Source: Schmidtea polychroa (taxonomy: Eukaryota). Taken from it: DNA of 64,000 nt. Of the stretch, positions 1-64,000 are shown piece after piece. The number at the start of each line of letters is the position of its first letter. Position 1 is the stretch's first letter. The stretch lies in the NCBI GenBank assembly GCA_044892525.1, contig CM097885.1, positions 14,446,001 through 14,510,000 on the forward strand. The letters are read 5' to 3'. A model generated the notes under the pieces. It saw only the letters and a list, made by a program, of their open reading frames with translations, did no database searches and had not been told where the DNA came from. The translations under genes were made by a program, and so were the position numbers.

Positions 1-271
1 ACTATGTGTCTTCCCTTTTATAACCTACTAAATTTGCGGTACTTGTGTTGGGGTTTGACTCGTGTAGATTGTGAGTTTATAGAGGCTAGGATAATAAGTA
101 TAATAATAATAATAGGAAAATAATAATAATAATTACTAAAAACAGTATATGTACAAAAATAGTAATAGTTTATAACTTTAAATAAATTATAAATAAAAAT
201 AGCATTAAGTTATTACTTAAAATAAATCATAGATAAAAATAGTAATTTATAAATATATATATATATATATA

Positions 272-3200
272 CAGTGGTGATATTCGAATTTTTTAACAAC
301 CGGGACGCATGGAAAAAAATCTATTGTAGGTTATATTTACTTCATAATAGTTATTTATTTACATATTTACATAAGAAATACATATATTTTATATAATAGT
401 ATAAAAAATAGTATATAAAATTAATTAAATAATTTCCAAATTAAATTTTGGTTTTGGGACGGCAAATTAGGTGCGGCTGCTTTGACACGTTTATCACTTG
501 CCATATGATGCCCTTCTCGCAACCATAATTTAACATATGGTGTTGCATCAAAATCCTCAATCGATTTTCCCATTAAATTTATTGTCATTAAATGACTTGT
601 TGTTTCAATTAACAACGAATTTCTCTTATCATAAATGATATTGTTCATTGTGCTGAGTCCTCTTTCAGCTTCTGCGGAATTAACAGCAATTACATTTAAA
701 ATTCTTTTTGCTCTCAAAATAGTATTAATATTTTTAGATTCTTTATCTCGCACATCAACAAAATCTCGAAAATCATTTACTGGAATGATGTATTTGATTA
801 TTTTATTTAACTGCTCTAACCTATTTTCACCTTCAATCCATGGTGCTTCAAAAATATCACCCGGCCATGTTTCTGGATTTAATAAATTAAAGCAATTTAA
901 GAGATTATTATAGTTTTCATTTTTATCGTCTAATAGCAAACGCGTTTTCATATGTTTTTCTAAACAATCAAAAAATTTATCTCTCGAAACAACAATTGAT
1001 GTTTTTTTTCTATTAATTTCAAATGGAATATTGTATATTTTCGTTTTAATAATATCATCTGCTTCTTTTTCATATGTTCCTTTATTTAATTTTAAATGTT
1101 GGAATAGATTTTTCGTTCGCCTTATCAATCTATCAGCTCTAATTAATGAAATATCTCTTTCTTGTAAAGCTGTAGACAGTACAGAAATTTCTTCTAATAT
1201 GTCGTTTATTAAACCTAAATCTTTTAAAAAGTTTTCATTTTTGAAATATGACATTATTCCAATTTCTTTATTTTGACTAAAGTGAATATATAAGGCCTGA
1301 TATGATTTCCAAACTGCTTTGGCGGTCCTAGCGCTACAGGCTGCCCATCGAGGACCAAATATTCGACCTCTTTTGTGTACTTCAGTGCCAAGTTCTTTAG
1401 AAACATTATTTAATTCTCGTTGATGTTTATTTGAAGTATGATAATACGAATAAAGTTTATCGAGAAAATATCTAAAGTTATTTACTTCATTTACTTCTTT
1501 GATAACATCATCTAGAGTTAACTGAATACGATGAGCTAAACAGTGACAGATGCTAATACCTGGAAAATGTTCTAAAATTCTTGCAGAAACTCCAGCCTTT
1601 TTTCCTAACATTACACTAGCACCGTCTGAGCAAAATCCAATAAGATTTTCATGTAAATATTTTTCATTAAAACCATGTTTTTCAAGAACTGATATTAAGG
1701 TTTTAAAAATTATTTCTGATGTTGTTCCTTCTAATTCGACAAGATCAATAAAAACTGTTACACTATCATCGGAATCTTGAATTTCAGATTTCAAATAAAC
1801 TACTAAAACGCTTTTGTGTGAAACAGTTGAGGCTTCATCAATAATAATTGAAATTTTACAACCTGTATTTATCAGTTTTCCAAAAATAATTCTTCTTATT
1901 TCTGTAGATATAAGCTTTGCGACAAGTCGAACTATAAATCTGGAATGTAATGAAAATCCAAAATCTACATTATTTTTTTTCTGTAAATCAATTAATTTTT
2001 TAAAATCACTGAATGGGTAATTATTTTGAATTATGAAATAGATAGTATTAAAAATGTTTACTGTGCTGTTTAAATAATTTTCATTAGCCACATCGAAAGA
2101 TTTGGAAATTATATTTGTTTCACCAATTTTAATTATTTCCCCAGCTTTTTTATGTGAAGCTGATTCATTGTGTTCCTTCAATTTTTTTCTCATTGATGAT
2201 TGTAAATTTTTTTTGTTCAAGCCATGAGCTTTGACAGAACATGATTTCCACTCCACAGAAATGTGTAAATGTTTAGCAGTTTCTAAATTTAACGATTCTA
2301 CTTTCGAACGCCACTGACATCCCACATTTTCATCGCTAACAACAATAAGCCACTCGTATTTAGTTTTAAAATAATTTAGTTGTTTATCATTCCAAAAATG
2401 TAATAACGCAGCATCACGAGACGTTCCAGCTTTTTCCGATTGGTGTTGAACTTCAGAAGTATCATTTTTTTTCATTTACCTGTTTTGTTTGATTAGAATT
2501 AGTAATATTCTCAGCTTGCTGTTCAGGGTTTTTGGTTATTTTTATAGATTTGCTAAAAAAGTCATCCAAATTACCTTGCCTTTTCATTCTTAGGTTGAAA
2601 CAAAGAAAATATTTAATAATTAATTAATAATTAATTAGAAATTTAAATCAATTTAAAATCTTCATACTTGCACGTTAAAACTGCATTTAATAGAGATTAA
2701 AAGTAAGGGATAACCATTCACCATAAAAATATTTATACTACTAAACTTTTTATTTAGAGTAAATATATCAAAATAAAAATGTATTCAAAAAGGAAATTCC
2801 CTTTTTATTAAAAGAAAAATATTTTTTTTTACAGAATTTTCCGTTAACCCTTTCAAGCTTAGTGGTTACGCGGTGAAACCACCTATTAAAATGCAACTTT
2901 ACACATGCTCAGTAGGAATTTTTCAATTCCATAAATTTTGTTCTATAATTCAATGCCATCTCTTGGATTGTAGTGGAAATTAAAAGTACTAAAATTCAAA
3001 TTAGAAAGTTTTAAGTAGATTTTTTTTTACTAAAACCGAAAAAAATTTTAAATCCCAAATTTTTATTTTATTGTAAGATTTTTTGTATTTGATCGATAAT
3101 GGCAGGTAAATATTTATATTTTTTTAGTAATTTAGAATGTTTTTATCAATACTTTTACTTTTACATACTTTTACTTAAAAACATACTTTTTTTTTAATAT

Positions 3201-3277
3201 ACAACAACCGGTACGGAAAATTTTAAAAATGTTAACAACCGGTACGAGCGTACCGCCCCGTACCGGCTGAATATCAC

Positions 3278-3282
<5 letters not shown>
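272..3282 (-). mobile_element. hAT DNA transposon (ZNF862/KIAA1586-like), inserted in a (TA)n microsatellite
   Basis: TIRs CAGTGGTGATATTC (272-285) and GAATATCACCACTA (3269-3282; terminal base mismatched). (TA)n on both sides, subterminal ACAACCGG(T/G)AC repeats, and an internal transposase. Confidence 0.92.
421..2587 (-). CDS. hAT transposase with one frameshift near the N-terminus
   Basis: ORF 421-2475 has IIIDEAS (D1), FCSDGASVMLG (D2), CHCLAH (CxxH), GPRW and NSAEAERGLSTM (E, hATC dimerisation domain). An upstream ATG at 2587 (MKRQGNLDDFF...) joins if one base is removed from the A8 run at 2465-2472. Confidence 0.88.
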
Positions 3283-3308
<26 letters not shown>

Positions 3309-3311
<3 letters not shown>

Positions 3312-4197
3312 ATGTATAATTACTAAAGTTGGTGATTATAATTATTAATTTAATATAAATAGTTAAATTATTTTAAAGCAAGGGGACAATTAATTGCTAG
3401 CTGAAAAATCAGTATTGATTAAAGCAGCATTAGTGGAGCTTAGAAAGCAATCAACAATAATCAGTAACAGCTGTTTAGTTCAGAAAACAATTAGTGAGGT
3501 TCGTGAAATCAACGACAACAACTGTGGAATAAAGATTATCCAGGAAAACTCGGGAGATTAAGAACAACTGTTACCAAAAGAATTTGTTATTTAAACGAGA
3601 GAATTTTTACAGAGTAGACAGTTCAATTTTTGATCAAGCATTTCTGCTTAGACAAAAATTATCAGAAAAGAAATTAAAAGCTATATAAGCTTTATTACGA
3701 AGTTCAATGAAATTCTTAACCATAAGGTTATTTGGATTTTATTTATTAAACCTATAAACTCAGCTGCACAACCCGACCGCGAGAAGCAGCATTTCTGCCT
3801 GACTTACTCGTCGGATATAAAACTTAAAGAGGGTAATACTTAGGTAACGGTAGATCGAACTTGGTCTACACGATCGCGCAAAATTCAGGAATTCCCTCAT
3901 CTTGTCCCATTCTTTTATACAGCGCTGTGAGGCATTAGTTCCAGCGTTTGTGCTTTATCTGAGGACGGTTCGAATAACCGATTTCTTTGCTTAGAGTTGA
4001 GCGGCATTTTTGGGAAAACATTTATTTACTTTTGTATAATTGTGCATAGCTAATAAAGTTTCTTTATATACATTCACGTCTTATTTAATTCATATTAAAT
4101 TATTTATAATTACACGCATATATTTTGTATTGATATCTTTGGAGTCAGATATAATCTGTGTTAGGACAAATCAAATCCACCTCATCAGAACCTAACA
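3309..4197 (+). mobile_element. Probable 3' part of an LTR (solo or 3' LTR) interrupted by the hAT
   Basis: Ends ...CCTAACA at 4197 with an internal TGTTAGG (4159-4165), as at the end of the Gypsy LTR at 52751-52787. AATAAA upstream; no PBS follows. Confidence 0.4.
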
Positions 4198-6519
4198 TTT
4201 GAGATAATTTTGTTTTCCAATTTTTTTCTTCTCTGTATTCCCCACTATTTCAGCCTTATTTCTGACAGATGTCGAGATACGCCCTGTTTTCCCTTTTTTG
4301 TGCTTCGCCGACTTTTACTGCCATTTCGATATCTTTGACAAGCTGTCAAGATACAGCTTTTCCCGTGTTTTTGCTTTTCTGGAATTTGAAATTCCTCCTT
4401 CGTTTGCACCTCTTAATTAACAATGACATTTGTTTAAATTTCTTGTCTGTTTTTTTATTTGTCTTTCTCATTTTTCATTTTTTTACTTTCATTTTCTTTT
4501 CCGAGTTCCCATAGATTGTCCTGTTTGTCATGACGATCTTCCCCCAGGTTATTTACTTATTATATTATATGCTATTTAGGTATCCTCTAAAATATTGTAA
4601 GGTTTGAAAAACATTTAAGTTTGGACACCATTTAAAGGTTATTTACCAACCATAAACCTTCGAGAGTACATCTCACAAATACACCTTCATGTACATCTCA
4701 CAAATACTTTTCGACTAATTTTTATATTATAAGGTTTAAAAAATTCGAAGGTTTCGGACCCTTTGAAGGTCCAGGACTCACCATAAACCTTTGAGGGTAT
4801 GAACATCATACTCACCTCTCAAATACCTTTCGAATGAGGTATGGACTATCATTTTTGGACAGAGGGAGTATTATTTTTTATATAAAAATTTTGATTATAT
4901 GGTTCAATAAAATACATTGCCGGGAACTCTGAAAATTTAAATTTTAAAATTTGAGCATGACTCATCGGATTACCATTTTCGAGAATTTCAAAATCCGTGT
5001 CACCACTTGACCAGGACTCCACTGGACCAGTACTCCGCTAGACCACTTAATAATGTTTTTATAATAATAATTTATTGATGAGTCATCGGGTGAGTCATGG
5101 TTTTTGTTTCAATTACCTTGATGAGTCATTGGAAGAGTCATTGTCTTTGTTTAAAATTTGACTTTGAATTTTTTTTCTAATTTTTTCTACCGGGGAAGGG
5201 AGGGGTATGTGTTCCAGCGTTACCCAATCCATCTACTTATATTAAATACTCGTTGACCTAAATACAAAATACTAGGAATTTTAGGGAAAAAGAAAAAATC
5301 CTCAGCAAGGGGTGGGAAGTTGTCCCATGGTTTGGCTTGCCCATATTCCCCTACTATTGACAATGAGATGAATCCGGAATTGACAATAGACTTCCTTTAG
5401 TTGAAATAAAAACTTGTAAGCTAAAAGTCACCAACATATATGGTAAAGGAGGACAATAAAATACTAAAGTCCTATATCTGTGGGGTTGTGGCAATTGACC
5501 TAAATTTTTCGCTATGGTTGGTAATACATTTCAAATATCTAGATCATCGTTATAACCCTAACATTAATATGGACAACTTCAATCAAAACACGATTTAACC
5601 GAACTACACCGGTTACAAGTGATGTTTGAAATGCTCAACTTAGGTGGAATCCAAAATGAAAGTGTAGAACTTCTCGGGTCTGCAAAGCTATGAGTTCCTT
5701 GAATTTAAGCAACATTAATGTAATCGCTTAGAATGTCCCCAACGAGACTTTGGACAACTTCCCATCTATGCCCTTTGCCAATTACTAATGTTGCAATTAT
5801 CACCTCTTTCCTGAGTATTTAATATATAATTATATATTATACAGGGTTTTCCTAAATTTTTCATCATCTTTATCAAAATGTTTAATCATTAAATTAAATA
5901 ATTTTGTCATGAGATCAAAATTTTACAAGACCAATATTTGGGTCACAAAAGATTATAGCTATCGTAATAAAAAACATAATTTTTTAAAATGAAAAATATA
6001 AAATAATATTTTTTAAATGTAAAATTAAACTAAAAGTAGAAATTATAAATAATTATAAATATGTATTATAAATGTACTATAAATAAACTTTTCAGCTTTA
6101 TTTCATGCCATTTAGAGTAACAGCACAACTCATCACACGCTCAAAACGAGCGGTATTTAATTATATGCTTCAATTTGATGAAAACAACAATTTGTTTATT
6201 GAAATAAGTCCAATAAAATTTAATATTATAAGATTAGAATTTACTTATTGCAATGTTTTTGCTATTTTTCTGTAATTTTTTTTAACAAAATTTTTAACAG
6301 ATTCCGATCTATCTTCATACATATCTTCATAAACTAAAAGGTGACCCGAAAAAAGCACACCGGCATAAGTAAGCAGCGTAATTATCGTTTGAATTAAGAT
6401 TAGATGTGACAACAGCTTAGACGTGAATACCTAAATTACTTGGCTTGACATATTAAACCCGATTGAAAGATTACAAGATTACGTAATTAAGTTGTCGTCT
6501 GAAGCAATAAATTCTTATA

Positions 6520-6968
6520 AATAATTCTGCTAACCCTCAGCTTATGAGGCAGCTTTTGAATATTTGTCCGATAACTGTCCTCCAAAAGTGAACCTCATTA
6601 CAGATTATTAGGAAGGCACATACGTCGGAAGACAACGAAGACGCAATGGAAAAAATCCGAGGGCTGTGCTTGGTCTTTGGAACATGGACGATTGTGTGAA
6701 TAAAAATCTGGCCCATATGAATAATTCACCAGAGGCTTGACATGGGTCATTTCAGCAGATGATCGATTCACAACATTCATCGATCTACAAACTGGTCGAT
6801 CATTTCCGGAAGAAGCCGGATCAAATGGAGTTATTACTCCAACATTATCAATACGGTTTCAGAAATCCAAATGCGCTCCAATCCAAACACGTTCAACTTA
6901 ATCGACACTTACAATCTCTACATCCAATTCACGAAACAGTACGCGAATTTACGCAGTATCGCAAATAG
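6520..6968 (+). pseudogene. MULE (Mutator-like) transposase C-terminal remnant
   Basis: Conceptual translation FEYLSDN...TDY*EGTYVG...LWN...HMNNSPEA*HGSFQQMIDSQHSSIYKLVDHF resembles the MULE YFE.TYIG / LWN / TNN.VEGWH / HP.IWKF block, with stops. Confidence 0.65.
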
Positions 6969-9298
6969 CGTTAAAACTTTTCAAAGATATACTTTTCTTT
7001 TGTTTTATTTGATAAAATTTGAATGAATTAATTTTATTATTTTCTTAATCTAACTTTATTTTTACGCGCTTGTGTTGGTGCGTTTATATCAGGGTGCCAA
7101 GCTAAAGAATCTTTGCCTAAAGCAAAAATGGAATCAAATTTTATTTCAAAAAATTTTCCTTGTTTAACTAAATTTTAAGCTTAATACAAAACAGAAAATT
7201 GTTAGTCTTCGTTGGTTGTCGCTGGTTTATCAAATCGATAACTATTCTATAACTACTACTCTTCGTTTTATTCAAAAACAATAACGAATTCTAAATAAAA
7301 TAACATTATTGAATACCACAAATGGTTATACCGATTACAAGTACTCAATGCAACTCAAAAGTATTCGGGCGCTTATTACAACCCTTCGGAAGGAATAGCA
7401 CTTCAGGAACACTTTAATTATACGTTCTCTTAACTGGTGTTAGTGGCTGACACCTCGCACAATTAATCCGGTTGCTTTCCGGTCTAGACTAAGGACTTTT
7501 ACAATTTGTACTTGTTACCTCGATTATCATTGGTTTATTGATTTAACGATTATATTCCTTTTTCTATTTTAGTTTCTTTTTAACTTTTATTGATTACTGT
7601 TTTGATTTCACTTTTTCTCTCTTCAAATTCTCAATATTCCGTATCCTCTCTACTACTTCTCCAAATACATTTTTTTTTGTCTTTTGGAATTAGTAACTTT
7701 CTTCTAAACCTTTTAATTTCTGGACACTTATAGTTAATTATCTTGCTTTCAAGCATATCACCTGTTCAAGGCATTTATTTATTATATCATGTAACTATTA
7801 AGTCAAGGACTTTCCATTCCCAAATTATTTTTTTCTTCAGTTTCATTTGTACTTATTAATTAAAAACGACCTCATCACGTTTCGTTATTCGAATTTTGCT
7901 ATATCTTTTTTGTTTTCCACTTTCTTCGCTTCATTCACCCCCCCCCCCCAATTTATTGTGGCCTTTTCCCTCTTACCATTCCTTTTCATTTTGAAACATT
8001 ATTTATATTTTGTTATTCAGGTATCCTCAGCAAAATTAATATAATATTGAGCGAAAATAAATTTTAACAAATCTAGAAAAAATTTGCAATTTTTTATATT
8101 TAATATCTGACTCAAGAGACCAAAAATTTTAATAATAATTTATATTTTAAAAATAATTTTTAAATTTCATCGATGATCGAATGAAATATATTTAAAATTC
8201 TATGATAAAAAAGAAACTCAAGACAAATGATGTTATATTTGAGTACTTGTATAATTTAAATTTCGTTCCAAGTTCTTCTAGGAAATCAGCTTGAACAGGA
8301 AACCTCGAACTACAACCGAAATAAATAAAAAAAACATCAAAAGAAACTTACGGTAAATTTATTGGACCTCTAATTTGTCTTTATCAAACTTAACATTTCT
8401 GGAATCATTTGGTTGTATGAGTTTAAAAATTTAGCTGCTAAGAATTCAAAAGAGTTCTTCAAACAAGGTTTCCGTACTTTCACTCTATGAATGGGGCTAT
8501 CTAGATTTATACTGCAAATCAAAATGTATTCATAAATTTATAGAAAAATTACAATTTGTGAAATACCTTCGGTTATTATATTAATAAACACTTTTAGTTT
8601 TTATTAAATTAAATAATAATCAATCAAATTCTAATTATTGATATTATTGATTATTTAATTTAATAAAAAGTTTAAGATGTTTATTTTTTTAAGTTGTGAT
8701 TTTAAGTAAATTTATCAAATAATAACTTTATTTAAATCGAAAAAAATACAATTACACTTTAAGATTCATCAAACCGCAAGTAATACCTAAATGTCAATAA
8801 TTAAGAGTCTAAATGACAAAAAATAAAAGCTTCAATAATATAAAAATATAACCTAAAATAAATATGTGTAACAATAACAAAATGACAATAAGTAAGAATC
8901 CTCAAAATAGAAAAATTTATTGAGAGAAAAAAATCCTTGCACAGATGCACGATGCACAAAATTTCTATAGTAAAAGAGATACAGTTAGACAATAATTAAG
9001 AACCCTAGACATTAAGTAAGAACCTCGTTTTAAATAAAAAAAAGAAATTTCGAGTGTTTTCTAACAGATTTTTGATGTTTCCACGTTACCAATTATTTCA
9101 TATGATCAAATATGTAAAGTATTTTTAGTTAATTAATTTTTTGTTAGAATTTGCAACGAAGAAAAATTATAACATAAAATTCGAAAAATTAAAAACACAT
9201 TTAAAACAAATTTTTAACAATTCTCAATAATCATAGTAAATTTTGTTTTCTTTTTTGTAATTTTTTTAATACTTAAAATAAAAATATTTGATTATTAA

Positions 9299-9532
9299 CC
9301 CTTTGCGATCCGTGAAAAAAGTTACCCACCAGGTCCACAATTGTTTTAATGATTTTTTTTATATATGATTTTCTTGAACTAAGCTGGTTAAAACCCAACA
9401 TAAATAACCTACATTCTACACATATATTTGTTCTTAATTCGAAATGCAAAAAAATACATACAACGAAATCTAAAACTTCAAATGAGCAATTATTGGAATG
9501 TCGAGTTAGACTCGACATAGGACCGCAAAGGG
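9299..9532. mobile_element. piggyBac-type MITE (234 bp)
   Basis: TTAA on both sides (9295-9298, 9533-9536). TIR CCCTTTGCGATCC / CCCTTTGCGGTCC, 12/13 match. Confidence 0.85.
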
Positions 9533-10375
9533 TTAATGCGTTATTCAGTTTTATATGTTAGACACCATCAAGTTCTATAGGCGATATTCCAGTCATATAC
9601 GATGTAACACCATAGGTTTTAATCAAAGCGAAGGCAGTCATGCGCAGTTGATGATATGTATAAATTTGTATTACATTTTTAAAGTTCTTATTTTTCATTA
9701 TTGTCATACACGTGACTGACATAGTCACTGGGAAAAATAACTTTCTAGGTTATAGCAGTCATATACGAGTGACATAAAAATCCTACTTTGCCCAAGACCT
9801 AAATGATAAAATGACATATAAGAGGTAGTTAGATACTTGTTTCTACTTTATTAATCAAATTAATTAATAATTCAACTTTGGCCAAGAGCTAGTCCTAACT
9901 CGGACTCTCTCAGCAATTAATGTGTCAATATTCAATTTTTCTAATTTTATTCATTTCATCGATCTTAACAATGTTATTTTAAGGGAAAATTAAGGGAAAT
10001 TCTACCTAAAATAAAATGTATAAACCTACCAGGATGAATTCAAATTTGATTTCAGTATTCAATTGGGTCAACTTATTGGTTTGTTTGACAAAAGTAGACG
10101 TTTTTTGATTGGTTGCACACATTAGAAAACAAATTGTCTATGTTTGTATGTATGTGTTTGTATGTGTACTGGTAAAAGTTTCGCTCACCAATCAGTCATC
10201 AAGTTTTTTGTAATGTCGAATAATTTAATTTTTCGAAATGTCGTAATAGTTTAGTTATTTTAATCGTTACGTTGAAAAAATAATTTAATTACACATTACC
10301 AATTTATGTATAAATCTTATTCTTTATTTTGAAAATGAGTTCGATTTTTTCTATTTGTCCAATTCATTTGTACGA

Positions 10376-13300
10376 TTAGAAATCGCCGTAGTTGTTTATA
10401 TTTCGTTTGTTTAAATTCCCCATTAGTCCTAATTCGAATGGATGAAATTCAATTGGTATTCTATTCAAATTATTAATATTATTATTTTTCAATAACGACT
10501 CGGTGCTTGAGCTGCGAAAATTTTGATAAGGGATTTGAAGTAAGTTCAGATTTAGTGAAACATCATCTTTGAGTTTACCATTTTTTTCAGTTTCGTCTTT
10601 CGCTGTCATGTATGATGTGTTTTTAACTGTCATAATTGATGGCACAGAGCATTTCTTCTGTGATTCTTGATCAAAGCATTCCGGCGTATTTGCAATATCC
10701 AAATCGGTTGATTTGGGAGAGTTCAATTTATCAGAAAATCTAGAATTTCCTTTACCATTTGTTTCAAAAGTCTTTTCTAACTTGTTTGTGCTTGAATCAT
10801 TTTTGGCAAAAACTGGAGTGGTATTCATTAAATCATTAAAATTTAGGCTTGTTACTGACACCGAAAACGGATGATCTAGAACACTATTATTACTTAATGA
10901 ATATTTATGAAATGAATTCGAAGGGTTTTTGTCTTTAGGTTCATTTGACAAGGATGGTTTATGTGACAAATCATTATTACTAGTTCGATTCTTAAATACA
11001 CTTTGGTTATGGAAGGATGGTGCTAAATTTAAGTTGCCTAATGCGTTATTATCTCTAGATTCTCGTTTCATAGTTGAATAATGTAGTAATTTGTCAAATA
11101 TTTTATCAACTCTGGATGTATCGATCGATTTTATTACGTTTTTATTATCGTCCTGTACATTTGCTGATTCGTATTTCTGCGTAGATTTTGAAACCATTTG
11201 ATCTTGCTTATTCAGATCGTGATGAGTTTCGTGAAAACTTTGAGGTTGACTAGCTTGTTTCTGACTAGTCATGTTATTTATAGATTCTGAAGTATTAAGC
11301 GACTTTTTTCTGTGCCTGGACTTCTTATGAGTGGAAGATGAATTTAATTTAGGGTCTGCCTCTATTGAATTTGGTTTGTAAATATCCAAATTATTACTTA
11401 CAATTGGATGTTGACTGTCATAAGATTGAGATGGCTTGGAAGGATTTCTATCTTTGACTTGTTCTGGTAAATAAGTTTGACTATTTATAGACGGTATTGG
11501 TTGAACTTTTTGTTTATTTAGTGGAGATTCGTTCATTGTATCAGCTGGCAAATAATATAATTGAGAATCTTTATAAATTTGTGATGATTTTAATGGCATT
11601 TTATCGGTTGATTGAATGTTGGTAGAAGAATGTTTTGATAACTTTTGTGATGAATTCGATTTTGTCAATGGCAATCCAGAGATTCGATCACTTTTTGACG
11701 TTTCCCGGGAAGACTTAGATTTTGTCTTATTAGAAGTTATTTTATAATTTTCTGGTATTGATTGAGAAGATTTACCAGACAGTGCATATATTGGAGATTT
11801 TTCATTCTTTCCTGATGTTGATAATTTTGAAGATCTAGAAGATATTTTATCATTTACTGTGGATTTTTCCAGTTTTCCTGAAGTTGAAGATTTTGAAGAT
11901 CTAGAAGATATTTTAGCATTTACTGGGGATTTTTCCAGTTTTCCTGATGTTGGTAATTTTGAAGATCTAGAAGATATTTTATCATTAACTGGAAATTTTT
12001 CTATTGTTGATGTTTTCGAAGATGTTGGAGACTTTAGGTCTTTTTTATTCAATGAAAGATTTTTAATTAAATTCGCATCATACTTTTGAGATGATGTACC
12101 AGATGCTTCTTGAAAGGATGAAGGTTGAACTTTTTTATTTTTTGATAGCTGTGAATTCCTTGAATATGAGATTTCATTCGATTCAGTAGATGAAGTTAAC
12201 GATTTCCTTATATTTGGATTAGTATCATATCTTTCAGGTGATATCGTGGAATTTTCTTTCATCAATGAATATTTATTAACAGCATTCGGCGAAGGTATTA
12301 ATGTTATTAATTCTTTTGTTTTGTTTGATGACTTTGACGATATTAATAAATTCGGAATTGGGATATTATTTTGAATTGATATTGAAGAATTATCTATAAA
12401 TGAATGTTTACTGCCTTTATCAACTGAAATATCAGAATATTGCGAAGAGACTTTTCCATTTGGATTAAAAACATAATTTTCAGATGGGGTTGTTGAATCA
12501 CTATTAGATTGCTTTTCAGCTTCATTATCAACGAAGTCATCAGAATACGTTATATATTTTTCATCTGACAAGCTCAAAGAATCTCTTAAATTTGGACTAG
12601 GGTCATCGTGATGAGATAAGTTTACGGGACTCTTGTTTCCAGATGAAATATTTGAATATTTTGAAGATGATTTTTGAGCAGTTGTATTTTCATCTATATT
12701 TACAGGTGATTTTGAAGTATGTCCAGATTTTCCATCTATACCAAAACCTTGTAAGTTACCACCTTCAGTATTTTCGGTCGATCCCATTAATCCTTGATAG
12801 TCTTCGTGTAAACTTGAATTTATGGGTTCCATTGAAACAGAATGATTTTCATAATCTATGTTGTATAACTCATTAGAATGAGTTGTCATACTATCAGGTA
12901 AATGATACTTGCCATCAATTTCCGAAGAATCTCCAGGACTGAATTTATTTTTTGGTAAAGTTTCGTTATTTTCATAACTTTTTAACTCATTTCTTTCATA
13001 TTCATTATCTAAAGATACTTTTTTTTCATTTATCTCTAAAGGTTCTTTCTTTGGAGATTCATGAGTTTGTGAAGAAGTTACCAAGAACTTTTCAAAATGC
13101 GATGCATGTAGATCGGACATGGATGTCAGTGAAGGTCTTATTTCCATATTTTTGTTAACATTTCTATTCTCACTAATGACACTACCGTCTAAATTTCTAT
13201 TTTTTTCTATATCTATTACATTTTGATTTTTCGCATAAGAATTAAATCGAGGATTTGACGGATATTTAAGACTACTCAATTCAAAGCTTTTAGATTTCAC

Positions 13301-13707
13301 AATAGAAATAGTTCGTGAGATAGATTGATACAATTCCTTATCTGCTGACGGAGTTTTACTGTTAATAATAGGAAGCCCAAATGATGAGTGCGTGATTGAA
13401 TTATTGTCTATTAATTCTGAATTTTCATCGATAAAAGACTCAAGTACCGTGGAATTTGTAAGACCTTTGGACGTTGAAAAATTTAACGCGACTGCTGGCA
13501 TATCAATGATATTGGTCAGTTTTGATAGATTGATTTTTCTCCTAACGAAATTGATTCGTTCTAATCTATTTCTGGGCCTTGATTCACAATAATGATTAAT
13601 TTTTCGCAACGGAACATAGATTGATGAACCGTAACATGGAAAGTTTTTAACTGGATTTTCTATTTTTCTACGTATTTCACCAACAGGAAGATTTTGTGAG
13701 AAATTAA
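10376..13707 (-). CDS. Very large terminal exon of a Ser/Lys/Asn-rich low-complexity host protein, function unknown
   Basis: About 3.3 kb open frame in very AT-rich DNA. The frame extends upstream of the tracked ORF to an acceptor TTTCATTCAG| at 13707 (phase 1) and ends with TAA at 10376. No domain recognised. Confidence 0.7.
11792..11995 (-). repeat. 66-bp (22-aa) coding tandem repeat, about 3 copies
   Basis: Protein unit VNDKISSRSSKLPTSGKLEKSP repeated; GAAGATCTAGAAGATATTTT recurs with period 66. Confidence 0.9.
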
Positions 13708-15099
13708 CTGAATGAAATTAAATAAGTTTCTTTTAAGAATTTAATACAATTGTACTATTAATTGTGAATTTTTCAGAAAATTAATAAAAATAGAAAAAGT
13801 TATTCAAATAGTTATTCAAATAATAATTCTTTATCAACTTTTAAATACCACGATATCATATTAAGAAAAACCCCTCGGAAAACAAAGTATATTCCCATCT
13901 TATTCTATCACATGTTTGAGCTTTTCTATCATTTTATTATATAAAAAAGACAGACTAATTAAGCAGCAAAATTAAGAAAAAATAAAAATTAGTTCATCTG
14001 AGGCTTACAATTCAAACATACAATTGAAACCTTGAATATGATGTGTTCCACAGGAGGCTATTCTTGATTTATACATATTAAAACCAGGGTAAGGATGACT
14101 TAAATTAACATATTGAAAAAATATAAATATCTAAAATAGAATTAAAAATTATCGCCTCAATTGAGACTATATATCCAAAATTTCATTCAATTTTCTTGTG
14201 ATATTATCAAAGTAAATTTTTATGTTTAAGGCCTTTTTGCTGTGTCCCAGGATTCTATTTGAAATTAAAATATTTACTGATAACATTTGGAATTTTTCGT
14301 ATTTTCGACAATATTATCAATTTCTGATCTTTACATTTTGATTGATGTCCTCACCGAAAAGCCAGGATGAACGGGTTAAATTATATAAATGGAATTTTCA
14401 TAGTAAAACTATTTCATCTAATTAAAAATGAAGCTAGCAAGGATCTCGTGGAAATGGAAATCGACATTTAATAAAAAAATAGTTATTTTCAAAATTTTTT
14501 AAAAAATGGTAATCACAATTCTAATAAAAATGATGCTGCACTCCGAAGGTTTTTTCAAACTTTTAGCAATTCTAAACCATTAACAAAACTGATATCTGAG
14601 TTCAGAGTTAAAATAAAAGAAAAGTAATGATTGTAGTACCTAAATACTGGATAATTTTTATAGAAAATTCATAAAATTTTAGACTAGCTAGGTAATGACT
14701 AAACAGCAATACTAATAAAAATTGAATTCTGCTGACTAAATTTGACAAAAAACGTAACGGAATTGTAAGTATTGTTAATTAACAAAAACAGTAAATGTGA
14801 GACATCGAACAGAATACTAATCAGCCGTTACACCTAGATCATTTGAAATATTAGTTATAAATATAGTCGGGTTCCTATTTAGAAACAGATACGTATAATT
14901 TAATCCAATGAACTCAAAAGGTAGATAAAAATCCAATAGATTCCACAATAAATGCCACATACATTAGAGACTTTTCCCCGGTTCAGGAACATAGTCGATT
15001 AAAAGTTGTAAGCCATATTATTATTATTGAGCATAGGAAAATGTATAAAGAGGCAACTGACTTAAAATATTTTAAAATTTTATATAACTATATCATACA

Positions 15100-18000
15100 A
15101 TATCGAAACATGAAGTTGATTATTTTATAACAAGATAGGAACTCCTAGCAATACATTATTTAACGAACCATTTAAAACTACATTTCTATGAGAAAACTTT
15201 ACACTGTATGGACCACAAAGCAGTAATCTTTATGATGAAAACAAAAAATACTATTTCATCACCGTTCCAGACAAACTATACTTTCAATATGGAAAATGAG
15301 AAGAACATTGCAATTAAGACACATTATCAATAAGTGAATGCACAACATATGTTCAATGTCAAACCATCTACAACAGCCTAAAAATAGATAAATTAGAAAC
15401 AAAATTACTGGCAATAATGAGGAAAAATCAAGAAGTTGAATGGCTAAGTAGTTCAAATGAAATAAAGGAAATAAACCTCAAACAGAAATGAGAAAAATAT
15501 TCATATTAAAAAGCAGATGGATCTTGACAGAGGATAATAAAATATTGATATAAAATGACCAAAGAATACCATTTATACAATAATATGATAAAATCTATGT
15601 CACGCTGGACCAATGAAAGTTTATAATTAGGCATCGAATAATTTTGATATGAAAAGAAAGATGATACAACTTGTATACTTTTTGTATTGCAAATTGTATC
15701 ATACAAGGTATATTTCCAAATTGCAAAAATTGCCAAAAACGAAAATTTCCAACAACACAAACCAAGGGGAAAATATGCAAAATGAGAGAAACAGATATAT
15801 TTGAGACGATATATATTGATTATTGTGGGCCACTAAGCCAAACACAATATGAAATGAAGTATATTTTTGGAATTATTGATAGATATAGCAAGTACGTTTA
15901 GCTACATGCGGTGAAATCACAAGATGAGAATGCAGTTAGTTCAATTTTTGACTGGATATTAATATACGGTGCACCAAGATTTATACATTGTGACAGATAG
16001 GGAATGCAATACCGGTATTTCGGTATTGCAAAATGATAATACCGGGATACCGGTATTAAAACCAGTTTTCAAAAAAATAATTATTTAAAAAATTCAGTGT
16101 TAAATTTATTCAATGAATTTTTAATAAACATAAAAAAAGTTTTACATAATTCACAAATTGAAGATAAAATAAACACAAAGTAATATGAAATAAACAAATT
16201 AAACATAAAATTCACGAAGATTTACTGCATCCTTTAAATGTCCTCTTAAAAAAACAGAGAGCTTTAAGAGTTTTATCATCCAGTCTCCATCAAAATTTGT
16301 TTAAAATTACACCGGCAGCAGAAAAAGCCCTTTCAGATTCAACACTGGTTGGACGAATAGTTAAAAGTAGATTATAAATTTGTTCTAAATATTTTCCCCG
16401 CACGCCTTCATCATCAAATAGATTTATTTCTTTTTTCAAACACTTTGTTAAATCACCAGCACGTTCTGGTTTTTCCTGATAACAGTATAATTTTTTTGTT
16501 TTAAAATTGCTTCGTCCAACTTTTCCTTCAATGAACTTTCTGATTTATCTACTAATTCTATTAAGTCTTCCTCAGGCTCATTGACGTCGGAATCTAAAAT
16601 TTCATTTGATTGCTCTAGTAGAGTTGTATTTTGATTCCAAAGATCCATTTGATTAACAATATTCAACAGTGATTTAAGAATTGTTGATTTCGATATACGA
16701 GGAAAATTGAAAGTTCGGTTGATGATTTGACTATAGCCAGTTAGATCAGACAGCTCCATTCTTCTTTCAAATACGCGTTTCATCAAGGCACTTCGAACTT
16801 ATTTCACTAAGACTATCAAACATAAATTTAAATGTTGTATCTGCGGGAAGTAAGTTGGCATCTTCAGGACATAAAGACTCAACTGCTAGCTTTACTGACA
16901 ATAGCGTGGACACTGTTAAGGAAATTGTTTCAAAATAAGCATCAGTAAAATTTATATTTAAATTTATATCTATAAAGTTGATTATTTTATGCTTGATTTT
17001 AATTTGTAAAAACGTTCCAGCATTACTATTAAGCTATTTCATCTAGTTTTTGAATCTAGGATTAAGCAATATTCCTTACAGAATTCAACACGTGCATAAT
17101 CTTGTAATACCTGATTTCGTGTTGGTGAACGTTTAAATGTCTTCACAATTTTCCTAACTTTTTGTATAAGCGAATCGAGCTGATAATGGTTTAAGTCAAT
17201 ATCTTGTTCTCTTCTCTGTATATTGTATTCCATTACTAAGCCCTCCTCATAGTCATTTCCTTCGCTGGCATCGTAATTATTGCATTCTTCAGTTTCAGGA
17301 TCTGAATCCATGTAAATTTACTCATTCGGACTATTGTTTGTATCTTTGGTTGTACTTGTTTTATATAGAACATCGACGACCGCAAGTTGTATCGCATGAG
17401 CCGAACATAATTGCTGAGCAGCCGGTACTAATTTGCCTACTTTTTGCATAACTGCTGCACCATCATTTATTGAACAAATGATATTCTTCTCTAAAGATTC
17501 AATTTATCACTCAAAAGCTCAACACATTTTACTGCAAGTAAACTTCCATTGATGCGTAGAAGTCATAAAATTCCAAAAACAATTTTCCGAATGAAGGTTA
17601 ATATTTATGTATCGATGATTTCTTAAAGAAGTCCACTCATCGAAAGCAATACTAAAACCCTTGCCATTTAATTGACGATCAGATATTTCATTAATTAATA
17701 ATTGACGAATTTTTTCGCTGTAATCAATGACAATTTTTCTAATGGTGTTGGCTAATTTATAATATTTTGATTTAATACCGAAATACCGGTATTTAATACC
17801 GGAAAAAATGACCGGTATCCCGGTATTGTATTTCCTAGTGACAGAGTCAACTTATTTGAAGGGAAAGCTACAAACAACTTGCTGAAAGCACATAACATCA
17901 AAATAATGTAGTAATTCAGGAAATAGGCAGATTGAAAGCAATTCAGAAAAATTAAAAATGCTTTTCATATTACTCTTAAAGACAAAGTTAACAAAAATTG

Positions 18001-18100
18001 GGTTGATTTATTACAAGAAATCGAGTTTTTGTTGAACAAAACATTTCAAAAAACGATTGGACAAACTAAAAAAAACAAATTTTGTCAAATTACTTAAAAA
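15100..18100 (+). pseudogene. Decayed Gypsy pol (RNase H + integrase) split by a hAT insertion
   Basis: ELLAIHYL and TLY.DHKAV (RNase H); CKNCQKRK, IYIDYCGPL, GIIDRYSKY and YGAPRFIHCDR (integrase). The frame resumes as VNLFEGK after the hAT at 17846. Confidence 0.75.
15998..17837 (-). mobile_element. Decayed hAT (Ac/hobo-like) transposon with perfect 8-bp TSD
   Basis: TIR TAGGGAATGCAATACCGG / TAGGAAATACAATACCGG (16/18). TSD GTGACAGA at 15990-15997 and 17838-17845. Remnant motifs LDSKTR*NS..MLERF and IRPTSVESERAFSAAG. Confidence 0.92.
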
Positions 18101-18480
18101 TTAGGAGTCACACAATTTTAAATAAATTTTTACAAAAATTCTGAAAAAATAAATTTATTAATTTACTTACAATTTCGATTACTCCTGGGATCATGATAAA
18201 AAACTTGATTTGACAACAGATAATTTATATTATTATTATTCAATTCGATATTTTCTATCCGATAATCTTTGTTTGAATTGAGTATTAAATTGGTAACTGC
18301 ATTTGAATTTCCGAAATTTTTTAAAGATATTATATTATTGCAACTTTGTAAGTTACCTTAAAAGTAATAATAATAAAACAATATATGTTATAATAGTAAT
18401 TAATTTATAATTTGAATAATTATAAGTAAAATTATTTATATTTTTGCTCACATTTGATCTGTTTTTCTCATTTAGAATTT

Positions 18481-18600
18481 CATTTAATTTTAGATTATTA
18501 TTTAATTTTTTATTATTATTTAATTTTAGATTATTATTTAAATTTTTATTATTATTTAATTTTAGATTATTATTTAAATTTTTATTATTATTTAATTTTT
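18481..18600. repeat. 36-bp AT-rich minisatellite, about 3.3 copies
   Basis: Unit TTTAATTTTAGATTATTATTTAAATTTTTATTATTA; produces the spurious NNNKNLNNNLKL ORF. Confidence 0.85.
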
Positions 18601-19675
18601 CAGTCATAAGTCGAGTTTCCAATAAATTTATTTCAATCAAATAATTAAAATTTTAATTTAATATTCTCACATTAAGACTATAGAAAAACAAATATTTTCG
18701 AGACAAATAATAATTCTGATATCGGCAATTTTAACAGAAATTTTAAAATTTCAACTTTATATTTTAAATTTGTTATTAAAATTCCTTTTATATAAATATA
18801 AAAAAGTTTCTTTTTAATTACTTTCTTTTTTTAATTTAAAAAAAATTTAGATTTCTAAATTTTGTGTTGGTTAATTTTCCTCTTCAGTATTTTCTCAACA
18901 CGTACGGACCCTATCAATACTTGATATTTCGGTGTCTGTGTTATGCTTCAAAATATTTATTTATGATATATAAAATTTCCGACTTGGACCCTTAACCTTA
19001 TTGGACCCTTAACCATGAGTAAACCCCTTGATTAATATGTTGAGAGGGAAGGAATGAGAGAACATAGAAATTATATTGGATAATTTTATAACTTCTTTAA
19101 AATAATTAATAGTACTAAACGTACCTTTTTTGCGCAGATTGACAAAATTTCACTTTCACTAGAGAAGAATGTTCTATAGCTATCATCCTTATTGTTTACT
19201 ATAGTAAGATTAATTTCGTTCCATGCTATAGAAGTTTTTGAATTAGTAGCTGCCGTATTTTCATAATTCAATATTGTGAAAAAATGAGGATTTCAAGGTT
19301 TTAAGTACACTCAATAAACTACTCAATAACTAAAACTTTGAGGTCAAAGGTGCTAGTGAAGTTTAAGGATAAGTATCATGACCTGCAATTTGTTTGAAAT
19401 GGTGCTATATTGAGGCCCTTTATGGTTTTCTCTACTTTATAAACTATTCATACAAGTGTTCTTTATGATCATTCGATGCAATCTCGTTACCATTCTATCA
19501 CTCAAAGATCTAGAGTCGCTTCAAAAAATAATGTTTGGTTTGGAAAACTTTACAAAATGTTGGGTTTCCTGAATGAAATGTGTGACTAATTATTGTATAT
19601 TATTAATTTGCGCAAGTTTTACTATTATTAGCAAGAAAAACTTGTTAAAAAGATAAACAAATGAAATATATTTAC

Positions 19676-22118
19676 CACGAGACACGGTGGCACAATAATA
19701 TTTCGGCATCATCATTTTGTGTCTTGGACATTGACAACAGCAACAAGTCTGGCATTGGTAAGTCTCCATTGTTGGCTTCGAAATATTTCCAGAATTATCT
19801 AAACATAATACACAACAACAGAGATCTTTGCTACATTCAACTTGATTCAACTCATTTCTTTTGCATAAAACCAAATTCTTCATAACTATTGTGCAGTTTT
19901 CATTAACTTTAGAGTATCTATCTCCACACTCGCAGTTCGAATCGGATTTTGATTCTTGACGGTTGACGGAATTGTGCTTTAATTCTTGATTAATTTCTGG
20001 CTTGTCGATAGTTTCGATAGGAGAGAAGACTTTTAGTTCTTGAAGTTTTATCGGTCGGTCGTCGGTTTCCGCGAGAATCAAGGATAACCGTTTTGGAAAA
20101 TCGAATTTTCCATTGTGATCCGATGAACGTCTATGGTTGAATAATCTCGGTTCCATCTTATCTAGGGGTAGATTTTCTTTATCTAGTTTTTTATCAAATT
20201 TCTCTTGAAATCTATTGGAATCCTTTAGTTGATTTATTAAAATGTTAACGCCAGCAGTTATGGAGGAGGAGAAATTATTAGCTTCATTGGGAATATTGGT
20301 CAATTCCCAATGAGAATTGACGTGACACTCATAATCATGAAGAATTTTTTTCAAATTTTTTTGGATTTTAACATTCGAAGCCTGGTGAGTAGAAAATGAA
20401 CCTTTCGAGTCTTTTCGGATTTCATTTACTTTTGGATGTATTTTAGATTTGGAATTGGTTGTTTTATTTGGTTTTACTTTATAAGGGACTTTATTGAGAT
20501 ATTCAATAGATGCATAATTCTCGAATGGAGCTGTTTCAGACATAATTTCATAGTATGGTCCAATAGTTGAATCGGATCTCTCTCGTTTATACAGGAAAGG
20601 AATTGGTTTCGTAAAACTATTACCGTCACTTGGAGTTTTATTGACTTTCAAATGGGAAACTTTCGAGTCTTTAACGTCTACTAAAATAGCTTTGTTGGAA
20701 TTTGAAAGTTTTCTTTTACTGAATCGTTTACCTGAATTTGTCGAGATCTTTGAGGGCCTCAGTGGAAATTCCTCCTTGTTGATGGGAGGAAATTTCTTTA
20801 TTTGAGGATTTTCATCAAGCACTTCGATTTCCGATTTGAATGGAGATGTAATTATTATTGTGTTATCAAGCGAGTCCATCTCATTTTGAAAGCCTAATAC
20901 AATTTCTGATGATTTATCATTTTTAAAATTATATTTGAAAGCTTCGGCATTTATTTCTTTGGGATTTGTTTCCTTTTTACCTGTCACAGTGGCTATCAAT
21001 TTAATTTCAGAATGAAGATTGATGTTAAAAGTATTTTTATGATTTTGAAGCAGTTTTGGATTCGCATCATTTAACTCGGAAATATTTCCAGTTTCAAATG
21101 GATTGTTTTTTGAATTTGGAGGAATTCGGTTTGAGTTCATTTCCTCAACAAGGGCTTTATCTTTATCATTATTTGCTAAAATTCGATTCATTGAATTACA
21201 TTTTGACGGAAGGTTTAACCCTTCAAGCTTTAACGTCTCTTGGAAAGGCTTCGTATTTAAATAATCCACGGATTTAGTTTTTGTCAAATTCTTTAAGTCC
21301 ATGAGCGATGTGGATATGCTTGAAATGTTTTCCAAGCTATTTGACAAATCTTTGGAATGGAAATTGGAAAAGTTCAATTTTACTTTGGACACGATTTTGT
21401 GTTTTTCGATACTTCTCAAATAATTTCCAGTAATTTTGCCTTGACGAAATCGATAAATCTCGTCTAATAGTTTCAGGTTGGGTTTGGCGAGGTCATTGGA
21501 ACTTCCTAAGCAATACATTCCAAAGAGTTTTGAATTCTTTAATATTTTGTATCGGTTGTTTGAATTAAATAAGTGTTTATTGTAAAAGTGAAATGGAGTT
21601 TGTATGGGCATGACAAAACATTTCTCAAATTTCACAACCGACAACTTGATAGAAACTTCGGAAAGATTTTGATGAAAATTTTCTATGACAGAGTTCGCAT
21701 TAATTATCAAATCAAGGAAAGGTTTGATCTCTTTTATCGAATTTGATATGTGAGAAAGAACTCGAGCTTTTAAAATGAAGTCTTTTGATCTAGAGACGCG
21801 ATTAGATTCAGAATGACCGAATGGATCGTAAGATTTAGTTTTGTTAGTTGAATGTTTTGGAAGACTTTCAATGAGTTTCGAAGAGTTGAAATGAGATTTA
21901 ATATAATTGTTAAATTTATAGACAAAAATATCTTTTAAACATCGAAATGAAAATTCGAATTTTTTCGACATCAAAAATTTTCTTTGAAAATCTGATTGAT
22001 GTTTATTTTGTTTAAATGGTTGATTTGTTGAATAATTATTATCATTGACGTTGTTTGAATTTTGCAAACAGGAATTTTTACAATAATAAAATTTATCTGG
22101 TTTTTCATTAACGCGAGG
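19676..22118 (-). CDS. Very large internal exon of a Ser/Lys/Asn-rich host protein with a Cys-rich 3' end
   Basis: Open for about 2.4 kb. Acceptor TTTTTTAAAG| at 22118 and donor G|GTAAAT at 19676/19675 (phase 1). Cys cluster CCCVLC...CQTCCCCQC near the end. No family recognised. Confidence 0.65.
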
Positions 22119-22586
22119 CTTTAAAAAAATTAATATTATTAATCAATTTATTTTTATTTATATTAGCTATCAGAAAAAATCTCTTTTTTAAATTTACCAA
22201 TTTATAAATAATTGAATAAATTTTGGTCAGTTAAAAATTTTTTTAAAGAATTTCAATTACCGAAAAGGAACCCGGAGAAATCACCATAAAGAATAGTCTA
22301 GTGATTCTCCAAAAGAGCTACACAGCCCTCAGTGAGTCACATAAAATATTTACGAGCCATAGAAAAAATTGATAAAAATTATTTTAAGGATCCGTAGAAA
22401 ACTACAAAATAAAATAAAATACGTTCCCATGTTAATTCTAATAATTTTTATAATAATTCATTTCCAATTTCATCCAATGCAATTTTTCTTAAAACTTTTA
22501 AACATTTTCATGACATGTTGGGTACATTTGTTATCCCTGTCACATATCGTTCAGACATCGTTCTGTGACTGTCGGTTATATTATGA

Positions 22587-22587
<1 letters not shown>

Positions 22588-22623
<36 letters not shown>
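22588..22623. repeat. (ATT)12 microsatellite
   Basis: Read directly from the sequence. Confidence 0.95.
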
Positions 22624-22626
<3 letters not shown>

Positions 22627-23354
22627 CAAAGAAAGAAGGTTAAGTTCTTATAATAGAAAATCATCAACTAAGTATATTAAAATATAACATTGCTATACAT
22701 TTCGACCCTTTAACAATCTTCTTCAGGCTAGGAATCGTATTAATAACAGCTAAATAAAAAAAATATTCAAACAAATTTACAAATAATAATCGTAATCAAA
22801 TTGTATCAAATTAAAAATGATTTTAATAAAATTTTAAAATACATATTTTTAATCATATATAATCATATATATTTTCACTATATATTTCGATAGCATCACT
22901 ATCATCATCAGGTCACTTACATTCACGACGGAAGAATAACTATACTATATTGATAATATATAAACAAATTATAAAATCTATAAATTTTTAAATTATAAAT
23001 AACAATTTTAAACAATTATTTTAAACTTTTAAAATTATTTAAAAATATTATTTAAAAATATTATTTTAATTATGTTTTTTAATTATTTAACATAACTATT
23101 ATTAATATACATCAACATACAAAACTTAATTAAAAACATTCAGCACACACGTATTCACTGCATTCTGCACATTTATTTTAGGATTAAAAGTTCTTACCAA
23201 TAATGCTTCACATATCACGCGCTCAAAAACAATTATCAAAATTTTTTGATAAGATTTTAAAATCCGACATTCATAATTCTCTCATACTGACTTTATTATG
23301 ATCCTTAATATTGGACACTCCCTTCGGTCGACAGTGTTCTTGAACTCGAGTACA

Positions 23355-23540
23355 GAATTTAGAAAAAAAATACTCATAAAAAAATTAAAATTAAGTGAAA
23401 TTCAATCAGATAAGCGTTTTGTTAGGTAATTAAAAGTAATACATAGGTTATATTCATGACAATAAATTTAATTAATTTAAACCAAAATTTAATAAAAATA
23501 AAATGTTAAAAATTGTCGCGTTATATTCGGGCTAATACGA
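23355..23540 (-). mobile_element. Truncated second copy of the pogo-like MITE at 27360-27574
   Basis: Near-identical to the reverse complement of 27360-27546; keeps one TIR (GTCGCGTTATATTCGGGCTAATACG). Confidence 0.85.
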
Positions 23541-23743
23541 TAGTATCAGATTGAAAAGTGTACAACCAAAAGTTCTCATTGAAGGCTTTAGCAATGGCTT
23601 GCAATTCTTATTTAAAGTATTAGTGGCTTTTGTATTTATAGTATCCATAATAAAAGTTCTAAATATTCTAAATTTTGTTAATTCAAATAATCCTCATGAT
23701 ATTATTATTCCACCAAATCTTAGGAGTAAATGTAGTAGTAATG

Positions 23744-23950
23744 CAGGGTTCTCAAACACGCGGCCCGCAAAGTTGTATTCTGCGACCCTCAACATCACCC
23801 AACATTTAACAAAATTGTAAATTTTAAATTCTTAATGAATCTATAAATTTAATCAACAACAAAACATTCATAAAAAACTTTGATTCGGCACTCGAATTGG
23901 TGTTCTTGTCCTAAATTGACCCTCATAGTGAGTTGAGTTTGAGACCCCTG
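23744..23950. mobile_element. hAT (Charlie/Buster-type) MITE, 207 bp
   Basis: TIR CAGGGTTCTCAAAC / CAGGGGTCTCAAAC; perfect TSD TAGTAATG. Confidence 0.92.
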
Positions 23951-24326
23951 TAGTAATGTATAAATAAGGAATTCAGCAAACCGGACCAATCGGTGACATA
24001 TATTTGTAGAATCTTTAATTAAATTATTAATAATATTAATTAATTTAATTAATCGCTTTGATTAATTTACACAACTACATGCTCACATAATATATTAATT
24101 ATAATTATTAATTACATTTCAAAAATTTTCCAACTTCTTCGTTATAAGTGGAAAAATATGGGATTTAAAAAAAATATTAATTAAAATTATAAGCATAATT
24201 ACCAAATGAAAATTACATAGTTCGCTATAATACTCAATTTGACTGGAATCGTTCGAAAGGCTCTCGGTTGGGTCATCCTCTAAATTTTAATAAATAAATA
24301 TTACAAATAAACTACAAAATTTAGAT

Positions 24327-24673
24327 CAGTGGTTCTCAATTAATATAAAAGCGCGGAACACCATTCACATGATTTTTTTTACGCGGAACACTGACAAAAA
24401 AATACTTGCCCACAATGAGTGACCAATCACAAATTACTATAAATCTGTCGTAAATGTAAACAATGCCTTCTTATAAGTAAAGAAAATACCACGCACAACA
24501 ATAACAAGCAATAAAAACACTTTTATATTTCTATGTTTATATATCTGTGTAACCGCTTTTTTATTGAATCATCTTATAAAAAATTAATTGAGGTTTTTGA
24601 TGATATGTATCTTATATGCAAATTTAAAGATAAAATGTCATTTTTTTCGCGGAACACGGGTTGAGAACCATTG
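24327..24673. mobile_element. hAT MITE, 347 bp
   Basis: TIR CAGTGGTTCTCAA / CAATGGTTCTCAA; perfect TSD ATTTAGAT; second copy at 51309. Confidence 0.93.
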
Positions 24674-25009
24674 ATTTAGATGAATAAATAATTGTAAATA
24701 ATTGTACATATTTGTACATAATTGTACATTTACATAATTATCGTAAATTGTAATTTATTTTAATATTTTTAATAAATACAGACACAGCTTACCACTCAGT
24801 GTACTCATTTTTGAGGTTTTCGTCAAAAAATAATCGAATTTCTTTAAAGTGAAACATCTATGAACAGGTATCAGTAGGAATATTAAGCCTCGGTCGTGTC
24901 AGGGACTAGCAAGTAAAATTTGTCGAGTAAATAGAATTTACCAGTAAGAACTGATCGTGTCGGACTCGGGTTTGTGGGCTAAGTGATTAACAAATGAGTT
25001 GATATTTAA

Positions 25010-25235
25010 CCCTTTAACACTGATGCCCGAGGGTAACTCGAGTAAGTGTTACTGGCAAATTTGTGCACGCGCGAGAGAGACTAGGTTATACGAAATATTT
25101 TAGAATATTTTAGAAGGTTTTTCGATGACGATTTACTAGACAAAATAGTTAATTATATATCAATTATATATTAATTATCAATAATAAAAAATGATTTATT
25201 TTTGCCATTGTATCAAAAAAACGTGCGTTAAGGGG
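25010..25235. mobile_element. piggyBac-type MITE, 226 bp
   Basis: TTAA on both flanks; TIR CCCTTTAACAC / CCCCTTAACGC (9/11). Confidence 0.65.
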
Positions 25236-25904
25236 TTAAAATTGGAGAGCAACAAGGACATTCCAGATTTCAATTCAAAATTAAAAAACAAAAAAAGAAC
25301 AAGGACACCAAATTTAGGCACAAGAGCAGTGCAAGTAAAGAAAAAGAATATACTGATATAAAATTAAAGTCAATCGCATAAATTATAAATAGATTTGACA
25401 AAACTTGATCGCTTTGAAAATACGAGCGAATGGGTCTTCATCTTGGGTTGGACAATAAAGAGTTTCTGTTGACATGGATTCTTTTCTATAATAAGAGAAA
25501 GAAGTGCTTTGAACATTTTTAAATGTGGGAATCATTCTTTCGTGGCTTCAAATTCTTGAGTTAGGTTATCTTTTAGTGACTGTATTATTCTAGGACTGTT
25601 ATTATAAACGTCGATCCAAGTAAATATGTTTGGAGATACTTAATTATAAAACCAGTAAATGTTTGATTTAAACTTTAAAAAAAGAAAATTATAAAGTTTA
25701 ACATTCAATCTTTTCCTTTATAGTTTTTTTTGGAAAATAAGTAATTTCGACCAGACTGTAAATTACAAAAATAAAAGTGAACCCCAAAAGATCGAATAAT
25801 TGTTTATTCAGGATCAGACAGCGTATATAGTAAAATAATAGTGACACATTAATGATAATTTCTCATAAAAAGCATAGGAATAGAACGACATTTCAATTAT
25901 AATA

Positions 25905-26635
25905 CACCCGTTTGCAATGAATAAACGCATCTATAATATATGTTGGTGTGTACAACCTATTATATATGACGCATCATTTGTGATTAGTAAATTGTTAATT
26001 TGTAAGTTTATTTATTTATTACTTGTAGTCAACATATTTTATTATAAATTTATAATTAAATTTCAGGATTTTTTTAGGATTTTTATGAAGTTATTTGGAA
26101 TTATTCCGATATAATGTAAGTTAGATATATTTTTAACTATAAATAAACATTTTTAAAGGCATTAATTAGTCGAATTTTGTCATGTTCTATTAAAATCTAA
26201 TATTAAATTTATTAAAAATTTAAGATAAATCTTACAAAATAATGTCTTTAATATCTATACAACTCAAAGTTGATTTTTCGGAATTTTCGTCAAAGTTTTT
26301 TCGGTCATTTTTTTCTAGAAATTGTCTAAAAATGTCTGTAAATGATTTATTATAGTGCGTTTATTCATTACAACGATTCTACATATCGAAAATTTGCATG
26401 CATTTTTTAATGTGTTGTGTTTATGTGTGTCAGTTTATTTTTTCTACCACTTTCTCACTTTCTATCTTAAATGAGTTTATTCATTGCAACTCTAAAAATC
26501 AACGCACATGTAAGTTTGTATGCCTATATAATATACACGTATTGATTTTTTTTTGAGTTTGTTCACTGAAACGGGTGTATAAACTTATTGATTTTGTTAA
26601 CATAATAGATGCGCTTATTCATTTACAAATGGGTG
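25905..26635. mobile_element. Tc1/mariner-type MITE, 731 bp
   Basis: TA flanks; about 29-bp TIR CACCCGTTTGCAATGAATAAACGCATCTA versus CACCCATTTGTAAATGAATAAGCGCATCTA. Confidence 0.8.
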
Positions 26636-27359
26636 TAGCAGATTTTCCTTGTCTGTAATTAGCAATTGAATAGATTTATAACTAGGTTAAATTTTAAGGC
26701 TATGCATGTAAAAGTCTGAATACAATATCCAAAATTGTGTAATTACGGCTGAAGTGAAATTGTCCAATAATAATTAAGTTACAAGTGAATGTATGTTTAA
26801 TTGGTTGTATCAATTGAAGTGAATAAAGCGCTAAATAACAATCAGTACATATTTGTTTGTTATACAATCATGATGTTTAAACAGACGAAGTTTTTCTATA
26901 TACAAATATATAAATACATTTAAACAAACAATAAATATACCTCTATTTTGATTTGACTTCTGCAAATTATCCATATCACCAGTTATTATGTCGGCATACG
27001 GTTTTGACTGAACAAGATTTCTGAAATAGTTTTCACCTGAACCCCCATTCTATAATATTAAATAATTTTTCTGTTCATCATTTGTTTAAAATTTATAATC
27101 ACTTTTCTGAATTTTGAAGATTTCATAAAAATTGGAATTTTAGACGATTTTTGTTTTAATGGATTCGCCCTTTCCAAATTTGACTGAATAATATTATTGC
27201 TTGGCTGGCTGATTATTTCACCATTTAATAAAGGATTTTCGACCGCATGCTTCACCAGAATGTCTTTGATACTTTCTAATTAAATAAAAAGATGAAGTTG
27301 TTAAATCAACTTTGAAATAGTAATATAAATTTTAATTATCAAAATGAAATGAGAAATTA

Positions 27360-27574
27360 CCGTATTAGCCCGAATATAACGCGACAATTTTTAACATTTT
27401 ATTTTTATTAAATTTTGGTTTAAATTAATTAAATTTATTGTCATGAATATAATCTATGTATTACTTTTAATTACCTAACCAAACGCTTATCTGATTGAAT
27501 TTCCCTGAATTTTAATTTTTTTATGAGTATTTTTTTTCTAAATTCGGGGTCGCGTTATATTCGGGCTAATACGG
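27360..27574. mobile_element. pogo/Tigger-like MITE, 215 bp
   Basis: Perfect 26-bp TIR CCGTATTAGCCCGAATATAACGCGAC with TA on both sides. Confidence 0.92.
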
Positions 27575-27640
27575 TAAATCAAATCTGGATAAATCTAAAT
27601 TCATAAATAATAACCAAGCTATTCATTAACTAAATTCAAT

Positions 27641-28362
27641 TACACCATTCCCTCGAATTACGCGGTACCCATTTTACGTGGTCATAAAAAATAACTTTTT
27701 TTTAATGAAATCAAACATATTTGGTGGCAAGTGTCTCTCAAATGCATATAAATTTATCTGTAAAGACATTTCTGAAATTTTACAATTGACCAGTAACTCA
27801 GGAAATAAGGTTTTGGCCACTGATCATGATATTGGCCGCGCTGTTAAATTTCAGCGAGACATTAAAATACTTTGGGTGCAATACAGTGAAATTAACAAAG
27901 ATTTAAAAAGAAACAAAACACAAAAATTGGTTACAGACTATTTAATAAGATGAGAAGAGCTGGATTTGAATACGATGATAGTAGTGATTTCGAGCCAATC
28001 AAAAAGGAAAAATTGGTTGAATTAGAATATAGTAGTGAGGAGGCGGAATAATTAAATTACAATTATTCCTTTTAATATACCTTTTAACTATGAACATGTT
28101 ATAAATTTTACAATTTAAAATTTAAATTTCGATTTTTTAAATCTATTTCTACATAAAATTGTATTTTTTTATGCCTCGTTTTACGCGAGTTTCTGGAACC
28201 TATCTACTTACTTAATATGAACTTGAAGTCTCGATTTACGCAGATTTTTATTGTCTGGAACCTATCTATCATTTTTGTATGAATTTGAAGTCTCGATTTA
28301 CGCGGTTTCGATTTGCGCGTTAGTTTCTTGGAACGTGTCTACCGCGTAATATCCACTGGGTA
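27641..28362. mobile_element. Degenerate Tigger-like non-autonomous element
   Basis: Left end TACACCATTCCCTCGAATTACGCGG; right end ...CCGCGTAATATCC; internal CTCGATTTACGC and CTGGAACCTATCTA repeats. Ends are imperfect. Confidence 0.45.
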
Positions 28363-28721
28363 TAGGAATCTGACGGTAAGTGCATTTGACATCTCCTTTA
28401 CTAAATATTCAATTTCTGGAAACTATTGAAAAAATGATCTATTCTTGATAATTTTTCTTTCATTGAAGAATTCAAATTATTTGCTGTGTAAAGGATTAGC
28501 AAAAGGATAATAAGAAGTATTCAATAGATTATCCTCAACCATTGTGGACTTTTGACAAATACCATAATGAATCTTTGGCTATTAAGGATGAAATTAAATC
28601 ATGGTGAATTTTAATGCTTTTCATAAAGATGGCTTCAAACCATATCTAATCATTTTCTGTCGCCGCAGACTTAAACTCATTCTTTCCTTTAAATCTTATC
28701 ATACCCTTTCATATAATATAT

Positions 28722-29711
28722 CAAGGGTGGGCACGCATGGGTTCAATAAGAGCCATTTTCCGAAAATTTATTTTTTACAGAGCCACCATAGTAAAGTACA
28801 TATTTTTTTTTATTTCATTAATTTGATTAAAGAGACTTAAACGCTATTATAAAAAAACAAAATAATTATTTCAAACATTAAGTAACAAACATAAAAATCC
28901 ATTAATAAAAAGTAATAAAATTTCTTGAATTAACGAAGACTTTTGGCCGCATTTGCCCACCGTTGTAATAGTCCTTGTTGGGCTTGAAGCCCTGATTGCA
29001 ATGACTTAAGTTTTTCTGTCCGCAAGTTTGAATTGAGTGGATATTGAATTGATAAGTGCGGATGACTTACTTCATAGTGTCGAGGTAAATTGGTTACTTT
29101 GTAGTTGGAAATTGTACCTTTACAAATAAGACACAACGATTTACCATTATTGTCAATAAAAAAAAACTTTTCTGTCCATTCTTTTTGAAAAGTTCTATTT
29201 TCTTGTCTGTATTTTCGTTTTTTGATGTTTTCTGATGTCATTATAATAATAAATTTAAATAACTATATAGCTGAAATTTAAACAAAATAATAAAAAGACA
29301 TTAATTTAATTTTAATTAGTTTAAAATTTTAAAATGCTTCATAAAAAAATCTTCTTACCAAATTTTTCAAAAAACACGAATAGAAAACTATACTAAAATA
29401 TACAAACGACCGCAATCTTGTACAAACAAAATAATAACCAATCAAAATTCACTAAATTTATTTTTGATGCTTCTCTCTCGTTGTTATAACAAAGCGCCGC
29501 CTACTACAAAATAATTTTAAAAAGCAGTAAAATGTGAAAAACAATGTTTCGTTAATTTTTGACATTTATGAAAATACAATTGCAACAAAAAATTTTTTCT
29601 CAAAACATTTAGTGAAAAATTTCAAAATAAAAAATCGAATTCGATTATCAAGAATTCAATTATCAATGAGCCGCAGTTTACTCAACGAAGAGCCGCATTT
29701 GCCCACCGTTG
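28722..29711 (-). mobile_element. SPIN/GTF2IRD2-like hAT deletion derivative with an extra internal TIR
   Basis: TIR CAAGGGTGGGCA / CAACGGTGGGCA; perfect TSD TAATATAT. ORF 28930-29241 carries a BED-finger N-terminus (FQKEWTEKFFF...CLIC...NLPRHY...H). Confidence 0.9.
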
Positions 29712-29814
29712 TAATATATGGTTGAACATTATTCATTATCTTAACTTTTAGTTTGGTATAAGTATTTAAATAATTCTTGAAAATATAACCATACTTATAT
29801 TCGGATAGCTAGGT

Positions 29815-30091
29815 CAGCGATGGCGAACCTTTTTGACAAGGGTGTCACAATTGAATTTAATTTTTCAAAATATCAACCTACGGGTCAAGTATTATTTTAG
29901 TTATTATAAATTTAACAAATATTCATGTAAATATAATATAATTTTATTTATTGTACATTAATTAGATATATATTCGAACACATTTGTATGATTATCATTT
30001 TATAATTAAAAAAACAAAACAACTTGTGGGTCACTTGACTTCGTTGCATGAGAAAGTGTCTGACCCATGGGTCATAGGTTCGCCGTTGCTG
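29815..30091. mobile_element. hAT (Charlie-type) MITE, 277 bp
   Basis: TIR CAGCGATGGCGAACCT / CAGCAACGGCGAACCT (14/16); TSD AGCTAGGT / AGTTAGAT (6/8). Confidence 0.8.
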
Positions 30092-30196
30092 AGTTAGATG
30101 AATATTGGTAACTTGCATAGTTAATGATAGATATATTTTCAGTAATCATCTATGAACGAATATTTCAGTAGTTGCCCCACCTTTGATACTTTATGT

Positions 30197-30288
30197 TAGG
30201 TTATATGTTATTCGTATGTTATTGTTATTGCTAGGTTATACGTTATTCGTATGTTATAGTTATTGCTAGGTTATACGTTATTTGTTAT
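30197..30288. repeat. 35-bp tandem repeat, about 2.5 copies
   Basis: Unit TAGGTTATACGTTATTCGTATGTTATAGTTATTGC. Confidence 0.8.
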
Positions 30289-33200
30289 TTAACAAGAAAT
30301 TTGAAGAGCCCGAAAGAGTCACCGATAAAAAAATGTGTCGGGACAATCGGGGTGAGTGTTGTGTAATGTAAATCAAAATACAATAATAATAAACAATAAT
30401 ATATTATAATCAAACTTTTATCTAAACTAAATAGAAAAACCTTGAGTCCGGAGGATGAGGACAATTTGAGGACAAAAATGAGGACAATTTGGTAATAACA
30501 ATAGGATAAGATGAAACTTCCCTGTTCAATTATAATGTTTTATTGAGATAATAATTTTGATAATCCTGAGGAAAACTCGAAGCAAATAATTCAGATTTTC
30601 TAGTTTATTCGTTCTTTGCCAATGTAAAGGTTTAAAACCTCGTTTAACTTTTATTGCTGGAGGATACTCTGGTTTATTTGGGAATACTTTGATAATGTAA
30701 TATCTTTGCTTATTCCAATAAATATTTTATTATATCTTCTTTCTTTCTTTCTTTGGTTTAATAAATTTTTAATGGACTTTTAATATTCTAGTTTTGTTTC
30801 TAGTAGCTGCTTTCTTTCAATGGTAATTTAATTTTTAACTTTTTATTGATTTTTTAAAATTTATTATTTTTGTCATTTTCTATAGTGATAATTTACTATG
30901 GTAAATTATCACTATATAGTTTGTTTTTTTATAAACATAAAATAAAAACCTTCGCCACGCACAACGTGAAGAATTGTTACTTACATTCATAACATACGGT
31001 TAACAAAACCAAAAAAAATAAATAATTACAATACATTACACTTTATTTTAATACTGTTATAAGTGATTAAGGGTTTTTGGCTTCAAAATCTAAATGGAGA
31101 CTTTTGACTTTTAAATAGTAAAACTTAGAATGTAAAATGTTAAAATTTTATGTTATTGAAAATCCAATGATCGAAGCTTCTCGAAATGACCACCAAGTTA
31201 ACGCTTTAATAGATATTTTGCATCTAGAAAGAAATTAAACACATTTTTCAATGAACAATCTCATTGCTGAGAGTTAGTGTCAAAGAAACTTCCTCTTGGT
31301 TTTCTATCTATCAAAACCTAGAAGCATCTGGAATATAATCTGAATGACGATCAACTTTGTTACAAACAACCTTGAACTACATTGAAATCTTCGGAAGAAC
31401 TGAATTGATATTTAGACTAGGAGTAAAATCGGCTGATGGAAAAAGAAATCATAACTGAAGATCGAGTTGAAATCACAGCTTGTTCTCGGATCTTAAATAC
31501 TTATTTTGAATTTATTATCCAGGACGAAGGTTTGCTCGTTGATGAAACAATTAAATTTGTTGTGTTAAACTCCGATAAATTTGTCAGTATTGTAAAGATG
31601 GATATTATAAGAACTTTTTACGATTTTCACCACTGATTTCTTTTCCATTGACATTGTATTTATTAAAAAACTTTGACTATGAATCAGTAAATATATCAAA
31701 AAAACATCGATATATTTATTGATTTATAATCAAGCTTTTTATAATAAATAAAAAGATGAATAGTTTATATGCATTTAAGAAAATTTATTATCGTGAGAAT
31801 AAATAAAATCATTTAAAGATTCGATTTAATTTAATCCTTTATCTTAAAAATTGGGAAAATATTTCAGTAAGTGTAGGTACTCATAAAAATCATCATACAT
31901 AACGTTTCATAAATTACTATAAAAAAAAATAACACTAAATATTTTCTCGTTGCTTAAATTTGACAATCTCAAATTTCTAAAAATAACGAATGAATAATTA
32001 TCTGCTCTTCTAGCTATTCCCAATAATATACAATGATATACAAGTACATTTGATGTAACTTTGATAAATCTGTAAAAATTAGAATTGAAATTTTAATATC
32101 AACATAATTGAAACAAAGTCACTTTTAAGAAAAAAGAGCTGTCCAGAATTATTTTTAAAATAAAATATAAATATATTCATATTATAAGAAAGAGTTTGAA
32201 GAGAAAAATTTTATTCCATGAAAAAGCTGTAAAAATATGATTAACAAAGAAGGGGACAACGGTTGAGTGTTATTCATATGTACAGACGTTTATTAAAAAT
32301 CTTTATTTATTTCATATATTTTTGCGATGCACGAATTGATCAAGTGTATATTATTTGGTTTGTGAACTATTCAAGCAAATTTAATAAACTTTGTTTTGAT
32401 TTTTTTTTCGAAAAACCGAATAGTCCACGCATGTGAATTAAGTGGGGTAAGACGGTCATTTTCAAAACTCGGTTCTAATATAGATTTACTTTCCACACTA
32501 CTTGATAACAGCAAATTCTCTGTATTTTACATTCACTCGACCATGAAGTTATTAATTTTCATTTCTAGATTCAAAACAAGTAAAAACGAATTTGTAATTT
32601 AAAAGTTTCAAATTGTAATATTATTTGTCCTATTCTTTTCTAATCTCTTTCAGACAAGTAAGTAGAATAAAAATGCAAAAATATTTTTGTAATTCGAATC
32701 TCCGAAAAAAAGTGAAAATGAGAACCTCAATATTTCTACGGGACGCCAGAATAAATTTCATTTCCTCTTTCAAAAATAAAGATATTCATAAATAATATCC
32801 CAGTCAAAGATTTTTTTTAAATTGCTAAAATAAATTTTTTTATTTAAAATTACCTTCTTTTGATTTTGTTTGAATTAAATTTATATCTTCCATGTCGCCC
32901 CGATTTTCATGAACTTCGAAATAAGATTTATTGGCTGTATTCAGTTTTTCTGTGACAAAATAATAATCATGTCATTTTAGTATTGTGATATTTTATTTAA
33001 AGTTATTACCAAAAAGTTATGATTTACACCGCATTGCCTCCTCATAAAACCACTTATAATATAACAAAATAAATAATTGATATTATAAGAAACACAAATT
33101 TACCTGCGTGTTGAGAATTCATTAGCAGTTACATCTACCAAATTATTATAAATTCCAAATAGAGTACACCAAACACCACTGAGATACATTTTCTATAGTG

Positions 33201-34347
33201 GTGGTTGATGTTTTAATTTAATAAATTTCATTTCTTGGAATTTATTTTAGCCAATTTAGAAATTATTTTCGAGTAAGATTTTTAATTTTAAGTAAATTTT
33301 AAGGCTTTAATTTTGATTTTATATAATTATGAGATCATTATTCAAGTTCTTAAATATTACTTTTAGTCAACATTTGTATTAAATTACTTTTCAGATTATT
33401 TTTAGGAATTTTATGAAATTTATTTTAGAATTATTTTGGAATTATTTCGATATAATGTAAGTTAGATCAATTTTTAACCATAAATTATTAAAGAAACTAA
33501 TTGCCAAACACATTAATATTTTTGAAATATTAATTTCACTCTTCTTCTAAAATAATTTCTTTGTTGCAACATCTTTTCTTTGGAAATTTCTCCAAATTTT
33601 TTGTATCTGTAAATTATTGCTCCAAACTATTTTTTTGATAATTCCCGGTATTCTTCCAAATTCATAGCAATCTTTGCCATTTTCGAATGAATCATATAAT
33701 CGAATTCATTCTTTGAGAAACCTTGATTTAAATAAACCCATATCAAAGTTAAGCATTTATCAAAAAAAGAATTCCTTCCTTTTTCAATTGTTAATTATTT
33801 GCTGTTTCGAAAATCAAATCATTCTTCTAACCCTCTTCAATAACTGATTGTGCAGTCTGCGATTTAAATTCCAATATCCCTTTCAAAAGACACTGGTCTT
33901 CTATTATCATTTCAAAGTTTTCCATGGACTGGACTAGGTTGCGCTGTCGGTTTGATTTTCCAAAACAGCTTGGCAATTTGAAAAATTTTCGCCTCATCGT
34001 GTCTATAAATAATATTCAAAAATCATTTCAAATTGAATCTTGTTCATCTTTTACTTTTCAAAGGTTTTTCGACTGGTTCTGACACTTTAACAGATGTGTA
34101 ATCATAGATTTCTTTTGATAATGCAAAATAATTATAATTTTAAACCTCATTGAAAATTACTATTCAAAGACTCGTTTATGGTGTCCTCTTCGACAGTTTC
34201 ATCTAATAGATCTCCAGCTGGAACTTCGGAATAGACTTTTTTAGAAACTATTGGTTTTTGAGTAATGAACTTTCGAATGGTTTCGTCTGAAATATAAATA
34301 TTCATTAAAGAACAATAAGTTTATACATGTAATAAGTTTCAATATAA

Positions 34348-34945
34348 TGTTAGAGATAGGCCTGGAGCCTGAAACAATAAAACAAGGAAAATTACTAAAA
34401 TTAGAATTAGTATATTAAAATTTGAAAACAATTACTTAAAATAAAATATAGATATATATAAAATACTAAAAATAGATGTAGTTTAAATTTTGTAATTATA
34501 GGTGTAGCAGATACTATAATTAGTATTTGTATTATTACTATTAATATTTTTAATACGTATAATTTTATATAAATACGGGTTCAAAATTAGAACCAAGGGA
34601 CGCAACAAATCGAGACGAAAACATGTGATTCAAAATTGGAGATTCAAAACTGAAAATTAGAAAATTGATTAGAAAGTACAAAGTACTTAATATTTGAAAA
34701 AACGAAATTAATTGATCTATTGGAAAGAAATTATAAAACAGATGTCAAGCTAATTGAACATAGTATTTGCACGGGGGAAAGACTTATAATACAGCTGTGC
34801 ACATTCAACTATATATTGCAAGCAACAATTTTGGGAATTGTCAGTAAAATTTCAGGAGAAAATTGGAACTCAAATTATTGTTGGAAAAGAAAGCCATTGT
34901 TAAATTAATGAATATGATGCGATTAGTAACAAGGTAAAAGATGTG
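34348..34945 (+). mobile_element. Diverged partial LTR related to the Gypsy element at 51751
   Basis: Starts TGTTAGAGATAGGCCTGGAGCCT (cf. TGTTAGGGATAGGCCTGGAGCCT). Shares AAAATTACTAAAATTAGAA, GGTTCAAAA.NAGAACCAAGGG and ACAAGGTAAAAG blocks. No 3' end found. Confidence 0.75.
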
Positions 34946-35309
34946 AAACTTTCTGGTACGGAAATCAAACAACAAAAACCCGTCTCGATTGTTTTCATGG
35001 TATGCAAAAATCTGCAATGCCCGAAAACATATAGGTACGCGGTACCATCAATTATATACATTTAAAACAAATAAAATAGTTTTAACCAATACTGATGATA
35101 AGTGGATCTGGGTTGGAGTAAATTACAGTGACACATATGGGCGTTATAGGTTACTAAATAATGAGAGTTTGAATAATAATGATGATTTATCTAGTGACTT
35201 TCAGTGTCGACGAAAAAATAAAAAAATGGTACATAATTATTATTATTAATGTAGTTAATATTATTTTCAGCTGGTGCACATAGTTCTGGTCTTAATTTCT
35301 GGCACTGTT

Positions 35310-35532
35310 NNNNNNNNNNNNNNNNNNNNNNNNNNNNNNNNNNNNNNNNNNNNNNNNNNNNNNNNNNNNNNNNNNNNNNNNNNNNNNNNNNNNNNNNNNN
35401 NNNNNNNNNNNNNNNNNNNNNNNNNNNNNNNNNNNNNNNNNNNNNNNNNNNNNNNNNNNNNNNNNNNNNNNNNNNNNNNNNNNNNNNNNNNNNNNNNNNN
35501 NNNNNNNNNNNNNNNNNNNNNNNNNNNNNNNN
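35310..35532. other. Assembly gap (223 N)
   Basis: Run of N. Confidence 1.
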
Positions 35533-37638
35533 ATGTTATTCTGTTGATAGATTTATTCCAAAATGAATGAGAATGCAATTGGCCCTTTCTTTAGGGCCAC
35601 AATTATTAATTAAAAATTAAGATCCATTAATATTCTGAACGTAATTGATCCCCTTTAGGACCACAATCATTTATTGTTAATTTACTAAAAATTGACAAAT
35701 GATCGTAAAAAATATTTAAAGACACAAAATATTTTATTTAATGAAATGCCACATAGTCAATTGGGCCTTGTAGGCAATGTTTATGTGAACAATCAAATAA
35801 ATCTAGAATCATTAGGGACATAGAATATTTTATTAACATTGATGGGTTGTAAAATACATGTCAAACTAAAGTACCGTCATTCATATCATTCCAAATCTGT
35901 ATAACTAAATGTAGGTTCATCATTAAATAGCCAATGTTATGGCTCCAAGATATTATTAGTGACGACATTAATAAAACAACACGACATTTTTTAAAAAAAA
36001 CATGTATTTAACTTCTATACAATAACAATAAAAGACAATGCTGACCACACGTATGAGAGTCAATAAATGTTGATACTATTGCTCAATGGGTCTTCCGATT
36101 GTTGATAGTTTTTGGCTATTAGAGTTCGATAATAGTTTCCCATGGAATCAAAACTTTTATTAATATCACAGTTTAGAATTATTTTCCAAATATTAACAAT
36201 ATGCTTTACTTTGGATTGATCTAGGGACAAGTTACCCAATGAGAGACCACCTCAGGCGCTATTTTTTTAAGCGAGTCTTATTTCCTAAATTTCCCCTCTT
36301 TTTAAAAGTTCATTCTTTAGTTTTGTTTTTTGCTTTTTTTTTGAATTGACTCTTTCTATTCAAATATTTTTTTCTATCTTTTATTTCGACCCTTTATGGT
36401 ACTTTGATTGATTTGATAGCTTCTTTCCTCATCAGAATTTCAAATTAAATTATCATGCTTGAATCAATTTTAAACTCAATTTATTTTTGGTTAAAAGGCT
36501 TACATCAAGGAGTTTGCTCCTAATTTAATTAATTAATTAATTAGCGTGTATCCCTCTAATAACTTTGTCTATGGATCCATCAATTATATTTTTTATGGGG
36601 AGTCTCTAAATTTTCCAAATTTACAGGGGTCCTGAAATGTTTTAACTGGACACCCCATCCTTTCGACTAATTTCTTTAATAAACATTTGTATAAAAGTAA
36701 ATTTACCAAATAAAGATTTTATAGTCGATGACAATTCAGACGAGGTGCTGGTGCGGTAAAAGTCAACATGATTCGTTTCATTCTGAGCCCCAGGTCCAGT
36801 AGCAGTGTAGACATATCTGTCTTCAGGGAGAATTATTACTCCTAAAATATTTATTTATAACAGTTGAATCAAAAAATATCTTATTACTGTCTGTTCTTCG
36901 GCCACGAATTTTCACTTCACCTTTCACTCTAAAGCCGTTTTTGTTTTTATGAATTTGATTTGGAGTTAATTCTTCTGAAGGGATTTCATCTTCGCCACAG
37001 CATCCAGAATTATTATCTACAATATATATTGCGTAAATCCTAACAATCAAATTGTTCATTTATTAATTTATTACATTTTATTAAAGGGTACTTACGAAAA
37101 ATTAAAAATTAATTAACACATTGGTCAGCAATCTTTTATGAGGTAACCCTACCGAGAGGCCGAAGTACAATGCAGATATCAGACATTCATGTCCAAGGCG
37201 GCATTTATAGAAATTGGTGGTGTCAGACAGACGTAGATATTCGTAACGATATTACATATTTGAAAAAAACCGTTTGCGGACGGAATTCGTATCGTATAAG
37301 CCATTTAAGGCCAGTACTGATGGCCTACCGTCCGCAAACGGTTAAATAGAATTTATTAAGCTCTTTTAAATTGGAAACCCCGAAATAAAAGAACTTCTTA
37401 CCGTACATCTGCAATATCGAATTAGTGAGTTTTTGTCCATTCGAAGCTAAATGCTTGATTAGTTAGAACATTAGTCACATAATCATCATACTTTTCATCC
37501 TTCATGACTTTTCATTAATAATTTGAATATAAAACTGTTAAATTGATTTTATCTGAATTTATAAATTTAATAAATAATATTAAAAACATTATACAACAAA
37601 CTCTCGGTTATTCTAGAGGCCCATGGTTAATCGCGGTA

Positions 37639-37788
37639 CCCCTAACCCTCGCTTAACGAAATTTATTTGTTCACGAAAATTCGTTCATAAATTATATTTC
37701 ATGCGTAAACCGAGACTTTGGTTTAATTTTGAAATTATGTTTTTGCGAAATTTTGTAAATAGAATTTTCGTAAAGCGAGGGATGGGTG
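37639..37788. mobile_element. Tigger-like MITE, 150 bp
   Basis: TA flanks; TIR CCCCTAACCCTCGCTTAACG / CACCCATCCCTCGCTTTACG (16/20). Confidence 0.65.
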
Positions 37789-37999
37789 TATTAAGAAATT
37801 TTAATACAAAAACATTTTTTACCATCCATATGATTATGCTCTCTCAACTCAAAAACATTTTAGTGATTAAACTATTTCATAATTAAGGAAAATTTTTGAG
37901 TAGGTAGCAAATAAAAGGTTAAAGATGAATATAATAAATAAATTTTGATGGGAGGTCTCCAGGTAAGAGCATTACAAAAATAAAAATTAATTTTATTTA

Positions 38000-38600
38000 T
38001 ATATTTTTTTAATATGGTTTTTATGAATTTCTACCTTTGAAGACATTCGCAAACTACGAGTAGAGGAAGGGCTGATGACTTGCACAAGAGTCATTCTTAA
38101 CAGCTAGGAAAATCATCCACAGACCCGAGGAATGACTCCATAAGCGACTGACCTCTCCATGGAGCATATTCGTTGTAAGATTCATCTGAATGATCAAGTC
38201 ACATATGTGATCGAAGCTTAGTCGAGCATCTAGGCAGGGTATAAATCACGTGATATCCAACAAGAAAAATAGTTAACAAAACATTCTGTCTCGGGGAATT
38301 AGACTTCATAATTTCACATTGACCGAAATACGGCAAGCCACCGCCCATGATTAATGTTCCCTTTTCTGCCATTGTTTCTCACGTATATGCTCACAATAAA
38401 ACTGCACTTGGCCAATAACAATCATTGTAGAAGATCTAAGAATGAAATTATCGAAATAAGAAATAAGGTCAGATCTCTGCTCAAATTTTTGAAAGTTACA
38501 TTGCGTAGTATAAAATAATAAAGACCATAAATAAATCATCAAGAAGGAACAATAATAAATGAATGGCAAATGGTTATTACAGAGCCAATATCTCTATCTC
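38000..38600 (-). pseudogene. Possible heavily decayed Gypsy RNase H remnant
   Basis: FYCEHIR and HGRWLAVFRSM*NYEV resemble the TDH.PL and ARW...L..Y.FEI motifs; weak. Confidence 0.3.
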
Positions 38601-39842
38601 GGATGTCACCCAGAATTGTTCAAACAATAGTAATAATTAATAGCCCGTCTCAAGCTTCTCTCTACGCACTATCTGTTCTTGGTCTTCTCCCATTAATCAC
38701 AGTGTCAAGATAATGAGCCCCAAAATTTCCTTTTTGTTTACTTATCTCTTTCTTTACCCAACTCGGGATTTCTTTCTACTCGCTAATTAATTAATTAATT
38801 AATCTATTTCGTCTTCTTGTTTTTAACTATTATGCACCCTTTTGCACTCATCCTGACACCTTCTGAAAATTCCGTTATCACTGTGTTATTCCTCGCTACT
38901 TGTTCCACATATGACCAATTTTCCAGATTTCAATTTTAATATTTGAATCTTTTATCGATTTTTCACAATTCACATTTTTGTGTTTTGCATTCATAATTAA
39001 TCTCCTTCTCAAACCTTTGTTTTCTTTTTATTTCTTTGCACTATTGATCCTCTTCCTTACCAGACTTTCACATCTCTCCTTCCTTTCATTCTAAATATAA
39101 TTTTATTTTAATTTTGATTATTTTATAACCTCAACAATAACATAAAATAAAGATAAAGAAAATATATATGTATGACTAAATTAAGCCAATTATAAAAAAA
39201 TATTTTGAGTAAACAACAAGAATAGATACGTTATCGTCTGATTTAATAGCAAATTCAAAGTTAAGCTCAAATAGGATAGTGTTACTAATGTAGTTGAAAT
39301 TTGGGATGATAAAATTTGAATTGATACTCTACTTGATTGAAATCATATCTGCCTCTGTGTATAAGTTGACCTGGTATTTATTTGAACCTGTTTTACAATT
39401 CTCATGTAATGTAAAAGTTTCCAAGGACTCCAATCATCATTCACTCTATTGGGTTATTTTTACAAATTTCAGGAAATTCTTCACTAAGTATAATGTTGGG
39501 ATCTAATAAAATTCCTAAATTTTTCTAACAATCTTTACATATTAAAATTTTATTTCACGCGGTTAAATTTATAGACTAGAAGTTCTGAATTTTAAAAATT
39601 TTTGAAATTAATAAACTCTTCATCGTTGCTGTTTAATCCATTTAAGTTAATTTATTGTAAATTCAAATTTAAATGAATGATGTTATCAGATAAATTTAAA
39701 CTATTATTTTTAGTTCCAAGCCGATTTAATAAATGATTATATAAAATACTTAAGAGAATTCCATATCTTTCATCTATAACTATTTTGTATTAGAATCTAT
39801 AAATGTTTACTAATATTTGATTTACATTGTTTAAATAATACT

Positions 39843-39856
39843 GATACCATAGTAAC
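39843..39856 (+). promoter_or_regulatory. RFX X-box motif upstream of CFAP299
   Basis: GATACCATAGTAAC matches GTHNYYATRRNAAC at 13/14 and lies 20 nt before the ATG of a ciliary gene. Confidence 0.65.
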
Positions 39857-39875
39857 CCTAAGATACTTTTAAAAA

Positions 39876-42800
39876 ATGACTGAAGAATCTGTCAGTGGAC
39901 TTGACAATATAATTACAGAATTTAACACATATGAAGATTTTTTGGACTCTCAAATAACACCATTAGATCTATTTTATTTAGAAGTATTATTAATTAATTA
40001 TAAATAACATTTAAAAATGATTCTAGGATGAAGAATTAGCCAGACAATTAGTTGAATTAGGATACCGAGGAAGTGGAGAAGTATTAAAGAGAGAAGAATT
40101 TCAAGCAAGAAAAGAAATTGCTGAAGCTTCAAGACTAGCTAGACAAACGACAACGAAGTAATTAAAAATTTATTAATATCACGATTAATATACGATAATT
40201 TTATTTTCAAAAGTAAAGTGATTAAATAATCTATTTGTATTTTTTTTCAGAAATATTGAAACGTAAAATTATTATTTTTGCACAATTTAAGCTTTTTGTT
40301 TATGCACTTTTCTTTTTGAAATAATAAATTCATTCACTTCACATTTTAATTTTCCTCAAAATATTTTGTTTTTGTTGTGCATTATATAAATAATTTATCC
40401 GATTGTTATGCAAAATTATTAGATTTTATGCGTTTTCGTTTCATCATTGTAGGTTGATAAATGTTTAAATGAACAAATCTGAATAATTAATTAATTAATT
40501 AATTAATTAATTAATCAAAATTTTCTAATTCATAATTATTACATTCATTTATCAATAATAATTGAATTAATAATTAAAATATTAAATCGATAATTGAAAA
40601 ATATTTAATTAATTGATAATTTATTGTTATCTATTTTCTATATGAATATGCGATAGATAATAATTTCAATTTCATTTAAGTTTACACATTCAAATATTCT
40701 CTATTAAAATGACTTTTATCTCTAGAAAGCTTTCTATCGGAAAAAAAATTATGAGTTTGACTGATAAACTGAGATGCCATTTTTCTGATGGTTTATTGTT
40801 TTAATTAAACTAAAATAATAGAAAGTTTTAATTTGGAAGTTTTTTCTATATATTTCAAAGAGATGAAATGAAAAGATTAATAAAATTTTGTTTTGTTGCT
40901 TCAAAGAAAAACTATTTATTACAGCATAAAGAAAAAGAAAGAATTGGATCTGAAACTAAAATATAGAAAATTAAACCAATGAGAAAGTTAATCAAGATCA
41001 AGTTTTGGATTGATGTAGAACAAAGTTATGTTGATAAGCTAATTGAGAAATCTAGTAAAGAAATTCTAGTTGAGAAGAAATCCAATCAAAAATGCCAATT
41101 TTTATTTAACAAATAAAAAAAAATTCCTTAATTTATGATATTGATCGTGGAGCATAATAAAGAGTGGTTGTAATCATTACCTAGCTGGAAAATTCAATGA
41201 AATGAAAGCAACATTCAAAATAATAACCTTTTGCACTTGGACATTGAAATATCTAGTGAACCTTTGAGATGTATACTGAATAAAATGCTACACAAAATTT
41301 GACATTCCCAAAATCTATAAGTGCTGCATTTCTCTGGGTGTTGGCAATCGATAAATATATTCACTCCTCATTTCTCAAACGATTTCTTTCAATAATTTTC
41401 AGAAGATTCTGCATTCTTTGTGCCACCTGGAAATAATCATTCAAAAATGGAAAATAACCTTATTTTGTTATTCTATAGCTAATATTCGAAAACTTAAGTT
41501 ATAATGGTTCTAGGACAAAATGGTAGCGGACAAAATGGTAGCGGACAAAATGGTAGCGGACAAAATGGTAGGGACAAATGGTATTGACTTAAGTCTATTT
41601 AAATAGAGTAATAAGTTTATTTTTTAAATGTAGTTGGTTAATTATTGCCCTAATACATGTAGCGTTAATTTCGAAGGAATAGATTAATGATTAGAAAAGT
41701 AAGTTGCCTTATAAACATATAAACAGCGGCTTATGTAAACATAAAAGTTGTTTTTTTTTGCTAAAAACATGGGTGTGGTTTATATACGAAATCTTAGATT
41801 TTTAAATATATTTTTTCGTCTTGTATTAGGCCACATCATATAAAATTCTGATCAGGTATGTTTTCCCCCCAAATAAAATGCGGTATTATTTTTTATATAA
41901 ATTAAATGAAGAAGAAATACATTTTTTTATTTTTCATTTATTTTAATTAGCAAGTAATTCTTTATTTCTTGCTCTAAACATAAATTCCTTCAAAAAACTA
42001 TTTCGTTGATTTGTTGTCATGCCTTTCATTGCTTTGATATTCATCTTTAGTCGATTGTTATAGGATTCAACGAGCTGGGTATTCACGCCAGTTTCATGTT
42101 TATTGTTTCTTTTAATCTTAGAAAAAGCATGACATTAATTCATATTCTTCTGCCGATTTAACTTTCTCCAACCAATTTATCATTCTTAAACGGCTATATT
42201 AATATTAAATAAATAAATCCGGGGGTGAGACATACCTGATCAAAAAATTCATTAAGTAACGTTAAATTAAAGTTTTAACACTGATATACTAATACTAACA
42301 TTCATTAATCTAGTAAGACGGTTGAACTAATAATGGAAACTTGTGAATTAATTTAAAACAATATTTATGAATTATACTGTGCTTTTTTTCTGGGAAAAAA
42401 GGTGCCGAAACGTATCTGTACTATCCCTTATATGTAAAAAAATGACTCTGAAATTAGCTAACAAATAAAATAATTATGCATGACACAAAATATACACTTA
42501 TTACCGACGACAGAAAACGATTTTAATAACGTAGTATATTAATGACGTATATTTACCGTGAGCGTGTTTTATATAATAGTAATAACACATAGGAAGCACG
42601 GAGTTATGATTCACTCGCTTTGGCGTATGACTACTACTTTTAATTTGATTATAATTGACTATTTGAAATGTCAGAAATAGAAATATGACAAAAAACCAAA
42701 ACATATGTCAATTTTTTATTGTAATCTTCATAAATTCATGAAACAAATTTACTTACAAGCATGTGATACCCATTAGGAAATTCAATTATTTTGATTAATT

Positions 42801-43566
42801 TGACAATTCACAAATTCCATCAAGAGAAAAACTTTTAGAGCAAAAATTCAAAAAAAAATTTAGAATAAATATTTTCAAAAAACTTTATAATATTTTGATA
42901 TTTTGCAAAATATTATTAAATTGCTTTAAAATTGTTTCTTATACCTATTTCTTTCAGAACACTAGCAAGTAGTGGAATCGATATTTTAGATCCTTTCCTT
43001 AAAGCTTTATCAAGTAGAGAAGAAGTGAATAGAAGCGGGAAAATGACTGTAATTTTGTTTCAAATAAAATTAATGCAATAAATAATTGTTTTACCCCTAA
43101 AAGACCATAATATTTATTCGAGATAAAAATCCCAAAGGTCAAGAAATATCTGGTTATATTGATTATGCTCACAGACTGAAAACTGAAGAATTTGCTCCAT
43201 ATTTCCTTGGGAAACGCAAAGTTCTCCCAAGACCGCAAGATTTGAGGTAAATAGCGAAATTTGAGTTAGATAAATTATGATCTCTCTAGTTTCTACAATT
43301 GGGAAACCCAAACTGTCACTTCAAATCCAACACCAAATTACAGCGTGTTAACCGAAAGTGCTTCTGGACTTCTTTTCAAAAATAAACGCGACAGAAAGAT
43401 ATTGAATGTCGATCCTAATGTTTGTTTAAGCGTAATTTTATATCATATCCTTTTATATAATTTCCAGGCATCGTCTCCAGGTGACAACTCCACCAGAACG
43501 GTTATTGACTCACCAAAATATACGCAAATTGTTATATACGATCACATTACTCGAAGGAAAAATTGA
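39876..43566 (+). CDS. CFAP299: Cilia- and flagella-associated protein 299 (C4orf22 orthologue), 6 exons, 233 aa
   Basis: Exons 39876-39983, 40027-40157, 42958-43048, 43104-43246, 43290-43419, 43468-43566; all introns GT-AG and in phase. Peptides [57 protein letters not shown] and PGDNSTR match vertebrate CFAP299 as I recall it. Confidence 0.96.
41503..41583 (+). repeat. 15-bp tandem GGACAAAATGGTAGC array (MULE-type end)
   Basis: AATGGTTCTA followed by about 5 GGACAAAATGGTA(GC) units. No partner end seen, so the element assignment is inference. Confidence 0.7.
41849..42242 (-). mobile_element. Merlin (IS1016/ISXO2-like) non-autonomous element in CFAP299 intron 2
   Basis: 22-bp TIR TGATCAGGTATGTTTTCCCCCC / TGATCAGGTATGTCTCACCCCC (19/22); TSD TAAAATTC / AAAAATTC. 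Internal minus-strand peptide [17 protein letters not shown]...SFLKEFMFR is the ISXO2 C-terminal motif. Confidence 0.82.
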
Positions 43567-45465
43567 TATTGAATATCATTAGAGCTGCGTTTTTTTCGTT
43601 TGAAGATAATTTATTCTTATTTTACATGTAGGTGGTTGCGTTTGATTAAATAAGATACATTGAGACAAGTTTTAGGCTGGCCTTGATTCTTATTGGTCTA
43701 TTTGGTACAATGAGAACGAAGAATAAAGAAATTGAAAAATATATCAATCAATATATATTTTGTTGAGTTATCAGTGAATTCGGATATTAACAATTATTGA
43801 TTTGACTTCAAATGTTGGATCAAAACAGGGGGCGTTTTGTTTTAATGAAGCGACACGTACACCAAATTTTTATTAAAATTATGTAACAGACATTAATTAA
43901 AATAAAAAAGAATAGGAAATATAATAAAACAGATATATAGCATCAAGTATATCAAAAATTATAACGACATTAAAACTATTAAGATTACGTCCAATCTACT
44001 CCTTATTGAGTGCAACTACACATTTGATTGAGCATTTTAAAATGTTGCTGTCTTATTTTAACCCTTCGCTAAGTACAGCATATTTGCAAATTTTAAGACT
44101 GCTTAATAAAATTTGAATTAATGATAATTTCTAATTTACTACTGTGATTCTATTGTTGTTCTATTTTCTTCTAATTAATTTTAATATTTAATTTGATAGT
44201 CATGCATATCTTGTCTTTGGAAACACCTATTTACGACGTCACCAAAATAAAAGCATTTTAACTACCTCTATCTTATTATTAACTTTATATCAAATTCACA
44301 TATCCCCAAAATAACCAAATATAAAACTAGAATAAAATTTAGCTAAAATTATGATTTGTGTTGGCGTTTATGGGGTATATAAAACGAAATGTCTTGTCAC
44401 TAAGGTGTGTGTACAGAGTGGTCAAAAGATTTCGTAAACCGCCAAATGATTATTTCGACGCGATATGTACCAAGTCATCTAGAGCTAAGAAACAAATGAG
44501 CTTCTGTACTAAGATTGGAGGACTTAAATAGATATTCATTACTTCAAAATCAAGGTGCTCATTCATACATGTGTTATTGTTTTCCAGAGTTGGAGTGCGT
44601 GTCATTATCGCAAAAACTAGTGCATCGCATGACTAGTACCTATTATCAAATGTAAAAAGAAAACGCAAAGTAAAGAAGATAACAAATTCTAATATTGTTT
44701 GACAACAGAAAATTATAAAACATTTAAATTGTTGAATCACATTGTCATCTGCGTCAGCCAACAACTGATCTAGGTCAAACAGGTTGTCTGAGCCTTTTTG
44801 CCAGAAGAAATCCATACCCGAGGCCTGCAAATCCAATTCCTTTCCGAACGTGATATCTGTTTATTTTTGGCCTTGGTGGTATTGTTTTGGTCGGAGGTCT
44901 GGTGGCGTGTAGATCCGCCACGATCGGTTTGGGAACCGTACTTGACGTTGTGGCTACTGGAGTTGATGAGACCGAAGTTAACATGGAACATCCTGCACAG
45001 GCTGAAGATCGAGGTGCAAAGTGCCTTCTACCAGGTGATGGGCAGGTAAAGGGTTTACTCGGACCGCGGAAGAAAGATTATAAATCTGCGCTTTGAGCTG
45101 ATGCTTGGTGTATACCTGATACAGAGCCTGTGATTTCTCCTGTATCAGGCGCACTGAGCCCGACTTTCCTCGATGATATTGTTCGGACAATGCTCAAGTC
45201 GGAACAACATTTGGAGCAATATTGATACTTATGAAGATACTTATGTCAATCGTAATAATAATGAATATAATAACTGTAATAATAATGACTGTTATATTAA
45301 AAATCCTAGCCAAAAAGGTAATCCTAAATTTTTGATAATGATTCTAATAGTAATAATGATCACTAGAAAGGTAATAATGAAAACATGGAAAATCTTGAAA
45401 TTCCAGTTAATAATTAGGGATAAAAATGATTGATTCGAGTGAATACAGGAGAGAGAATGCATTGG

Positions 45466-45815
45466 AACTTTAATTTCAATCAAATCATTTACAAAAAGCT
45501 GTATTCCAATAATAGGATCTAGATCACTTATCATCAAATGTTTTTCGATTGACCTTTTTTCATAAACATGTCCTGATAATCTATTAAGAACTGGAACTTT
45601 AGGAATTTCGTTGGAAACAGAACAATTTAATGACATTTCAAGGAAAATTAGAATTTCCGACTCCCAAATCTGGATAGACGATCCAGTTGTAGCACATAGC
45701 CAATATATTTTGCCAAGAAGATAAATTTGGATAAATCCCACAACACTAAAGTTCCGTCCCATGATTTAGACAATGCAAATTGACCATCATTAGACATAAC
45801 AACATCATTTTCAAA
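45466..45815 (-). pseudogene. Chimeric gene-fragment patchwork: two RACK1 pieces plus a PRP19 U-box
   Basis: 45815-45732 [28 protein letters not shown] (RACK1 WD2); 45705-45655 [17 protein letters not shown] (RACK1 WD6); 45636-45466 MSLNCSVSNEIP...GHVYEKRSIEK...DPI...LIEIKV (PRP19 U-box). Confidence 0.85.
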
Positions 45816-46496
45816 GTCATCCCAAATAATTATGGATTAGAAATAAGGCTGTTTGGATAGATGTTGGTGCAATCTTTGATTTTGAAGCAGCCATAATCAT
45901 ACGACTATTGATTTTCATTGTTTCTGGTTCCCACGAAACAAACGCCAAAGTACCCTGATAGTCATATAATGCATAGTAACCTTCTTTAGCATATGTTTCG
46001 ATCATGTGTAATCTGAATCTTTCATAAGGAATACCTAATTCCCCAGTTTCTAATTGAATAATTCTATCCTTCTGTTTGTTCACTCCAAAGATTGCATATT
46101 AAAATCTGTGTTGTAATTCAATGTAATTAAGATATCCTTCCACTGAAGGATCACATTTAACACCGGAAGCAATTTTAACAAAGGGACTCTATATTTAAAT
46201 CCGAACTCTCTTTAAAACAAAAAACCTCGAAAACTCTAAATCTACAATTTATCACAAAAAATCAATTCACTATAAAATTAAAAATATAAATTACCTTATT
46301 CCTTGCGTCTGTGTGCGCACATCAATTTGACAAGCAGTTTAACAATACCGCGCACATAGACGCGATAAAAAACAATGGCAAAATCGGTTGAAACAATAAT
46401 AATGATAATAACTAAAATACGAATAGCATTAATAGTAATAATACTAATCCTAATAATAATAATACTAATGAGATTAATAATAATGATAGTCACAAT

Positions 46497-46845
46497 CAAC
46501 GTTCCCTCTAAGCTGCGCGCGCGCAGCACCTCCCACACCCCAGCGCAGAAAAATTATTTTCAGCGCAGTATACTTTATTTTTTATTTTATTTTCACCTTC
46601 CAATTAACATATTTATTATAAAACATTACGAATTTTTGATACTCAATATTATTATGTGGTTCATTTTGAATATTTAAAAATTTTCAATGTTAATAACCAG
46701 ATGCATAATAACGGTATATTTCAGTAGTGTCGTTTTAAAACTCTTACAACCACGTTATAGCATTTTGACGCTCATTTGTATTTAAAGGCTGCTCAGCGCA
46801 GCTGACTTTGCGCGCACTGCTGCTTATGGCTTAGAGGGAACATTG
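46497..46845. mobile_element. hAT MITE, 349 bp, inserted in an AAT-rich degenerate repeat
   Basis: TIR CAACGTTCCCTCTAAGC / CAATGTTCCCTCTAAGC; perfect TSD GTCACAAT. Confidence 0.93.
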
Positions 46846-49800
46846 GTCACAATCAGAATAATAATGACCGTAACAATAATAATAATAAAATAATCATAAT
46901 AGTAATCATTACCTAGGTGATGATATCATCCAATCTAATCTGGGCTATGGATTTTGTTATTAGAGCTCTCATTTCTATGTCGACTAGATATAAAGAATAC
47001 CGGGAGAGTTTGAGTCGATCTTAACATCATATTTAATAAAATAAATTAGGATTTAGGAAAACATTTTTTTTTAGGAAAATTAGAAACATTTAGAATTTTA
47101 GAAACATTTAGGAAAACACTTCACATAACATTCAAAGCTAATTTATTTAAACGGTAGGTAGAGTTCTCTTAATTTATTTGTTGGGAGTTTGTCTAATATT
47201 TATAATAGTTGTTTATGTTCTACTATCTCTATGAAGTCCTTATATTGAATTACTAATGTGTTGAAATTCTGTTAACTATGTTTGGTTCCAAACTCCCTGA
47301 TCTATGTCTCAGTTTTTGTGAGGATTCTTACTGTAGGTTTTCAGTTGTGTATAGTCGCAATGATTTTAATAACAAGGCCATAGATTAATCGTTCCACAAT
47401 GTTCATTTGGATGACTGCGATACAAGCATCTTCTGGTGGATCGAAACTTTTTCATTCCAGTAAGGTAGGAATACACGAATGTTCCCTGACTTGATGACAG
47501 GAAAAGATTCCTGATCCACTGTGTTTTTAATAATACAAAAAAATAGTTAAGGACCTGCATCATAGGATAAAATAAAATAAAACCATAAAATCTTAGATGA
47601 AAATAATTTAATATTAGCAAAAGGGAAAACGAATAGATTTTGTTATACAAAATTTTTAATTCTAATAATAAAATTACATTGGTCATATACAAAGAAAATT
47701 CATATAAAAAATAAATAACACAATTACCAATTTGCAATAAAAGATTTTCTGGTATAGCTATACAGTTCTTCCAAGTACTCGATCAAGGGTACGGTTTTGT
47801 TGAAATTTGAATAATTGGCAAAATAATAGTGATTGACAATTAACCCAATAGCTCAGAATTTAGATTTGAAAAATAGGTGATCCGAAATAATAAAATAGAG
47901 TAGTTGGAGCTTTAACAGTGTTATTTTGATTTAAAAAAATAATATAAAGATTAGGTCGCTTTAAAATTCCGACTGTTGAAAAATAAGATCAAAAATATAT
48001 TACAAATTTAAGTCTAAAATTATTGAAAAAAGTTGTAAATTGTGAACTGAGACTTTCCTTCATGTTGTATTTTTTGAATGTCTTCAACTAATCAGAATTG
48101 ATCGTGTAAGCTTTTGATCAATTTATTTCTGTTATTTTTACTTTAAATTCCAATCCATCTGATTGGTTAATTTTATTTTTTTTTAATTCTAGGTTTTTTT
48201 CGTTTAATTTATTTCTTTTTTTCCTTCTGACTGGTTTAATGATCTTCATCTAATATCACTCTTATCTTTATTTTGTGTCTTTTTACCGAGATTTGTGGTA
48301 TTTTTTGCACTAAAATGTGTCGTGTGTAACTTCTTCTTTTCTAGATTTTATTAGTTTTGTTTTATTTATTTTTATTCATGCTGTTGGGTTAATTACAAAA
48401 AACCAAATGATTTTATAGATAAAAGGAAGGTATAACAATTATTGGTAAAATCAATAAAAGTGCAAAATTAATTAAAACTTACAAAAATCAAAAATCAATA
48501 TTGAACCGGGGTATCGGGTATGGTTGAACGCCAAATTGATAGACGAGTTCATAAATTATAATGAAAATTTAATAAAGTGTTCACAAAGAAAGTTAATGTG
48601 AAAAAAAATAAATTAAAATGAATTAATCTGCAATGGAAAGCCCGAGCCAATGGGAAGTCCAAGCCGATGCAAAACCCGAGCCCTGAAGGGCACACGTTGC
48701 GTAGGGAGACCCAATGGATCATATAAGAGAAGGAATATTTCGAGGTCCAATCTAGGTTAAACAAATTAAAACAATTTGGAAACCCTCAAATGTTTACCCA
48801 GGATTCCCGGGAGATAATTAATTACAATTCTCTAGATAATTGCCCTTTCAGAAACAGTATAAAAAAAGAAGCTCAGAAAATGAGGCAATCAGTGATCATA
48901 AAAACAAATCTGATTATTCGAAAAAAAGTTTAATCCCAGAACCAGCCACTTGGGTTATCTACCTTATGGAGTGATAATCATATTGAGCGAAAGGTGCAAT
49001 TATAATGACAAAAAGTAATTTTATTGAAATTGAATAAAGTTATTCTGTGTTGGGTTTCGACTTATTTGTTTGAATAAGAACACGAGGAGTCAGAGAGAAA
49101 ACCGACTTTAAAAAATAAAAACCCAACAATGTTTTATTTTTATTGTTGTTTTGCTTGAATGTTATCATTTATTTTAAATATTCTTGATGCGTTTTAATTG
49201 CTGTGTGAGGTCATCTCAATCGACCATTTACCTTTTATTATTTTTTTCAAGGAAAATAATTATAAATGCAGCGAAAGAAGGAAAAGAAATTGTTATTTCT
49301 GGGGCTTAGTCCAACAGTTGACATTTTAAAAAAGAAATCTCAAAGAATCTTTATTAAAAATCGTTTTATATACTTGAAATTATCAAGATAGAACCATCTT
49401 ATACGATGTAGGATCGTACCATTAGTTTCTATTGGCATGATGTATTTGAAATGCTAGATTTTACCTGCTTTCTTTTCTCATCACATATTTTTTCGGTTTC
49501 TATTTAAAGTTCACAATACTAAAATAACTTGTGATGAGTTTAGTCTGGTTTGGTTGTAATTTTCGAAGCCAAAGGTATGACGTAGATTTTTGTGTAGTCA
49601 TAATCACAGACAAATTAGTGATAGATATCACCCAATTATATTTAAAGAAATGTTATAGTAGGATGTAAATATATTCAACCCTCCTCAAATTGACTGAGTT
49701 GACCACCTGACATAAGAATGACAATGTAAAGAATTAAAAAACAAATATGAACGACAAAAAATGATTAATCATTATCTTGTTAAAATATTTGCTCAATCAA

Positions 49801-50025
49801 ATCAATTTATAACTTTACATTCAGATTTTATAGATTCATATTAAAAGCTTTTTCTATATCTATATTTTAAGTTTTTAAATAAATACCTTAAAAATTAATG
49901 TTTTTTACTATTTCAATTATCAAAATATTTAATTTTGCAATAATTTAATTTCTTTTAATAATATGTACTATGGTATCAACGATTACTAAATTTCAATTAA
50001 TGAAATTTTAGTTTTTGACATTTAG

Positions 50026-50716
50026 GGATAAATTTTCAATATTAACATTTCAAATGGTTGAAAAAATTATCAAAGATTTAAGGTTATCAAATTTAGGAGG
50101 GCGAAGACTTAGAGATTCCAAATGTTTATTTTACATGGATGAAAATTGCGGCCCAAATGACATTGAAGCGTATAAAATTCAAGAAATGAAGAGGAAAAGT
50201 AGGACAAATTTGGGTCGAAACTATTACAACAAAGCTTTTATAAATAAAGTTAATGAAGAAGATTTTTACAAAGTTAATCATTTGAAAGAAAATCGTTTAC
50301 CACAACCATATAGAGATTATGAAAGTTTTGTTAATCCAATCTCACATTTTCTAACACCAGGCTACAACAAAGCCAATCATCGAGGAATTAATCCCGTTAA
50401 AATAGCATCATTTAATGAAGAAACCCCTCAAAATACTGATCCAAAGGTTTTTAATACTATAAAAATTAAAGTTTGTAGAATATAAATAATCTAGGAAATT
50501 AACTCCAATCGAATAAATTGTCCAAATGTTTTTGAGGAGTTGAATCGCAAAAGTGAATTCGATCCAACATCCCTCACTTATCATAATAAAATTAAAACTG
50601 TTGATGCTTGTCGAGCTAGTCTTAGAGCTAAAGAGAAACTAAAAATCACAAATGCATTACTAGCTCAACAAGACAACAGAAAGAAAACTTTCATTTCTAA
50701 TGCTTTTCCTGAATTT
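50026..50716 (+). CDS. Two internal exons of an unidentified host gene
   Basis: Exons 50026-50446 and 50495-50716 joined by a 48-bp GT-AG phase-0 intron that keeps the frame; strong donor GTAAGT at 50717. The product is not recognised. Confidence 0.7.
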
Positions 50717-50789
50717 GTAAGTATACTAGCTTTTCTAAACATAAGTTTCTCTATTACTATTGATTAAATATTATTTATTTTAATTAATT

Positions 50790-51115
50790 AATTTATATAT
50801 TGTTTATTTATTATTTAATTGTTATTATTTATTAATCAAATATTTTAAATATTAATTACTTATTAATTATTTATCAATAAATATAATTTAAATATTAATC
50901 ACTAATTAAATATTAATCACTAATTAAATATTAATTAATAATTAAATATTAATTAATAATTAAATATTAATTAATAATTAAATATTGATTATTAATTAAT
51001 TAATATATTGTTTATTTATTATTTAATTGTTATTATTTATTAATCAATAATTAAATATTAATTACTTATTAATTATTTATTAATTAATAATTAAATATTG
51101 ATTATTAATTATTTA
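50790..51115. repeat. AT-only low-complexity / 18-bp tandem region
   Basis: ATTAATTAATAATTAAAT units and a duplicated block at about 50797 and 51005. Confidence 0.75.
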
Positions 51116-51308
51116 CCATTTATTTAATACTGATAATACTGAGGTGCAAGTTGTCAAAAGTAACCTGTCAATCATTATGGATGTGATGCTTTATGGTAGA
51201 TTGCTATATGTACGCCTCACATAGTAGTGAATATCGTGTCAAGTAGTAGGTAAATGTGAGCTTTCTGATTTACTCTCAGTTATCGAGTCCCCTGGCGATA
51301 GCTTAGAT

Positions 51309-51645
51309 CAGTGGTTCTCAACCAGTGTTCCGCGAAAAAAATGACATTTTATCTTTAAATTTGCATTTAAGATACATATCATCAAAAACCTCAATTAATT
51401 TTTTTTATAAGATGATTCAATAAGAAAACCGTTACACAGACATATAAACATAGAAATATAAAAGTGTTTTTATTGCTTGTTATTGTTGCGTATGGTATTT
51501 TCTTTGCTTATAAGAAGGCATTGTTTACATTTACGACAGATTTATAGTAATTTGTGATTGGTCACTCATTGTGGGCAAGTATTTTTTTGTCCGTATCCCG
51601 CGTAATAAAATCATGTGAATGGTGTTCCGCGCTTTTATATTAATT
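51309..51645 (-). mobile_element. Second, end-truncated copy of the 24327 hAT MITE
   Basis: Reverse complement of 24673 to about 24338; the distal TIR is replaced by T-rich TTTTTTTACA repeats. Confidence 0.88.
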
Positions 51646-51750
51646 TTTTTCTTTTTTTTTACATTTTTTACATTTTTTTTACATTTTTTATTTATTTACA
51701 TTTTCCTTTGCGCCTAAAAGTTTTGAATTTGAAGTACAAATTCTTAATAT

Positions 51751-52787
51751 TGTTAGGGATAGGCCTGGAGCCTTATTGACAAAATAAATAAAAATTACTA
51801 AAATTAGAAATAGCATAAATAAAAATAATAAAGTATTACCGAAAATAAAAGATAGGTTTTATTAATTACTATTAATAGAATTAAGTAGCATATAGGAATA
51901 TTTGATAATACTATTACTATATATAGTAATTATAAAATTGCTATTAATATAATAAATAATTAAAATATAATATAAATACTGGTTCAAAACGAGAACCAAG
52001 GGGGACGATAAAACATTGAGACAACAATTTGGACGATAAATTGTAGAGACTAATTTGGGAAATTATTTAATTATCATTTTAAAGAAGACGTGATTAAAGA
52101 ATCACTGTGTTTGTCAAAATTAATTCAAGGAATTTGTCAACAGTTCAAATTAAATTTAAATATTTCATCGCACCAGACGAAATTCCGATTCAAATTTCAG
52201 ATCGATTTCAAAGTTGAAAATTTGCTATAAATTGCCAAACAAAATAAACAAGAGGCAGTAAGAAAATCTCTAGAGAAAAATTGGAACAGATTTGTGAACG
52301 AAAAACAGGAAAGGAACCATTAATTTAGACAAGGTAAAAGGAGTTCATTATTTGTGTTGTGTAAGGATAAATTATTATCCTTGTGAAGTGAATTAATTAA
52401 GCGAACACAAAGCACCGATAGCGGCTTTCGTGTTACCTGGTAGCCCCAAAATCAGCCCTCTTTCTTTACCGTCATCTTTCCAATTTATTTAGCGATCGTT
52501 GTGCTACACAGGAGCCATCGATCTCTTGCAGGCTGTGGTAAACAGTAAGGATTAATAAATCCGTTTTCTTGTATTCTTTGCACATATATTATAAATTCCT
52601 GTTGTAAATTATTAAATACATTTTTATAAAAAGAGAAAGGAGTTTGTTTTAATTCAGTGATTTAAACTTACACTTCGCAACCACATTAAATATAACATAT
52701 TTATATTTATTTGTATTTATTTATCTTAATTAAATTATTGGAGTCATTTGTGTTAAGATCTGTAGTCCCCGTTTTTCGATCTTAACA
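51751..52787 (+). repeat. 5' LTR, 1037 bp (TG...CA)
   Basis: Starts TGTTAG and ends TTAACA, directly followed by the PBS. TATAAATA at about 51971 and AATAAA at 52554. The first 492 nt match 63509-64000 with 2 differences. Confidence 0.96.
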
Positions 52788-52790
52788 TTT

Positions 52791-52808
52791 TGGTGAGACC
52801 GACGTGAT
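52791..52808 (+). other. Primer binding site, tRNA-Trp
   Basis: TGGTGAGACCGACGTGAT is complementary to a tRNA 3' end ATCACGTCGGTCTCACCA; vertebrate tRNA-Trp ends ATCACGTCGGGGTCACCA. Confidence 0.85.
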
Positions 52809-52925
52809 CTAATTTACGGGGGGAATAAGAATTTTATTTATAAAAGACAAACCACTTTTTGAATCATTGAGTTAAGAAATAGGAGAGTAATAAATTTTAG
52901 ACCAGATAATAGAAATCAGCAAATA

Positions 52926-54245
52926 ATGGCAGAGATAAATAATTTACAAAATCTAAACGAGAATAATTTACAAAATAATAATGTGCCAATAGCTCAACCA
53001 CCAGCGGTAGATTTTATGAGATACCCAACAATTCCGATTAAACCATTTAGTGGAAACCCAGGGGAGTTTCCGGAATTTATGTCCGAATATTTTCAGTTAG
53101 CCAGAGCATTAGGATTCCCGGAACCGGTAATGATTTTGAGATTACCTTTATATTTAAAAGGGATGGCGCGGGAAATATATAACGATGTTATAATAGCCGA
53201 GCATCTAGTTGAATGGAATGTATTGCGATTAGCGTTACAAAACAGAATATTACCGTGGGATGCAACTAGAGTGCTAAGACAACAGTTTTATAACAGGCGA
53301 CAAAATTCGGGTGAGCATGTTGGGGAATTTCCATATCAAATAATGATGTTGGCATAGAGAGCATTTGGCAATAGGGCAGCCTGGAATGATGCAACTAGAG
53401 CATTAGTGAAAGATCAGTTTTGGTCAGGGTTATCGTCAGCAATGAGAAATGCACTCAGTTTACAAATAGGAGATAATTTAGAGGAATTAACTCGCAAAGC
53501 GTGTTTAATTGAAAGTAGCATTGAAAAGTCAAATAATTTTGCAATTAGTAGCAATAAGTTAGACATTGAGTGTTTTAATTGTCATAAAAAGGGACATATG
53601 TCAAAAGATTGTAAAAGTAGGAATAATTCTCCAGGGGACAAATTGTGTACCAAGTGTGGGAGAAATAATCATGTGGCATCAAACTGTAGAATTTCGGACC
53701 TAAATTGTGAGAAATACAAGCGCAAGGGACATGTAGCGTCAGTTTGTAAAGCTAGTTTTGGGGGGAATAATTCAAATAATAACAATAATAGAAATAGAAG
53801 CCCCGATAGGAATTTTCCTGGTAATAATAATAATAATTTTCAGAGTAGAAATAATAATTTTAATAATAATATTAAAAGGGATGAAGTAAATTCGGGGGGT
53901 AAAATTAAATGTCATAAGTGTGGAAAATTTGGTCATATTATGCGTTCATGTCCACAAAATCAGTTATCTAATAGCAATGGTAGTAGTAACAATCATAATA
54001 ATCGACCAAAGCAGACAACGTTTGCAGTAAATTCAGATCATAAATTAACGTATTTGCAGCAGCTTGAATTAGAAATTCAAGAAGAGAGAAACAGGTTAGC
54101 AAGGCTAACTACAAATGAAACCGATGGGTACGATGAAAATGAAGTTGTTTATATGACGTCAGCCAGAAAAAGGCGAAATAAAAATAATTATATAGAACTT
54201 GAAGTGTTGATGCTTCAAGAGAGTCCACGAGAGGACAAAAAGTAA
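52926..54245 (+). CDS. gag: Gag (capsid-like domain + four zinc knuckles), one internal TAG
   Basis: ORFs 52926-53357 and 53406-54245 share a frame. Knuckles CFNCHKKGHMSKDC, CTKCGRNNHVASNC, CEKYKRKGHVASVC (degenerate) and CHKCGKFGHIMRSC. Confidence 0.9.
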
Positions 54246-54554
54246 AAGACTATGGTCATAGAACCAGAGGTCTGTGAGGGTTTACAGGTTTCACCCAGGA
54301 AAAATCTAGTGGCTATGGTCATGGAGCCAGAAGCCAACAGAGAAATAGAAGGTTTACCGGTTTCACCAGTTAAAAATCGTAAGGCTATGGACATGGATCC
54401 AGTAGCTAATGAAATTGTTCCAACAGAAGTTTTGGAAAAAAGATGGGCTTCGGTCAATGAGCCGGAAGTTCTTATAACCACATCATCCATACGAGGTGAG
54501 TGCGGTAGTGAACCAATAAAGGTTAGAGAAGCATCGAAAGAGGAAAGAAATCCT

Positions 54555-56138
54555 ATGTGGTAACAGTCGAGGATTACACAGTTGATCGAGTACGAAGGAA
54601 CTTTCGAAGTATCCACGGGGAAAATGATGTCTCACCCAGAATGCAACGTGAAATATGGTTATTGTAAAACTAGTTTGGCAGTATTAACGTACCAATCAAT
54701 GAGAGATTTTTGTGATTTAGGATACTTGAAAAAGGTAGTATTTTCAAGGCTAGATGGGAAAAGCTTTACGTCTCAGGATTCACAACAAAGTGGTTGGAGA
54801 GACAAGATAGCTCACCAAACGAAAAAGGAAGTAGTACCGGAGAAAAGCACAGCAGTAGTATTAGTCTCCAAGGACCCAACAGATGCAATTCGTTTAGTCA
54901 GAAAGAAACAGACGACAAAATGTGGTGTACTAATATTTGAAACCAACTACAAGGGAATATACTTAGCATACAAATATGTTCCAGCAGCTGAATCATTACA
55001 TCTATCAGATATTAAAATAGCCAAGTATATCAATAATAAGATTGATTTCTTATATCATGATCTGCAGAAACAATTATTAGATGTGTATCAGGAAGTGATC
55101 CTGAACGACTGTCGTTTAAATCGGGAAATAATACGGAATAGATTAGCAATATCGATAGCTAATCCGGATTTAATAATGCCAATGTTGACAGAGGAAGGAA
55201 CATTTGGTAGAATTTTGAGTGAAGCAATTTATAGCTACCAGTGTAAAGCAATAGAGGTGGAAATTACCAAATATGATCGATGTACATTGGAGCTACCTGT
55301 GAAATATAAAGGAAAATTGAGATTCCTGATGCCAGTATCACACCAGTTATTAAAGGAGGATACCTCACCATTAACAGCAATTTGAAATCCAGCAATGTCG
55401 CCATTATACAAAATCAACAATATTTGGATTTCGTTGCCAGACAGGAAGCCGCCTTCAAAACCAGTTGAAGTGCTTCAAGCGACAAAGTTAGAAACTAAAA
55501 TGGAGTTTCAACCATTAAACGAGATGTCAAAAGGCGGAGTATATACTCCAGAAGATATTGAAGAAGCTCGGAGAGCAATTGTATTTCCCCAAATCAGAGA
55601 TCGGGGAGTGACAGAAATAATAACAAGAATCTATCAATCATATGATGGAAAACCGGACTATAATCTATTATTTGGACCAGAACATTACAAACAAGCTGCA
55701 TCAAATGTAATACGGAAAATCTGGGGTAGATTTAGAAGCTTCGGCATTTTTGTAGCAGGATGTTCAGGTATATATGCAATAGTGATGATTTTGAAAATAA
55801 TCATATCGCAATTGTTTTCCACCTATAGTATCTTCAAGATCGGGGGATGGTCTTGGAAGTTGCTACTAGGAATGTGTCCAGTTTGTGCAGACTTTGCAGT
55901 ATTTCATCATCATAATAAAGAAATTAAAAGAATGAAGAGACAAACTATAAAGAAGCATGAGTTAATAATGTATGAACCTAGTCATCGAGACGATGACAAT
56001 TCTGACGAGGGAGGTAACCTAGAGGGCTATGAGACCTCAGACAACACCTCAATAAAACCAGACAACAAAAAACCGAAATTTCAAAATTTTGAAAATAGTA
56101 CTTTACAACAGTACCCTGTTAAAGCAAAAAGGAGGTAA
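54555..56138 (+). CDS. env: Env-like class III fusion glycoprotein (chuvirus/Mononegavirales-like G), N-terminally incomplete, with internal stops
   Basis: ECNVKYGYC, KYINNKIDFLYHDLQKQ...DCRLNREIIRN, GRILSEAIYSYQCKAIEV...CTLELPV.Y...FL.P.S..L and GGVYTPEDIEEARRAIVFP follow the pattern of retroelement-captured chuviral glycoproteins. TM segment at about 55740-55817. Confidence 0.8.
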
Positions 56139-56363
56139 CGGCAGGAGTGGCCTGTGAATTATTTGTCACCATACGAGGGTAGAAAAAAGATAATACCAGA
56201 ACGAGTCGAAGAGGAAATGCTAAAGAGGTTCGAGTTCAGAACAAATACAGATATATTACCATCTACCTCATACCCAACGTATAAAATGAAGTTCGAGACA
56301 ATGCCACCCTTGGGTACATCAGTATTAGAGATGGTACCGAAATATCCATTTAGCACGTTTTAA

Positions 56364-59300
56364 CGGCTAAAGGAAGAGTATAAAGATGAAATAAAATCAG
56401 AAAATGACAAAGATAGTGATGATCAACAAAAGTTCAGAGATAATATCAGAGGAATCTCAACAATATTAATGGTCAATATGGGTAAAAAGACTCATAAACC
56501 TACGATTAAATTAAAAGTTAACAGGCATACGGTACATGCCATTATTGATTCAGGATCAGATTTGACATTGATCGAAGCAAATTTTTTAAATGAAAAAGAA
56601 TTACAAGCAATAGTGCCGACATTAACCATGGCATCGGGAGCAAATGGACAACCTATCAAAGTTATCGGAACATTAGATTGTGAATTAAGGTTGTGCGATC
56701 AAAAATTTAGACACGATATCAAGGTCACTAGACAATGTATGGCAGATTGTATCGTGGGAATGGATATATTGAAAAAGTTAAAAGATATTGTATTCGATTG
56801 TGCAACAGGTGAATTAGTGAAAATGACGGGTAGAAAACGGAAAACCTACAGTGTGGATGTAGTGTTTTTGGATAGAGCGGTGACAATACCACCGAGGACC
56901 GAAACAGTTTGTTTTGTAGCAACACACCAAGAGGTGGAAGGAGATGTTATTTTCGAACCGAGTGAAAAGTTCGTAAAAAGGTATAAAACTCCTATGGTGC
57001 AAAACTTGGCAACAGTACGGGGAGGAAGGATCCCGATTAAATTAACGAATCTAGCGAGCAAATCATTGAGATTATACCCAGAGACTAGAGTGGGTAAAGT
57101 GATACAACTATCTAACATGCAGAAAGACTCCGAATCGATATTATCAGTAGAAGAGGATGAACGAGATCCTGATAACGAATATTACGACGCACCGAGCTGC
57201 GATAGTAAAGCTTTATCTAGAAAAGAAAATATCAGAGTTAATCAATTGTTAAGGAAATATGACCAAGTTTTCGCAAAACACGAATATGACTTAGGGCAAG
57301 TTAATATTTTAGAGCATGAAATTAAACTAACAGAAAATAAACCGATAAAAATACGCCCATATAGAATACCTCAAAGTATACAAGGGTCCGTAGATAAACA
57401 AATCAAATTAATGCAAAAATATAATATAATCAGACCCAGTAAATCTCCTTATTCCTCACCATTGGTGATTGTAGCTAAAAGAGACGGCTCAGTTAGATTA
57501 TGCAATGATTATAGGAAATTAAATGAACAAACAGTTAGTGATAATCACCCGCTACCTTTGCTAGACTACATTTATGATAAAATGAAAAATTCAAAGTTAT
57601 TTACTGTGATGGATGCACAGAAAGGTTTTTATCAAATAAAGATGAGCGAAGACTCAATTCCTATGACAGGATTTTCCACAAGTAGCGATCATTTCGAATA
57701 TTTAGAAATGCCGTTTGGATTAAAAGGAGCCCCTCCAACTTTTCAGAGGGCAATGAATATCATGTTGATAGATGCACATCACGCAATGGTATATATAGAC
57801 GATATTATCATCTTCTCGGAAGATTTGGATAAACATTTGGAACATCTTGAAGACATTTTCAAAAGATTGATTATGGCAAATCTGAAAGTAAAGCCAAGCA
57901 AATGCAAATGGGCAGAATCGGAAGTGATTTACGTAGGGCATGTAATATCACACGATTGCGTAAGACCAGATCCGGCAAACACGGATAAAGTAAAGAATTT
58001 CCCACAACCAGTGAATGTGAAACAAATCAAAGGATTTTTAGGGTTGACGGGATATTACCGGAAATTTATACGAAATATTTCATCAATTGCTTTTCCTCTA
58101 ACTACCTTAGAAAAGAAAGGTATAAAATTTTTATGGGGAGAAGATCAGCAACAGGCATTTGATAAGTCAAAAGATGCACTATGCAAACCACCAATTCTAC
58201 GATTTCCAGACTTTAAAAGACAATTCATGGTGATGACCGATGCATGCACAAGAGGTATAAGTGCAGTTTTGGGACAGAAAGACGAAATTGGTGATGAGTA
58301 CGCAGTAGCATATGCAAGTCGTGGATTGAAGCCACACGAAAAAAGTTATGCTGTAATAGAATTGGAAGCATTAGCGTTAGTGTTTGCAGTGGAAATATTT
58401 AGTCATTACCTATGGGGCAGAAAGGTAATTTTCTATACGGATCATAGACCATTGCAATGGCTGTTAAAACATAGAGACGAAGCATCAAAATTAGTAAGAT
58501 GGGCATTGAGATTACAGCCATATAATATCGAAATTGTATATCGTAAAGGTAAAGCTAATGGTAACGCAGATGCATTATCACGAATGGAGCAAGAGCCTGG
58601 GTTAGAAGATATAAAGGAAAGAAGATTAGAAGGAACAATCTTCATGATAACAAGAGAGGCTAACACTTTGAGCGATTTAGTAGAAGCACAGAAAAATGAT
58701 GACGAAATTAATATGATCAGACAAGCTATAGAAGTAAAGGCCATACCAAATGAATTCCAGAAATATTGGGAGAAACATAAAGTTAAATTCATATTGGAAG
58801 AAGGTCTAATCAAATACGTGGAATCAAGAGATAATGTAATATTAGTGCCAAAGAAATATAGAGAATCACTATTATTACAATACCACAATGGAGCACTGGG
58901 AGGACATCTCTCAGCTAGACATACACTGTCAAGATTGAAAATGAAATACTTTTGGCCAGATATGAAAGATGATGTTAAAAAGTGGTGTCAATCGTGTAAG
59001 ATATGTATAACCAGAAGGAACACAGGCAGGAAACCACATGTTCCATTGAAACCAATGCCAGTACCGTCCTCGCCAATGGAGATGACTGCTATGGACGTTC
59101 TAGGGCCGTTTAAAGAATCGAAGATGGGAATTAAATTTATCATAGTATTTCGCGACTACTTAACGAAGTGGCCCGAAGCATTCCCAATTCCGAATCATAA
59201 GGCAGACACAATTGCCCGAATCTTTGTAGAACAAATTGTATTTAGATATGGTGTTCCAACCAAATTGCTTACTGACAGAGGAAAAGATTTCATGAGTAAT

Positions 59301-60896
59301 TTGTTAAAGCGTATAAACGATTACTTTGGTATTTTAAAGTTAAATACTTCACCATACCACCCACAGACAGATGGATTGGTAGAAAGGTTCAATGGAACCT
59401 TGGCAAACATGTTATCATCATACGTAAACTCAGGTCAGACGGACTGGGATGTACACATACCATCATGTTTGTTTGCGTATAGAAATGCGGTTCATTCAGT
59501 AACAGGAGAAACACCTTTCTATCTGATGTATTTAAGGCATAGCAAGATGCCGGTGGATCTTATATTTTATCCGAAAGCTTCACAGAATTGTGATGAAGGA
59601 AATTACTTATTCGAGATGAGAGAGAGAATGCAAGAAGCCTGGGAGAAAGCAGGTTTGAACATTCGTTATCACCAAGAAACAATGAAGGAATATCATGATC
59701 GTAAGGCAAAGGATCATGGGTTTTTGGTAGGAGATTATGTCATGTTAGAGGGACATTACAACAAAAAAGGTTTATCTCCAAAATTAATGAGAAATTACAA
59801 AGGGCCGTATCAAATTTTGAAAGTCACAGAAACCAATTTAGTCTTGCAGTTAGTGGCAAACAGAAAAGCAGAACCGATAATGGTTCATGCAAACAGATGT
59901 AAAAAGATAGCACCGCCAGAAAAGGAGAAACCAAAATCCGATATTGATGAATTCGAAATAGATAAGAAATCGAAAAAGAAAACATTAGAATCATATAAAA
60001 GTATCCTAAAGGGACAACCAGAACGATACCCTCTACGATCCCGGCAAATCCCGAAAACAGTTACATTTCTAGCTGTGATTAGTTGTGTTATGATGATTGG
60101 ACAAGCATTCAAGGTATTTACACCAAAAGCCAGTCAACATCCAGATATCGAATATCAACGAACACATAGAGCATTCAGATTTCATTTAACGAATATACAG
60201 TGGCACAGATATGATCTATATTTGGTAGCTGCTGAAAAAGGGATATCATTTCACTTGAATACATGGGATCGAGTAAAAGTAATAGAGGGACTTATGCCGA
60301 ATACAAGTTATCTATTAGAAATCAAGACATTTTTTGCTGACCCAAACGTTTTTGCAGACGGCGGAGATTGTGTAGATAAAGCAGCATGGATTTTGAAGAC
60401 TGCAAAATTTACCAAAAAAGTAGAGATTTCATATCTCGGGCAGATAGTAAGATTTACTCACCTACGATGGAACAGAAATGATACATCTTCCACCCACGAT
60501 TGGAGGACGAATAATAAAATTACGCTTATCGTCATATTAGAAAACAACCAGCGAGTCGAGAGATTAGTGCTCAACCATGCGTATCTAAGTAGAAGATGGA
60601 AAATCAAAACAGATACCGTGACCAAGGCGAATATTTCGTATTTGGAATTTACGGAGAGAACAGGTTGGTATACAATATACCAAGAAATAGTAAATCTAAT
60701 ACCTCCCACAAAGGGGGAACTAACTAGCAAAGAAGGAAAGGCTAGATTAGTGAATATTCCTGGTTGTAAAGGAATAAATGCTTTGGATTGGTTTAGTATT
60801 AGAAAGGTAGCGAGTGAAAAACAGCCCCGCATAAATAAATTAATTAATAATTGTAGTTGTCAAAATACAGTAAAGAGGACAACGGGTTATTTTTAA
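56364..60896 (+). CDS. pol: Pol (protease, RT, RNase H, integrase) with a 283-aa C-terminal extension; frame fully open
   Basis: IIDSGS (PR), YIDDII (RT), TDAC / ELEALA / TDHRPL / NADALSR (RH), H..GGH...C..C, MDVLGP / TDRG / VERFN (IN), GPY motif. Open from 56364; first ATG at 56469. Confidence 0.97.
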   Translation, partial: RLKEEYKDEIKSENDKDSDDQQKFRDNIRGISTILMVNMGKKTHKPTIKLKVNRHTVHAIIDSGSDLTLIEANFLNEKELQAIVPTLTMASGANGQPIKVIGTLDCELRLCDQKFRHDIKVTRQCMADCIVGMDILKKLKDIVFDCATGELVKMTGRKRKTYSVDVVFLDRAVTIPPRTETVCFVATHQEVEGDVIFEPSEKFVKRYKTPMVQNLATVRGGRIPIKLTNLASKSLRLYPETRVGKVIQLSNMQKDSESILSVEEDERDPDNEYYDAPSCDSKALSRKENIRVNQLLRKYDQVFAKHEYDLGQVNILEHEIKLTENKPIKIRPYRIPQSIQGSVDKQIKLMQKYNIIRPSKSPYSSPLVIVAKRDGSVRLCNDYRKLNEQTVSDNHPLPLLDYIYDKMKNSKLFTVMDAQKGFYQIKMSEDSIPMTGFSTSSDHFEYLEMPFGLKGAPPTFQRAMNIMLIDAHHAMVYIDDIIIFSEDLDKHLEHLEDIFKRLIMANLKVKPSKCKWAESEVIYVGHVISHDCVRPDPANTDKVKNFPQPVNVKQIKGFLGLTGYYRKFIRNISSIAFPLTTLEKKGIKFLWGEDQQQAFDKSKDALCKPPILRFPDFKRQFMVMTDACTRGISAVLGQKDEIGDEYAVAYASRGLKPHEKSYAVIELEALALVFAVEIFSHYLWGRKVIFYTDHRPLQWLLKHRDEASKLVRWALRLQPYNIEIVYRKGKANGNADALSRMEQEPGLEDIKERRLEGTIFMITREANTLSDLVEAQKNDDEINMIRQAIEVKAIPNEFQKYWEKHKVKFILEEGLIKYVESRDNVILVPKKYRESLLLQYHNGALGGHLSARHTLSRLKMKYFWPDMKDDVKKWCQSCKICITRRNTGRKPHVPLKPMPVPSSPMEMTAMDVLGPFKESKMGIKFIIVFRDYLTKWPEAFPIPNHKADTIARIFVEQIVFRYGVPTKLLTDRGKDFMSNLLKRINDYFGILKLNTSPYHPQTDGLVERFNGTLANMLSSYVNSGQTDWDVHIPSCLFAYRNAVHSVTGETPFYLMYLRHSKMPVDLIFYPKASQNCDEGNYLFEMRERMQEAWEKAGLNIRYHQETMKEYHDRKAKDHGFLVGDYVMLEGHYNKKGLSPKLMRNYKGPYQILKVTETNLVLQLVANRKAEPIMVHANRCKKIAPPEKEKPKSDIDEFEIDKKSKKKTLESYKSILKGQPERYPLRSRQIPKTVTFLAVISCVMMIGQAFKVFTPKASQHPDIEYQRTHRAFRFHLTNIQWHRYDLYLVAAEKGISFHLNTWDRVKVIEGLMPNTSYLLEIKTFFADPNVFADGGDCVDKAAWILKTAKFTKKVEISYLGQIVRFTHLRWNRNDTSSTHDWRTNNKITLIVILENNQRVERLVLNHAYLSRRWKIKTDTVTKANISYLEFTERTGWYTIYQEIVNLIPPTKGELTSKEGKARLVNIPGCKGINALDWFSIRKVASEKQPRINKLINNCSCQNTVKRTTGYF

Positions 60897-61215
60897 TTAT
60901 GATAGGGGGAGTAATATGCATGATTTTAATTTTAATATTAACTACCCTATGGATGTTTAGATTAAATATACGGGATATTCGTTATTGGGAAATTATTTAC
61001 GAAACCGAGGTATAGGGGGAAAATCTCACCATATACTAGGAAGTGTAAATATATATAGTTATTTATTTTATATGTTATTTATATTAGTATGTAAACTAAT
61101 GTGGGCTCAAATGAGCATTGGTAAAATCAGACATCAACGTATGCCGATTTTGGTTACCCTGCGAGGGTCTATCACGAAAGTGATAAAAGCTGTTAATTAT
61201 TTTATTTTTAGAAAA

Positions 61216-63275
61216 ATGAGTTATAATAGAGAACCAAAGCCACCAGTCAAAGCAAATCGACGACACCCATTGGCAACGTACAATTCCCAGACTCGAGTTG
61301 AAACTGAAGTGTATAGCACCTATGAAGAAGAGTATGTATATCGGTTCATCGGAACCACGGTCGCATCAAAAATGAATCACCTCACCTCAAACTATTGGTA
61401 TTATCCCAGGAGAGTGGATATTCCAAATGACTTCAAATTCCCAGGAGGGCCTCGAAGGCAAATGATGATAACGGTTATAAATAACCAAGGTAGATTAAAA
61501 TTGGCGGAACTATGTAGGGAGTATGGTTCATGTCCGAAATTGGAAAATATTTGATCCATGGCTTCACTGTGTTTATGGCGGGATTAGAGTTACCTGTTGA
61601 ATTAGAAAAACAGTGTACTCTGGAGATATACCACGCTGATGGACGAGAACAGAATATTATGATCCAGGCAGCGGCAGTGGATACCATAATCGCAGTAGAA
61701 ATCTTAGACTTCAGGAAGCCATACTCTATAGTTAGCAAAAACGAGCCAACTTGGATTTATAATGTAAATGAAGCTGATATACAGCAGTGTAAATCATTTG
61801 TGAGGAAGAAGTTAACCAAAGCCGAGGAGGACGAGGCTACAATTTTCATATCGGCAGGTTTTGCCAAATCCCGATTAGAACTGAAGGAGACAATTATCCA
61901 AATCGCAATTATGGATGTGAGGGGAAACAATTTATTGAGTGCGGTAGTGACTCCTAGAGACCCTGTAAAACACTACCAAACCCACCAATACAAGTTAAAA
62001 GAACCCGATATTAGAGGAAACCTCGACGAAGATGATTGTTATCATCTGATAAGAAAGATTTGTGATAAGAAAATACTTGTGGGTATTTTACTTAAAGATC
62101 TAATCTCGGTAGCCAATCTACCAGTGCAGCGAATATTGGGTATCCGTGACCTTTCTGCAAATAAACTATTGGAAACCAGAGGAGTCCCAAAGATTCATGG
62201 TCATTACAGATTGGGATTCCTGACAAAGACTTTCCTACGTACGGTTCCCGGAGAGCCAAGGAATTTAGTGGTCACCAATGAGGCACTGGCGATACGTGCG
62301 GTTTATTTACATATCAGAAACGAATGGTTAGACCATATCACGATACCTCAGGAGGAATTCATTTCCGCCACTACAGCAGCGATAGTTGAACAGGAAATGA
62401 CGCAAAAGAGGAGATTACGCGAGCAACCATCTACATCAGGGCAACCCCAGCCTAAGAGAAAATCACCTGTAGATCTACCACCGCCTCCAGCTATATCTAT
62501 TGGAGAAGAAGATGAATATGAAACATGTGCTAGTGAAATGGAGACAGCAAAATCACCTAAACATCCATCAGGAGCTGCCTATCAGCCAAAGGATAAATCG
62601 GATAATGCGGTCAGAAAAGAAAATCCAGAAGGAGGCAAGGTGAAAAAGATGTTAAAGAAAATTTTACCCATAAAAAGAGACAAGTCGAAGCTAAAGTTGA
62701 AGAAAGTTGTTAAACCATCGGAAGGAACGACAAAAGAGACACCCAGTAGTATGGAAGATAAGAATAATAAACCTCAAAAGATATTCAGCGAACCTGATGA
62801 TGACATTATGGAAGTTGCCTTTCAACCTTCGGTTAAGGAGATGCAGGAAGCAATAAAGGTTAAATCTGAACCTGTGGTAAGGCAGAAATTGTTAAAGATT
62901 GCCAAGGAGAATATCATCAAGAAACCAGTTTCGGTTGATGTGGACGGTTTCGAACCAATGTGGTACAAACGTCCGGATAGTAAATGGAAACCCAGAGCTA
63001 AGGAGTATGACTGCCAACCAGTCACGAGAATAGCAGTCAATAATAATCAAAAATATGATGTTTATGACGTAGACGGGATCCCTTACGTGGTCTCTACAGT
63101 CATATTAACGAGTGCTCTGGATGGTAAGCCTTTGGCAGTGAGCTTTGAGCCAGAAGTCTTACAGAAGAGGAAAAAGAAGTTGCTGCAGCAATATGTCGTT
63201 GCAAATAGCTACAGCACGAAGGAGTTGCACCTTTACAAAGTTCCAGACCCAGATCCCGATGATCTGGATATCTAA
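61216..63275 (+). CDS. Accessory ORF3 with a DEDDh (REX4/ISG20-like) exonuclease-fold domain lacking catalytic residues; one frameshift
   Basis: MSYNREP... (ATG 61216) joins ORF 61530-63275 through a 1-nt shift at about 61517-61519. The segment 61839-62327 has IAIMDVRG...V.P...V..Y.T, KILVG...KDL, IRDLS and EALAIRAVY. Confidence 0.7.
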
Positions 63276-63495
63276 TCCAAGAGCGTTGCCACCCAACATG
63301 TGTCGCCGAATTCCAAATGTGTATAAAATGACTTAACTATTATTTGATTTGTGCTATTCAGTGTTTTGACATTTATTATTTGTGATCTGAAACATTCATC
63401 TTGTGTTATTTGATTAATTTTTATGTTTTTATTGTAATGCTGTTTACCAAAAGCCTTTCTTGCTTTTTGTCTTGTTTTCGAGACGAAAATCTTTT

Positions 63496-63508
63496 AGGGG
63501 GTAAGACT
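63496..63508 (+). other. Polypurine tract
   Basis: AGGGGGTAAGACT immediately before the 3' LTR TG at 63509. Confidence 0.85.
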
Positions 63509-64000
63509 TGTTAGGGATAGGCCTGGAGCCTTATTGACAAAATAAATAAAAATTACTAAAATTAGAAATAGCATAAATAAAAATAATAAAGTATTACCGA
63601 AAATAAAAGATAGGTTTTATTAATTACTATTAATAGAATTAAGTAGCATATAGGAATATTTGATAATACTATTACTATATATAGTAATTATAAAATTGCT
63701 ATTAATATAATAAATAATTAAAATATAATATAAATACTGGTTCAAAACGAGAACCAAGGGGGACGATAAAACATTGAGACAACAATTTGGACGATAAATT
63801 GTAGAGAATAATTTGGGAAATTATTTAATTATCATTTTAAAGAAGACGTGATTAAAGAATCACTGTGTATGTCAAAATTAATTCAAGGAATTTGTCAACA
63901 GTTCAAATTAAATTTAAATATTTCATCGCACCAGACGAAATTCCGATTCAAATTTCAGATCGATTTCAAAGTTGAAAATTTGCTATAAATTGCCAAACAA
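63509..64000 (+). repeat. 3' LTR (truncated by the window end)
   Basis: 490/492 identical to 51751-52242. Confidence 0.97.

Follow-up and report, generated by a model that had tools for sequence, protein, structure and literature searches.

ORF3 of an env-carrying Ty3/gypsy element in the planarian Schmidtea polychroa encodes an ISG20/REX4-type DEDDh nuclease domain, as identified by profile and predicted structure, in which the catalytic residues have been replaced. This catalytic loss is not the decay of one copy; it is common to the family of elements to which the copy belongs (family A) and, as judged from substitution ratios, the dead domain is under strong purifying selection. The nuclease-like domain is preceded by a second predicted enzyme fold that also lacks its catalytic residues. 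Because both catalytic sets are absent and the protein is conserved by selection, binding rather than cutting is likely, and a function for ORF3 in aiding the element against host control, as a binding protein without catalysis, is, in our assessment, somewhat probable.

The element was identified in a 64,000-nucleotide stretch of contig CM097885.1 (assembly GCA_044892525.1, forward-strand positions 14,446,001 to 14,510,000), hereafter the window, in which all unprefixed positions are given. By its terminal repeats and coding modules it is a Ty3/gypsy LTR element with env between gag and pol, which begins at 51751 and ends 545 bases outside the window (Table 1). The two LTRs show 7 mismatches (99.3% identity), and a 4 bp target duplication (ATAT) lies at 51747-51750 and again 3' of the 3' LTR. 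The primer-binding site is presumably tRNA-Trp-like. The domain order in pol is PR-RT-RH-IN. Just upstream of the env remnant, approximately 2.4 kb that are present in sibling elements are absent. In the siblings, gag, env, and pol occupy a single frame of >3200 codons (PF24664, E 7e-82), and ORF3 is a separate frame 3' of pol, outside the gag-env-pol polyprotein. Past the integrase, at 60050-60896, pol carries a hydrophobic stretch and an additional domain of ~250 residues, for which there was no significant Pfam match; this C-terminal extension of pol is only 24-27% identical in family D, another element family of the same genome.

ORF3 has 690 residues, of which the nuclease-like domain forms the middle part. 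The nuclease-like motifs lie where the first-pass annotation had placed them, in a 585-codon plus-strand frame at 61518-63275. Upstream of this domain, the frame of the window copy is broken by a short deletion, and the window copy itself, read as it stands, probably makes no full ORF3 protein. A 775-codon open frame is common to 11 family-A loci. For the conserved C-terminal region of ORF3, there was no clear match among the outside homologues described below. The AG that precedes the ORF3 start codon is a possible splice acceptor, judging from its T-rich context; among the splice joints listed, which derive from contigs only, none leads into this acceptor.

Table 1. Features of the element and of ORF3 in the window.
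Feature	Position	Strand	Basis or remark
5' LTR	51751..52787	+	1037 bp, TG...CA ends
Primer-binding site	52791..52808	+	Sequence
gag with CCHC knuckles	52863..54245	+	Pfam; stop codons in frame (53355, 54243)
env remnant, Monjiviricetes (gB-type) fusion protein	54564..56138	+	PF24664, E 2.5e-25 and 5.1e-28; in-frame stops
pol (protease, RT, RNase H, integrase) and C-terminal extension	56364..60896	+	Pfam
T-rich tract, AG, and ORF3 ATG (61216)	61200..61218	+	Sequence
ORF3 N-terminal domain, predicted 2OG-Fe(II) oxygenase fold without HxD/E...H	61261..61715	+	Predicted structure; frame broken near 61550-61565
G-R-E motif	61641..61649	+	Invariant in 6/6 dead-clade lineages
ISG20/REX4-like DEDDh domain, catalytic positions replaced	61836..62339	+	Profile, predicted fold, alignment
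Variable low-complexity ORF3 linker	62340..62921	+	56-58% identity between subfamilies
Conserved ORF3 C-terminal region	62922..63275	+	dN/dS ~0.04; motif common to family D
Polypurine tract	63496..63506	+	Sequence
3' LTR	63509..64000	+	Runs 545 bases past window end

Expression of ORF3 at the RNA level is weakly suggested by contigs of one of five presumed-RNA runs (X1), which cover ORF3 at low depth and are assignable to no single copy. That run X1 contains RNA follows from a contig spliced over the 48-base GT..AG intron (50445-50492) of a neighboring gene. Run X6 touched 4 of 30 bins, and the interior of the element was left uncovered by contigs of X7, X8, and X9. The neighboring gene itself, at 50001-50716, is expressed, its intron being spliced in contigs of three runs; it has no clear Pfam match.

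The first-pass annotation had recognized an ISG20/REX4 DEDDh fold at 61839..62327 from motif spacing, and this assignment is borne out by profile comparison and structure prediction. The window ORF3 protein alone gave no exonuclease match in Pfam and 0 matches to PDB sequences, and a word-based protein search with a family-A protein returned 5761 candidates, none at E 0.001. Matches to PF00929 (RNase T) in the same genome numbered 39, and 38 of these belong to relatives of ORF3, matched by the window domain or by one of its sister families (best phmmer E 1e-18); we take the remaining one to be a host ERI-1-type nuclease. Between the relatives and the window domain, the alignment needs just two gaps of one residue each (hhalign probability 97.9), and the motif of the relatives, where intact, is D-x-E, GHD-x-x-x-E, H-x-x-x-x-D. 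A profile built from 57 members of the family matched ISG20L2 (E 2.8e-31), ISG20 (2.8e-18), and SDN1 (1.9e-15), with the motifs lining up with theirs. An AlphaFold2 model of the first 386 residues of a sibling (domain 98% identical to that of the window), built on an alignment that includes intact homologues, reached a pLDDT of 92.3 and contains the RNase T/DnaQ-like fold. Residues 212-379 of this model superimpose on ISG20 with Z 17.6 (rmsd 3.2, 162 aligned; next row Z 14.7), and the top Foldseek match is ISG20L2 (E 4.5e-7). Fold and profile match are shared with ISG20/ISG20L2 (REX4-like), SDN1 and Pan2 being close as well; unlike ISG20/ISG20L2, the ORF3 domain has lost four of its five catalytic residues and carries E in place of D as the remaining one, is fused to an oxygenase fold, and is encoded by an element. 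A homodimer prediction returned a score of 0.00 with the alignment not used and the fold uncertain, and this score is uninformative either way.

In the window copy, the ExoI D and E are replaced by S (61851) and G (61857), the ExoII acid (D/E) by L (62100), the general-base His by L (62265), and the ExoIII D by E (62280). An additional Asp, that of the 'GHD' motif, which all 25 of the 25 intact rows retain, is L in the window (62088). The 'GH' His does not belong to the five catalytic residues and varies among intact rows. The first-pass annotation had read the ExoI and ExoIII acids correctly, and the loss of catalysis that it proposed is real; however, the general-base column holds L, the N that it reported lying one residue earlier, and it had overlooked the ExoII acid. 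It had also passed over the oxygenase-fold domain upstream, the intact sister families, and the frameshift of this copy. A search of the same genome for family A gave 1088 candidates, of which 150 were scored (64 spanning nearly the whole domain) and 49 of these 150 loci were read. At the ExoI D column, S is present in 48 loci and L in one, and D in 0 of 49. The ExoI E is retained in 1 of 48 covered loci, which is a decayed copy (L070). L occupies the ExoII column in all 48 covered loci and the ExoIII His column in all 45, and E occupies the ExoIII D column in all 45. Thus the siblings share the loss, which the annotation had left to a comparison across copies to distinguish from decay of this copy alone. 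Dead rows mostly retain the residues that intact rows retain, and the role of these residues may be purely structural. The 150 scored matches include 68 units of a tandem array (L076; G000:C3:106.49-106.52 Mb and 107.05-107.22 Mb), with a ~2.9 kb unit that carries a frameshifted family-A ORF3.

The constraint on the dead domain was assessed between two subfamilies of family A (A1 and A2), at which 69% of synonymous sites differ, yet the domain is 89% identical. Domain dN/dS is 0.027-0.037 at dS 1.7-2.1, values that are rough because dS is near saturation and the seven pairings involve the same two lineages. pN/pS is 0.09 (0.05-0.14), vs. 0.19 (0.13-0.25) in an intact pair that has diverged to a similar extent; a nuclease row for C1/C2, calculated over a wrong range of 346 codons, was left out. 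A1 and A2 elements are mosaics (window 52800-63500 compared with L105, L106, L109, and L110): nucleotide identity is 92-98% in gag and the RT core, 78-92% in most of env, protease, and integrase, and 66-80% in the 3' module with ORF3, the most diverged part. From this pattern, we describe A1 and A2 as what appear to be two old 3' alleles on a recombining chassis. LTR stretches of four family-A siblings differ at 0-2 bases over 261-1076 compared, and these near-identical LTRs indicate that recent spread needed no nuclease activity of the own element.

ORF3 was present in all four element families examined in the genome. Family D, found at 62 further places (18 read), has A, H, L, L, and D at the catalytic positions; its domain is 43-48% identical to that of family A, and its RT-RNase H 74% identical. 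Families B and C keep D-E-E-H-D, family C having at least 150 matches at 87% or more (4 of 150 read). RT identity is 86-87% between B and C, and 54-57% between each of A and D and these two families. On these figures, ORF3 follows pol. A and D form one branch (SH-aLRT 97), and both being dead on that branch, the catalytic loss predates the A/D split. In a family-C copy with an internal deletion, which occurs twice (L154/L155), part of pol runs straight into ORF3. Low-copy ORF3 relatives with open frames of 1182 and 591 codons were found at L152 (G000:C1:207.07 Mb) and L156/L157 (C1:206.88 and 206.98 Mb). By eye, these retain only the ExoI Asp; there was no gag or env match within 10-19 kb upstream, and downstream of L152 lies an unrelated pol. 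They are possible host-retained stand-alone genes.

A search of 1.84 billion protein representatives gave 59 hits, two of which were dropped as spurious (P0019 and P0055). Of the 57 outside homologues that remained, 23 keep all five residues and 23 lose at least three; of the fragments, seven lose none and four are missing one or two. Because a dead sequence served as the query, the dead share is inflated. Scans of metagenome and viral contigs found no relatives of the ORF3 family. Four outside dead proteins fall together with families A and D (SH-aLRT 93). The trees, of 45, 38, and 39 rows with sufficient coverage, were quick, without an outgroup, and accompanied by long-branch warnings. They need four changes of intact/dead state, but a single dead clade is not rejected (p-AU 0.49).

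ORF3 residues 16-171, present across the family, are predicted to adopt the 2OG-Fe(II) oxygenase (AlkB/prolyl hydroxylase) fold, with a double-stranded beta-helix core and flanking elements in the model. Its matches to ALKBH1 (Z 11.1, rmsd 3.3, 140 aligned) and P4H (Z 10.8) are tied, with 140-150 residues aligned; the Z gap between AlkB and prolyl hydroxylase is <1, and Foldseek weakly favors PHD2 (E 4e-4). Vaccinia C16 is also a structural neighbor (Z 8.9). C16 is an inactive hydroxylase fold used as a binder. Near strand II, as numbered from the secondary structure of the model, HxD/E is present in only 1 of 42 rows, which makes the domain metal-less whether the member is intact or dead. In the dead clade, the domain has invariant residues that are particular to it, among them the G-R-E motif, each residue of which occurs in at most 10% of 21 intact rows. 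The ratio of N-terminal to nuclease domain identity is 0.84 in the dead clade, vs. a maximum of 0.78 among 2000 sets of six intact rows drawn at random; ten other dead rows give 0.87, with lower identity in both domains. The high ratio in the dead clade can equally be explained by a relaxed nuclease domain.

The layout of the element has been published; the literature searched holds no account of the two-domain ORF3 or of its dead lineage. An env between gag and pol is known from planarian Burro elements (PMC6431247), and GAG-ENV-POL errantiviruses of the gB type from flatworms (PMC13524379). Taken by itself, this Burro-like layout points to a planarian host rather than a rotifer or nematode. 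As far as the available parts of these sources describe them, Burro/GYPSM1 and the gB-type errantiviruses share with the present element an env in frame between gag and pol and a mononegavirus-like fusion protein, and those parts name no exonuclease ORF for planarian env-carrying elements. Like Burro, family B (L081 and L094) has, between gag and env, a domain resembling ubiquitin (E 1.9e-6) together with a weak match to Bcl-2 (E 0.004); unlike Burro proper, as portrayed in the same excerpts, the element is ~15 kb rather than >30 kb, and there was no Pfam hit to the Burro cargo domains MATH, BIR, or ankyrin in the 3213 polyprotein residues scanned. The literature consulted contains no DEDDh or oxygenase-fold ORF for planarian LTR elements; Jurka 2007 or Repbase may annotate it.

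Exonuclease ORFs in retroelements have a precedent in bdelloid rotifers, as the first-pass annotation had stated: the LTR retrotransposons Juno and Vesta, and Terminons, carry an ORF3 encoding an exonuclease, of the DEDDy type and intact (PMC5408684). The annotation had also named nematodes, of which this source makes no mention. The accessible text of the paper indicates that the likeness extends to an exonuclease-fold ORF after pol, and intact sisters here also read DEED at ExoII. In contrast to the RNase D-like DEDDy domains described there, the planarian ORF3 is of the DEDDh/ISG20 type and two-domain, includes dead lineages, and occurs in elements that keep env; the intact sisters carry the DEDDh His, and the top matches are ISG20-type, not RNase D-like DEDDy. 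A 2OG-oxygenase fold as an extra ORF of a Gypsy element is reported from Phalaenopsis, in which, according to the part of the source available, an AlkB-type 2-ODD close to plant ALKBH is an active m6A demethylase (PMC9289625); by comparison with that account, the fold here lacks the metal triad and is joined to a nuclease fold. Folds of enzymes that persist in the absence of catalysis are also exemplified by Exuperantia (Z 10.6) and vaccinia C16, and, in the excerpted text of PMC5408684, by Maelstrom and EXD1, inactive nuclease folds used as binders. ORF3 differs from Exuperantia, EXD1, Maelstrom, and C16 in subfamilies and partner domains, and no membership is claimed.

For the binding function that we favor, the ancestor would have been an active ISG20L2/REX4-type RNA exonuclease fused to a degenerate oxygenase fold. 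One lineage would have lost catalysis and kept the two-domain module as a rigid binding platform. Binding would occur on surfaces outside the old pocket, with the G-R-E loop of the N-terminal domain and the conserved C-terminal region as candidates, and the target may be a host silencing or stress-response component, or the RNP of the element itself. Surfaces outside the pocket are favored because the pocket holds leucines, the charge is like that of intact sisters, and the 3' module is the most diverged. This bears on the proposal of the first-pass annotation that the pseudonuclease binds RNA or acts as a decoy, by which the old active site would hold RNA 3' ends (of element RNA or piRNAs), shielding them from host nucleases or competing with these. 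The catalytic residues are indeed gone, the closest folds are RNA 3'-end enzymes (ISG20, ISG20L2, SDN1, and Pan2), the exonuclease-dead ISG20 mutant D154G is described in the available part of its source as retaining antiviral activity (PMC7756014), and the domain has a pI of 9.3. However, the columns of the GHD Asp, the ExoII acid, and the His are all Leu, and the intact sisters are similar in pI (7.9-9.1) and charge (K+R minus D+E of +1 to +5, vs. +6 in the window domain), which argues against the old site as a holder of RNA 3' ends. The pocket changes also remove a substrate-contact position; RNA binding is not favored on sequence grounds, and we rate an RNA-end decoy as rather unlikely.

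Of comparable standing, and also unlikely, is a structural or chaperone role in the particle or replication complex of the element rather than in host defense, with nuclease activity supplied by the host or by families B and C. Inheritance with pol over long times, presence in every element family examined, and a constraint like that of env and protease (dN/dS 0.034 vs. 0.033 and 0.045) would all suit such a role, but the placement of ORF3 in a frame of its own after pol, outside the polyprotein, does not, and the divergence of the 3' module between subfamilies (66-80% nucleotide identity, vs. 95-97% in gag and the RT core) is that expected of a host-facing gene. Nuclease activity retained through a non-canonical mechanism is highly unlikely for this domain. 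Some Maelstrom domains are atypical nucleases without the DEDD pentad, according to the consulted portion of PMC7968707, and in family A an E stands at ExoIII and a D immediately precedes the ExoII position; there is, however, no alternative residue set across the dead clade, in which ExoI (S/A/V) and ExoIII (E/D/M) vary, and no Cys/His tetrad among the conserved columns. We give scarcely any credence to ORF3 as a decayed, functionless passenger. ORF3 of the window copy does carry a frameshift, and stops and a deletion mark the element around it; against this stand dN/dS of ~0.03 at dS 1.7-2.1, the same losses in family D (44% identical), and the many open frames. Decay at the family level is ruled out by the low dN/dS and the family-D losses, and holds for the window copy only.

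A broader proposal, which we put forward as doubtful, is that enveloped planarian retroelements carry an undescribed counter-defense family combining an oxygenase fold with an ISG20-type nuclease, in two forms. The active form would trim host small RNAs or element RNA, and the old double-pseudoenzyme would block a host silencing or sensing complex by binding, as poxvirus C16/C4 do; the host might perhaps have retained some dead copies as stand-alone genes. To our knowledge, the accessory genes of invertebrate endogenous retroviruses are mostly uncharacterized, and we know of few animal transposon-encoded suppressors of host silencing. Within one genome and in the same slot of the element, high-copy families with intact motifs (B and C) occur alongside high-copy dead families (A and D), which constitutes a natural comparison. 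Comparing A/D with B/C separates the role of the fold from that of catalysis, in an animal group in which RNAi and piRNA work are routine.
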